DNA of 64,000 nt. It comes from Octopus vulgaris. Taxonomy: Eukaryota. The first letter of the stretch is position 1; each line of letters starts with the position of its first letter. Of this stretch, positions 1 through 64,000 are shown in pieces. The translations under genes and the position numbers were made by a program. A model generated the notes under the pieces. It was given only the letters and a program-made list of their open reading frames with translations, did not search any database and was not told where the DNA came from. The stretch covers positions 191,394,001-191,458,000 of the forward strand of contig OX597815.1 in the NCBI GenBank assembly GCA_951406725.2, written 5' to 3'.

Positions 1-366
1 GCAAAAAAAGGTTGCCCTAGAAATGATCAAGGATGACAGATATTTAGCAGTTTTTGCTACTCAATGGTGTTGTGTACTTACCTCACCCCTGAAACGAATT
101 TGGAATACCCAGTAGAAGAATTATCTTTTATTTGTTTCAGTCATTAGATTGTGGCCATACTGGGGCACCACCTTGTTTATAAGATATGTCTGTCTTGTAA
201 GAAATCTAAATAACTTGATGGTCTTTGGGATCATGCTGAAGATTTAAATTTTTTTTGATTAAATGTTGTTTTTTGGTACATCTTTTCTTTTTCTTTTTTT
301 TTTTTTTGTTTTGGTTATGGTAATAGACATCACAAATTCATAATTGAAATTCCTTATCATTCGCAG

Positions 367-454
367 AAATTTAAAAGGCTGGAAAAGAAGACAGATGATT
401 TATTGAATAAACATTCAAAACCAAAAGCCAAAACTTCAGAAGATGACAAGAAAG
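367..454 (+). CDS. FAM204A: FAM204A-like, first coding exon visible in window (KFKRLEKKTDDLLNKHSKPKAKTSEDDKK)
   Basis: cag| acceptor at 365-366, open frame, GT donor at 455; phase 1 matches the next exon; no start codon, so upstream exon(s) are presumably outside the window. Confidence 0.7.
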
Positions 455-564
455 GTGAAGTTCTGCTTTTCAAATTTGATCAGTGAAATAGTTTTCAAAA
501 TATTTTTAGCTTCTTTTTATGTTTTGTTTTCAAAATTTTATTTTATTTTTTTACTTTAATTTAG

Positions 565-673
565 AGGATGGAAGTGAAAAGCTCCCGGATTCTTCCATTA
601 CTTCTCAGAAAAATGTAAATTCTCTTGAAGAAAAACCTTCAACTGATAATGAAGAAATTCAAAACTGTAAAAC
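565..673 (+). CDS. FAM204A: FAM204A-like exon (EDGSEKLPDSSITSQK...EIQNCKT)
   Basis: Polypyrimidine tract + tag| at 563-564; gtaagt donor at 674; phase 1 in and phase 2 out, consistent with both neighbours. Confidence 0.75.
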
Positions 674-728
674 GTAAGTTTACTTAATAATTTTTCTACA
701 TATGTTTTTTTTTTCATCTGTGAACATA

Positions 729-1823
729 TTAGGTTGTTTCACATGAAATGTCGCATTTCTAATTACCTGTTATTTCAGCAATTTAAAAACTCAATTACAT
801 ATACCTTGCATTTAATCTTGATTTTTTTTCTTTCCCAACAATATTGCTATACAAAATTTGTACCCAGAGACCTTATGAAAATGATAACAACCAAACCATG
901 TTGAGTGATTTTCTCGTATGAATACAAACTGGGTCACTCTGCCACAGAAGCTTTATGGAATATCAAGTGGGACTTTGGTAATGGTTTTGTTAACATCAGA
1001 ACTGTTCAGAGATGGTTCCAAAGCTCTCATTCAGGTGAGATACCCTTGAAAATAAACCAAGGGTTAGGCCAAAAGCAGTTATTCAGCATGATGGATTAAA
1101 TGCTTTGGTTGAACAAAATCCGAGAACAAAGGTTTGAGAACTTTCACCAGAACTCCAAACATCTTACACAACTGTTTTTGGACACCTGTAAAAAATTGGA
1201 AAAGTCAAGAAAATCGATAAGTTTGTTCCACATCAATTGAACAAGATTCAAAAAAACAGATGCCTTGAAGTGTGCTCCTTATTGTTTTCTTAACTGGAAA
1301 AAGACCATTTTTGCATCAAATCATTACTTGTGATGAGAAATGGATACTCTTTGACAACAGCAGGAAAACAGGACAGTGATTAGATGCAGGAGAGTCACCT
1401 AAACACTACCCAAACCATAAAAAGTTAGTGGTCACTGTATGGTGGTCTGCAAAAGGAGTTATTCATTATTCATTTTTGCAACAAGGAAAAACAGTAACAG
1501 CAACCTCATATTGCCAGGAAATTGATTGCATGCATGAGAATTTGAAAAAGAAGCCACCCAGACTAGTGAATAGAGATGGCCTAGTTTTGCTCCACGACAA
1601 AGCATGTCCTCACACTCCTCAAGCTATGGTCTAAAAGTTGCAAAGCCTGAATTATGAGATTTTGCAACATCCTCCCTATTCCCCTGATATCTCTCCTCAT
1701 TGCTTATTTAAGCATTTTGAGCTTTTCATAAGCAATAAGACATTCTTAAATAGAGGAGAGGTAATTGAAGCATTTTATTGTTATCTTTTAAATAAATACG
1801 ACATTTCATGTGAAACAGCCTAA
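729..1823 (+). mobile_element. Decayed mariner (D,D34D-type) DNA transposon in a FAM204A intron
   Basis: 30-bp TIRs TTAGGTTGTTTCACATGAAATGTCGCATTT (729-758) / AAATACGACATTTCATGTGAAACAGCCTAA (1794-1823), 2 mismatches, TA on both sides; transposase remnants FVPHQL, TCDEKW, LLHDKA, HPPYSPDISP broken by stops and frameshifts. Confidence 0.92.
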
Positions 1824-1861
1824 TATTTTTCTCTTGATAAATGAGCACAGGGCCTCATATG

Positions 1862-1917
<56 letters not shown>

Positions 1918-2612
1918 CATAGGAATGGAAACAAATATCTGAAAATTACACAGGCAGCAATTCCATTCATTTTCTTTCTATAGGTTTGCCTTTTGTAGCA
2001 ATAGTTGCCTCTTATTTATATTTAAACTTCTTTAAAAGTTACATTATACAATATACAGTCACAGCATTTAAGATTTGTTTGAATAAAAATAGAGGTGATA
2101 TTGAATTTTCCTTGCGGGTTCATAAAATATTTTTTAAGATTATTTCAAAATTTCTTCAACCAAGTAGACTTGAGATAAAAGAAAACCATGGTTGCCTCTT
2201 AATCAAAACATTGGACCATCAAAAAACTAGACTGTGTTTATTTCTAGTTAATCCAGTGCTTCTACTCAAATATAAAGCAGATGTGAAATAAATCCCAATA
2301 AGTTTCTCAGAGAAAATTGAAGCTAATACAGAAATGACTTATTCGGTGATTCCATTCCTTCCTTGTTTCAATCTAGGTGGATTGAAACATTGACAATAAA
2401 ATAGTTTTCTTTGAGATACAACTTACTATAGATGATGGATTATGAACCATTGGCATACAGCTAACTTACCTGCTGACCTCTTCAACTGATATTCCTGAAG
2501 TTTTCACATTCTCTGGATGTAAGTTTGATGTCATATACTCGAAAACATAGTCAAATATTCTCTTCTTCACTCATAATTGTATCTGTATTTTGTTTCAATT
2601 TTGTTTCCCCAG

Positions 2613-2811
2613 ATCAAACTCTGATGATGCTGACTGTGAGCATGAATGGAAGGATTTAAAACAATATCTCGATGTGAACAGTCATTTACAATACAACCCT
2701 GTTTCCACATCAGCTCCTAAATCTGGTTTGGAGAAGCAAATTAATGAAGCTATAGCAAAAGGAGATTTTGAAACAGCAGAAACTCTCAGTGACAGATTAG
2801 CAAAAAGGGAG
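2613..2811 (+). CDS. FAM204A: FAM204A-like exon (SNSDDADCEHEWKDLKQYL...KSGLEKQINEAIAKGDFETAETLSDRLAKRE)
   Basis: ttccccag| acceptor, gtaatt donor at 2812; KSGLEK..AE.LS..LA.RE resembles the conserved FAM204A C-terminal region as recalled. Confidence 0.9.
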
Positions 2812-2919
2812 GTAATTATCTTAGACTTTGATGTTTTAATTCAATGTTATTTGATCACTGGTACAAATCTTGGGTTAGTAAACTAAGAACCAGGCCTGTA
2901 GTAGATATTCCGTGTAAAT

Positions 2920-3790
2920 CAGTGGTTCTCAACCAGGGTCCCATATGACCATCAGGGGTCCTCATGACATTTGAGAGTCTGTTTAAAATTTTTTTTGTTT
3001 TTGTTAAAAATAATATGCAATAAATTGGTTATAATTGGTTCCCGTGCTGGTGGCACGTAAAAAACAATCCCCTACACCCTCGGAGTGGTTGGTGTTAGGA
3101 AGAGCATCCAGCTGTAGAAACCTTGCCAGAACAGATTGGAGCCTGGTACGTGGCTGTGTGGTAAGTAGCTTGCTAACCAATCACATGGTTCCGGGTTCAG
3201 TCCCACTGCATGGCATCTTGGGCAAGTGTCTTCTGCTATAGCCCCAAGCCGACCAAAGCCTTGTGAGTGGATTTGGTAGATGGAAACTGAAAGAAGCCTG
3301 TCGTATATATGTATATACATATATATATATGTATGTGTGTGTCTGTGTTTGTCCCTCTAGCATTGCTTGACAACCAATGCTGGTGTGTTTACGTCCCCGT
3401 CACTTAGCGGTTCGGCAAAAGAGACCGATAGAATAAGTACTGGGCTTACGAAGAATAGGTCCCGGGGTCGATTTGCTCGACTAAAGGTGGTGCTCCAGCA
3501 TGGCCACAGTCAAATGACTGAAACAAGTAAAAGAGAGAGTCTCCTGGCTTGCCAGTCCTCAGTCAAACCATCCAACCCATGCCAGCATGGAAAGCGGATG
3601 TTAAACAGTGATGATGATGACGATAATGATGAATACACAAAACATTTTAACAAATTTTTATACAACATCTCATAATATTTAATTGTAAAAATATAAGAGG
3701 AATTTTTTAAACATTGAATTACTCTTAGGATCCACATAAGTAAAATTGGAAGCAAATAGTCCATATGTAAAAAATGGTTAAGAACCACTT
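2920..3790. mobile_element. hAT-like MITE interrupted by an RTE 3' end and a tRNA-SINE
   Basis: Ends CAGTGGTTCTCAACC / GGTTAAGAACCACT; flanks gtgtaaat vs atgtaaag (6/8 match, 8-bp TSD-like); nested repeats at about 3036-3630. Confidence 0.55.
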
Positions 3791-3856
3791 ATGTAAAGGA
3801 AACCAAATATATTTACAAATCATGATCTAATCTTACTATTCTTTTTTCCTTTGCAG

Positions 3857-3913
3857 TTTGCTGTAAAAATTACAGGTTCTTTTGAAGCCCGGGAATACTT
3901 AAAACGGAAAAAG
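3857..3913 (+). CDS. FAM204A: FAM204A-like exon (FAVKITGSFEAREYLKRKK)
   Basis: ttgcag| acceptor, gtaact donor at 3914, 57 nt, phase 0/0. Confidence 0.9.
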
Positions 3914-4261
3914 GTAACTAGACTCTTCTGTAGTTCTATATTTAAGAGATGAGGAATTATGTACATTATTTACATTTGACTGATATTTGTCCTCATCTTG
4001 TTTGTTGCTGACACAACGTTTTGGCTGATATACCCTCCACCCTTCATCAGGTGACTTGGGGAAATTTCGAACCTGGGTTCTCGTTGTTGTTACTGTTGCT
4101 GTTCAGGTCACTGCCAGGAATCAAACTCGGAATTTTGGGATTAGTAGCCTGAGCTCTTAACCATTTGCCCACGGGCATATAGTGTAGTGGTTAAGAGCGC
4201 GGGCTACTAACCCTAAATCCCAAGTTCGATTCCAGGCATTGACCTGAATAATGATAATAAT

Positions 4262-4746
4262 AATTAATTCTTTTATTGGCCACAAGGGCTGACAAAAACT
4301 AATTATAACATAAAGGGACAAAACACAAGACGAAAGGTTACAAAGGGTTTTGTCCGTTTGTAAAAAACCGTGTAAAAACAATGTAACAACGAAAAATTAT
4401 AACAATGAAAAACTCCCAATAGGGGGAGGCGTTACGAAAGGTTCCTTGTGGAAAAACCCATAAAAGCCACGGGAGCCTGGTCAAAAGGTGGGTAGAGAGC
4501 CCCTTTCTCCTTTTGTAATACCTTTTTAATCACAGGTGTATCCTCTGAATGGCTCCTTTCATACTGGCCATTCTTGCGACATTTATCCACCTCTCACTAA
4601 ACTTGCTATCGTACAACACTTCCCTCTCTACTCTCACCTTCCTTTTCAAGTGGAACTCGAAAAAGTTGATGAGGCCTGGGCCAAAGAGGAAAGTGTCTGA
4701 CCTAAGCCCTTTCAAACGGGTCCACCATACCACCTCTTTCGCTACA
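4262..4746 (-). mobile_element. 5'-truncated LINE 3' end (L1/Tx1-like) inserted in (AAT)n
   Basis: Minus-strand ORF end AKEVVWWTR...FSERWINVA...IHL* followed by a T-rich 3' UTR; (AAT)n on both sides; the same 3' end recurs at about 27798-27897. Confidence 0.6.
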
Positions 4747-4780
<34 letters not shown>

Positions 4781-4829
4781 TAACGACGACCACCTTAGGA
4801 ATGAGAACCCAGGTTCGAAATTTCCCCAA

Positions 4830-4875
4830 GACACCTGATGACGGCTGGAGGGAATATCAGCCGAAACGTTGTGTC
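4830..4875 (+). ncRNA. Minimal type I hammerhead ribozyme
   Basis: GACAC-CTGATGA-c-GGCTG(gagggaatat)CAGCC-GAA-ACGT-T-GTGTC: stem I GACAC/GTGTC, stem II GGCTG/CAGCC, palindromic ACGT stem III, intact core. Confidence 0.8.
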
Positions 4876-5477
4876 AACAACAAACAAGATGAGGACAAAT
4901 ATCCGTCGAATGTAAATAATGTAGACTCTTCTATTTACTTATTTTCAATTTCTTAGTATTCTTAATATACATGGTTCTGGCACAGGTGCTTTTTATGTGG
5001 CACCAGTATCCATATAATATATCCCTGCTATGAACTGACTCTGTATCACTGACTTTATTCCTTCCCCACAAAATTTGTGTCTTTGAATCTTTGTTAAAAA
5101 ATCAATATTCCCCAGAAGAGAGAAGAAACTAGAGAAGGAGTGTTAATGACTCAAGTCTACCACTCAGTTCTTCTTCCCAGTTGTTGTGATTTCATCTTTT
5201 TTTTTATTTTCCTTATGCAATTGAACAAAGCATGAGCGTCACATCACCTCATTCCTGTCTTCCCCGTGTATTCTGAGATCTTGTATTACAATAAGAATTC
5301 AGTGTTATCACAAAGTGCTCTTAGTATTATTGGACTGCAAGGGAATTCCAGTTACCTGTTGGAAGATGTTTTTTGGTACCTTTTGAGAATTACAAGAAAA
5401 GAAACAAATGTCTTTAGAAATAGCATTAATTACATAAATGCCCCATTTCTGTTTTCATCATAACTATAAGGTTTTGT

Positions 5478-6229
5478 GTGGAGGTGCATGGCTTAGTGGT
5501 TAGGGTGTCGGCATCATGATCATAAGATTGTGGTTTCGATACCTGGATCGGTCGACGCGTTGTGTTCTTGAGCAAAGCACTTCATTTAACGTTGCTCCAG
5601 TCCACTCAGCTGGCAAAAATGAGTAACGCTGCGATGGACTGACGTCCCATCCAGCTGGAAAACACATACACCATAGAAACCAGGAAACCGGGCCCATGAC
5701 CCTGGCTAGGCTTTAAAAGGGCGCTAGTGGAGGCATGTGGATTAGTGGTTAGGGTGTCGGCATCATGATCGTAAGATTGTGGTTTCGATTCCTGGACCAG
5801 GCGACGCATTGTGTCCTTGAGCAAAACACTTCATTTCACGTTGCTCCAGTCAACTCAGCTGGCAAAAATGAGTAATGCTGCGATGGACTGACGTCCCGTC
5901 CCGTCCAGCTGGTGAACAAATACGCCATTGAAACCGGGCCCATGAGCCTGGCTAGGCTTTAAGAGGGTGTTAGTGGAGGTACGTGGCTTAGTGATTAGGG
6001 TGTCAGCATCATGATTGTAAGATTATGGTTTTGATTCCTGGACCGGGCGACGCGTTATGTTCTTGAGCAAACCACTTCATTTCATGTTGCTCCAGTCCAC
6101 TCAGCTGGAAAAAATGAGTAACGCTGCAATGGACTGGTGTCCCGTCCAGCTGGGGAACACATACGCCATAGAAACCGAGAAACCGGGCTCATGAGCCTGG
6201 TTAGGCTTTAAAAGGGCACTTTTATTTAT
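5478..6229 (+). mobile_element. Head-to-tail trimer of a ~248-bp tRNA-derived SINE with CORE-like and V-like domains
   Basis: Units start at 5478, 5727 and 5973; A box TGGCTTAGTGG, B box GTTTCGATTCC; 13-bp TSD TATAAGGTTTTGT at 5465-5477 and 6230-6242. Confidence 0.85.
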
Positions 6230-6299
6230 TATAAGGTTTTGTATCTCAGAAATCGACATTTTTGTCTAGTAAAATTTTTTTTCATTTCTATTTTTTTAG

Positions 6300-6349
6300 G
6301 ATGAGGAAATGACTGTCAAAGCTAAGAAAAAGAAGAAGCTGCACTGGGG
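6300..6349 (+). CDS. FAM204A: FAM204A-like exon (DEEMTVKAKKKKKLHWG)
   Basis: ttttttag| acceptor, gtaaga donor at 6350; KKKKLxWG motif of FAM204A. Confidence 0.9.
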
Positions 6350-7222
6350 GTAAGAATTTTGCATTATTAGAAATACGATCGTCTTTAATTTGGTTATGAA
6401 GCTAGAAGCTTTGAGGGGAGGGGTTAGTTGATACCATTGACTCCAGTAGTTGCCTGGTGGCTCTGTGGTAAGTAGCTTGCTTACCAACCACATGGTTCTG
6501 GGTTCAGTCCTACTACGTGGCACCTTGGGCAAATGTCTTCTACTATAGCATCAGGCCCACCAAGGCCTTGTGAGTGGATTTGGTAGGCGGAAACTGAAAG
6601 AAGACTGCCGTATATATATATGTATGTGTGTGTTTGTATATGTTTGTGTGTCTGTGTTTGTCCCCACAACATCACTTGACAACCGATGGCATGGCTGCAG
6701 TCAAATGACTGAAACAAGTAAAGGAGTAATGGCTTCAGATTTTGGCACAAGGCCTGCAATTTTGGGGGAGGGGGTAAGTGGATTACCTCGGCTACAGTGC
6801 TCAACTGATACTTAGATAATATTCTTTACTACTCTAGGCACAAGGCCTGAAATTTTAGGGGAGGTGGCCAGTCGATTAGATCAACTCCAGTACACAACTG
6901 GTACTTAATTTATCGACCTCAAAAGGATGAAAGGCAAAGTCAACCTCTGATACTGAAGTAATGAAAACGTGTCAGTGACACGTAAAAGCACCAACCGATT
7001 GTGGCCGTTTGCCAGCCCCCCATGGTCCCTATGCCGGTGGCACGTAAAAAGCACCCACAACACTCACGGAGTGGTTGGTGTTAGGAAGGGCATCCAGCTG
7101 TAGAAACACTGCCAGATCAGACTGGAGCCTGGTGCAGCCTCCTGGCTTCCCTGACCCCGGTCAAACCGTCCAACCCATGCTAGCATGGAAAACGGACGTT
7201 AAACGATGATGATGATGATGAA

Positions 7223-7346
7223 ATGGAACTTGGTCAGAATTTCTAACCATAGGCTCATAGAATTAGAGGATAAGTGGTCAAGTATGGAACTTGGTCAGAA
7301 TTTCTGACCATAGGCTCATAGAATTAGAGGATAAGTGGTCAAGTAT
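7223..7346. repeat. 61-bp direct tandem duplication
   Basis: ATGGAACTTGGTCAGAATTTCT...GGTCAAGT at 7223 and 7284, one mismatch. Confidence 0.9.
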
Positions 7347-7828
7347 CACGCAGTCCTGTGGACACTTTGCGTATTCTCAGGCAGAGTCATATGAGACAGT
7401 ATGGGACAAAGCTGGACCTTTGAATTACTGATACAAGCCATCCTATGGGCTCCCGAACACTTTTTGTTGAAAGATTGTTGGAAGCTGTTTAATATTGTTG
7501 AGTGATTCTAAGGCTGTGAGCTGGTGGAGCCATTAGCACACCAGGCAAATTGCATTGCAGCATTTTGTCCATTCTTCCAAGGTTGACTTTATCTTTCATC
7601 CTTTTGGGGTTGATAAATTAAGTACAAGTTTAGTACTGGGGCCAAGGTAATCAACTTATGACATCATCATCATCATCGTTTAATGTCCGCTTTCCATGCT
7701 GGCATGGGTTGGACGATTTAACTAAGGTCTGGCAAACCAGATGGCTGCACCAGGTTCCAATCTGATCTGGCAGAGATTCTACAACTGGATGCCCTTTCTA
7801 ACGCCAACCACTCCAAGAGTGTAGTGGG

Positions 7829-8028
7829 GCTGTCCAAGAATTTGGACCTGGAGATCTCCATTTCCAGCGACTTCGACGGCCACCTCCCAGTAGTGTCGGG
7901 TGTCAACGAAGAGCCCTCAACTACAAGACAACCAAAGTTTTTTTTCTCAAGATCTGGGGTCTCCTGCCCCTAAGCCCTAGACCATCACCTAATCACCCTT
8001 ACCTGTCTTGTTGCTTAACAACTATAAC
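7829..8028 (+). mobile_element. ~200-bp non-tRNA retroposon with (AAC)-type tail inserted in an RTE 3' end
   Basis: 13-bp TSD AGAGTGTAGTGGG (7816-7828, 8029-8041); same element at 16149-16365 with its own TSD AGCACCCAYGACT. Confidence 0.8.
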
Positions 8029-9010
8029 AGAGTGTAGTGGGTGCTTTTACGTGCCACTGGCACTAGGGCCAGTGAGGCAGTACTGGCAACGGCTATGCTC
8101 AAGTGGTGTTTTTTACGTGCCACCGGCACAAGTACCAGTAAGGTGACGCTGGTAACAATCACGTTTGAATGGTGCTTTTTACGTGCCACCAGCACGGAAG
8201 CCAGTCAGTTGCTCTGGCAGCGATCATGCTCAGATGGTGCTCTTAATGCTCCGCTGGCAAGGGTGCTTCTCGGAATTGCTGGCCTTGTGCCAAAATTTGA
8301 AACCAATATTGTGGAGTGATTGTAAAAGGTAAACTGAAGGATGTATGAAAGTTTTGGCATGTCAATTATCAATTCTTTTTTTTCCTTTAGATATTAGCTC
8401 ATTTTTGCCAGGGAGCAGTGTAACTGATTTATTCAACCCTAGTTAATTGAGGGGAAGGGTTAGTTGATACCAGTGTAATTAATTTATTCAACCCTAGTGT
8501 ATTTTTACTTATTCTAATGTCCCTGGAGAAATGAAAAGTGATGGGATTTCAGTTTGTAACTTAAAGGTGTGGAATTAAATGTTGCAAAACATTTTAGCAA
8601 TGCATCTGTTAAGGAATTCGCTGATATTAAATCATTCAAAACAAATGTTTACTTCATTTTTGTGTTTGGTTTACAAGATTCTTGATGTGAATTTGTGTCT
8701 TGGGAGGGTCATTGCACCAATAACATACTCACTTGTGCAATATCACTTCATTATTGTTAGTCAGTTGGTTAAATATCTAACCAACAAAACTAATCAATTG
8801 TTTGTTTAACCAACACATTAAACAAACAATTGATTTGTATGTTGATTAAATATTTAACTGATTGTTTAAAAATAAAGAAGTGATATTTAACCAGTGCATG
8901 TGTTATTGGTATAATGACCCTCCTAAAACACCAAGTGTTTATTTTTTTTTGTTTTTGTTTTATTCATGTCAATATGTATATAATTTGAGTTTTTCTCTTT
9001 TTTTTTATAG

Positions 9011-9053
9011 ATTTGAACACAAACAACGTTGGGAAATGAAGGGAAATATGTGA
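9011..9053 (+). CDS. FAM204A: FAM204A-like terminal coding exon (FEHKQRWEMKGNM*)
   Basis: tttttatag| acceptor, phase 2 completes WG; FE.K.RWE.K.NM matches the FAM204A C-terminus; TGA at 9051-9053. Confidence 0.92.
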
Positions 9054-10287
9054 CTGTACTTTGTTTTTTTTATTCCAAGAATATCTTAAAGAATGGAATG
9101 TGATTTATGAGTACTGAATGTACTCTTAAATAAGCATGTCTTCTATCACTGAGATGAGGAGAAAGATGACTTCATGAAAACATAAACCTATGATAGGAAA
9201 TTATTTCAGAATTCATGAAAATCTAAGCCTTGTATAACAGCTATATAACATCATCATTATCAACTTTATATCATAGGCTGTTTGGGTAACTCTGAAGACC
9301 AACAAATTCACGTTTTCCATTTCTTATAATTTTTCTCTATTTTTGAGACTTGGTGAAGTTCATGTTATCCTAATGTTGAAGCTATCTTCCATCCTTCCCT
9401 CTTCTCATCTCCCCTACTTCATTCTGGAATTATTCCTTACAAGATGCTTTTTTTTAGCAAGACATACCAACATGTTCCCATACCGCGTCAGTTTTGTCTC
9501 TTCGTGATGCTCATCAGGTTGTTGTTTAATCCAGTGACTTCACAGCGATCCCTTTTTTCTTTTTTCAGCTTCCCTATTGAAGACAGAGTCACAAATAAGA
9601 TGCAGAGAGCATCACAATTACAACTTTTCTGCCCTGTCCTATTTTAGGCCAGTTGAGTAAGTTGTTCACATTGTGCAAATCTCCAGGGTCTTGTGAGTAA
9701 CATGGTAACCCCACTAGCACTGGTGCCATGAAAAAAGGGCCCAGTGCACTCTGTGAATCAAGTAGAGGCGACACAAGGTTGAGAGAATGTTGCCTGGAGT
9801 AAGACACTTCATATAGTGCTGGTGCCAGGATAACATGTACCCATATATAGGGGCATAGCTGGGTGTAACTGGCACCCAGGGCTAGTACCAAAATTGCACC
9901 CACCCCCACTCTCACCAAAAAGTGGGTCATTGCATGCATTTTGTGAGCTCAAGTAAAAACACCTATTCTGTCTAGTAGCGTGGATGGTGATAAACAAAAC
10001 AAACCATGACTGACAATATAAAAAAAAAATTTTTTGAATGGCTTAATTAGAAAATGATCTTGGCGAAAATTATGCCCCCTTCAAAGTGGCATCCAGGATA
10101 TGTGGCCTGCATATGATTGTCATTTGCTGGAGATTGGAGATAATATCATTGGCATTAGAATTTTGGATGAATAAGTTAAGAAAAATGTTCCATTGTCTTA
10201 TAATAGCTTCCCTTGATGTAAAGGATGTTTCCCTATTGTTTGAGTGTAAAGCAGCTTTAGAACCACTCACATTTGTTTGTATATATT

Positions 10288-10293
10288 AATAAA
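10288..10293 (+). promoter_or_regulatory. Candidate polyadenylation signal of FAM204A
   Basis: AATAAA about 1.2 kb after the stop, followed by T/GT-rich sequence and then repeats. Confidence 0.35.
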
Positions 10294-11495
10294 ATTGAAT
10301 TGAATATATCATTTAATGATTAAATTATTTAATTGTTCAATTTATTGTTTTGGTTTCCATTTCTAATTTATATGTATATATAAACACACGCACACATATA
10401 TATACATATATATTTATATATATCATCATCATCATCATCATCATTTAGCGTCCGCTTTCCATGCTAGCATGGGTTGGACGGTTCAACTGGGGTCTGTGAA
10501 GCTGGAAGGCTTTGTCAGGCCCAGTCAGATCTGGCAGTGTTTCTATGGCTGGATGCCCTTCCTAACGCCAACCACTCCGTGAGTGTAGTGGGTGTTTTTT
10601 ACGTGCCACCTGCACAGGTGCCAGACAGAGCTGGCAAATGGCCACGAACGGATGGTGCTTTTACGTGTCACCGGCAACGGACACGAACGGATGGTGCTTT
10701 TACGTGCCACCGACACGGGGCCAGATAGAGCTGGCAAACGGCCACGAACGGACGGTGCTTTTACGTGTCACCGGCACGGGGGCCAGGCAAGGCTGGCAAC
10801 CGACACAAACGTATGGTGCTTTTACGTGCCACCGACACGGGGACAGACAGAGCTGGCATATATATATATGCTGAGACCCCCTTCGGTCATGAATGACCAT
10901 GGATTGCACCTAGAAAGTTATCCTCCCAGGCACAAGTCCGGGCAAGTTTGTTTATGGAAAACCAGCAGTCGCCCATGCATACCAGCTTCCCCTCTCCATA
11001 CCACTGATGTTATCCAAGGGAAAGGCAAAGGCTGATACAGCTTGGCACCTGTGACATCGCAACTCATTTCCACAGCTGAGTGAACTGGAAGAACGTGAAA
11101 TTAAGTGTCTTGCTCAAGAACACAACATGCAGCCCGGTCCAGAATTCGAACTCACAACCTCATGATCGTAAGCTCGACGCTCTAACCACTGAGCCATACG
11201 CCTTCACTATATATATGTATATATATATATATGTATGTATGTATGTATATTTGGCTGCTATTCTATGTAGGTTGAGCAACAATGCAGATATTCTTTGTGC
11301 CCTTGTAACATTGATTTCAAATTTTGGTACAAGACCAGCAATTTCAAAGGAGGAGGTAAGTTGATTACATCAACCCCAGTATTCTTTTGGTACTTATTTT
11401 ATTGACCCTGAAAGGATGAAAGGCAAAGTAAACCTCAGTGGAATTTGAACTGAGAATGTAAAGATGGATGATAGGCCCTGGTTATATTAATTTAA

Positions 11496-11948
11496 CCCTT
11501 TCGTTACCATATTCATTTTGAGATGCTCTCTGTTTCTTTCAATTAATTTTAAATATAACAAAGAATTTAGTGAAATAACTTAGTTATCATTAAGCTAGTG
11601 TTGGGAACATAAATTGTGACTAAGGTTTGGTGGAAGATTTTAATTCCAAACTTATAAAAACAAGATATTTGAACTCAGAGCCAGAGCCGGTTTTGGCCGG
11701 GTTGGTAACGAAAGGGTTAAATTAATCATTTGTTGACCCTTTTGTTACCATATTTCTGTTGAGATGCTTTGTGTTTTTTTCAATTGATTTCAAATATAAC
11801 AAAGAATTTAGTAAAATAACTTAGTTATCATTAAGCTATTGTTACGAACATAAATTGTGACTAAGGTTTTGGTGGAAGATTTTAATTCAGAACTTATGAA
11901 AACAAGACATTTATACTCAGAGCCAGAGCTGGTTTGGTAATGAAAGGA
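11496..11948 (+). mobile_element. Two adjacent piggyBac-type MITEs (11496-11716 and 11737-11948)
   Basis: TTAA-CCCTTTCGTTACCA...TGGTAACGAAAGGG-TTAA; the second copy is homologous with decayed ends. Confidence 0.85.
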
Positions 11949-14851
11949 TTAAACTTTTTATGTTTCTTTTATTCCTACTAATATTTTTTCTTGAATCTTC
12001 AGTTTTTTTTCTTTATTTTTACTTTTTACTCAAATTTTCTGTTTGTTCTTTCTCCCTCTGCCATACTTTTCAGCTTCCTACATTCCACTTTTTTTTTCTT
12101 AATTTGAACACTAATTTCTCCCTCTTTCTCACTTCATTCATTTCACACCAACACTCCTGAAACTTCCCTCCTACTCCTGTGCTTACAAACACATGTGATC
12201 TCTTATATATTGAATGATGTATTATTACTTGTTATATTTTTAAAATATATTTATCATTTTATACAACAAACAGATTTTTAGCTCCTCTCTTGTGTAGATC
12301 ACTACTTTATAAATCAGTGTTAATCTAACTCAGTGGATCTTAACCATTTTTTTTTTATGTAATGCCCCTTTTTAAGCAGTTCTTATGCTTGGCACCCACC
12401 TAAGTAGGTATCATGACTTACTGAACTAACTTAACATGGATGATAACTGATAAATTTTACTCAAATGTTGATCACAATATACAAAGAAAACAAGCAAGAT
12501 GGTGTACCTAAAAAATACTATTCAAGACAGAAATATCATCATCATCATCATCATCGTTTAACGTCCGTTCTCCATGCTAGCATGGGTTGGACGGTTCGAC
12601 TGGGGTCTGGGAATCCAGGAGGCTGCACCAGGCTCCAGTCTGATCTGGCAGTGTTTCTACAGCTGGATGCCCTTCCTAATGCCAACCACTCCGTGAGTGT
12701 AGTGGGTGCTTTTTATGTGCCACTGACACAGGTGTCAGGTGAGGCTGGTCAATGGCCACGATCGGTTGGTGCTTTTTACATGCCACCAGCACGGAGGCCA
12801 GTCAAGGCGGTGCTGGCAACGGCCACATTCGGATGGTTCTTTTACATGCCACCGGCACTGGTATCACAACTGCAATTTCCATTAATATAGAACATTAAAA
12901 ATTAATTATTCTTTTTCAAACATATCTTTAGCCATGATAAACACTTATCTCACATTTTATTTTAATAACCATTACTAGTTTTATCATGTATAATTACTAC
13001 TATTGGTAAACTTGTTATGGTTAACCTTTACAGATTTTCTATAGAAATTATAGCACTGCTAACACAGTAGAACAAAGTACTGACTTATAAAAACGTTTAA
13101 TGTACTTTGTGGTATATTATGGTGGCATAATGAAATACAGTGTCCTTACAGGTTATTACTATTGGCAAAATTTAGTATGTTGGTTATATTACCTCACCAC
13201 CCACTAAAGCCTAATGCTTGCTTCAACATGCCCAGCATCCTCTTAGGAACAGTACCACCTACATTGAAAACCTCTGCTTTCACTTTCATAATCAATCATT
13301 ATGTTGTTGTTGCTGTTGTTTTATTTTGAAGAACCCCAAGGGGTCTTTGACACCATTGCTCCCCTGTTCTGACCTTTATCACAGACCTTTCGTTTTTATT
13401 CTCTGTTTTGTGAAGCTATGGCGATTCACTGTAATTTTGTGGTTGGAATATATTAACTGAATTGGAAAAGAGGAAGAGATTATGTTTGTATCCTGTCAGC
13501 ATCAACAAGAAATAAGCAATTAGTCTGCAGATTAGTGAGGTCAATGACACAAAGTGACTAAGTGTAACCGAGACCAGTCATAACAACCAAATCTTAGCAC
13601 ACAGCCACTCCTGCACTTTGCTGGTGCTATGCCTTGAAGTGTTTAGATGAAGAAATTCACACCAGTCTGATGCTTACTTTATCAGACTTTTTTGCCAAAC
13701 TGCTGAGTTACAGGGATACTCTCTTTACTCTTGTACTTGTTTCAGTCATTTGACTGCGGCCATGCTGGAGCACCGCCTTTAGTCAAGCAAATCGACCCCG
13801 GGACTTATTCTTTGTAAGCCCAGTACTTATTCTATCGGTCTCTTTTTGCCGAACCGCTAAGTAACGGCGACGTAAACACACCAGCATCGGTTGTCAAGCA
13901 ATGCTGGGGAAACAAACACAGACACACAAACACATACACACACATATATATATACAACATGCTTCTTTCAGTTTCCGTCTACCAAATCCACTCACAAGGC
14001 ATTGATCGGCCTGAGACTATAGTAGAAGACACTTGCCCAAGATGCCACGCAGTGGGACTGAACCCGGAACAATGTGGCTGATTAGCAAGCTACTTACCAC
14101 ACAGCCACTCCTGCGCCTATATATATAAAAAAAAAATATTATTTGTCAAGCAGCTGTGTTGGGGGAAACAAACACAGACACTAACATCAACACACACATA
14201 CAATAGGCTTCTTTCAGTTTCTGTCTACCAAATCCACTCACAAAACTTTGGTTGGTCCAAGGCTTTAGTAGAAGACACTTGCCCAAGTAAGACTGAACCT
14301 GGAACCATGTGTTTGGAAAGCGTGCTTCTTACCACACAGCCATGCCTGCAACTATTTGTAAGCATTTGAGCTAAGCCAGCAGTTTAAGGGATCACTTCCT
14401 TTCTTCCAATCAGTCTTGGAAGACCTGAAAAGAAAAAAAGAAAAAAGATCAGGTCATGACCTTACCCTATTTAACAAAGTAGTAAAAAAAATACTAATAC
14501 TAATACAGCAACCTTCATATATTACTAGTTAACCACATACAAATTTTTCCCAGGTCCACAAAATACACACACAGACACTTACACACTCACGAACACAAAC
14601 GCACAGACATACACATCTCCACTTTACTAAACTGGGTTGGATAGATTTGCAGAATATTAATTATGAAACTTTATATTCCAGCATGTCATTCAAGATCAGT
14701 CAACCATTACAATAGGTTGCATTCTATCAATTCATGTGTGATACTTATTTGCAAATTTTATTTATTACATTCAAATGTCATGCATTAATAAATCATATGC
14801 TTGTACCAGTGCAGCTAATAGGATATCAAAAGCATTATGCCATGCATTGAT

Positions 14852-15548
14852 ATAATAATAATGAAATTATTGTATACAGTGCTCAGGTGCACTACAACTT
14901 GTCAAACAGTGCGTATAAAGTATATGCAGTAATGTACAAATGTCTGGAAAGCGAACAGTGTATGAGTCAGATACATGCTTGTGTGTGTATGGAGGGGAGA
15001 AAATCAGGTGTAGTGTTGGCGAATCTCAGGAAGCATGGAAGTTTTGAAGGATGCAGTGCTCCGGCAACTAACAACTGATGCCGTCAGTTTGTTCCATACT
15101 TCAGCAACTCTTAGCGTGAAAAAATGTTTCCGAAAGTCGGGAGCTGTGCTGTTTTCTGACTTTGTAAACATGTCCATAGGTGTTAGACAGGTGGAGTTTG
15201 AAAAGGTGCTCAGAGTTATCGTTTGTAAGATGGTTAATAATTTTATGGGTGTCTGCCAAGTCAGCTGCCAGATGTCAGAGTTTCAATGTATCCATGCCCA
15301 GGGAAGTAAGGCATTCAGAATATGGCAAACGCCTGATGGAGGGTATTCTCTTGGTTGCACATCGCTGAACGACTTCTAGACGATTAATATCCTGGGCATG
15401 ATAGGGGTTCCAGACCGGTGACGCAAATTCCAGGTGAGGTCGTACCATAGCTATATAAAGCCGCAGATAGATAGCCAGAGACGGCTCACAAAGGACTTGG
15501 TGAGTGATGCCAAGACACCCTCAGCCTTCTTGGCAATTTTAGCGATAC
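14852..15548 (-). mobile_element. CR1-clade LINE 3' fragment (reverse transcriptase C-terminal region)
   Basis: Minus strand reads YIAMVRPHLEFASPVWNPY..DINRLEVVQR..TKRIP with stops, followed by a 3' UTR and (ATT)n tail. Confidence 0.75.
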
Positions 15549-17767
15549 AAAGGTTTATTGTGCAAAGCCTTTGTTGGAAATTAATATTTGGTGCAGATGG
15601 CTGTGTGGTAAAGAAAGTTTGCTTCACAACCATGGGGTTTGAGTTTGATTCAGATGCATGAAACTATGGTGAAAACATTACTGCTGTAGTGAGGCCTGTA
15701 CTCAAAACCTATTTCTTTACTACCCACGAGGGGCTAAACACAGAGAGGACAAACAATGACAGACAAACGGATTAAGTCGATTATATCGACCCCAGTGCAT
15801 AACTGGTACTTATTTAATCGACCCCGAAAGGATGTCGACCTCGGCGGAATTTGAACTCAGAACATAGCAGCAGATGAAATACCATTAAGCATTTCGCCCG
15901 GCGTGCTAACCATTCTGCCAGCTCGCCGCCTTAACAAGGATTAAACCAAGTGATTAATGTTGGATCTCCACAGTATTGGAGGATTGAGGAAAGATAGAAG
16001 TAGCAGTGATGATCCAAACAACAGTGGTAGACATCCATAAGATTACCCACCGTATTTCCAACATTAGCCTTAGGCACCTTTTTGAATTCCATGTCTAACA
16101 CTCGTGGACATACTTACAAAACCAAAAAACAACAAAGCACCCACGACTGCCGTTCAAGAATTTGGACCTGGAGATCTCCATTTCCAGCGACTTCAAGAGC
16201 CACCTCCCAGTGGTGTCGGGCATCAACGAAGAGCCCTCGACTACAACAAGACGACCAAAGTTTTTTTTTTGTTTCCAAGGACTGGGGTCTCCCGCCCCTA
16301 AGCCCTAGACCATCACCTAATCACCCTTATCCGTCATGTTGCTTAACAACAACAATAACAACAACAGCACCCATGACTTTCAGAAACATTCCTTCATACT
16401 CAGAATTGCTGAAGCATGAAATAAACTAGCCACTTCCTGATATTTGTCAACAGTCCACCTGATGCCTACACCTTTTTTAATGACTCATTCCTCATTCATT
16501 TCCTATGCATTATTCTATGCAGTTCATGCATTTTTGGCTACTTTTTCTGATGAGTTGTAGTGCAACCAAGCACCATATAACATAATAAGTTTATCATCAT
16601 TATTATTACTTGTTTTGACATTATAGCCACATGTCTATATTTCATGATCTATTATGACATCATCATCATCATTTAACGTCCATTTTCCATGCTAGCATGG
16701 GTTGGACGGTTCGACCAGGGTCTGGGAAGCCAAGAGGCTGCTCCAGGCTCCAGTCTGATCTGGCAGTGTTTCTACAGCTGGATGCCCTTCCTAACGCCAA
16801 CCAATCTGTGAGTGTAGTGGGTGCTTTTTACGTGCTACTGGCACAGGGGCCAGAGGAGGCTGGCAACGTCCACAATCAGTTGGAGCTTTATACGTGCCAC
16901 CGGCATGGTCGCCAGTCAAGAAATTTTTTACCAATACTCAAATAACTAATCATGATCATCATTATCATCGTTTAACGTCCGCTTTCCATGCTAGCATGGT
17001 TTGGACGGTTCAACTGGGGTCTGGGGAGCCCGAAGGCTGCACCAGGCCAGTCAGATCTGGCAGTGTTTCTACAGCTGGATGCCCTTCCAAACGCCAACCA
17101 CTCCGAGAGTGTAGTGGGTGATTTTATGTGCCACCGACACAGGTGCCAGACGAGGCTGGCGAACGGCCACGCTCGGATGGTGTTTTTTATGTGCCAGACA
17201 AGGCTGGCAGACAGCCACGCTCGGATGGTGTTTTTTATGTGCCACCGACACAGGTGCCAGATGAGGCTGGCGAACGGCCACGATTGGATGGTGTTTGTTA
17301 CATGCCCACAGCATGGAGGCCAGGTTGCTAAATGACTGTCTCAATTCTTTTCGTTGAGTACAAATTTTGCCAGAACATGGTGCATCTTCGATGTTTTTTT
17401 TTTCTTATAATCAAATAATGTAAACATATACTGAAGCCTGTTTCTTAGGAAACTTCATAAAAAGCCAGGCTTTTTTACAGATTACAGGTGTAGGAGTGGC
17501 TGTGTGGTAAATAGCTTGCTTACCAACCACATGGTTCTGGGTTCAGTCCCACTGCGTGGCACCTTGGGCAAGTGTTTTCTACAATAGCCTCAGGCTGACC
17601 AAAGCCTTGTGAGAGGATTTGGCAGACGGAAACTGAAAGATGCCCGTCATATATATATATATACCGGAGTAAACACATAAATGTGAAACAAGGTGGAAAA
17701 AAGAGTACTCAAATACCAGTGGTAGAGTAATATGCTTTATTTAAAGCAGCAGAAAATTCAACAAAAT

Positions 17768-17805
17768 CTGTTACTCTGAGTTTCTCGTTGCCGTTCATCA
17801 GACAG
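17768..17805 (-). ncRNA. Minimal type I hammerhead-like motif in a Penelope-like fragment inserted in (TA)n
   Basis: Minus strand CTGT-CTGATGA-aCG(GCAA)CGa-GAA-ACTC(A)GAGT-A-ACAG; stem II base has an A.A mismatch. Confidence 0.6.
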
Positions 17806-17848
17806 TTTTTGCTAGAATGGAACCGATATATCGGTTCCATTTAAATAA

Positions 17849-17885
<37 letters not shown>

Positions 17886-20549
17886 GTCTGTCTGTTTGTC
17901 TCCCCACCACCATCGCTTGACGTTTACGTCCCTGTAACTTAGCAGTTCGGCGAAAGAGACTGATAGAATAAGTACTAGGCTTATAAACAATAAGTCCTGG
18001 GGTTGATTTGCTTGACTAAAAGGCAGTGCTCCGGCATGGCCACAGTCAAATGACTGAAACAAGTAAAAGAGTAAGTACTGTGGATGGGTTTCCAGATTTC
18101 AATTATCTTAGCTGGATGTTCTTGCTGGTTTTATTATTATCAACAATGACCAAGGACATCACATGGAAGAAGAATATGGGACATGGTGTGTCCAGCTGTG
18201 GCCAATGTGTCTGATGAATGTTTAGAAGACTCTGCTGCGAGTTGGTGGTCTGTTAGGAATGAAGGCAAGGAGATGGCTGTGAATTCTTTGTGCCGCTGCA
18301 ATCCTGTTCTTATTTCTTTATTGTCCAGAAGGGGCTAAACATAGAGGGGACAGACAAAGGGATTAAGTCGATTACATCGCCCCCCAGTGCGTAACTGCTA
18401 CTTAATTTATCGATCCCAAAAGGATGAAAGACAAAGTCGACCTCGGTGGAATTTGAACTCAAAACGTAATGGCAGACGAAATATCTATTTCTTTACTACC
18501 CACAAGGGGCTAAACACAGAAAGGACAAACAATGACAGACAAATGGATTAAGTCGATTATATCGACCCCAGTGCGTAACTGGTACTTAATTTATCGACCC
18601 CGAAAGGATGAAAAGCAAAGTCGACCTAGGCGGAATTTGAACTCAGAACATAGCAGCAGACGAAATACCGCTAAGCATTTCACCCGGCGTGCTAACCATT
18701 CTGCCAGCTCGCCGCCTTAACAAGGATTAAACCAAGTGATTAATGTTGGATCTCCACAGTATTGGAGGATTGAGGAAAGATAGAAGTAGCAGTGATGATC
18801 CAAACAACAGTGGTAGACATCCACAAGATTACCCACCGTATTTCCAACAACAGACTTAGGCACCTTTTTGAATTCATTGTCTAACACTTGTGGACATACT
18901 TACAAAACCAAAAATCAACAAAGCACCCACGACTGCCGTTCAAGAATTTGGACCTGGAGATCTCCATTTCCAGCGACTTCAAGAGCCACCTCCCAGTGGT
19001 GTCGGGCATCAACGAAGAGCCCTCGACTACAACAAGACGGCCAAAGTTTTTTTTTTGTTTCCAAGGACTGGGGTCTCCCGCCCCTAAGCCCTAGACCATC
19101 ACCTAATCACCCTTACCCGTCTTGTTGCTTAACAACAACAATAACAACACCCATGACTTTCAGAAACATTCCTTCATACTCAGAATTGCTGAAGCATGAA
19201 ATAAACTAGCCACTTCCTGATATTTGTCAACAGTCCACCTGATGCCTACACCTTTTTTTTTAATGACTCATTCCTCATTCATTTCCTATGCATTATTCTA
19301 TGCAGTTCATGCATTTTTGGCTACTTTTTCTGATGAGTTGTAGTGCACCCAAGCACCATATAATATAATAAGTTTATCATCATTATTATTACTTGTTTTG
19401 ACATAAGAGTCACATGTCTATATTTCATGATCTATTATGACATCATCATCATCATTTAACGTCCGTTTCCTATGCTAGCATGGGTTGGATGGTTCCACCA
19501 GGGTCTGGGAAGCCAAGAGGCTGCACCAGGCTCCAGTCTGATCTGGCAGTGTTTCTACAGCTGGATGCCCTTCCTAACGCCAACCAATCTGTGAGTGTAG
19601 TGGGTGCTTTTTACGTGCTACTGGCACAGGGGCCAGAGGAGGCTGGCAACGTCCACAATCAGTTGGAGCTTTATACGTGCCACCGGCATGGTCGCCAGTC
19701 AAGAAATTTTTTACCAATACTCAAATAACTAATCATGATCATCATTATCATCGTTTAACGTCCGCTTTCCATGCTAGCATGGTTTGGACGGTTCAACTGG
19801 GGTCTGGGGAGCCCGAAGGCTGCACCAGGCCAGTCAGATCTGGCAGTGTTTCTACAGCTGGATGCCCTTCCAAACGCCAACCACTCCGAGAGTGTAGTGG
19901 GTGATTTTATGTGCCACCGACACAGGTGCCAGACGAGGCTGGCGAACGGCCACGCTCGGATGGTGTTTTTTATGTGCCAGACAAGGCTGGCAGACAGCCA
20001 CGCTCAGATGGTGTTTTTTATGTGCCACCGACACAGGTGCCAGATGAGGCTGGCGAACGGCCACGATTGGATGGTGTTTGTTACATGCCCACAGCATGGA
20101 GGCCAGGTTGCTAAATGACTGTCTCAATTCTTTTCGTTGAGTACAAATTTTGCCAGAACATGGTGCATCTTCGATGTTTTTTTTTCTTATAATCAAATAA
20201 TGTAAACATATACTGAAGCCTGTTTCTTAGGAAACTTCATAAAAAGCCAGGCTTTTTTACAGATTACAGGTGTAGGAGTGGCTGTGTGGTAAATAGCTTG
20301 CTTACCAACCACATGGTTCTGGGTTCAGTCCCACTGCGTGGCACCTTGGGCAAGTGTTTTCTACAATAGCCTCAGGCTGACCAAAGCCTTGTGAGAGGAT
20401 TTGGCAGACGGAAACTGAAAGATGCCCGTCATATATATATATATACCGGAGTAAACACATAAATGTGAAACAAGGTGGAAAAAAGAGTACTCAAATACCA
20501 GTGGTAGAGTAATATGCTTTATTTAAAGCAGCAGAAAATTCAACAAAAT

Positions 20550-20587
20550 CTGTTACTCTGAGTTTCTCGTTGCCGTTCATCAGACAG
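20550..20587 (-). ncRNA. Duplicate copy of the 17768-17805 hammerhead-like motif
   Basis: Identical sequence in the second unit of the tandem duplication. Confidence 0.6.
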
Positions 20588-20631
20588 TTTTGCTAGAATG
20601 GAACCGATATATCGGTTCCATTTAAATAAAG

Positions 20632-20668
<37 letters not shown>

Positions 20669-23327
20669 GTCTGTCTGTTTGTCTCCCCACCACCATTGCT
20701 TGACGTTTACGTCCCTGTAACTTAGCAGTTCGGCGAAAGAGACTGATAGAATAAGTACTAGGCTTATAAACAATAAGTCCTGGGGTTGATTTGCTTGACT
20801 AAAAGGCAGTGCTCCGGCATGGCCACAGTCAAATGACTGAAACAAGTAAAAGAGTAAGTACTGTGGATGGGTTTCCAGATTTCAATTATCTTAGCTGGAT
20901 GTTCTTGCTGGTTTTATTATTATCAACAATGACCAAGGACATCACATGGAAGAAGAATATGGGACATGGTGTGTCCAGCTGTGGCCAATGTGTCTGATGA
21001 ATGTTTAGAAGACTCTGCTGCGAGTTGGTGGTCTGTTAGGAATGAAGGCAAGGAGATGGCTGTGAATTCTTTGTGCCGCTGCAATCCTGTTCTTATTTCT
21101 TTATTGTCCAGAAGGGGCTAAACATAGAGGGGACAGACAAAGGGATTAAGTCGATTACATCGCCCCCAGTGCGTAACTGCTACTTAATTTATCGATCCCA
21201 AAAGGATGAAAGACAAAGTCGACCTCGGTGGAATTTGAACTCAAAACGTAATGGCAGACGAAATATCTATTTCTTTACTACCCACAAGGGGCTAAACACA
21301 GAAAGGACAAACAATGACAGACAAATGGATTAAGTCGATTATATCGACCCCAGTGCGTAACTGGTACTTAATTTATCGACCCCGAAAGGATGAAAAGCAA
21401 AGTCGACCTAGGCGGAATTTGAACTCAGAACATAGCAGCAGACGAAATACCGCTAAGCATTTCACCCGGCGTGCTAACCATTCTGCCAGCTCGCCGCCTT
21501 AACAAGGATTAAACCAAGTGATTAATGTTGGATCTCCACAGTATTGGAGGATTGAGGAAAGATAGAAGTAGCAGTGATGATCCAAACAACAGTGGTAGAC
21601 ATCCACAAGATTACCTACCGTATTTCCAACAACAGCCTTAGGCACCTTTTTGAATTCATTGTCTAACACTTGTGGACATACTTACAAAACCAAAAATCAA
21701 CAAAGCACCCACGACTGCCGTTCAAGAATTTGGACCTGGAGATCTCCATTTCCAGCGACTTCAAGGGCCACCTCCCAGTGGTGTTGGGCATCAACGAAGA
21801 GCCCTCGACTACAACAAGACGACCAAAGTTTTTTTTTTGTTTCCAAGGACTGGGGTCTCCCGCCCCTAAGCCCTAGACCATCACCTAATCACCCTTATCC
21901 ATCGTGTTGCTTAACAACAACAATAACAACAACAGCACCCATGACTTTCAGAAACATTCCTTCATACTCAGAATTGCTGAAGCATGAAATAAACTAGCCA
22001 CTTCCTGATATTTGTCAACAGTCCACCTGATGCCTCCACCTTTTTTTTTTAATGACTCATTCCTCATTCATTTCCTATGCATTATTCTATGCAGTTCCTG
22101 CACTTTTGGTTACTTTTTCTGATGAGTTGTAGTGCAACCAAGCACCATATAATATAATAAGTTTATCATCATTATTATTACTTGTTTTGACATAAGAGTC
22201 ACATGTCTATATTTCATGATCTATTATGACATCATCATCATCATCATTTAACATCCGTTTTCCATGGTAGCATGGGTTGGATGGTTCCACCAGGGTCTGG
22301 GAAGCCAAGAGGCTGCACCAGGCTCCAGTCTGATCTGGCAGTGTTTCTACAGCTGGATGCCCTTCCTAACGCCAACCACTCCGTGAGTGTAGTGGGTGCT
22401 TTTTACGTGCCACCAGCACAGAGGGGACAATCAAGGACAGACACACGGATTAAGTCGATTACATCAACCCCAGTGCGTAACTGGTACTTATTTAATTGAC
22501 CCCGAAGGGATGAAAGGCAAAGTCGACCTCGGCGGAATTTGAACTGAGAACGTAACGGCAGACGAAATATCGCTAAGCATTTGGCCCGGCGTGCTAACGT
22601 TTCTGCCAGCTCCCCACCCCTGCAATCCTGTTCTGTTCCTAGGAGGTGGCACCTTTGTTGGTGCCACTTCACCAGTCAGGGCAGTCTTCTGCTTGTGTTT
22701 CTTAGGTGTTGGGGTTAATCTCAAACAAAGCTCTTCAGTGAAACTTTGAGTGTATTCTTGAAGTGCTTTTTCTGTCCCCTTTGCGTGCGTTTGCCTTCCA
22801 CCAGTTTACTGTACAACGTTCTCTTGGGGAGTCACATGTTAGGCATTTGAACAAAGTGTCCTGCCCACCTGACTTATGCTCTCCTCAGCAGAGTCCAAAT
22901 GCTTGGCAAATCAGCTCAAGAGGGGACCTCCATATCTGGGACCTTATCTTGCCAGGTACAACTTGTAACATTGTGTATGATTCTAATAATCCTCCCTATA
23001 GGCCTGCTGTAACATTAGAAAAATCCCTGTTAAAGGGTTTTCCCAATTTATAACAGAATTTTACACTAATTATAACAAATTGTCAAGAGCACTAAATCTA
23101 CTTTGACTCTAGTCTATGTAGATTAGTGACTAAGTGACATGGCCAAATGAGATATTATTAGACTGTAGGTCAAAACTACAGTCTAAAATCAGAAGCATGC
23201 TGCACCAGTTGGTTATTGCACTTCTTTAAAAGTTTGATTTCTTTTTGTACTGCTCTTATATTACATTTAGTTTTGTGTTTGATTTTTTTTTACATACATT
23301 TTTTTTATTAGTATTCTTATATCATTA

Positions 23328-23715
23328 TAAGGCAGCAAGCTGGCAGAAACGTTAGCACGCAGAGCAAAATGCTAAGTGGTATTTCGTCTGCCGTTGTGTT
23401 CTGAGTTCAAATTCTGCCAAGGTCGACTTTGCCTTTCATTCTTTCGGGGTCGATTAAATAAGTACCAGTTATGCACTGGGGTCGATATAATCGACTTAAT
23501 CCGTTTGTCTGTCCTTGTTTGTCCTCTCTGTGTTTAGCCCCTTGTGGGTAGTAAAGAAATAGGTATTTCGTCTGCCATTACGTTCTAAGTTCAATTTCCA
23601 CCAAGATTAACTTTGCCTTTCATTCTTTCGGGGAAGATAAATTAAGTACCAGTGAAACACTGGGGTCGATGAAATCGACTCCAAAATTTCAGGCCTTGTG
23701 CCTATAGTAGAAAAG
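23328..23715 (+). mobile_element. tRNA-derived SINE family C (AAGGCGGCGAGCTGGCAGAA head), partly dimeric
   Basis: B box GAGTTCAAATTC; related copies on - at about 15709-15934, 18310-18720, 21092-21502 and 22420-22612, and on + at 46642-46870. Confidence 0.75.
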
Positions 23716-25240
23716 ATTATTATTCTTAAATCAGTAAACTAGCAGAATCATCAGAGAGCAGGACAACAACACTTAACACCTTTCTTTTGTCTATTTGCAT
23801 TCTCAGTTCAAATGCTGCCTTGGTCAACTTTGCCTTTCGTTTTTTTTGGGGGGGATTGATAAAATAAAGTACCAGTCAAGTACTTGGTTCACTGGAACAG
23901 ACTAACACCCTACCTCTAAAATAGCTGGCTTTGTGTCAACATTTGAAGAAATTATTTATTACGCTTTATCATTTTTAATGAATTACTTAATGGCAGAATT
24001 GCAGTTCCTAAGATCGTCTTCAGAGTCTGGAATACAAGCTACAGAACTGACTCTGTTAAAGATGTCTAAGGTGAAAGTGATGACATTAAACCAAGCGACA
24101 GATGAAGTCAACCATTGTTATGGAATGTTTTACTTAGCTGGAACTATATTTGTTAATGTGTTTCAGGGATAATATATATTAATTTATCTTTATCAGAGCA
24201 GGCTATGGAATTTGAGATTACATTAACCAAAGCTTCTATTATAGTTGTAAATGAAAGTCAATTGATAATAAATGTATGAGAGCTGAATAATTAAAATTTA
24301 TACAAGCTTCTACAATAAGCCAGTATTTGTGTGTATCACTCATTCCTACCCCACATGTACCCTGAAGACACTCTGACACTCCATCCCCTCTTATATCACT
24401 TTCTAGCTCCCCCCATTGACCATCTCTTCTTAAACATAAGTAGATGTAGCTCCTTTTCATACCTTACTCCTCCCTACCTCTTATTCTCCAGGCATAAAGT
24501 TCCCCCTCCCAATTTGGGGTTCTTAGTATTGCAAGCTGCAATACTAGTGACCTCTCTAGTGCTGATGCCATGAGAAAAACAAAGCACCCAGTACATGCTG
24601 TAAAGTGGTTGGCCTTAGGAAGGGCATCCAACCATAGACACCATGCCAAACAAACACTAGAGCATGTGGCGGTCCTTGGACTCATCAGATCTTGTCAAAC
24701 CAGCCAACCCATACCAGCATGGAACAGGGACATTAGATAATGATGATGATGATGATATATTCAATTTTAGGCACAAGGGTTCCAGCTGATCCAATCAACA
24801 GAACAGGCTGCTAGTGAAATTAATGTGTAAGTGGCTGAATACTCCACAGATGTGTATTCTTAATGTCGGTATCAGGGAGATCCAGCATGACTCAGAATGT
24901 TATAGGATTGGTCCTTTGAAATAGGGGTACAAGCCATTTTTCCCAGCTGAGTAAACTGGAGCAATGTGAAATAAAATGTCTTGCTCACATTGCCAGGAAT
25001 TGAACTCACGATCTTGTGATTATGAGCCAGATACTCGTAACCTCTAAGCCACACGCCTTCACAGACACCATAAGAAGTACTCAGTTGACAGCAATACTTG
25101 GAACAGCATTTGTGTTGTGTCTCTAAGCTGCAGGATGAAGAAGCTGAGACATGATGACATTGATAACCCAGGAGACCATCCAACTGGAGAGGATTGCTAC
25201 ATGAATAATGATCTTTATGATAATAACTGATATATAATAA

Positions 25241-25413
25241 CAGGCGCAGGAGTGGCTGTGTGGTAAGTAGCTTGCTTATCAACCACATGGTTCCAGGTTC
25301 AGTCCCACTGCATGGCATCTTGGGCAGGTGTCTTCTGCTATAGCCCCGGGCCGACCAATGCCTTGTGAGTGGATTTGGTAGACAGAAACTGAAAGAAGCC
25401 CGTCGTATATATG

Positions 25414-25446
<33 letters not shown>

Positions 25447-25655
25447 ATATTTTTGTGTGTCTGTGTTTGTCCCCCTAGCATTGCTTGACAACCGATGCTG
25501 GTGTGTTTATGTCCCCCGTCACTTAGCGGTTCGGCAAAAAGAGACCGATAGAATAAGTACTGGGCTTACAAAAGAATAAGTCTCGGGGTCGATCTGCTTG
25601 ACTGAAGGCGGTGCTCCAGCATGGCCGCAGTCAAATGACTGAAACAAGTAAAAAA
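25241..25655 (+). mobile_element. Representative full copy of the dominant tRNA-derived SINE (family A) with an internal (TA/TG)n
   Basis: Head AGGCGCAGGAGTGGCTGTGTGGTAAG..GGTTCAGTCCC, tail CAGTCAAATGACTGAAACAAGTAAAAG; other copies near 3150, 6460, 13720(-), 17488, 20270, 34612(-), 35467, 36060(-), 41315(-), 43445(-), 44955(-), 45560(-), 46495, 52300 and 56115. Confidence 0.9.
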
Positions 25656-26915
25656 GAAAGAAAAAAAAAAGAACATAATGTTGGTCGGTTGATTGATTGA
25701 TTGATTTCTCCAGCCATGCTTTACATTGCATGGTGAGAGGGGGAGAGGGGGTAAAAGAGAGAGAGAGAGAGAATTTATTGTAAGAGGTGCTGGACAAGTG
25801 CGCGAACTTGGCTTGGTGGCAGGCAATGAATATAGAATGATACACACACACTTAGTGGGAGAGGGAGAATCATACAAACAGAGAAGGAAGGGGAGCAGGG
25901 TAAATGACAGAGTAAAGCGAGAGAGAGAGAGAGAGAGAGAGGAATGAAAGCTTAACAGTTCAGAACAGTGTAATAAAGCTTAGAAAAAAAAATATTGTAG
26001 AAATAAAAGTTATAAATCAAATCAGAGGGAGTAAAAGGGAGAGGAGACAGAGAAAATATTAAAAGGAAGTAATAAATATTTTTCTCTTGAAAATTTATAT
26101 TTATTTCATTTTGTATAAATACCATGAAATTTGATGAAAAAGAAATTATAATTATTATATGAATGCCTTTCCTGATATTACCTGTGTTAGCAAAAAATAC
26201 AATTACCGCTCGCCATAATGTGGTTTACCTATTGTGGTTTATTATCTAAGCTTACGTCAATTCCTCTGTGATGTTATTTCACATTAATAGTGCCGGTGGC
26301 ACATAAAAAGCACCAGCCGACCATGGCCATTTGCCAGCCCCGTCTGACACCTGTGCCGGTGGCACGTAAAAAGCACCCACTACACCCACGGAGTGGTTGA
26401 CGTTAGGAAGGGCATCCAGCCGTAGAAACATTGCCAGATCAAACTGGGCCTGGTGCAGCCTTCTGGCTTCCCAGATCCCAGTTGAACCGTCCAACCCATG
26501 CTAGCATGGAAAGCGGATGCTAAATGATGATGATGATGATACAAATTTTTAAAGTAATAAAAACAAATATACAGTACAGTACTGTTTCTACTTCATAGAT
26601 TTTCACCCATCACAGGGGGTGTTGGGACGTTACCCCTGTGATAGTTGAGGAATTACTGTATGCCTCCAAAGTTACTTGTCATATGATGGGCAATACTCTA
26701 GCTTGACTACGGAAAATAAGGAAGGTGAAGACAGTGCCAACTATTGTTGGGTCCTTGGGGACAGTATCTGAAAGCATCAAGAGGAATATAAAGGAAATTG
26801 GAATAGAGGACCCGGTAGAGCTGTTACAAAATGAACAAGGCCTGAAATTACCACAACACAAGGATGTGGTACATGTACTGTTTTAGCAGACGCTCAGGGA
26901 AGGAAAGAAAGATGG

Positions 26916-26949
26916 TTTAACGTTTCGAGCAGACACTCTTCTTCGGAAA
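26916..26949 (-). ncRNA. Variant hammerhead-like motif (CCGAAGA core) in a Penelope-like fragment beside (TA)n
   Basis: Minus strand TTT-CCGAAGA-aGAG(tgtctg)CTC-GAA-ACGT-T-AAA; U4 of the core is replaced by C. Confidence 0.45.
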
Positions 26950-26984
26950 GAGAGGAAAGTCCAATAGAAGAGAAGATGAAAGAA

Positions 26985-27023
<39 letters not shown>

Positions 27024-27897
27024 TACACACACACACACATAAATAATATGTAATGGTGTCTGTCTGTCTGTGTGTTTGGGGTTACTGTAACTCCTCCCAC
27101 ACCGTCCAACTGATTTTAATGATTTTTGGCACTTAAGTAGATCACATACCCAGAAGTTCAAATAAGGCTAGAATTTTTCGAAAACTTGATTTATATGTCA
27201 TGTCCCTCTAAGCTTAGTCAACGGAAGTGAATATTTCGCTGATGAGATCTAACCAAGGCAGAAACATGTCGTTTACCACAGTTGGAAGACAAAATCCACT
27301 CCTAACTGCACTAACGTTGCCTCAAAATTTGAATTAGTTTATATTACCGGACTTATCTATTTTACTCCTGGACGGAGATTTGTCTTCTAATTGTAAAGAC
27401 GTCCGTTAAACGAGTTTTTTTCAAACTCTATATTACAGAGGTAAGATTTTACGGTCAATATTTAGTATGCTGACTTCTCCCTTGAGTTGTATTACCTCAG
27501 TCCTAACATGTTTTGCTTACTCGGGTTATCCAAATCTTTTTTCTTTTTACACATTTTTCCGGATTGTTTTGGTTTATGACCAATCCCGCAGATATATTTT
27601 ACCAAAACAAAAGATCACCTCACCTCACCTCACATATTCTCACTTACGTCTATCATGTTTGGCATTGAATTGCGTTTCCCAGAAAACCGGATGAATATTA
27701 AAAAAATTCGTAAACATGGGAAGTGTGGACACGGTAGACTTTCACTTCAGAACCCGGAAACACACACACATACATAATAATAATAATAATAATAATAATT
27801 AATTCGTTTATTGGCCACAAGGGCAAACAAAAATCAATTAAAACATAAAGGAACAAAACACAGGACGAAAGTAAGAAAGGGTTTTGTCCGTTTGAAA

Positions 27898-28309
27898 ATA
27901 GTAGTAGTAGTAATAATAGTAGTAGTAGTAGTAATAATAATAGTAGTAGTAGTAGTAATAATAATAATAATAATAGTAGTAGTAGTAGTAGTAATAATAA
28001 TAATAATAGTAGTAGTAGTAATAATAATAGTAGTAGTAATAATAATAATAATAGTAGTAGTAGTAATAATAATAGTAGTAGTAATAATAATAGTAGTAGT
28101 AGTAATAATAATAATAGTAGTAGTAGTAACTAATAATAATAGCAGTAGTAATAATAATAATAGTAGTAGTAGTAATAATAATAATAGTAGTAGTAATAGT
28201 AGTAGTAGTAATAATAATAATAGTAGTAGTAATAATAATAATAGTAGTAGTAATAGTAATAATAATAATAGTAGTAGTAGTAGTAATAATAATAGTAGTA
28301 GTAGTAGTA

Positions 28310-28342
<33 letters not shown>
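27898..28342. repeat. Compound (TAG)n/(TAA)n microsatellite
   Basis: About 445 bp of interleaved GTA/ATA triplets; source of the spurious poly-V/I/N/S/L ORFs. Confidence 0.97.
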
Positions 28343-28343
<1 letters not shown>

Positions 28344-28766
28344 GAGGGGGAAAAAAAGCATCAGTTTGACTGCTGTTTCTCGCATTTTAAGACCATGTAG
28401 CGGCCCACTTGATGATTTCGTCGGAGCTGATAGCGTTTACGTCAATTGTTTTTCTAAATTGCAAGGGTTTTTTTTTATCTTGCGAGAGGCATTTTTCTGT
28501 CCATGCTTACTCACCTCTACTCAGTCAGTCAGTCGGTTTATATCTTTTAAAAATTATCGCCCACATATTTCACTACAAAGATAAGTAAAAAAAAAAAGAA
28601 AAACTGAGAAGGTAGTCTTTTAATAATTAATTACAGTTGATAAACTTTTTTTTAATCTTTTTAAGCAGCAGCTGTGGCTGAATCTAGTTTATAAGAAGAG
28701 TGTGTTTGTTTGTTGGTTTTTGTCTAACGCACATAGTCCAAACTCTATCAGTAAATATACGGCGGC

Positions 28767-29080
28767 ACTACTAGAGAACAGTGGTCCCGGTGCGCGCCCT
28801 CGCGTACTCGCGCATCCGCGCCAGCTAGTCGCGACTAGTCGATCCTTACTTTGCGTTTTTGCGTGTTATTTACTTTGTTTAAAAAAATCATTTACTTTGC
28901 GTTTTTGCGTTTCATTTGCTTTGTTTAACGAAAATCCTTTACTTTGTGCGAAAAAAATTATTCATTTCGTGTTTTATTTACTTTGCTAGGGAGTCGTTGT
29001 AGGATCGACCAGTCGCGACTCGCTAGCGCGGATGCGCGACTGCGCGTGTGCGCGCACCGGGACCACTGTTCGCTAGTAGT
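28767..29080. mobile_element. MITE-like element with ~80-bp CpG-rich inverted termini upstream of the TRC8-like gene
   Basis: ACTACTAGAGAACAGTGGTCCCGGTGCGCG...AGTCGCGACTAGTCGATCCT / AGGATCGACCAGTCGCGACT...CGCGCACCGGGACCACTGTTCGCTAGTAGT; T-rich internal TTTACTTTG repeats. Confidence 0.8.
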
Positions 29081-29776
29081 TACCTAAATACTAAAATATA
29101 CTTCTCATCTGAATTTTAAATTCTTTGTGAAGCACGCTAATCGCATGTTAAACTGATAGAGTCGAAACGTACAGCGTTTCCCCATTGAAACACACACACA
29201 CCCCAAGAAAGAAAGAAAGCCATCGTGGTCACAACTTGGCCATTTACCACGGTCTGCAACAACCCCCGATGATAAATATGCCTCTTTAAAGAAAAAAAAA
29301 AAAAACTAAGATATATAAACATAAATAATATACATGTATATATTTATATTTATATTTATAATTTCTACATAGAACAGTTCACCAACGAAAACAACAGCTA
29401 TTTATAGCTCAATACTTTTTTTGATTTACTGCAGGATATGAACCAGCTTCGATATATTTATTGTTCATTGATATAATCGGAAAAGGTCTGTGTGCAGAGA
29501 CGTGCATCGTCATGTATTTACATGTATATAGCAGCACTTATGGTAGGTGCAGTATTAATTAGAAAGAAATTAAGTTTCTGCGTATCTTGAAGCCCTGGGT
29601 TGCCGTAAAGCGGTACGGAGTGTCGGTAGTTTGTCTTGTGTTTATGATCAGAGTCTGCCGAAAATTGCAGTTTTGATCAGAACCCGTTTGTGTGTTCGGC
29701 AGATTTGGACTCCCCGTTTGGAGCGAGGGATAGTCGGTTTTTTTAACACTTCAAGGGAGCTTTCCATTCACAAAGT

Positions 29777-29957
29777 ATGACATGGAGGGACAGACTAGAA
29801 AATCTCCTTGACATCGCCTTGAGAATCCCTCCTCTTTTCGTGATGGATGCTATACTAAATAAGCAAACATCTGTAGGATTTTGGTTGCTTTTCAACATCA
29901 AAGAACCGCCAGATTCGTGGGGATTTAGTACTATCACGTTTCTCTTTGATTTTGCAG
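29777..29957 (+). CDS. RNF139: TRC8/RNF139-like E3 ligase, coding exon 1 (MTWRDRLENLLDIALRIPPLFVMDAILN...FDFA)
   Basis: LDIALRIPPLF.MDAIL matches the TRC8/RNF145 N-terminal L...LR.P.L...D..L motif; G|gtaaac donor at 29958; phase 1 joins in frame to 48373. Confidence 0.88.
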
Positions 29958-31759
29958 GTAAACATCATCATTTCTTTCAACTTATTATTTATTTTATCCT
30001 TAAAATAATCTTTTTTTCTTCTCAAATCCATTCAAATCTCAACGATACATTTCTATTATTATAATAATCTACCCCGCATTTTTGTTTGCAAATAAGACAA
30101 GGTATTCCTAAAATGGGAAAGTTAAAAAACCCAGCGAGGTGTCACTCATTTATATTAGTTTACCTGTGTGAATGTGTGACCACCTAGCAAAAGAACTCAA
30201 TAGGATATCCGTATTGTCACAAAAAATACCTTTATATATGTTTCATCATAGCAGTTGTCCATCTTCAGCTCTTAATTACATTACCTCTACAACCAAAAAT
30301 AATATACACACACATATATATATATATATACACAAGATAAGAAAATGGAGAAATACATCTAAATCAAATATCAATTACCAGATAATACTCAATCACATAC
30401 TTTATTAAACCACCACATAAGAGACTTGTAGGGTTAAACTAGCAGTATATTGGATATATGTTATCCCTTGGAGGGTTGCATTTACAACCCCTATCTCAAT
30501 TTGTATATATATATATATATGTATAGTGTGGTAGCTGTTATTATTATGTAAGGCTGAAGAACAATGTCAACTGTTGTAATTTTCTCTCACTTTTGATTGT
30601 TGCTGTTATAGTTGTTGTTGTTTGGACTTAATTGTTGCTTTTATTTATTCAATCACTTCTCTAATTGTTGCTTTATTTCGTTATACTTCTTAATTTTACT
30701 AATACATCTTCATTTGAGATAATTCAGTTGCTAGTTAATTACTTAGTCTACACACACACATGATAATAATAATAATAATATTAATAACAATAATCCTTTC
30801 TACTATAATAAGCACAAGGGCTGAAATTTTGTGGGAAGGTGCAAGCTAATTACGCCGACCCCAGTGATCTCAACTGGTACCTTATTTAATCGACCCTGAA
30901 AAGATGGAATATAAAATCAATAATTTCCGACGTGCACTAGACCCCAAATTGATGGGAGGGGTTAGATAACTAAATAGTCGGCAACCTTTCGACGAAAGAT
31001 TGCCCAAAATAGTCTTTATGGCTAGACTGCCACTTATTTTTATCGCGCCCGGAAGAATGAAAAACGAACATGACCTCTTCCCGGATTTGAACCCTGAAAG
31101 TAACGGACCGTTTACTGAATACCACTCGGCATTTTCCTCGATGCTTCAACAAACGCACATTGTATATTAGAAAACATAGGGAGGGGTGCTATTTTTATTC
31201 AACAATGCGTATGCTTTTTAAGTAAGAATGTTCAGAACAGACTGTGGTCATGAACAACTTCTTGCGTATGTAACTCATACTCTTGGTATCTTTCAACGGT
31301 GACTAATATTTGTCATATGTTTGTCTCAGTTCTAGTGGCAATCCTCACAGCGAGAATAAATAAACGAGTAAAAGTGCAAATTGAGTCATCGAGTCTTAAC
31401 AGATATCTTTCGGTTATGACGAGTCTTTTTATCTTAACTTCCGATTGACAAATTTCGTGTTTGCTTTCATATACGCGCGCCCGTATACATATGTGTGTGT
31501 ATGTGTGTGTGTGTGAGTATATATATACTCATATGTACACAGAGACTCAAGCACAGACGTATGTATACACGCATAAATGTGTGTGTATGTGTAAGTATAT
31601 ATATATATATATATATGTATGTAGCAAAAGCTGCTGGCCCATCATGGATAATAAGCTGAGATGCTCGAAATATCTGATAAGGTAAGATAACACGATAGTC
31701 ACCTGGATAGTTAAGCAAGTAATATAGGAAGGTGTCGTACCCAATGACTGATGTAGCTG

Positions 31760-34600
31760 TATCATTGTAAATTACTGGAAGGACAAAGGTGATGCTTTTA
31801 GTAGGTGGATATTCTAGAGGTATCAGGTTTTTGGATCAGGCCATGAAGGTCACAGAGTGAGTTATGGCATAATTGATCTGATGGAGAGCTAGTTTAGATA
31901 AAATGTTATCTGACTTCATTTCTAGAAGGGCAACAACAGATGCAATCATTCTAGTAGCTGCTGTAGAAATACTTGGCTAAGTGTAAACTGCTATATCTGG
32001 CATTTATTGACTTGGAGACGGCCTTCTGGTGGTCACTAAGAAAACTAGTTGTAGATGAATGGCTTGTGAGGGCTGTACAAGTTATGTACAAAGATGCTGT
32101 AAGTACAAGTGAGATTCAATTGTAAGTTTTACGATAAATATAGCCTGAAGGAAGGGGGTCCATCAAAGTTCAGTCCCCAGCCCTATCTTATTTGGTATTG
32201 TCCTCCAGGCCATCACAAATGTCTAAGACTCGGCTGTCCATAGGAACTCCGATGTGCTGATGACCTTGGTGGCAAACCTGCTCTGATGGATACCGTAATG
32301 TTAAAAGTGCATGAGTGCCAGAACAGAACTGAACTTTGAGAAATATCGGATGTTAGCAGAATCAGGTGTGGTATATAAGAGAGAGCTTGCATTAGTATGG
32401 CCATATGATGCATGCAGTGGATGACTGCTGCATTAGGAAGTGCTGTGCACTTCATGTTTGTGGAACCCATAGAAGAGGGATACCGAGGAAGACGGGATGA
32501 AGTGGCAAAGACTAACCTAAAAGATGCTGCATTTTATCATCATCATCATTGTTTAACATCCGCTTTCCATGCTAGCATGGGTTGGACGATTTTGACTGAG
32601 GGCTGGCGAACCAGATGGCTGCACCAGGCTCCAATCTTGATCTGGCAGAGTTTCTACAGCTGGATGCCCTTCCTAACGCCCACCACTCCGAGAGTGTAGT
32701 GGGTGCTTTTTACGTGCTTCCGGCATGGGGCCAGTCGGGCGGTACTGGCAACGACCTCGCTTGAATCTTTTTACACATGCCACCGGCACGGAAGCCAGTT
32801 AGCCGCTCTGGCAACGATCACGCTCGGATGGAGATGACAAAAGACCGTATTGATTGACAATAGGTGGTGCTGCAAAAAACTTGCTCACCCTCAGTAACAC
32901 ATGCTCTTAAGTTGGGGGGTTGTGTTAGAAGCTGCAATACTTGTACCCTGCCAGGCCTACATTTACTGCTTTTAACCTTCATCATCATCATTGTTTTAAC
33001 ATCTACTTTTCAATGCTTGCATGAGTCAGATGAAATTCTTTGAGGTAGATTTCTAGGGTCAGGTACTCTTTCTCTTGTCAATTCTCATCTGTTTCATGGA
33101 AAATTACTAACAAACAGGGGATGCTTGTTTACAATCATCTGTGATGCATATGTTTGCACGTGTATGTATTGTATGTATGAATATGCACTTGTGTGTGTGT
33201 GTACATATGGCTCAGAGTTTGGCAGATACAGAAAAGAAGGACAGCCTGGAAAAAGAAGATACGGAATTTAAAAGATTCCATAACTGGGAACAGATAAAAG
33301 AAATCCTAACTGACACATATGACTGTAAGGAAGCAGATTTATACACCTGTAGCAGGGATGAAAACTGGGAATTTCTGTGAAGTAAATTGCTTAGGGCCAC
33401 AGAACAGACATGTGACTAGAACAAAGTCCTGACCGAACCAAAAGTGACTTGGTCGACAGGACTGTAAATGATAAGTGACAGGCTTAATAATCCCAGAGAG
33501 AAGGTGCTAGTAGGGAGCATTACCAAATGGCTTGAGGGACAGCTAATCACCAGGTATACTTGGCTATGGGTGAGGCAGACAGGTAGATGCTTGTGCATGT
33601 CTTGCAATGTGAGGATTAGAGGTGTGGGGTGTTCAGGATTGCAAGACATTGCGTGAGAGAGAAACAAGATGTCATAGGTGAAGAGTGTAGCCCGGATGAT
33701 GAAGGCATACTTGCCATCAATATGGAAGACAAGAAAGTGGCATAGAGGTGTTATTGTGAGAGGCTGTTGGATGCAGAGAATGTTTGGGATAAAGAGGGTT
33801 TACTTATACTGATGCTACAAAAGGATCAGCAATTCAAGTCAACAACAGCATGGAAGGTAAGGTGATGAAGAACACGAAGAGGGGGAAAACTGCAGGTCCA
33901 TCAGGGATAGTTGCAGAGATTCTCGAAATATCCATTGAGATAGGGTACAGTATTACCGACGGGTCAATTAATCTCTATATATATAAAAGCTGAAGTTGTC
34001 TGTGTATGGCAGGTTCGGTAGCCTTCAACTAACACTATCTCCTCCGAGACCCTGTGGCACAAGTTGACCAAAATTGAGAGTATGATAGAAGAAGGCTTGC
34101 TTTTCCTTCCATACAAGAAAAAATTCAAATCGGACCATGTTAAGACCAAAAATTATTTACATCATAAAGGTGCTTTTTTTCTATGAAAATCCCTAATTTT
34201 TACGATTTTTTGACTGCTGTGTCACCATTTTTCGGTGTATTTCAACCAGAAAAATGTTCACTTAAAGAGAATAACAAGCTACATAATGCAAAATTTTTAA
34301 TTTTCAAAAGTTCCAATTCTAAATGGTCGAAACAAACCCAAGCAATGCCAGGTGATACTGCTAGTCAAGTTATACAGGAAGGATTCATACCTAATGAATG
34401 GTGAGCAGTCTCATCGTAAACTTCCACAAGGGCAAAAGTGATATCTTAGAGAGAAACAGCTCTAGAGGAATCAAGCTAAAGGATCAGGTTGTGAAGGTCA
34501 GAGAGAAAGTTATAGCACAATTGATTCCTGATAGGACAGATGAGATGCAATTCGGTTTTGTGTCTGGAAGAGGTATGATACATGCAGTCTTCCTATGTGA
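31760..34600 (+). mobile_element. Cluster of heavily decayed RTE-like LINE ORF2 fragments in the TRC8 intron
   Basis: Remnants LYLAFIDLE, GVHQSSV.SP.LF, DEMQFGFVSGRG; many stops; interrupted by other repeats. Confidence 0.6.
33972..34364 (+). mobile_element. Non-autonomous Helitron
   Basis: 5' TC(TCTATATATATAAAAG), 3' degenerate hairpin then CTAG, inserted between A and T with no TSD; removing it restores the LINE frame INQVIQEG. Confidence 0.8.
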
Positions 34601-35026
34601 TAGAGTCATCTCTCTTTACTCTTTTACTCTTTTACTTGTTTCAGTCAGTTGACTGCAGCCATGCAGGAGCACCGCCTTTAGTCGAGCAACTCGACCCCAG
34701 GACTTATTCTTTGTAAGCCCAGTACTTATTCTATCGGTCTCTTTTTGCCGAACCGCTAATTGACTGGGACATAAACACACCAGCATCGGTTGTCAAGCAA
34801 TGCTAGGGGGACAAACATAGACACACAAACATACACGCACACACATATATATATATACACATATACACGACAGGCTTCTTTCAGTTTCCGTCTACCATAT
34901 CCACTCACAAGGCTTTGGTCGGCCCGAGGCTATAGTAGAAGACATTTGCCCAAGGTGCCACGCAGTGGGACTGAACCCGGAACCATGTGGTTGGTAAGGA
35001 AGCTACTTACCACACAGCCTCTCCTG

Positions 35027-35299
35027 TACAGATTTTCTATAGAAATTGTAGCCAACACTGACTTTATTACAGCATTTCATATCCAAGACATCAGATGTAA
35101 ACAAACGAGATCAAGGATTAAGGGATTAGACGGATGCTGATGAAAGAGTGAAAATTCCCGAAATATGACATATATATATGCCCATTACCCATTTTTCATC
35201 TTTCATCTTCAGTCTCATTGTTTGTTTACATCTGGTGTCTCGGGTATGAAACATCGTAACAAGATCAGTGTTGGCTACAATTTCTATAGAAAATCTGTA
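35027..35299. repeat. Fold-back element with ~85-bp inverted arms (outer ~34 bp perfect)
   Basis: TACAGATTTTCTATAGAAATTGTAGCCAACACTGA / TCAGTGTTGGCTACAATTTCTATAGAAAATCTGTA; related fragments at about 13029, 35950-36650 and 57465. Confidence 0.75.
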
Positions 35300-37157
35300 A
35301 GAGATGGCCTTATCATGTGATTAAAGTGCACTGCTAACACAGTAGTACACGGTATTGACTTATAAAAAAAACCGTTTAATATACTTTACAGAATATTATG
35401 GTTGCATAATGAAATGCTGTGTGCTTACAAGTCAATATTTACGTATAACCATAAATATTTACGAATAGGCACAGGAGTGGCTGTGTGGTAAATAGCTTGC
35501 TTACCAACCACATGGTTCCGGGTTCAGTCCCACTGCATGGCACCTTGGACAAGTGTCTTCTATTATAGCCTCAGGCCAACCAAAGCCTTGTGAATGGATC
35601 TGGTAGACGGAAACTTAAAGAAGCCCATTGTATATATATATATACACGATGTGTGTGTATGTATGTGTTTGTGTGTTTGTCCCCCCAACATTGCTTGACA
35701 ACCGATGCTGGTGTGTTTATGTCCCCGTCACTTAGCACTTCGGCAAAAGAGCCCAATAGAATAAGTACTAATCTTACGAAGAATAAGTCCTGGGGTTGAT
35801 TTGTTTGACTAAAGGCAGTGCTCCAGCATGACCACAGTCAAATGAGAAACAAGTAAACAAGTAAGCTTTCAAGAATGTGTTTAATATGTAAATTTAACGG
35901 ACAACTGCTATGTGTAGTGACTATTTAAGTAATGAGTCTATGGATGATTAATAGGTTAGATGGGTGTTGATGAAGGAGTAAAACCTCCCGAAATATGGCA
36001 TATACACTCATTACCCATCTTTTCATCTTCAATCTCATTGTTTGTTTACATCTAGTGTCTTACTCTTTTACTTGTTTCAGTCATTTGACTGCGGCCATGC
36101 TGGAGCACTGCCTTTAATCGAGCAACTCGACCCCGGGACTTATTCTTTTGTAAGCCCAGTACTTATTCTATCGGTCTCTTTTGCCGAACCGCTAAGTAAC
36201 GGGGACATAAACACACCAGCATCGGTTGTCAAGCAATGCTAGGGGGACAAACACACTCACACAAACACACACACGCATACATATATATATACATATATAC
36301 GACGGGCTTCTTTCAGTTTCCGTCTACCAAATCCACTCACAAGGCTTTGGTTGGCCCGAGGCTATAGTAGAGGACACTTGCCCAAGGTGCCACACCGTGG
36401 GACTGAACCTGGAACCATGTGGTTGGTAAGGAAGCTACTTACCACAAAGCCACTCCTGCGCCTATGGATATAAAACATTATTAGAAAGTAACAAAGTCAG
36501 TGCTGGGCTTTAGAAAATCTGTTGAGATGACCTTAACAAGTGATGTAATAGCCCTGCTAACACAGTAGTACTCAGTATTGACTTATAAAAAAAAAAGACA
36601 TTTAGTATACTTTAGAGTATATGGTTGCATAACGAAATGTGCTGTTTGCCTACAAGTTTTTAATAACAACCTTCCTAATGAGGTGACTGCAAGAGAAATA
36701 CTTGGCCAAAAGTAAGCCATTATTTCTCGCCTCTGTTGACTTGGTGAAGGCATTTGACTGTACTGTGTACAATAATGTAGCAGTCATTAAGGAAATTTGG
36801 TGTTGACAAATAGCTCGAGAGCTGTATAAGTCATGTATAATTATGCAGTAGGTAAGCTGAGAATCCAACACCTTCAGTGATGAATTTAGCATGAGGTGTG
36901 GAATTCATCAAGGCTCAGTCTTCAGTCCTCTTCTATTCATCAAATCCTATTGGCCATCACAGAAGAGTCTAAGACTGATTGTCCATGATTTAGTTCTCAT
37001 AGCTGAATCTATAAGGGAGCCTAGAAATGAGTGGCCTTAAAGTAAACTTCGCAAAGATGAAGGTCTTAGTAAACGGGAAAGAAGACAGAATCTTGGTTCC
37101 TTCAGGTAAATGACTTTGTTCAATATGCAGAAAAGGAGTAGGTATTAACTCCATATA

Positions 37158-37669
37158 CCGTAAATCCTCGAGTATAATCCGCACTTTTTTCCCAAATTTT
37201 AATGGTCAAAATCCCTAATGCGTACTGTATACGAGGTTAAAAATGATAATTATTTTCTAAGCAATGTCCGAGTCTCTATTTGCTGTCCAGCAATGTTTAT
37301 TCAGAAGCATTTTGTGATGTTGGGTGCGAAAATACCTTAAGCTAAGCCTGAAAGCAATGAAGTCATAAAAGAATCATCCATAACTTGCAGTAAGCAACAT
37401 TTATTAAACGTTATTACTGTTATTTCTTTATTTTCTGCAAACAAAATGCACAAAAAAGCTACACGTTTGCATTATGTTATATATACAATAATAATAAAGG
37501 ATGTTACCGTATACATTTTTACAAACCAAGGGCGTTATATAGGCCTCCTTGACTCAAGTTAGAGAAAGGGTGCATATTATACACAAGGTTTAGGTTTTTC
37601 AGAGGTACAGCCCCCTAAAAATTCCCTGCGTATTATACTCAAGGGCAGACTATACTCGAGGATTTACGG
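37158..37669. mobile_element. Tc1/pogo-type MITE inserted in an RTE LINE fragment
   Basis: TIRs CCGTAAATCCTCGAGTATA / TATACTCGAGGATTTACGG with TA on both sides; removing it restores NSIYCIWCK. Confidence 0.85.
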
Positions 37670-39168
37670 TACTGTATTTGGTGTAAGCTATAGATGCAAG
37701 AGAAATAGAATCGCAGACAACATAAGCTTCATATGTAACAGATGCATGCACTGGAATGGTCATGCTATGAGCACACCAGAAATAGAATCGCTTGAATGAC
37801 TGGATGGCTCACTGCAAGCAGTTGATGGTTTTTGCTAGCTAGGAGATGTCATTCGTAAGGGAGATTGTTGCTCTGAAAATATAGTAGCCAGAGTAAGAAC
37901 GTGTTGGAGAAAGTTCAGGGAACCACTGTTGGCAACAAAAGTCTTTTCTCTCAGTGGGCAATAAACTGTGTGTGTGAAGACCTGTTGAGTCAAGTGAAGT
38001 CATTGTCATGGTCAATGCCAGATCCGCCTGACTGGCATTCATGCCGGTGACACATAAAATGCACCGTTCGAGTGTGGTCGATACCAGTGCCGCTTGACTG
38101 GTCCTGTGCCTGTGGCATGTAAAAAGCACCATTTGAGCGTGGCTGTTGCCAGTGCCGCCTGACTGGCTCTCGTGCTGGTGGCACGTAAAAAGCACCCACT
38201 ACACTTTTGGAGTGGTTGGCGTTAGGAAGGGCATCCAGCTGTAGAAACCTTGCCAGATTAAATTGGAGCCTGGTACAGCCTCCTGGCTTGCCAGTCCTCA
38301 GTCAAACCATCCAACCCATGCCAGCATGGAAAGACGTTAAACAACAATGATGATGATGATGGGCAGATTGCATGACGCCTGTATTAGAACTACAATGTTG
38401 CATAGTAATGAGATAGGGGCCTTGAATTCAGAGCACTTAAGAAGACTGGAAAGAAATGAGGTGAGCCTGCTCTGTTGAAAGAAAATGCATGAATGGTACA
38501 GTAAACAAGTGCTGAGAGAAAAACTGGGCATAAGAGGAATCAGACATAGTGTGCAAGAAAGAAGACTGTGTTGGTATGGAGCTGTGATGCATATGGATGA
38601 GGACAATTTATATAAGGAAGTGATGATCATTTAATATAGCTGGCACTTGCAGAAGGGAGAGACCCAGGAAGAAATAATGGTGAAGCGATGAAGACTGACC
38701 TCTGGACCCTGAGCCCCATGGAAGAGATGACAAAGGATTAAGATGTCTGGCAATATGAAGTTTCATCCAAAACTGAATACTGGAACACACTATATATATA
38801 TATATATATATTGTGCTCTCCACCCACCCTTTATATCAATTAATGCCTCACTCCCTGAACTTAATTACTTTTCATGAAGTACTATATCTGCCTCTCTCTC
38901 CTCGTTCCTCTGTTCTTGCAGCCTACCCAACCATGTTATCTCTCTCTCTCTCCCTGTCTCTCTCTTGTCTTCCCATTGTCATCTGTATCATTATTACTAT
39001 ACTGCTGCTCTTTCTCCCCATCCCATTCCCTTCTGCATCTCTCTCTTTTCCCCAACTGATGACTCATCGGTCACTCACCCTTTGACCATACACTCAATTT
39101 TATAGTTGCAGTCTGCCTTCTCTGCTCTCCATTCAATTTTGCAAACATCTCCATCCACCCACTTCTAC

Positions 39169-39298
39169 TCACCATGTGCTCTGAGTGGGGCCACCTGGAC
39201 ACCTCATCATCACCATGTGCTTTGAGTGGGGCCACCTGGACACCTCATCATCACCATGTGCTTTCAGTGGGGCCACCTGGACACCTCATCATCACCAT
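39169..39298. repeat. 41-bp minisatellite, about 3.2 copies
   Basis: TCACCATGTGCTYTSAGTGGGGCCACCTGGACACCTCATCA at 39169, 39210 and 39251. Confidence 0.9.
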
Positions 39299-39727
39299 CT
39301 GTCTCATCACAACTCCTAATGTTCATTCTGTCTTTCCATATTAAATGTGAGTAGCCATGTAGCTCTTCTACAAGAACCTGCTCTCTCCCTTCTGACTTTC
39401 ATAATTTAACCTCTTGTTCCCTAGCATAAATCCAAACCCTACTCCCTTGGGGTTTCTGACCAGCTTGGCAGCCTCAATAGTGTTGGTGGCATGAAAAAGG
39501 CACCCAACACACTTTGTAAAGTGGTTGGCGCTAGGAAAGGCATCAAACCATAGAAGGCAGACACTGGAATACGATGCAGTTCTTGGACCCATTGAATCCT
39601 TCCAACCATGTCAGTATAGAAGATCATGGATGTTAAATGATGGTATATATTGTATATATGTATTCTTGTATTCTCGTACATGTTTCAGCTGTAAGGCTGT
39701 GGATATTTGGGGTGGAGGTGGGGGAAT

Positions 39728-39758
<31 letters not shown>

Positions 39759-39849
39759 TTGTATTTCTTTGAGGATATCTCAAAACTTGTGGAATGCACC
39801 TAGTATGTATACATATCTATCCGTCCATTTGTCCGTCTGTCCATCTATC

Positions 39850-40908
39850 CATAGTTGATAGCTTCCGCTACCTAAATGACCAAGTCAGTAGCAGGAGTGG
39901 ATACTCTGAAAGTGTAGCTGCTAGAATAAGTATAGCCTGGGTAAAGTTCAGAGAGCTCCTACCTCTGCTGGTGACAAAGGGCTTCTCACTCAGAGTAAAA
40001 GGTAGACTGTATGACACGTGTGCGAACAGCCATGCTACATGGCAGTGAAACACGAGCCATGACTGCTGAGGACATGCGTAAGCTTGCAAGGAATGAAGCC
40101 AGTATGCTCCATTGGATGTATAATGTCAGTGTACATACACAACAGAGTGTAAGCGCCCTGAGAGAAAAGTGGAAATTAAGAAGCATCAGATGTGGTACAC
40201 AAGAGAGATGACCATCATATGCTATGGTCATGTGTTGCGAATGGATGAGGACAACTGTGTGAAAAAGTGTCTCACCCTAGCAGTAGAGGGAACCTGTGGA
40301 AGAGGTAGACCCAGGAAGACTTCGGATGGGGTGGTGAAGCATGACCTTCGAATATTGGGTCTCACTGGGGCAATGACAAGTGACCAAGACCTTTGGAGAT
40401 ATGCTGTGCTTGAGGAGACCTGACAAGTCAAGTGAGACCATAACTGTGGTCTATGCCAGTGTAGCATAACCAGCCCATTTAAGAGCACCTTTCAATCATT
40501 GGGCAATAAACTGCACTTGCAAAAACCTGTTGAGGCAAGTGAAATCGTTGTTGTGGCCGATGACAGTACCGCCTGATTGGCACCCATGCCAGCGGCACAT
40601 AAAAAGCACCATTCAAGCGTGATCATTGCCAGTGCTGTCTGACTGGCTCCTGTGCCGGTGGCACGTAAAAAGCACCATTTGAGCATGGTCGATGCCAGGA
40701 CTATCTGACTGGCCTTCGTGCTGGTGGCACGTAAAAAGCACTCACTACACTCTCAGAGTGGTTCGTGTTAGGAAGGGCGTCAAGCTGTAGAAACCTTGCC
40801 AGATCAAGATTGAAGCCTGGTGCAGCCTTCTGTCTTGTCAGTCCTCAGTGAAACCATCCAACCCATGCCAGCATGGAAAGCGGACGTTAAACGACAACGG
40901 CGATGATG
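39850..40908 (+). mobile_element. RTE-clade LINE 3' portion (ORF2 end, repetitive 3' UTR, GAT-type tail)
   Basis: VDSFRYL..AARI.IAW.KFRELLPLL..KGRLYD..MLHGSET..GRGRPRKT; similar pieces at about 36670-38780, 42770-43215(-) and 56566-56935. Confidence 0.8.
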
Positions 40909-40950
40909 AGATAGATAGACAGACAGACAGAAAGATACGTATACATACTC

Positions 40951-41270
40951 GGTGCATTCCACAAGTTTTGAGATATCTTCAAAGAAATACAAAACTCTAA
41001 TCTCCTTCAAAGTAGGATCTTCTAACTTCTGTACACTTGTAATGTCCCATTCACTTTGTGAAGACCCCATGGAAGTCCCCCAAAGAGAAAGTGTCCAGGA
41101 CTCTTGTCACAGCCTCCTTCATCTTCTCAATGTCTTCAAAATGATTGCCCCTGAGGTTCTCCTTCAGCTTGGGGAACAACCAAAAGTCACAGAGAGCAAG
41201 GTCAGAGCTGTAAGAAGGGTGAGGGACAGTTTTGATGCCCCATCCCAGTCAAGTAGTTGGTTACCAGGGT
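40951..41270 (-). mobile_element. Mariner transposase C-terminal fragment
   Basis: Minus strand reads PHPSYSSDLALCDFWLFPKLK (YSPDLAP.D motif); its end is mirrored at about 39760-39800. Confidence 0.65.
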
Positions 41271-44200
41271 GAAATTTTGGATTGGGTATTATCCTTGTAT
41301 ATTCTTTTTACACTTTTATTTATTTCAGTCATTTGACTGTGGCGATGCTTGAGCACCACCTTTTTTAGTTGAGTTAATCAACCCCAGTACTTAGTCTTTG
41401 TAAGCCTAGTACTTATTTTATCGGTCTCTTTTGCTGAATCACTAAGTTACGGGGACATAAACACACCAGCATCAGTTGTCAAGTGATGTTGGGGGGGACA
41501 AACAGACACACAAACATATGCACACATACATATATATATATATACATATACATATATACATATATACGATGGGCTTCTTTCAGTTTCCGACTACCAAATT
41601 CACTCACAAGGCTTTGGTTGGCCCGAGGCTATAGTAGAAGACACTTGCCCAAGGTGCCATGCAGTAGGATTGAACCCGGGACCAAGTGGTTGGTAAGCAA
41701 GCTACTTACCACACAGCCACTCCTATGCCTATATGTTTATAGATGTGCAAGAGTCTTTGTCCAGAAAATTGTGGATTTTGTCAACCAGCTCTGATGTTCT
41801 GACATTTCTTTTCCTCTCTCATCTCTCATCGTCTCACCTCTTCTCAAGCATCCTCGAACCTCTTATGCCAGTGAGAAAAATGCTTGGTTAATACTAGTTA
41901 ATCCATAAGCAGCCTGGGGCATTTCACCAGTTTCTCCAGCATCTTTGCCCAGTTTAACACAAAACTTCATTACATAGCAGGCTTCTGAATTGCCTTCACT
42001 TCCTGACGGTGTTCTACAAACTAGTCAGCTGTCTTTAATAGGTTGTGTTCAAAGTGCTGTTACAACCATCTCCTTTAATCTGGAATAAAAAAAAAAGTTG
42101 GCAGGTCAGCTAATTAGATGTATATTGATGATATACAGTAATGTAGTCGCAAACCTTCAGGAATGCATCTCATATAGTCAATCATCTCCTCTTCCCTATC
42201 TCTCATCCTTTCATTCTCTTCCTATCTTTAACTGTCTTATTTCTCCCTACACTCTTACAACCTCTACCAACCCATACTTCCTGCTTCCCTCTTTTATGCA
42301 TTTCATGTCTTGAGGATCCACCCTGACATTTACCCATCCCTATCCTATTCTTTCTAGTTCCACCCCATCCACTCCCACCCTCTCTCCTGCAACTTGAGTA
42401 GGTGTGTAGCTACCCTGCAGCAAGAAACCTGTTCCGGCTCCTTCTCTCTCACTTTAACTCCTTATCCCTAGCATAGAGCTGCTTTTCCCTCTCTCTTCTG
42501 TCACCCCATTCAGTAGAAGGAGATCTTAGCCTCGCAAGTTGCATTGCAAACTCACTTGTGTTGCACCAATCAACAAGGGTGATGAGATGGAAGAGAGACG
42601 AGTCAGTTAGGAATGGCATGAGTTGAGCCATTTCCAAACAATAAAGGCCATTATAGAAAATAGTAGAAAAGGTAGAGAGGAAAAATAGCTCATCTGTGAA
42701 ACAGAATTTGGAGAATGTCTATGAGTGATTTTATGTGAATCACTGAGACCAGTCCTCACCATTTCATTTCATATCTTCCTGGGTCTTCCTCTCCCACAGG
42801 TACCATCCACTTTCAGTGATTGGCACTTCTTTATACAGCTGTCTTCATATGCATCACTTATCCAAACCAACGAAGTCTTCTCTCTTGCATACTGCGTTTG
42901 ATTCCTCTTACATCCAGCTTTCCTCTCAATACATTTGTGCTTTGCCATACATGCACAATTGATGTTGTACATCCAACAGAGTATACTGCCTTCATTCCTC
43001 TCTGGTCTGCACATGTCTTCTGCATTCAGAGCCCATGTCTCACTACCATAAAGTGTAGATGTTCATACACAAACATCATACAATCTACTTTTCGCTCTGA
43101 GAGAGTCCTTTCATTGCTGACAGAGGTAATAACTCTCTGAACTTCCTCCAGCCTATTCTTATTCTAGAAACAATACTTTCAGAGCATCCTCCACCATTGC
43201 TAATTTGGTCACCTGACAAGCTTCTTTCAGTTTCCATCTATCAAATCCACTCACTAGGCTTTGGTTGGCCTGGGGCCATAATAGAAGATACTTGCCCAAG
43301 ACACCACACAGTGGGATTGAACCCCAAACTATGTGGTTGGTAAGCAAACATTTTACCACACAGCTGTGCATGCACCTAGCTATACCTTTACCTAAATAGT
43401 GATTATAAAATGCTAGTTGTACTTAGAAAATTATTGTTTAGATTACTCTTTTACTTGTTTCAGTCATTTGACTGCAGCCATGCAGGAGCACCGCCTTTAG
43501 TTGAGCAAATCAACCCCGGGACTTATTCTTTGTAAGCCCAGTACTTATTCTATCGGTCTCTTTTGCCGAACCGCTAAGTGACAGGGACGTAAACACACCA
43601 GCATCGGTTGTCGAGTGATGTTTGGTGGGGGTGGGGGACAAACACAGATACACAAACATATACACACATACACACATATATATCAGCCGAAATTGCTAGG
43701 ATGATCTGGTTCCTGACTGAAGATTAGAGGCTTCGAATGACCCGTCCGTTTTTTGTGTCGTCTCTTTGTGTGTTTTGCGTTCTTGTCCCATTTTGTATTT
43801 TTATATATAATTTTTATACATATATTATTGCGGCGTAACGTACACCTTGTTCTCTTATGTATATATATATATATATATATGCATATATATGACAGGCTTC
43901 TTTCAGTTTCCGTCTACCAAATCCACTCACAAGGCTTTGGTCGGCCCGAGGCTATAGTAGAAGACACCTGCCCAAGGTGCCAAGCAGTGGGACTGAACCC
44001 AGAACTACGTGGTTGGTAAGCAAGCTACTTACCACACAGCCACTCCTGCTAAAGAAATTTTATTAGAGTTGTGATGATGATGATGATGATGATGATGTTG
44101 ATTGCTTCTGTGGAAAGATTTGTAAGTTTTTAAAATTTCACATTTCGTCTGTGAATTAGTTTATGCTGCCTGGAAGGATATTGGCAATTCTTGCAGGAAC

Positions 44201-45201
44201 CAGCTGTGTTAACAAGGATTTTCTTTTGCATAGTAGATGAAAATGTGTATGCTTATGATTGAAAACCTGTATGTGTGTGTTGGTATCTTAAAGTTACATA
44301 CATATGTGTGTTGAAAAGTATGTCTAAGTGTGTGGATTGGATAAGTGTATCTGAGAGAGAAGGAGAGAGATGTATGTTTTAGTAAACAAGAATGTAAGAA
44401 ATATGGATAGTAGATGAAGACTTTGCTATGGCACCGGAAGTTAGTTGATTACCACCTGATACCTTATAACTATGGTCAGTTCACACAAGTTGAAGATTCC
44501 ATGACTGAAATGTTAATTAACAGCTAAGGAACAGAGTCAGATGCTTCTAGAGCTACATAACTTGTCAAGAATAGAGGGTTACCTTTTTGATGGCTAAATA
44601 TATTGTAAATCTGACCTTGTGAAGAAAAAAAAAAAAGCAGAGAGAGAGAGAAACAGAGGGAGGGAGGGAGAAGGAGAGAAGGCAGGACAGTGAGAGAGAA
44701 ATTTGTTTCTATTTTTCACTTAACTTTTACAAGAAACAGAACTTTTTCTTAATCTTGTTTGTTCCACTTCAAGTTTTCTGTATGATAAATTGCAGAGATG
44801 AATGAATCATTTTGCAAAATGTAAATAACGGGGAAAAAATAGAACATGTTTGCCAGAAATATAATAATGGACGTGGCTAATAATTAATTTTTATGTCATT
44901 TAAGCGAAACTTAAATAACTTTATATTTTAGATCTATCTGTATTTCCTTTGGATTACTCTTTTACTTGTTTCAGTCATTTGACCGGGGCCATGCTGCAAC
45001 ACCGCCTTTTAGTCGAGCAAATCGACCCCAGGACTTATTCTTTAGAAGCCTAGTACTTATTCTATCGGTCTCTTTTGCTGAACTGCTAAGTTACAGGGAT
45101 GTAAACACACCAGCATCGGTTGTCAAGCGATGTTGCGGGGGGGTCAAACACAGACATACAAACATATACACACATATATATATATACATATACACACACA
45201 C

Positions 45202-45247
<46 letters not shown>

Positions 45248-47194
45248 CACTCATATATACGACGGGCTTCTTTCAGTTTCCGTCTACCAAGTCCACTCAC
45301 AAGGCTTTGGTCAGCCCGAGGCTATAGTAGAAGACACTTGCCCAAGGTGCCGCACAGTGGGACTGAACCTGGAACCATGTGGTTCATAAGCAAGCTACTT
45401 ACCACACAGCCACACCTACGCCTATTAACTGTAATAAATTTATATAAAAGCCATCTGAGTGATTCACCATTGAAGTGAATGATGTTTTATAAAATTAGTC
45501 TAAAATCACAATTATATTAGAATTGAAACACACAAGTGTTGCATTTCAATTAGAAATATATTCTTTTACTTGTTTCAGTCATATGACTGCAGCCATGCTG
45601 GAGCACTGCCTTTAGTTGAACAAATTGACTTTGTAAGCCTAGTACTTATTCTATCAGTTTCTTTTGCTGAAGTGCTAAGTTATGGGGATGTAAACACACC
45701 AGCATCGGTTGTCAAGCGATGGTGGGTGGACAAACACAGACACACAAATACATACATCTTTCAGTCATTTGACTGTGGCTATGCTAGAGCACTGCCTTTA
45801 GTCAAGCAAATCGACCCCAGGACTTATTCTTTGTAAGCCTGGTACTTATTCTATCAGTCTCTTTTGCTGAACCGCTAAGTTACGGGGACATAAACACACC
45901 ACCATCAGTTGTCAAGCGATGTTGGGGGACAAACACAGACACACAAGCATACACACACACATACATATATATATACATATATACGACAGGCTTCTTTCAG
46001 TTTCCATCTACCAAATACACTTACAGGGCTTTGGTCAGCCCAAGGCTACAGTTGAAGACACTTGCCCAAGGTACCATGCAGTGGGACTTGAACCTGGAAC
46101 CATGTAGTTATGAAGCAAACTTCTTACCACACAGCCACTCCTGCTCCTTCAAATATAGCAGCAAAACAAAAAAGATTAGAATTCCAGCAGATGATCTTTA
46201 ATTGTTTAATATTCAGGTCACTCTGTGAAATATAATTTGTATTTATTCACATTATTTTGAATTAATCTTGCATTATCTTTTGAGACAGTCGATGATGTGA
46301 TTGCTTATTTTCCAGAATGACATTGCTGGGTATGTATCAGAGACCAGATCTGGCCAGTTTGTACGATAAGCAAGTAGAATATTTGAGCTGGATATGGCCG
46401 GTTTAAATGCTAAAGTGTTAAAGATAGGATATCTACAGAAACATTGATGTCCAGGCCTTTAGGAATCTTTCTGTATTTCAAACTTCATCTTAAGTGCAGG
46501 CGTGAGTGTGTGATAAGAAGCTTGCTTCCCAACCACATGGTTCCGGGTTCACTCCTGCTACGTGACACTTTGGGCAAGTGTCTTCTACTATAGCCTGGGG
46601 CTAACCAAAGCCTTGTGAGTGGATTTGGTTGGCAGAAACTGAAGGTGGCAAGCTGGCAGAAACGTTAGCACGCCGGGTGAAATCAGCGGTATTTTTCCTG
46701 CCGTTATGTTCTGAGTTCAAATTCCACTGAGGTTGACTTTGCCTTTCATCCTTTCTGGGTCGATAAATTAAGTACTTGTTGCGCACTGGGGTCGATGTAA
46801 TCGACTTAATCCCTTTATCCGTCCTTGTTTGTCCCCTCTATATTTAGCCCCTTGAAAGTAGTAAAGAAATAAGAAACTGAAAGAAGCCTGTTTTGTGTGT
46901 ATATATATATGTGTTTGTGTATATGTGTGTGTGTGTTTGTGTCTGTGTGACCCCACCACCACTTGACAACTGGTGTTGGTGTGTTTACATCCCTGTAACT
47001 TAGTGGTTCAGCAAAAAGAGACTGATAGAATAAGTACCAGGCTTAAAACCAAAGTCTTGGGATCGATTTGTTCGACCAAAACCCTTTGGTACTCCAGCAT
47101 GGCTGCAGTCAAATGACTGAAACAAGTAAAAGATAAAAGATATCTTATAGAATCGTGGAAGTTGAGAAAGGAAGTTCTCTTGTCTTCTAGTTAA

Positions 47195-47427
47195 CCCTTT
47201 GCCTATTCTGTGTACCATGGCGACACACAGAGCATATTTCCATGGTAACCATGCATCATGTATGATACATCTTCCCAGTTTTCCTTTAATCATCAGAGTA
47301 ACTTGTGACTTATGAAAGAAAAGCTTTATATTACCCATAAAGCATGAAACAAGGGCTAATGAAAAGTCTGAAAACTAACAAGGCTATTTAGGACAAATTT
47401 ATGATAATGCTTTGAGCAGGCAAAAGG
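47195..47427. mobile_element. piggyBac-type MITE
   Basis: TTAA-CCCTTTGCCT...AGGCAAAAGG-TTAA. Confidence 0.6.
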
Positions 47428-48372
47428 TTAACATTAGCTTTGAAGATACAAGATTTTACTTCTTTCCTCTACCATATTGTTGTTTAGATGTAAGTTAATC
47501 TTGATTGAGCAGATCCATGTTCAAAGATGCTTTGTTGTTGTTGTTGTGGTTTGTTTCTTCTTAAGCCATACCTGACTCATAAGGCCAGTTTCCCTGTTTC
47601 ATTGGCGTATAGGTTCCCCACCTGGACGGGACGCCGGTCCGGCACAGGTGAGCTGTTACATGCAGGAGGAAAGAGTGAGAGAAAGTTGTGGCGAAAGAGT
47701 CAGCAGAAGCTTGCCATTACCTTCTGCCGGAGTCGCTCGTAAACACACACACACACCGCCCGGTCTGAGATTCAAACCCGCGATCCCTCGATCGCAAGTC
47801 CGCTGCTCTAGCCACTAGGCCATCTGCCTCCACTCAAAGATTCTTTAGCATCGACCATTCCTTTTTCTGCAGACTAGATCACATGCTCTTATTATTGTTA
47901 CAGTTTGTTTGTTGACTTAATTTATCAGTGCATGAAAAAACAAAAACCACAAAAAACTCTGACTTAGAGACAAGTGCCAGAAAAAGGTAGAGGCAAAAAT
48001 GGCACTTTTTCAAAATAAAATTGCAGACTGCAACAATTTATTCTTTCTGTGTGACCCAGTACTAAATGATTCACAGCTCAGTGGTTGGGGACCCCTAGGA
48101 TGTGAATTTTTTTTTTTTTATGTTATAGGTTTTACTGCTCTATCCTTGATTTAAAAATTATGTTTTTATTGACTATTTACCATTTTCTGTTTGTCTTTTT
48201 GTTTAACTGATGTTATTTATTTCAAGCTTTGAATGTGACAGTTCAGTATTACTATTATGAATTGATTATTTTGCTTTTCTTTTCCATATTTTGATTAATT
48301 AAATTAACGCTTCTCATAGACATTTAATTGCTTTGGTTTTTAAAACATTTTTTCTTTCTTTCTTAATTTCAG

Positions 48373-50036
48373 GTTTCCTGTCTTCTTTGTTTGTCTTCTG
48401 CCTTGAACTCAACTACATCCAGTTAGTATATTCTTACATCTTCTCTGGAGGAATAATTATTCTGTGCCAGCATATAAATTCCTCATATACACAGATGCCA
48501 CTAACTTATAGTGTTTGGTTTTTAAAAGAAGAATTAGCCTTCAAAAGTTTAAAGCGCTTTCTATTCTTTGTAGTAGTTAATTTCACTTTACAAAGGCTTT
48601 TTATTCATTTTCGAAGAAAGGGCCGGTTGTGGGCATACTTTGAAGGAAATTACCTAGAATTTAGTATTTACATTTCTTTTCTTTTGGTAGTATTTAGCAA
48701 ATTAGTTACAGACATTTACACACCTCAAATTTTAATATATCTACACACTTTTTACACATTTTCTTTGCTTCTTTTTGAAATAATTTTAGAAAGACATAAC
48801 ATTTTTACATTTATCCAAGACTCCTACCAATCTGTTCGTGAAGATTTGGGAAATTTTGGAATTCAAATTTTCCTCGAATCCCACTGGATTCGTCTTCACT
48901 TTCCACAAGTATTTCGTTTGTTCTGGTTCAGCCGTTTTATGTACCATTTACTGTTTTATGTCAACATGATAGCTCTACCAGACAATGCAAGTGCAGATGA
49001 AGTTTTTTCAAAATTAATTTCGGGGAAGATACCTGAAAACACTTTGGAACTTTATACGGTGATTAGTAAAAGTCTACTTGTCCGTGGCTGTGATACATTT
49101 ATTGCCCTTTTTGGGCTTACCTGCATTGTTTCCCTCATCTCACATTATATAGGCATCTTTGTTGCATATTTTGTTGGTTGTGATGTTGAGGAAGATCGAA
49201 ATGCTGACCGTAATGTTGGCTTATTATCTGCCATGCTGTTCTTAGTTTTAGCATTACAAACAGGTCTAACTAGTCTTGAGGTTGATGCACGTTTAGTAAG
49301 ACTGTTCCGTAATTTTTGTTTATTATCGACTGCTATTTTTCATTTTGTCCACAGTATGGTACACCCTATTCTAATGTCAGTAAGTGCATCACGAAATTCC
49401 GTGCCCAATCGACACATACGACCATTATTGATGTGTTTTATTCTCATCCTTTTCCCCTGTCTTCTCCTGAAATATCTCTGGAGTCACCATTCTACAAGTA
49501 CTTGGCTTTTGGCCGTGTCGGCATTTAGCATTGAGATCATTGTCAAAGTCCTCGTTACAGTAACTGTGTACATTTTGTTTATGATAGATGCTTACAGAAA
49601 TAGCTTCTGGGAGGGATTAGATGATTATGTCTATTATATTCAATCTGCTGGCAATACTGTTGAGTTTTTGTTTGGAATCTTCTTATTTTGCAATGGCACA
49701 TGGATTATGTTGTTTGAATCTGGTGGAACCATCCGTGCTATCATGATGTGTATACATGCTTACTTCAATATATGGCTACAAGCGAAAAAAGGTTGGAAAA
49801 TGTTTATGCACCGTCGGACAGCTGTGAGCAAAATCAATTCTCTTCCTGATGCATCTGAAGGACAGTTACAGGAACTCAACGACCTGTGTGCTATCTGTTT
49901 TGAACATCTGAATTCGGCAAAGATAACACCATGCAACCATTACTTCCATGGAGTATGTCTGCGTAAATGGCTTTATATCCAAGACAAATGTCCAATGTGC
50001 CACAGTTTGATATACGAAATCAGACAGCTAGACTAA
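48373..50036 (+). CDS. RNF139: TRC8/RNF139-like E3 ligase, coding exon 2: multi-pass TM (TRC8_N) region and C-terminal RING-H2
   Basis: tttcag| acceptor; motifs FRLFW, LALQTGL, WEGLDDYVYY, IRAIMMCIHAYFNIW and RING-H2 CAIC..PCNHYFH..CLRKWLY..CPMC; joined CDS 1845 nt = 614 aa; RNF139 vs RNF145 assignment rests on motifs and two-exon structure. Confidence 0.92.
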
Positions 50037-52100
50037 TACTGTTGTAAAACAAGGCCATACCAGATATATAACAGCAACAGGTAGCAGCAACAGCATCGTG
50101 TTCTGAACATTTCTTCAGACCTGTCAGATTTTTGTTTAAGAATTTCATTGTTACCATTTTATGCATATCTCAGGAAGAAATGAAACTTAAAAGGTGAGCT
50201 GGAAGTTTGTTCTGAAGTTTGAGGTTGAAGAAATCTCTCAGTTTTCACGACAAGGATATTTTTTAAACAACATCTGACTGCTTCACACTCTAACATGATC
50301 TGCCTTTTTACAATTTTGAATGTTTTATGTCCACCAACAAAGGATCCAACTAATAACTTTCATGATTCTACATTTGACAAAATGATAAAAAAAAAAGGGA
50401 TTATCAACCTAAATTTTTAAGAGTTTCCTTTTTGTGTAAACAAACTAGTCTCTATCACAGATCCCTTGATGACTATTATTAATCTGTAAATATGTAATAT
50501 ACGGAAAAAACTGATCTCTGGACTTATTTATGCAAAGAGAAATATAAAAAGTTGAATGTGACCATTCATGTAGACGTAGCATAATGGAAAAGTTAGCAAC
50601 TTTTTTTGTTATAAATTTTAAAAAAACAACAAAAACAAAACAAAATTGTCTTTTCAAAATAAAATTTACATATTATAAGGTATATTTTCAATATAAGTTT
50701 TTTTTTCCTTGCAAAACTTACCTTGATATATTTAAAAAAAAAAAAAGGATTTACAAACAACCCCTCCACTATTTAATTTCTTCGTTTCTTTTAGCTGTTT
50801 CATTTAAATGTGCTTACTGCATCTTCACTTGTGCATCTTATTTACAGATGTTATTTCAGATTTATGATAATTATGATAGCTCTTATTAGAGAAATTAATA
50901 GTTATTGGTTCCATCAGTGTTATTTTATGTTATTAATTAGTGGATAAACGTTTAAAGGTGTGATTAGCATGATTGACAATTTTTACTTCTATGATCTGTG
51001 GAAAAAAATTCTTCAATTGTTGGCAAGAGTCATTAAAAAAAACTAAATTTTTTGTTTTTTTTTGTTTTATCTTGAATGTTTTCAAGTTATTTTTTTTGTT
51101 TGAATCAGTTAATTAAACTTTTAAAAGAAAGAGTAATAAAAAGGGAGAAACTAACTGAAATTATAAATTAAAAATCAGTTTTCAATTTTAATTGAACATC
51201 TGGTTGTGATGTTGGAGAGTGATCGTAACAACGGCGCTTATTAAAATTTCTTTTTTTCATGTTGAGTGGCATTTCGCAGTTTTAGAATATCAGTCCTGAT
51301 AATAAGTTAAATATATTAGAATCGTTTTTTTTTTTTTCCGCCTGCAAAATGCACAGTCTAGGAATGTCAAAGATACCAGATATTCAGGACTTAATCCAAA
51401 ACCAAATAATTGTTTTTTTTCTTTTTTTGTTTAAATTATGTATTTAGCTACCGGTTTCTCCCAAGCCAGAATGGTAAGATAAACTTTTTTGTAGTTTGGT
51501 CAGAGGAGGAAAAAGAGTGCTCATAGCTTTCTTGCCAGACCTCCAAGACTCTGTAATTGTGTGTGTGTGTGTGTGGTAGTGAGGGGTCACATACATGTGG
51601 AAGAAAGCACACTCTCAACTGAAGGCTTGAAACAAGAATAGACTTTATTAAGAGGCCAGATGGTGACTGCAAACAGGGTGATGCTTTAATTCTACCATCA
51701 AAGAACAAGTGCAGTCCTTTCGACAAGCTTCTTCATAGTTACCATCAGCCAAACTCCACTCTCGAGGTTTGGGGTCAATCTGAGGTTATGGTAGAAAGCG
51801 TTTGTCCAAGGTGCAATGTAGTGGAATTAGGCAAACTTCTAAGCCACACATCCATCCTTAAATGCCTGTCAGTCAGTCAGTCGAAAGGCTGGAAATATTT
51901 ACTGGAATATTGTTTTATTGAGATTATTTAGTTCACCAAAGTGGAAAGACTTGTCTTATGAGTAAATCTGATGAAGACTTTTGGGTTTTCTGCTGCTTGC
52001 AACAGTGAGCGTCTTGCTGGCAAAAGAAAGCAAAGGTCCTGGAAAGAATGAGTAACTTAGACTGACATATATATATGTGTGTGTGTGTGTGTACTTATGC

Positions 52101-52137
<37 letters not shown>

Positions 52138-52208
52138 TGTTGTTGGGAAGCAGAGCTGCTTACCACACAGCCACGCCTGCGCCTATAGATATATTGACTA
52201 TTCAGGTA

Positions 52209-52256
<48 letters not shown>

Positions 52257-53698
52257 TATATATACATATATTGTATATCTGAATATTCAATATATCTATA
52301 GGCACAGGCGTGGTTGTTTGGTAAGTAGCTTGCTAACCAACCACTTGGTTCCGGGTTCAGTCCCACTGCGTGTCACCTTTGGCAAGTGTCTTCTACTTTA
52401 GCCTCAGGCTGACCAAAGCTTTGTGAGTGGATTTGGTAGACAGAAACTGTCTACCAGTACTTGACATACTTGACAACCAATGTTGGGGTGTTTACGTCCC
52501 CGTCACTTAGCAGTTCAGCAAAAGAGGCTGATAAAATAAGTACTAGCCTTACAAAGAATAAGTCCTGAGGTCGATTTGTTCAACTAAAAGGTGGTGCTCC
52601 AGCATGGCCACAGTCAAATGACTGAAACGAGTGAAAGAGTACATGTATTACATGCATATCGTTATATATATATATACATATATAAAATTTGTAGACGCAC
52701 ACATACATTCATATCTATAGTATTGAAGTTAAAATAAGTTCTAGATAGTGTGATATTTAAGAAACCATTCTAAGTCCTGTCACATTTATCTGACCAAGCT
52801 AAAGATCCATTTTTTTTTTATAAATTCCAAAATTCCGAATAATCTTTAAGTATAAAAATATTAAAAGACTAACTTATTCTTCAGGAGTATATAATTGAAC
52901 TGTACAACCCTTGGTTTGTTTCTCTTCTTATGTTTGTTATTGTTTGAGCATCTGGTTACCTAGATATAACTAGGTAAATCCAGGATTTGATTTTACTAAC
53001 AAGAAGGTAAATTTTTCTGACTGTTAACCTCATCTTTAGAAAGTAGACGTGTTTTTAATATTTACATCTTGACTACCACATGGTTTACGGTTCTGTTCCC
53101 TTGCACGACACCTTGGGCAAGTGTCTTCTGCTATAGCCTTGGGCTGACCAATGCCTTGCGAATGCAATTGGTAGATAAAAACTATATAGAAGCCCATTGT
53201 ATGTGTGTGTGTGTGTTTTTATATGCATATGTGTATGTCTATATATACATGTATGTATGTATGTATTTATAAAGATGTATATGTAGAGGGATGTCTCTGT
53301 GTGTATATATATAATCTATATATGTGTGTGTGTGTATATATATAATCTATATATGTGTGTGTGTGTGTATATAATCCTGACATCATAACAGAGTTCTACA
53401 TCTCCAGAATTTATTTATTAAAGTATTTTCTTCATTTTCTTATTTATGAAGAAATTACTCCAATAAATAAATTTTGAAGATCTATAATTCTCCATTCTTC
53501 TTTATCATGTCCTTCTTTACCATGCTACATGAAATCCAATGAAATGAATTCGGGATTTACCTATCAAATGAAATACCGTTTATCTTAAATGATTCTGAAT
53601 ATACCCTATCATTTGATATGGTTAACCAGATCTGGATTGTATTAGAGTGTTCATTAGGTACCTACCTGGATTTCAAATTCCTTTATGTTACATATACA

Positions 53699-53748
<50 letters not shown>

Positions 53749-56700
53749 CACATCCACACAACATATACATGCATATATTCATGTATGCGTGAGTATTTAT
53801 TTCCATGTCTTTTGCGTGAAACCATTTGGGCTTCAGCCTTGGTTTAAGCTGCTGTAAATAGTCTGTCCTGCGGTTTGAGGGCTTCAGGGTTTGAGTGTAT
53901 GTAAAGATGAGTACAATGATGCATCACTTGAAAAACAGAGAGTTGACATGAAGGGTACCTAGCCGCAGAATACTATCAAAGAGAGTCTTGTCCAATTCCT
54001 GCTGCCAGCATGAAGAAATAAAAAAAGAGGAATGGTCTTCAAAACAATGATGGGATAAGCATTACATTTTTTCTTTTTTTTTTCTTCTTCTAATTGTTGT
54101 TGTTGTTGTTGTCTGGAGTCATATTCTTCACTACGTACTTAGGATCAGACTGGATTTGAACTAGGAACTTGCATTTCTAAATTAAAGGCATTAATGCTCT
54201 GAATTTAGAAATAGACAATCCTGCTGGTTCGATTACAGGAGTAAGGCAATATTGATCTGAGATCAAACTGTTTGAAACGTAGTGTGGATCATCATTATGA
54301 TCATCATCATCATCATCATCATTATCACCATTAAATGTCCATTTTCCATGCTTGCATTAGGTGGACAGTTCTACAGGAACCGGTGAGCCAGAGGACTGTG
54401 CCATGATCCAGTGTCTGCTTTGGTACGGTTTCTACGGTTGGATGCCCTTCTTCCTAATGCCAGCCACTTTAGAGAGTGTATTGGGTGATTGGGTGCTTCT
54501 CATGTGATACTGGCACCAGTGGGGTCACCGGGTAACTTGCGAGACAAGACCCCCCACCTCGACTGAAGCAGGGGGGATAGCGTTGAAGGAGGTGGCTTTG
54601 CGCCGCGTAATGTGAAGTTGAAGTATGAAAGGGTGAAAGAAACAGGTGCGTTGCTGTAAAGGAGATACATGGCTACTTCAGTCAGAGAAGAGGGAGTTAT
54701 TAAAAAAAACAAAAAAAAAACATAATCCTTACAATGAAGTCAATAGTCTGAAAAATTATCTTAATCAACATTTCAGACATTTTAAATTTTACAACTTTTT
54801 TAGGTCTGTCTTCAATATATTGCATACACGTTGCTGTTAATTTATTATTTCAACTACAACCTAAATGATGAAAATGAAAATGAAAAAAAAAAGGGGACCA
54901 AATGCATCATAGCATTTAGTTTTGCTCATCTTAGTGGAAATCACTTTCGGATGAATTTTTTTTTTTTTCTTTTCTTTATCCATAAATGGTTGGTAATATA
55001 AGTTCCAATATTGAAATCTGCGATCAAAGCAGTCGATTTATAATCCCTCCCCTCTTTCAGTTATAAGCCCTGTCTCTATTTCAGGAAACAGTTTGAAATA
55101 TATTTTTGATTGGAAATGATTTGTGCACACATGCATTAATTTTCATCTGATTCTCAGTCTACAACTGTCCAATTCTTTATTTGATTTCATCAGATCTTTA
55201 CTGTAAACTGCCAATATATTTAAATAATAACATTTATTCTTACAAAATGGAGATAGAGAAACTTGTGCAAATGAAGTTCCCAAAACAAAATAAATTAAAT
55301 AAATGTTTTTATAACAGATTGTTGTTTTCAGTTGTGACTTTTAAATAAATAATATTAAACAAGTTTTATACTATATAGTCCTAGTTTTATGTACCATTAT
55401 AACCTTGTTGATATTGACCTTTCTCCTTATTGCTTTCGTTTCTGGTTATTCTAGTGGTGCTGTTGAATATCTACCAAAAAATATTTTCTACCGGTAGATC
55501 TGTGCATTTTTTTAAATAAAAAAAAAAACAAAAACATGTATAAAGTAAGTGATGGGTTGGTTTCCCCTTTGCGCAGCACCTACAACAAAAACACCAGCTT
55601 TTCCATATAACTCTTCTACAGCATCCACATGTATATAACACTGCAACAAAAGGAAAACAGTGCACAAACATACATTTGATAGTCACAGATGAAAATATTT
55701 GGCCAACACAGACCAAAATGCGAAAACCTGTTGAGGCAATCGAAATCGATCAAAAAATGGAAATTGTAGTTGTGATACCAGTGCCAGTGGCACATAAAAA
55801 GATCCATTCAAACGTGGCTGTTGCCAGCGCCGCCTCGACTGGCCTCCGTGCCGGTGGCACATAAAAGGCACCAACTGATCGTGGCCATTGCCAGCCTCAC
55901 CTGGTACATGTGCCAGTGGCACGTAAAAAGCACCCACTACACTCACTGAGTGGTTGGCATTAGGAAGGGCATCCAGCTGTAGAAACACTGCCAGATCAAG
56001 ATTGGAGCCTGGTGCAGCCTCCTGGCTTCCCAGACCCCGGTCAAACCGTCCAACCCATGCTAGCATGGAAAACGGACGTTAAATGATGATGATGATGATG
56101 ATGAAAGATGGTGTACAGGTGTGGCTGTGTGGTAAGTAGCTTGCTACCCAGTCCTACTGTGTGGCACCTTGGGCAAGTGTCTTCTAATATAGCCTTATGC
56201 TGACCAAAGCCTTGTGAGTGGATTTGGTAGACAGAAACTGAAAGAAGCCCATCGTATATATATCATCATCATCATCATCATTTAATGTTCGCTTTCCATG
56301 CTAGCATAGATTGGACGATTTGACTGAGGACTGGCGAACCAGATGGTTGCACCAGGCTTCAATTTTGATCTGGCAGAGTTTCTATAGCTGGATGCCCTTC
56401 CTAACGCCAACCACTCCAAGAGTGTAGTGGGTGCTTTTACGTGCCACTGGCATGTATATATATACATATATCTATATATACATGTATGTATATATACATA
56501 CAAGTATATATATACATATATGTGTCTATATACATATATGTATCTATCTATGTATATACATACATAGGTGACCAAGTCAGTAGCAAAGGAGGGTGCACTG
56601 AAAGTGTACCTGCTAGAATAAGAATAGCTTGGGCAAAGTTCAGAGACCTCTTACCTCTGCTGGTGACAAAGGGCCTCTCACTCAGAGTAAAAGGTAGACT

Positions 56701-57628
56701 GTATGATGCATGTGTACGAACAGCCATGCTATACGGCAGTGAAACATGGGCTGTGACTGCTGAGGACATGCGTAAGCTCGCAAAGAACGAAGCCAGTATG
56801 ATCCGATGGATGTCTAATGTCAGTGTGCATACTCAACAGTGTAAGTACCTTGAGAGAAAAGTTGGACCTAAGAAGCATCTGATGTAGTGTGCAAGAGAGA
56901 CAACTGTGCTGGTATGGTCATGTGGTGAGAATGGCTGTGTATATATGTATGTATATATATACACATACATATGTATATATACGTACACATATGTATTTAT
57001 ACATACATATATATATATACACATACATAAAATATATACACATATACATACACACATATATATATAAACACATACATAAAATATACACACACACACACAT
57101 ATATATGTATGTATATATATATGTATGTATATATATATATATATGTATGTAATATAATATATATACATATCTATATATATATACATATGTATATATATAT
57201 ATATACTTGTGCCGCAGAGTGGAACTTCCTATGGTCATTCATGAATGAAGGGAGTCTTTATTCTTTAATATATTTATGTAATGATTAAATCATATTATGC
57301 ACTTTATTGTATTTTATTTCGTTCATGATCCACGAAGTTCTCGTAAGAATTGTCTTGCATGAAACTGGTCTGAAGCACAAAAAAATGTTGGGGTCCTTTG
57401 CTGTACAACGTCACTGAAAAATAATAATTACAGATCTTGAAGAATTATTTGAGATTTCCTTGTATAGAAAATCTGTAGAGATGGCCTTAACATGATTCAA
57501 ATGCACTGCTAACACAGTAGGACATGGTATTGACTTCTAAAAATGTTTAATATACTTCGTAGTAAGTTATGGTTGCATAACAAAATACCACATGTCTACA
57601 AGTCATTAATATATATGTTATGGATTGG

Positions 57629-58124
57629 GTCTGCCCCTCTGGCGAATCTACATGTCATGTAATGTTATAGATTGGCCCTGCCCCTCTGGCGAATCTGCAA
57701 CATGTCATGTAATGTTATGGTTTCAGTCTGCCCCTCTGGCGAATCTGCAACATGTCATGTAATGTTATGGTTTCAGTGTGCCCCTCTGGCGAATCTGACA
57801 TGTCATGTAATGTTATGGTTTCAGTGTGCTCCTCTGGCGAATCTGACATGTCTTGTAATGTTATGGTTTCAGTGTGCCCCTCTGGCGAATCTGACATGTC
57901 ATGTAATGTTATGGTTTCAGTCTGCCCCTCTGGCGAATCTGACATGTCATGTAATGTTATGGTTTCAGTCTGCCCCTCTGGCGAATCTGACATGTCATGT
58001 AATGTTATGGTTTCAGTCTGCCCCTCTGGCGAATCTGACATGTCATGTAATGTTATGGTTTCAGTCTGCCCCTCTGGCGAATCTGACATGTCATGTAATG
58101 TTATGGTTTCAGTCTGCCCCTCTG
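57629..58124. repeat. 48-bp minisatellite, about 10.3 copies
   Basis: Unit GTCTGCCCCTCTGGCGAATCTGACATGTCATGTAATGTTATGGTTTCA; the last five copies are identical. Confidence 0.95.
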
Positions 58125-58170
58125 TAAATCGGCACAAACTTTCCGGACAACACAATATATATATATATTT

Positions 58171-58683
58171 ATAGCAGCTTACCTTTCGATTTATTTTAGA
58201 ACATGGTTGAGTCCATAAAATAGGATTTGACTACACCTCCGTTTAGAGCACAGTTTAAGCTATCTTTTCGTGGAAGAAGATTTATGTTCCTATAACCTTA
58301 GTTAATTCTGTAACCCTTTAAAATGGAAGATAAAGTTCATTTTTGACACTTGATGCTTTGGGAACCAGACAAAAATTGCTGCAGCTCGGCTGGGATGTGT
58401 TACCCCACTCTCCATATTCACCAGATATTGCTCCTTCGGATTTCCACTTATTCAGGTCTCTGCAGAATAGTCTTAATGGTAAAAATTTCAATTCCTTGGA
58501 TGACGTAAAAAGATACCTTGATGAATTAATTCTTTGCCATGAAACCACCTCAATTCTGGGAAGAGGGTATTTTCGAGTTAAAGGAAAGATGAAGATGCTT
58601 GGTTGATTAAAAATGTAATGGCAAGTATTTATTGACCTTTTTCTTTCCATTAAAAATTGGCACGAACTTTCCAGACAACCCAA
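58171..58683 (+). mobile_element. Internally deleted mariner fragment with right TIR
   Basis: MEDKVHF start fused to TRQKLLQLGWDVLPHSPYSPDIAPSDFHLFRSLQNSL; right end GCACGAACTTTCCAGACAACCCAA-TA, also present at about 58126-58157. Confidence 0.75.
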
Positions 58684-58742
58684 TATATTTCGTTTTTGGA
58701 TTTGGTTTGCAAGATTCTTTATGTGAGTTTGTGTGTTGAAGC

Positions 58743-59009
58743 ATATACTGTTGTGTCTGGTGAAAGTCATTCTCTTTTGGTACCTTGTGGTTTAATTCGC
58801 TCACCAGTGGAGTTTCCACTTATTTCTTTTTTATTTTTCTAAAATTTTTGTTGCGTCTTGCAACCTTTTCAATAGTTTTGACTCTCAAAACTATTGAAAG
58901 GGTTGCAGGGCGCAGTAGGAATTTTGGAAGAATGGGGGGGGGGAGTTTTACTGGTGAATGTGTTGAGTTGTAGGGCACCAGAAGAAAGTGACTCTCCTCA
59001 GACACAACA

Positions 59010-59015
<6 letters not shown>
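58743..59015 (+). repeat. Fold-back (~135-bp arms, 3-nt loop) with strand-biased G.T mismatches
   Basis: Centre TTTTGA-CTC-TCAAAA at 58876-58890; manual pairing gives about 26 G.T, 4 A.C and 2 other mismatches. Confidence 0.85.
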
Positions 59016-59049
<34 letters not shown>

Positions 59050-59065
59050 CGAGAGAGAGAGATGG

Positions 59066-59108
<43 letters not shown>

Positions 59109-59121
59109 ACAACTTCCGCCA

Positions 59122-60325
59122 CATTCCAGGGAGAAAAACTAGAAGTAGTTGATAGCTCCCGTTACCCAGATGACCACGTCAATAGCAGGGGAGGGTGCAC
59201 TGCAAGTGTAGCTGCTAGAATAAGAATAGCTTGGGCAAAGTTCAGAGAGTTCTTACCTCTGCTGGTGATAAAGGGCCTCCTGCTCAGAGTAAAAGGTAGA
59301 CTGTATGATGCATGTGTACGAACAGTCATGCTACATGGCAGTAAACATGGGCTGTGACTGCTGAGGACATGCATAAGCTCACAAGGAATGAAGCCAGTAT
59401 GATCCGATGGATGTGTAATGTCAGTGTGCATACTCGACAGAGTGTTAGTACTCTGAGAGAAAGGTTGGACCTAAGAAGCATTAGATGTGGTGTGCAAGAG
59501 AGACTGTGCTGGTATGGTCATGTGGCGAAGAATGGATGAGGATAGCTGTGTGAAAAAGTGCCGCACCCTAGTGGTTGAGGGAACCTGTGGAAGAGGTAGA
59601 CCCAGGAAGAACTGGGATGAGGTGGTGAAGCATGACCTTCGAACTTTGGGCCTCACTGAGGAAATGACTAGTGACCGAGACTTTTGGAAATATGCTGTGC
59701 TTGAGAAGACCCGGCAAGCCAAATGAGACCATAACCTCGCGGCCTATGCCAGGGGTGTAACCAGCCCACTTATGTGTACCTTTCCTTCATTGGACATTAA
59801 ACTCTGCTTGCGAAGACCTGTTGAGGCAAGTGAAATCAAAATCAAATTCGACAACTGGCATCCGTGCTAGTGGAGCACTAAGAGCACCGTCTGAGCGTGA
59901 TCGTTGCCAGAGCGGCTAACTGGCTTCCATGCTGGCGGCGTATAAAAAGCACCATTTGAGAGTGATCGTTACCAGCGTCGCCTTACTGGCACTTGTGCTG
60001 GTGGCACCTGAAAAACTTTCCGAGTGAGATCGTTGCCAGAGCTGCTCAACTGGCTCCTGTGCAGGTGGCACATAAAAAGCACCATTTGAGCATGGCTGCT
60101 ACTAGTACCGCCTGACTGGCCCTCGTGCCGGTGGCACGTAAAAGCACCCACTACACTCTCGGAGTGGTTGGCATTAGGAAGGGCATCCAGCTGTAGAAAC
60201 TCTGCCAGATCAGACTGGAGTCTGGTGCAGCCATCTGGTTTGCCAGTCCTCAGTCAAACCATCCAACCCATGCCAGCATAGAAAGATGTTAAACAATGAC
60301 GATGATGATGATAATGCTGATGATG
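59122..60325 (+). mobile_element. RTE-clade LINE 3' portion with ~55-bp repeated 3' UTR motifs and (GAT)n tail
   Basis: GEKLEVVDS..AARIRIAWAKFRE..LYDACVRT..GRGRPRKNWDEVVKHDL*, then GTGCCGGTGGCACGTAAAAGCACC repeats; many 3'-end-only copies across the window. Confidence 0.85.
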
Positions 60326-61429
60326 GGCAGATTGCATGATGCCTGTATTAGAACTGCAATGTTGCATAGTAATGAGATAGGGGCCTTGAATTCAGAGCAC
60401 TTAAGAAGACTGGAAAGAAATGAGGTGAGCCTGCTCTGTTTGATGAAAATGCATGAATGGCACAGTAAACAAGTGCTGAGAGAAAAACTGGGCATAAGAG
60501 GGATCAGACATAGTGTGCAAGAAAGAAGATTGTGTTGGTGTGGACCTGGATGAGGACAATTTATATAATCGTCCAACCCATGCTAGCATGGAAAGCGAAT
60601 GTTAAACGATGATGATGATATATGCTGGCATCATCATTTAAATTTATAGTTTTCCATGCATCATTGATGCACTTCCTATCACCAACCCTGACCTGTTTTC
60701 AAGCAAAATAATATTTTTCCTGTGATTGAACATATTTTCATGGGAGACTGGAGATGAAGGAGATGCTTGAAATATCCCTAGAATTTCAGAAGACACTTAC
60801 TGTAAACATTGGAGGGTACCTTGTGCTTAACAAGAGTTTTGTTAACTTGTATGGTTGAGCACATTTTGTGGCCAGAAAATGCAATATCAAATGTCCATCA
60901 AGTGGTCAGTACCATGAAACTGGGATAAACTTCTGCACATGTCAGCATTTTCTAACAATGGAATGCAAAAAAAAAAAAAACCAAAAAAAAAACAAAAAAA
61001 AAAAGGTTTCCCTGTTGAGAATAAAACAAGACATTGAGATCTACAGTAAAAATCACAATTTTTATTTTGGTATTTTTAAACAAGTATTTATGATAAACTA
61101 CACATTGCAAATACTTAAGAAATATATAATTTAATGATCTTTTTTCCATTTATATTTTTATTTGTTTTATCATGCACATGTTGCTGGGAAATTACATTTT
61201 TTAGAAATTTATACATTTGCATATTATTCCAACAATGCTTTCCCCCAACTTTTAATGATTAGATTCTTTTCATGACTGCCAACCACTGGACCCTGAAGGA
61301 CAAGTGGAAGCTATTTGTTTGTCAGGTAGGTCGAGGCATGTGAAATTATCTCCTTTTCTACATAGACAACTTTAAAGTCATCCAGCCTTAACCTTGTACC
61401 CAGTATTTTTCATAATTTATAAAAGATTA

Positions 61430-62586
61430 TTATTGCATTTGAGTGTTTTCTTCACTGTCTAAATTCTGTAATACAAATGATAAATGTTCACAGATGATTG
61501 TATGGAGATCACTTGAAATATACATAAGGATTCTAAAATTGTCTTTGTCTGCTAAAACACCGCTCGGTGTGGCCATCACATCAGACAGGGTCTTGTGAAC
61601 TTGGCTGATCTTTTGGAAAAGATCAGGGCTCAATGGCATTGGCATGACTTTGCAAACTTCGGTAAAGTTAGACAGCCAATCGTAATATTCCTGGCTGCTG
61701 AAATCTGGTTTTGATACAAAATCTACTGGACCTTCAAGTTTATCACTTTGTAGAAGATGTTGAGAATCTGTTGCTATTTCTTCCTGCTTCACTGACTCGT
61801 TGTTCTCTTCAAACTGAACTTCAACAAAGTGTGGCTGATTATCTTCACCTTTTACGTTCTCTATAAGCTGCTGAGCGTATTCAACTGGCACCTCTACTTG
61901 CTCCGTACATGTTTGGTTGGGATTCTGTTCAACATCTTCCAAGCTGACGATAGTTATTACTGTGGCACCATCCGTAGTGTTTTCAATTAATGAAGGAAGA
62001 TCTTGTTCGACGATTGTCGCGGCAATCTGATTCGCTGTGTTCTCGTAGTTAGCAGAGTGTTCTTGTGATGCAGCTTCGCACATAGCCGAGAACTGCTCTC
62101 GTTCGTTTTCAGAGATGGTGCCGATGCCAGCAGACTGCATTGCCGTAGCCACCACCTGAGCCACTGTCTGTGAACTCGAGCCATCTGTTTCTTCTAAGAT
62201 AACATCTCCACTGTTCACTGGTGTGGCTATATGTGTCACTTCACTACCTGTTAATCCTTCAACTATTTGGGCAATTTTTTTATGATATGCTGTTGGTTTA
62301 TTGTCTACAGCAACTCGGGAAACAGCTCCAGCTGGAATTCGGTCATTTTCCTTATATGAGAATTGAGAGGTAGATTTGGCGTCTTGTTTAGAGATCTTAA
62401 AATTGCCCTCATGTTCTGAATGCTTACGCGTCGTGTGGACCTTTAATTGTCCAGCCCTTTTAAAAGAATCACCACAGAGTTCACAAGTGTAGGGTTTCGA
62501 ACCCAAATGTTCTTTAACATGGCGTCTTTTGCTGGAAGGGTCACTAAATCGTGCATGGCATAAATTACAAACAAATGGCTTCTTTC
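61430..62586 (-). CDS. Terminal coding exon of a C2H2 zinc-finger protein (two fingers plus acidic C-terminal region)
   Basis: Minus-strand poly-T + aag| acceptor at 62588-62587; reads (G)KKPFVCNLCHARFSDPSSKRRHVKEHLGSKPYTCELCGDSFKRAGQLKVHTTRKH, then about 330 aa open to TAA; upstream exons not found in the window. Confidence 0.88.
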
Positions 62587-63214
62587 CTTAAAAAAAAAAA
62601 AAAAAAAATCTTATTTACATGAAATTATCAACATTGTCATTAATATCAATTAACAGTTTCTTGGATAAAAAAAAAATACTGTTTCAGTACTTGTGGCTGC
62701 TTTAGTTGATTTTACCCTTCCCACCAAATTTATGTGGATGGTTTGACTGAGAACTGGCAAACCGGAAAGCTGCACCAGGCTCCAATCTGATTTGGCAAGG
62801 TTTCTACAGCTGGATGCCCTTCCTAATGCCAACCACTCCAAAAGTTTGTGCTTTTACGTGCCACTGGCATGGGAGCCAGTCAGGCAGCACTATCATCAGC
62901 CATGCTTGAATGGTGTTTTTAAGTGCCAGTCAGGTGGCACTGCCATTTGCCACACTTGAACAGTGCCTTTTATGTGCCAGCCATGCGGCACTGGCATCGG
63001 CCATGTCTACTATTTCACTCGGTTCAACAGGTTACACAAGCATGGCATACTGCCCAGCAACTGAAGGGTGTTTTTAATGCTAATTATATATATATATATA
63101 TATATACAATTTAAAAATCGGATAAAATCTTTATAAGAATTTATCAAGTAGTTAGCATGAAAAACTCCATAAGAGAAAAAAATCCACCAATTTTTTCACT
63201 TAAATATATTTATT

Positions 63215-63841
63215 TATATTATATAGAGGGCATTACTATACATAAATGCCACAAGGTAGGAGGGACTCTTAAAGTCAAAACTACCAAAATAAATAAATAC
63301 ATCGTACTGAATATAACCCTCGAAGCAAGTCACTTAAAAACGTTTTTAAATGACTTGCTTTGAGAGTAGCATTTGGTATGATGTGTTTATTTATTTTGGT
63401 AGTTTTGACTTTAAGAGTCCATCCTACCTTGTGGCATTTATGTATAGTAATGCCCTCTATATAATATATATATATAAAATTTAAAGGACTGACCACTAAA
63501 AGTGGACGGTCAATATGCTAGATATAGATGTCATTCCACGAAGAATGTGTTCTCAAGAGAAAACTCAGCACAAAACCAAAGTGTAAAAATAAGCAAGACA
63601 AATGAAAATATACGAAATCAAAAACGATTACCTATGTACCGATCAGTTTCACTTGTTAATATTCACATATATGCATACGTTTTTGATTTCGTATATTTTC
63701 ATTTGTCTTGCTTATTTTTTACACTTTGGTTTTGTGCCGAGTTTTTTTCTTGAGAACACATTCTTCATGGAAAATAGCGATTTTGACGTCTATATCTAGC
63801 ATATTGACCGTCCACTTTTAGTGGTCAGTTCTTTAAATTTT
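63215..63841. repeat. Two abutting long fold-backs in (TA)n in the zinc-finger intron (63215-63468 without spacer; 63476-63841 with ~51-bp spacer)
   Basis: First is centred on AAAAAC|GTTTTT at 63341/63342; second has arms 63476-63626 and 63678-63841. Confidence 0.9.
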
Positions 63842-63933
63842 GTATGTAAAATATATTTTAATCTTCGGATTTTCTTTTAATATGCTAGGCCACTGGTTTT
63901 AATTGATTAATATCAATTTCTACCCTTATTCAA

Positions 63934-64000
<67 letters not shown>

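What the first reader, a model, noticed from the sequence alone, without database searches (positions are those of the whole stretch)
58743..59015. Fold-back with near-exclusive G.T mismatches: possible genomic fossil of an ADAR hyper-edited RNA
Seen: pairing the two arms on the + strand gives about 26 G.T pairs against 4 A.C and 2 other mismatches. The inner ~50 bp has 9 G.T and no other mismatch, and a G10 run (58934-58943) faces a T-rich stretch. G-for-A appears in both arms (left gtggt/tggag, right gcaggg/tagga). Established: neutral transitions in a DNA inverted repeat should give roughly equal G.T and A.C; ADAR deaminates A on both arms of a dsRNA hairpin; inosine is copied as G; coleoids have very extensive A-to-I editing. 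The other fold-backs checked here (3962/4923, 35027, 63215, 63476) show no comparable skew. Inference: a hairpin retroelement RNA was hyper-edited, reverse-transcribed and inserted beside (TA)n, writing RNA editing into the germline. Alternatively, G.U pairs were selected in a structured RNA.
Basis: partly seen in the sequence, partly recalled or inferred. Interest (0 to 1): 0.82.

Follow-up and report, generated by a model that had tools for sequence, protein, structure and literature searches.

The report
ADAR edits fossilised in germline retrocopies
About two dozen scattered copies of a piece of the PICK1 gene's last intron carry a hairpin in which a third of the A's read as G on both arms of the gene's own strand, likely because ADAR-edited RNA was reverse-transcribed by a LINE into the germline, leaving a heritable DNA record of RNA editing.

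Summary
The fold-back is real: 92 Watson-Crick, 32 G.T, 4 A.C and 2 other pairs. It is one copy of a palindromic repeat (H). An unedited arm motif has 1156 genome matches. The G-rich motif has 15, all in a ~4.5-5.5 kb composite ending in a LINE 3' end.

Against 18 stand-alone copies, 23 composite copies show A>G 566/1784 versus T>C 26/1854, on both arms. The unpaired tail shows 0/197, and stand-alone copies 28 versus 28. Edited A's follow A/T, rarely G/C (p=1.3e-4).

The composite's 5' part comes from the last intron of PICK1. PICK1, the LINE and the A>G changes share one strand. A second graded A>G cluster in six copies, and an independent edited H in the opposite orientation (14 A>G, 0 T>C), point to repeated events.

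Best reading (0.85): ADAR-edited intron RNA retroposed by a LINE reverse transcriptase. Still open: whether the 26 near-fixed sites come from one founder or from saturating editing. No unedited source allele was found, and live editing was not shown. Ten literature searches found no endogenous precedent; cultured avian retroviruses are the nearest case.

The parts
57205..57605 (+). Sequence from the last intron of PICK1 (gene at G000:C5:144.66-144.68 Mb, same strand); 5' end of this copy
   Evidence: Only 6 full-length matches among 40 scored; 94.6% identical to the gene intron; gene exons carry PDZ and Arfaptin domains, PDZ matches PRKCA-binding protein E=6.6e-37
57615..58124 (+). 48-bp tandem array; also present in the PICK1 intron and at the 5' end of many composite copies
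58125..58166 (-). Short inverted piece (mariner left terminal repeat plus TA) at an internal deletion that removed about 1.5 kb (Tc1 remnant, SINE piece, mariner-A) from this copy
58167..58684 (+). Mariner remnant (mariner-B); no A>G skew
   Evidence: 58334-58600 matches Mos1 transposase E=1.3e-14; against 5 outside copies one fixed difference, a C>T
58688..58742 (+). Unpaired tail of repeat H; unedited
   Evidence: A>G 0/197 over 23 copies
58743..58881 (+). Left arm of hairpin H; 7 A>G of 30 A, 0 T>C of 60 T
58885..59015 (+). Right arm of hairpin H; 20 A>G of 53 A, 0 T>C of 25 T
59011..59103 (.). (TA)n(GA)n linker between H and the LINE piece, shared by composite copies
59104..59726 (+). Decayed 3' end of the ORF of a non-LTR retrotransposon, sense strand, 5'-truncated (RTE-like by recall)
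   Evidence: translation; other family copies extend upstream and carry RVT_1, E down to 1e-31
59727..60324 (+). LINE 3' UTR ending in a (GAT)n tail; 3' end of the composite
   Evidence: 11 of 21 loci end at this tail with different flanks beyond it

Best explanation
The hairpin is one of about two dozen dispersed copies of a PICK1-intron composite whose palindrome carries sense-strand A>G changes on both arms, likely written into DNA when ADAR-edited RNA was reverse-transcribed by a LINE. Steps: (1) Shown: the composite's 5' part is PICK1 intron sequence, and gene, LINE remnant and A>G share one strand. (2) Inferred: an earlier allele of this intron (or a founder retrocopy of it) held Tc1, SINE and mariner remnants, the ~135-bp-arm palindrome H and a LINE 3' end. 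(3) Shown by folding, inferred in vivo: H forms a long duplex in the RNA. (4) Inferred from spectrum and neighbours: ADAR deaminated many A's to inosine. (5) Inferred: LINE reverse transcriptase recognised the (GAT)n-tailed 3' end, copied I as G, and inserted variably truncated cDNAs in the germline. (6) Supported, not proven: editing recurred in separate transcripts, giving graded, non-tree-like extra edits. The 26 near-fixed sites may come from one founder passage or from saturating editing. The copies are most likely inert passengers.
For: Spectrum: A>G 566/1784 vs T>C 26/1854 in 23 copies; left arm 159/659, right 407/1125; tail 0/197; stand-alone control 28/1565 vs 28/1553; window copy 27/83 vs 0/85. 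Site-level 5' neighbour: A/T 27 of 61 sites edited, C/G 2 of 31, Fisher p=1.3e-4; this matches the published ADAR preference (PMC8586724, PMC4365171, passages). Polarity is fixed by perfect stand-alone palindromes and by unedited sister composites L095 and L096, which fall outside a 96/94 branch. Tc1, mariner-B and LINE parts show no fixed A>G excess. Strand agrees with PICK1 GT-AG exons. 11 of 21 loci end at the LINE tail. Three fragments start at the exon start, within 2 nt of the donor site, or 19 nt into the intron. Recurrence: six copies carry 10-21 A>G in mariner-A vs 0-2 T>C, others 0-3; 5' T 43/68, A 46/149, G 9/82, C 0/50. Shared transversions cross that set 17 times and stay inside it once. 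34 of 66 pairs of intermediate H sites show all four gametes. L218, a non-composite H in the opposite orientation, has 14 A>G and 0 T>C in a different pattern.
Against: No locus was found with unedited H joined to the LINE piece. The assembled PICK1 intron lacks everything from the Tc1 remnant to the LINE, so the source allele is inferred. No target-site duplication or GT-AG splice loss was found in composite copies. 10 of 21 loci did not show the tail within the flank held, and several end inside or just after H. 3' G enrichment is absent in H (G 0.34, T 0.42, A 0.32, C 0.18). One clade for the mariner-A-edited copies is not rejected (p-AU 0.16), and markers are mosaic, so recombination or conversion could mimic recurrence. 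Near-fixed sites (494/518 G) fit a single founder as well as saturation. The SINE piece has 4 fixed A>G but also 6 fixed C>T, unexplained. ADAR1 did not edit L1 RNA in human cells (PMC5224506, passage).
Confidence: 0.85

Rival explanations
1. The A>G changes were made in place at the source locus (ADAR acting on the DNA strand of an RNA:DNA hybrid formed by the palindrome, or cDNA-templated conversion of the intron), and the copies merely inherited them.
For: 26 sites are near-fixed. L218 has a single-copy flank and one exon-like piece on its edited strand (unverified). L214 lies downstream of AMP-binding exons on its edited strand. Both routes are discussed as hypotheses in PMC10209271 (passages).
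Against: Graded copy-specific edits in mariner-A and at 12 intermediate H sites need repeated input after the source state. Host strand could be judged for only 3 of 5 non-composite loci, one tentatively; L217 looks composite-derived. It is still ADAR-driven, so it changes the route, not the enzyme.
Confidence: 0.07
2. G.U pairs were selected in a functional structured RNA.
For: G.T pairs keep the + strand fold stable (-170 vs -119 kcal/mol). C>T is 6.6% in composites vs 3.2% in stand-alone copies.
Against: Selection for G.U would admit C>T as freely as A>G, but A>G is 31.7% and most shared C>T are CpG sites. It predicts no 5'-neighbour bias. Copies are deleted, truncated and decaying. No Rfam match.
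Confidence: 0.03
3. Another strand-specific mutational process (error-prone reverse transcription through the hairpin, single-strand A deamination, transcription-linked A>G) produced the changes.
For: The SINE piece shows a burst of both A>G and C>T. Deletions across the hairpin base occur (L104).
Against: The changes are confined to duplex-forming segments, use the same sites in unrelated copies, and follow the ADAR neighbour rule in two separate regions. Neighbouring single-stranded parts are unskewed.
Confidence: 0.04
4. Sequencing or assembly error in a hairpin.
For: The window's bases were not confirmed with raw reads.
Against: 23 loci on many contigs and both strands share the sites, always on the composite's sense strand, while 18 stand-alone hairpins of the same assembly show 28 A>G vs 28 T>C.
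Confidence: 0.01

Closest known systems
ADAR A-to-G hyperediting in avian retroviruses (Rous-associated virus 1, Felder 1994; avian leukosis virus, Hajjar and Linial 1995; seen only as cited in review PMC8586724)
   Same: A-to-I edits in RNA become A>G in DNA through reverse transcription.
   Different: Here the template is a host intron transcript, the likely polymerase is a LINE enzyme in trans, and the products are about two dozen endogenous copies of different apparent ages in an animal assembly, not exogenous virus.
APOBEC3 DNA editing of endogenous retroelements (PMC2873906, passages; Carmi 2011 seen as a reference only)
   Same: Deaminase mismatch clusters preserved in genomic copies and polarised against unedited relatives.
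   Different: APOBEC gives G>A on the sense strand from cDNA deamination. This is A>G, limited to duplex-forming RNA, with ADAR's 5' neighbour bias.
Hyper-edited inverted-repeat RNA, e.g. Alu pairs (PMC4365171, passages)
   Same: Dense A>G in long duplexes with depleted 5' G.
   Different: Known as an RNA-versus-DNA difference; here it sits in the genome. 3' G enrichment was not seen in H. A 2016 review says a role of ADAR editing in Alu subfamily evolution had not been determined (PMC4982230, passage).
Retroprocessing of edited organellar transcripts in plants (recalled; seen only as a reference title in PMC12710240)
   Same: Edited RNA rewrites DNA through cDNA.
   Different: That is C-to-U in mitochondria replacing the gene in place; this is nuclear A-to-I in dispersed non-coding copies.
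LINE-mobilised retrocopies, transductions and chimeric retrotranscripts (recalled); octopus RTE LINEs (PMC9115989, passages)
   Same: Shared LINE 3' end with tandem-repeat tail, variable 5' ends, small inversions.
   Different: Template is intron RNA, no target-site duplications were found, and clade membership (RTE) was not tested by phylogeny.

Membership tests
ADAR hyper-editing signature | A>G far above T>C and other changes on one strand | tested here: met
   566/1784 vs 26/1854; control 28 vs 28
ADAR hyper-editing signature | Confined to long double-stranded RNA, both arms | tested here: met
   both arms edited, tail 0/197, flanking remnants unskewed; duplex partner of the mariner-A cluster not found in the 30 kb of gene region held
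ADAR hyper-editing signature | 5' neighbour U/A favoured, G depleted | tested here: met
   p=1.3e-4 in H; same trend in mariner-A
ADAR hyper-editing signature | 3' G enriched | tested here: inconclusive
   H: G 0.34 vs T 0.42, A 0.32, C 0.18; mariner-A: G 28/80, T 28/80, C 17/46, A 25/143
ADAR hyper-editing signature | Edited strand is the transcribed strand | tested here: met
   PICK1 exons and LINE ORF on the same strand as A>G
ADAR hyper-editing signature | Same sites edited in living RNA and ADAR-dependent | tested here: inconclusive
   only assembled contigs were available; fragments too short and mixed across thousands of copies
LINE-mobilised retrocopy | Common 3' end at a LINE tail, variable 5' ends | tested here: met
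   11 of 21 loci end at (GAT)n; 5' ends vary from the exon start to inside H
LINE-mobilised retrocopy | Target-site duplications | tested here: inconclusive
   none found among 11 copies; the 3' end was located by the script for only 4 of them, and the shared strings were TA repeats
LINE-mobilised retrocopy | Intron loss at GT-AG sites | tested here: not met
   15 internal gaps listed, not splice-like; not expected if the template is intron RNA
LINE-mobilised retrocopy | Partner LINE encodes reverse transcriptase | tested here: met
   RVT_1 in 3 of 3 family copies scanned
RTE clade | Reverse-transcriptase phylogeny with RTE elements | not tested
   label recalled from C-terminal motifs
APOBEC-edited retroelement | G>A clusters on the sense strand | tested here: not met
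   G>A 31/844, no higher than control 32/729
MITE / DNA transposon (parent H) | Terminal inverted repeats with fixed-length target duplication | tested here: inconclusive
   palindrome plus a one-sided 55-nt tail; flank duplications of about 9-12 bp in several of 18 copies, variable
Known structured RNA (Rfam) | Match at gathering score | tested here: not met
   0 matches in 57000-60500

The most novel reading that the evidence does not exclude
A long-lived PICK1 intron RNA, possibly the excised lariat, was repeatedly edited to near saturation by ADAR in the germline and repeatedly retroposed. Each of the ~25 copies would then be an independent ancient edited molecule, a time series of germline ADAR activity and site preference. 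Solo edited hairpins such as L218 may show that ADAR edits are also written back into host introns in place, making A-to-I editing a direct germline mutagen in this lineage.
Probability: 0.35. Interest if true: 0.9.

Novelty: new variant of a known kind. Interest (0 to 1): 0.78.

Why it matters
Whether A-to-I editing feeds back into heritable DNA is an open question. A/G polymorphism at edited sites is explained by selection by some authors (PMC7186786) and by a direct mutational route by others (PMC10209271). A review left ADAR's role in retroelement subfamily evolution undetermined (PMC4982230). This family gives a clean natural case with internal controls: over a thousand unedited arm matches, unedited sister composites and a known transcript strand. 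It implies ADAR activity and LINE reverse transcription in the same germline or early-embryo cells. It offers a simple genome-wide screen (G.T-skewed fold-backs) for more cases and warns that some 'RNA-DNA differences' in repeats can be edited retrocopies. No function is claimed for the copies.

Tried and rejected
Reads: the run search returned contigs only. Laying 2 presumed-RNA and 2 presumed-DNA runs on a stand-alone H gave more A>G plus T>C places in RNA (21, 23) than DNA (13, 13), but from few short contigs of mixed copies, with 49 rows not shown; it is not used as evidence.

Source hunt: walking upstream reached PICK1 but no intact source. C5:21.64M, C10:54.82M, C10:64.63M, C3:114.64M and C8:80.78M are fragments without H. 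The search at the LINE junction returned no unedited H-LINE join among 40 scored of 2607. L218's flank has no second copy among 40 scored of 288.

False leads: L158 and L139 skews are TA microsatellites. L219 and L220 match the edited motif by chance in another repeat. L212 and L213, with two A>G at the searched sites, are at chance level, since a control motif with two never-edited sites also found 2 copies. L214 and L215 could be short conversion tracts from composite donors; L216's pattern fits that less well; L217 is probably composite-derived.

Other negatives: splice-type deletions and target duplications were not found. An inverted mariner-A partner was not found in 30 kb around the gene. 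The AU test did not reject one clade for mariner-A-edited copies. Pfam did not recognise the window's LINE or mariner pieces directly, and the 32-residue exon had no PDB match. Earlier scan notes held nothing.

Full report
Observation. The fold-back at 58743-59015 is real. With an alignment that scores both transition senses equally there are 92 Watson-Crick pairs, 32 G.T, 4 A.C, 2 other mismatches and an 8-nt gap. The + strand folds as RNA at -170 kcal/mol, z -20; the - strand at -119. Among 318 inverted pairs in 785 kb of held DNA, the strongly skewed ones are this family plus two TA-microsatellite artefacts.

Family. A genome search gave 2642 candidates, of which 40 were scored. They fall into near-perfect stand-alone palindromes with a one-sided 55-nt tail (called H here) and G.T-rich copies with shared flanks. 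A 20-nt unedited arm motif has 1156 matches (a copy can match twice). The fully G-substituted motif has 15, all at composite loci. The samples are best-scoring hits, not random draws.

Polarity and spectrum. I used the commonest letter per column of 18 stand-alone copies as yardstick, on columns at least 75% conserved. 23 G.T-rich copies show A>G 566/1784, T>C 26/1854, C>T 54/816 and G>A 31/844. The left arm has 159/659, the right 407/1125 and the unpaired tail 0/197. Stand-alone copies show 28/1565 and 28/1553. Four unedited-like composites show 3/288 and 13/310. One composite with only the tail (L098) was left out. The window copy has 27/83 and 0/85. Of 92 A sites, 26 are G in at least 80% of copies (494/518), 12 are intermediate and 54 are low (25/1093). 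Sites preceded by A or T are edited in 27 of 61 cases, those preceded by C or G in 2 of 31 (Fisher p=1.3e-4). This is the ADAR preference described in PMC8586724 and PMC4365171 (passages). The 3' G enrichment of the latter paper is not seen in H.

The composite. The G-rich hairpin sits in a unit of about 4.5-5.5 kb: unique sequence, a 48-bp array, a Tc1-like remnant (label recalled), a SINE piece (label recalled), two mariner-type remnants, H, (TA)n(GA)n, and the sense 3' end of a LINE ending in (GAT)n. Mariner-B matches Mos1. Other copies of the LINE family carry RVT_1 in 3 of 3 scanned. 11 of 21 loci end at the tail with unrelated flanks; others end earlier or are interrupted. Fixed differences in the Tc1, mariner-B and LINE parts show no A>G excess. 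The SINE piece has 4 A>G, 0 T>C and 6 C>T, a variant private to the composite (11 of 11 matches). No target duplications or splice-type deletions were found.

Source. The unique 5' part matches only a handful of loci. One is the last intron of an intact-looking gene on G000:C5 whose GT-AG exons encode PDZ and Arfaptin domains; the PDZ exon matches PRKCA-binding protein (PICK1) at E=6.6e-37. The gene runs on the same strand as the A>G changes and the LINE. The three longest fragments start at the start of the preceding exon, within 2 nt of the donor site, and 19 nt into the intron. That suggests pre-mRNA or excised-intron templates (inference, n=3). In the assembly the intron keeps the unique part and array but lacks the rest, so the source allele is not seen. 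Two composites with unedited H, ancestral SINE letters and no LINE end (L095, L096) fall outside a 96/94 branch holding the other 17 rows. A third (L080) nests inside but has an H of another subtype, probably replaced later.

One event or many. In mariner-A, six copies carry 10-21 A>G (0-2 T>C), sharing some sites 6/6 and varying at others; remaining copies have 0-3. The neighbour bias recurs (T 43/68, A 46/149, G 9/82, C 0/50). Shared transversions cross this set 17 times, stay inside it once and lie wholly outside it 10 times. No bootstrap tree groups them, but an AU test does not reject one clade (p=0.16). Among the 12 intermediate H sites, 34 of 66 pairs show all four gametes; among nine better-sampled sites, 8 of 36 pairs do so at least twice each. 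Some of these sites create CpG, and flanking markers are mosaic too, so recombination among source alleles may contribute. Outside the composite, motif searches found L218, an H in the opposite orientation with 14 A>G and 0 T>C in its own pattern, and L214, L215 and L216 with 6-8 A>G each. These were selected for 2-3 of those changes. A control motif shows that double changes arise by chance. Repeated editing is therefore likely, while the 26 near-fixed sites fit either a founder passage or saturation.

Mechanism. I commit to ADAR editing of the intron RNA followed by LINE-mediated reverse transcription and germline insertion (0.85). Shown: spectrum, confinement to duplex segments, neighbour bias, strand, LINE-tailed ends and origin in PICK1. 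Inferred: the source allele, ADAR as the enzyme, the LINE as the polymerase and the germline stage. Rivals: in-place ADAR-driven change at the source (0.07), another strand-specific process (0.04), selection for G.U (0.03) and assembly error (0.01). A check on present-day RNA was inconclusive because only contigs were served.

Known work. Ten full-text searches found no report of an endogenous genomic family bearing ADAR edits. The library lacks most subscription journals and older scans, and I read no supplements, so absence is not proven. Nearest cases: A-to-G hyperedited avian retroviruses (as cited in PMC8586724) and APOBEC G>A editing of retroelements (PMC2873906 passages). ADAR1 did not edit L1 RNA in cultured cells (PMC5224506 passage). 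A review called ADAR's role in Alu subfamily evolution undetermined (PMC4982230 passage). PMC10209271 (passages) and PMC7186786 (listing and one passage) debate mutation versus selection for A>G at edited sites. PMC9115989 (passages) describes expressed RTE LINEs in octopus. PMC12710240 gave only a reference title on plant retroprocessing. All papers were seen as listings or passages, none whole.

Verdict. Interest 0.78.

Noticed in passing
L218:3700-4270 (G000:C5:45.915 Mb): Solo H in tail-last orientation with 14 A>G and 0 T>C on both arms, single-copy flank, and an exon-like piece 200 nt away on the edited strand; candidate for in-place rewriting or an independent edited insertion.
   Followed up: partly
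L214:2850-3160 (G000:C11:88.31 Mb): Solo H of another subtype with a 12-bp flank duplication and 8 A>G in one arm only, downstream of AMP-binding (luciferase-like) exons on the same strand.
   Followed up: partly
L217 (G000:C26:14.60 Mb): An unedited H fragment followed by an edited, composite-type H fragment and a LINE tail, inside an intron of a laminin/Ig-domain (perlecan-like, recalled) gene; may be a cDNA inserted at a homologous resident copy.
   Followed up: partly
composite SINE piece, about 950-890 nt upstream of H's tail (L071 frame): Burst of fixed changes in 60 nt (4 A>G, several C>T, one swap) in all copies except L095 and L096; the variant occurs only in composites. Unexplained.
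   Followed up: partly
L164-L165 (C5:21.64 Mb), L167-L168 (C10:54.82 Mb), L102 (C7:101.76 Mb): Retro-like fragments start at the PICK1 exon start, at the splice donor, and 19 nt into the intron; hints at lariat or pre-mRNA templates.
   Followed up: partly
L147:8184 to L148:10 (PICK1 last intron): The assembled intron has lost the Tc1-to-LINE part that its dispersed copies keep; a longer allele may survive in other individuals or species.
   Followed up: no
L104 and L078: L104 lost most of H by a deletion between short repeats at the hairpin base, one of which includes an edited site; L078 has a parent-type tract in the inner left arm, suggesting conversion among H copies.
   Followed up: no
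stand-alone H copies L022-L029, L082-L091: Parent element has a sharp tail end, a slightly variable hairpin end, 9-12 bp flank duplications in several copies and a loop that occurs in both orientations; its transposition mechanism is unidentified.
   Followed up: partly
window 56561-56951 and 60326-60620: Further fragments of the same or a related LINE family flank the composite on both sides in the same orientation.
   Followed up: no
window 35027-35299, 63202-63481, 63469-63848: Other perfect-type fold-backs without G.T skew; their families could be screened for edited subfamilies in the same way.
   Followed up: no
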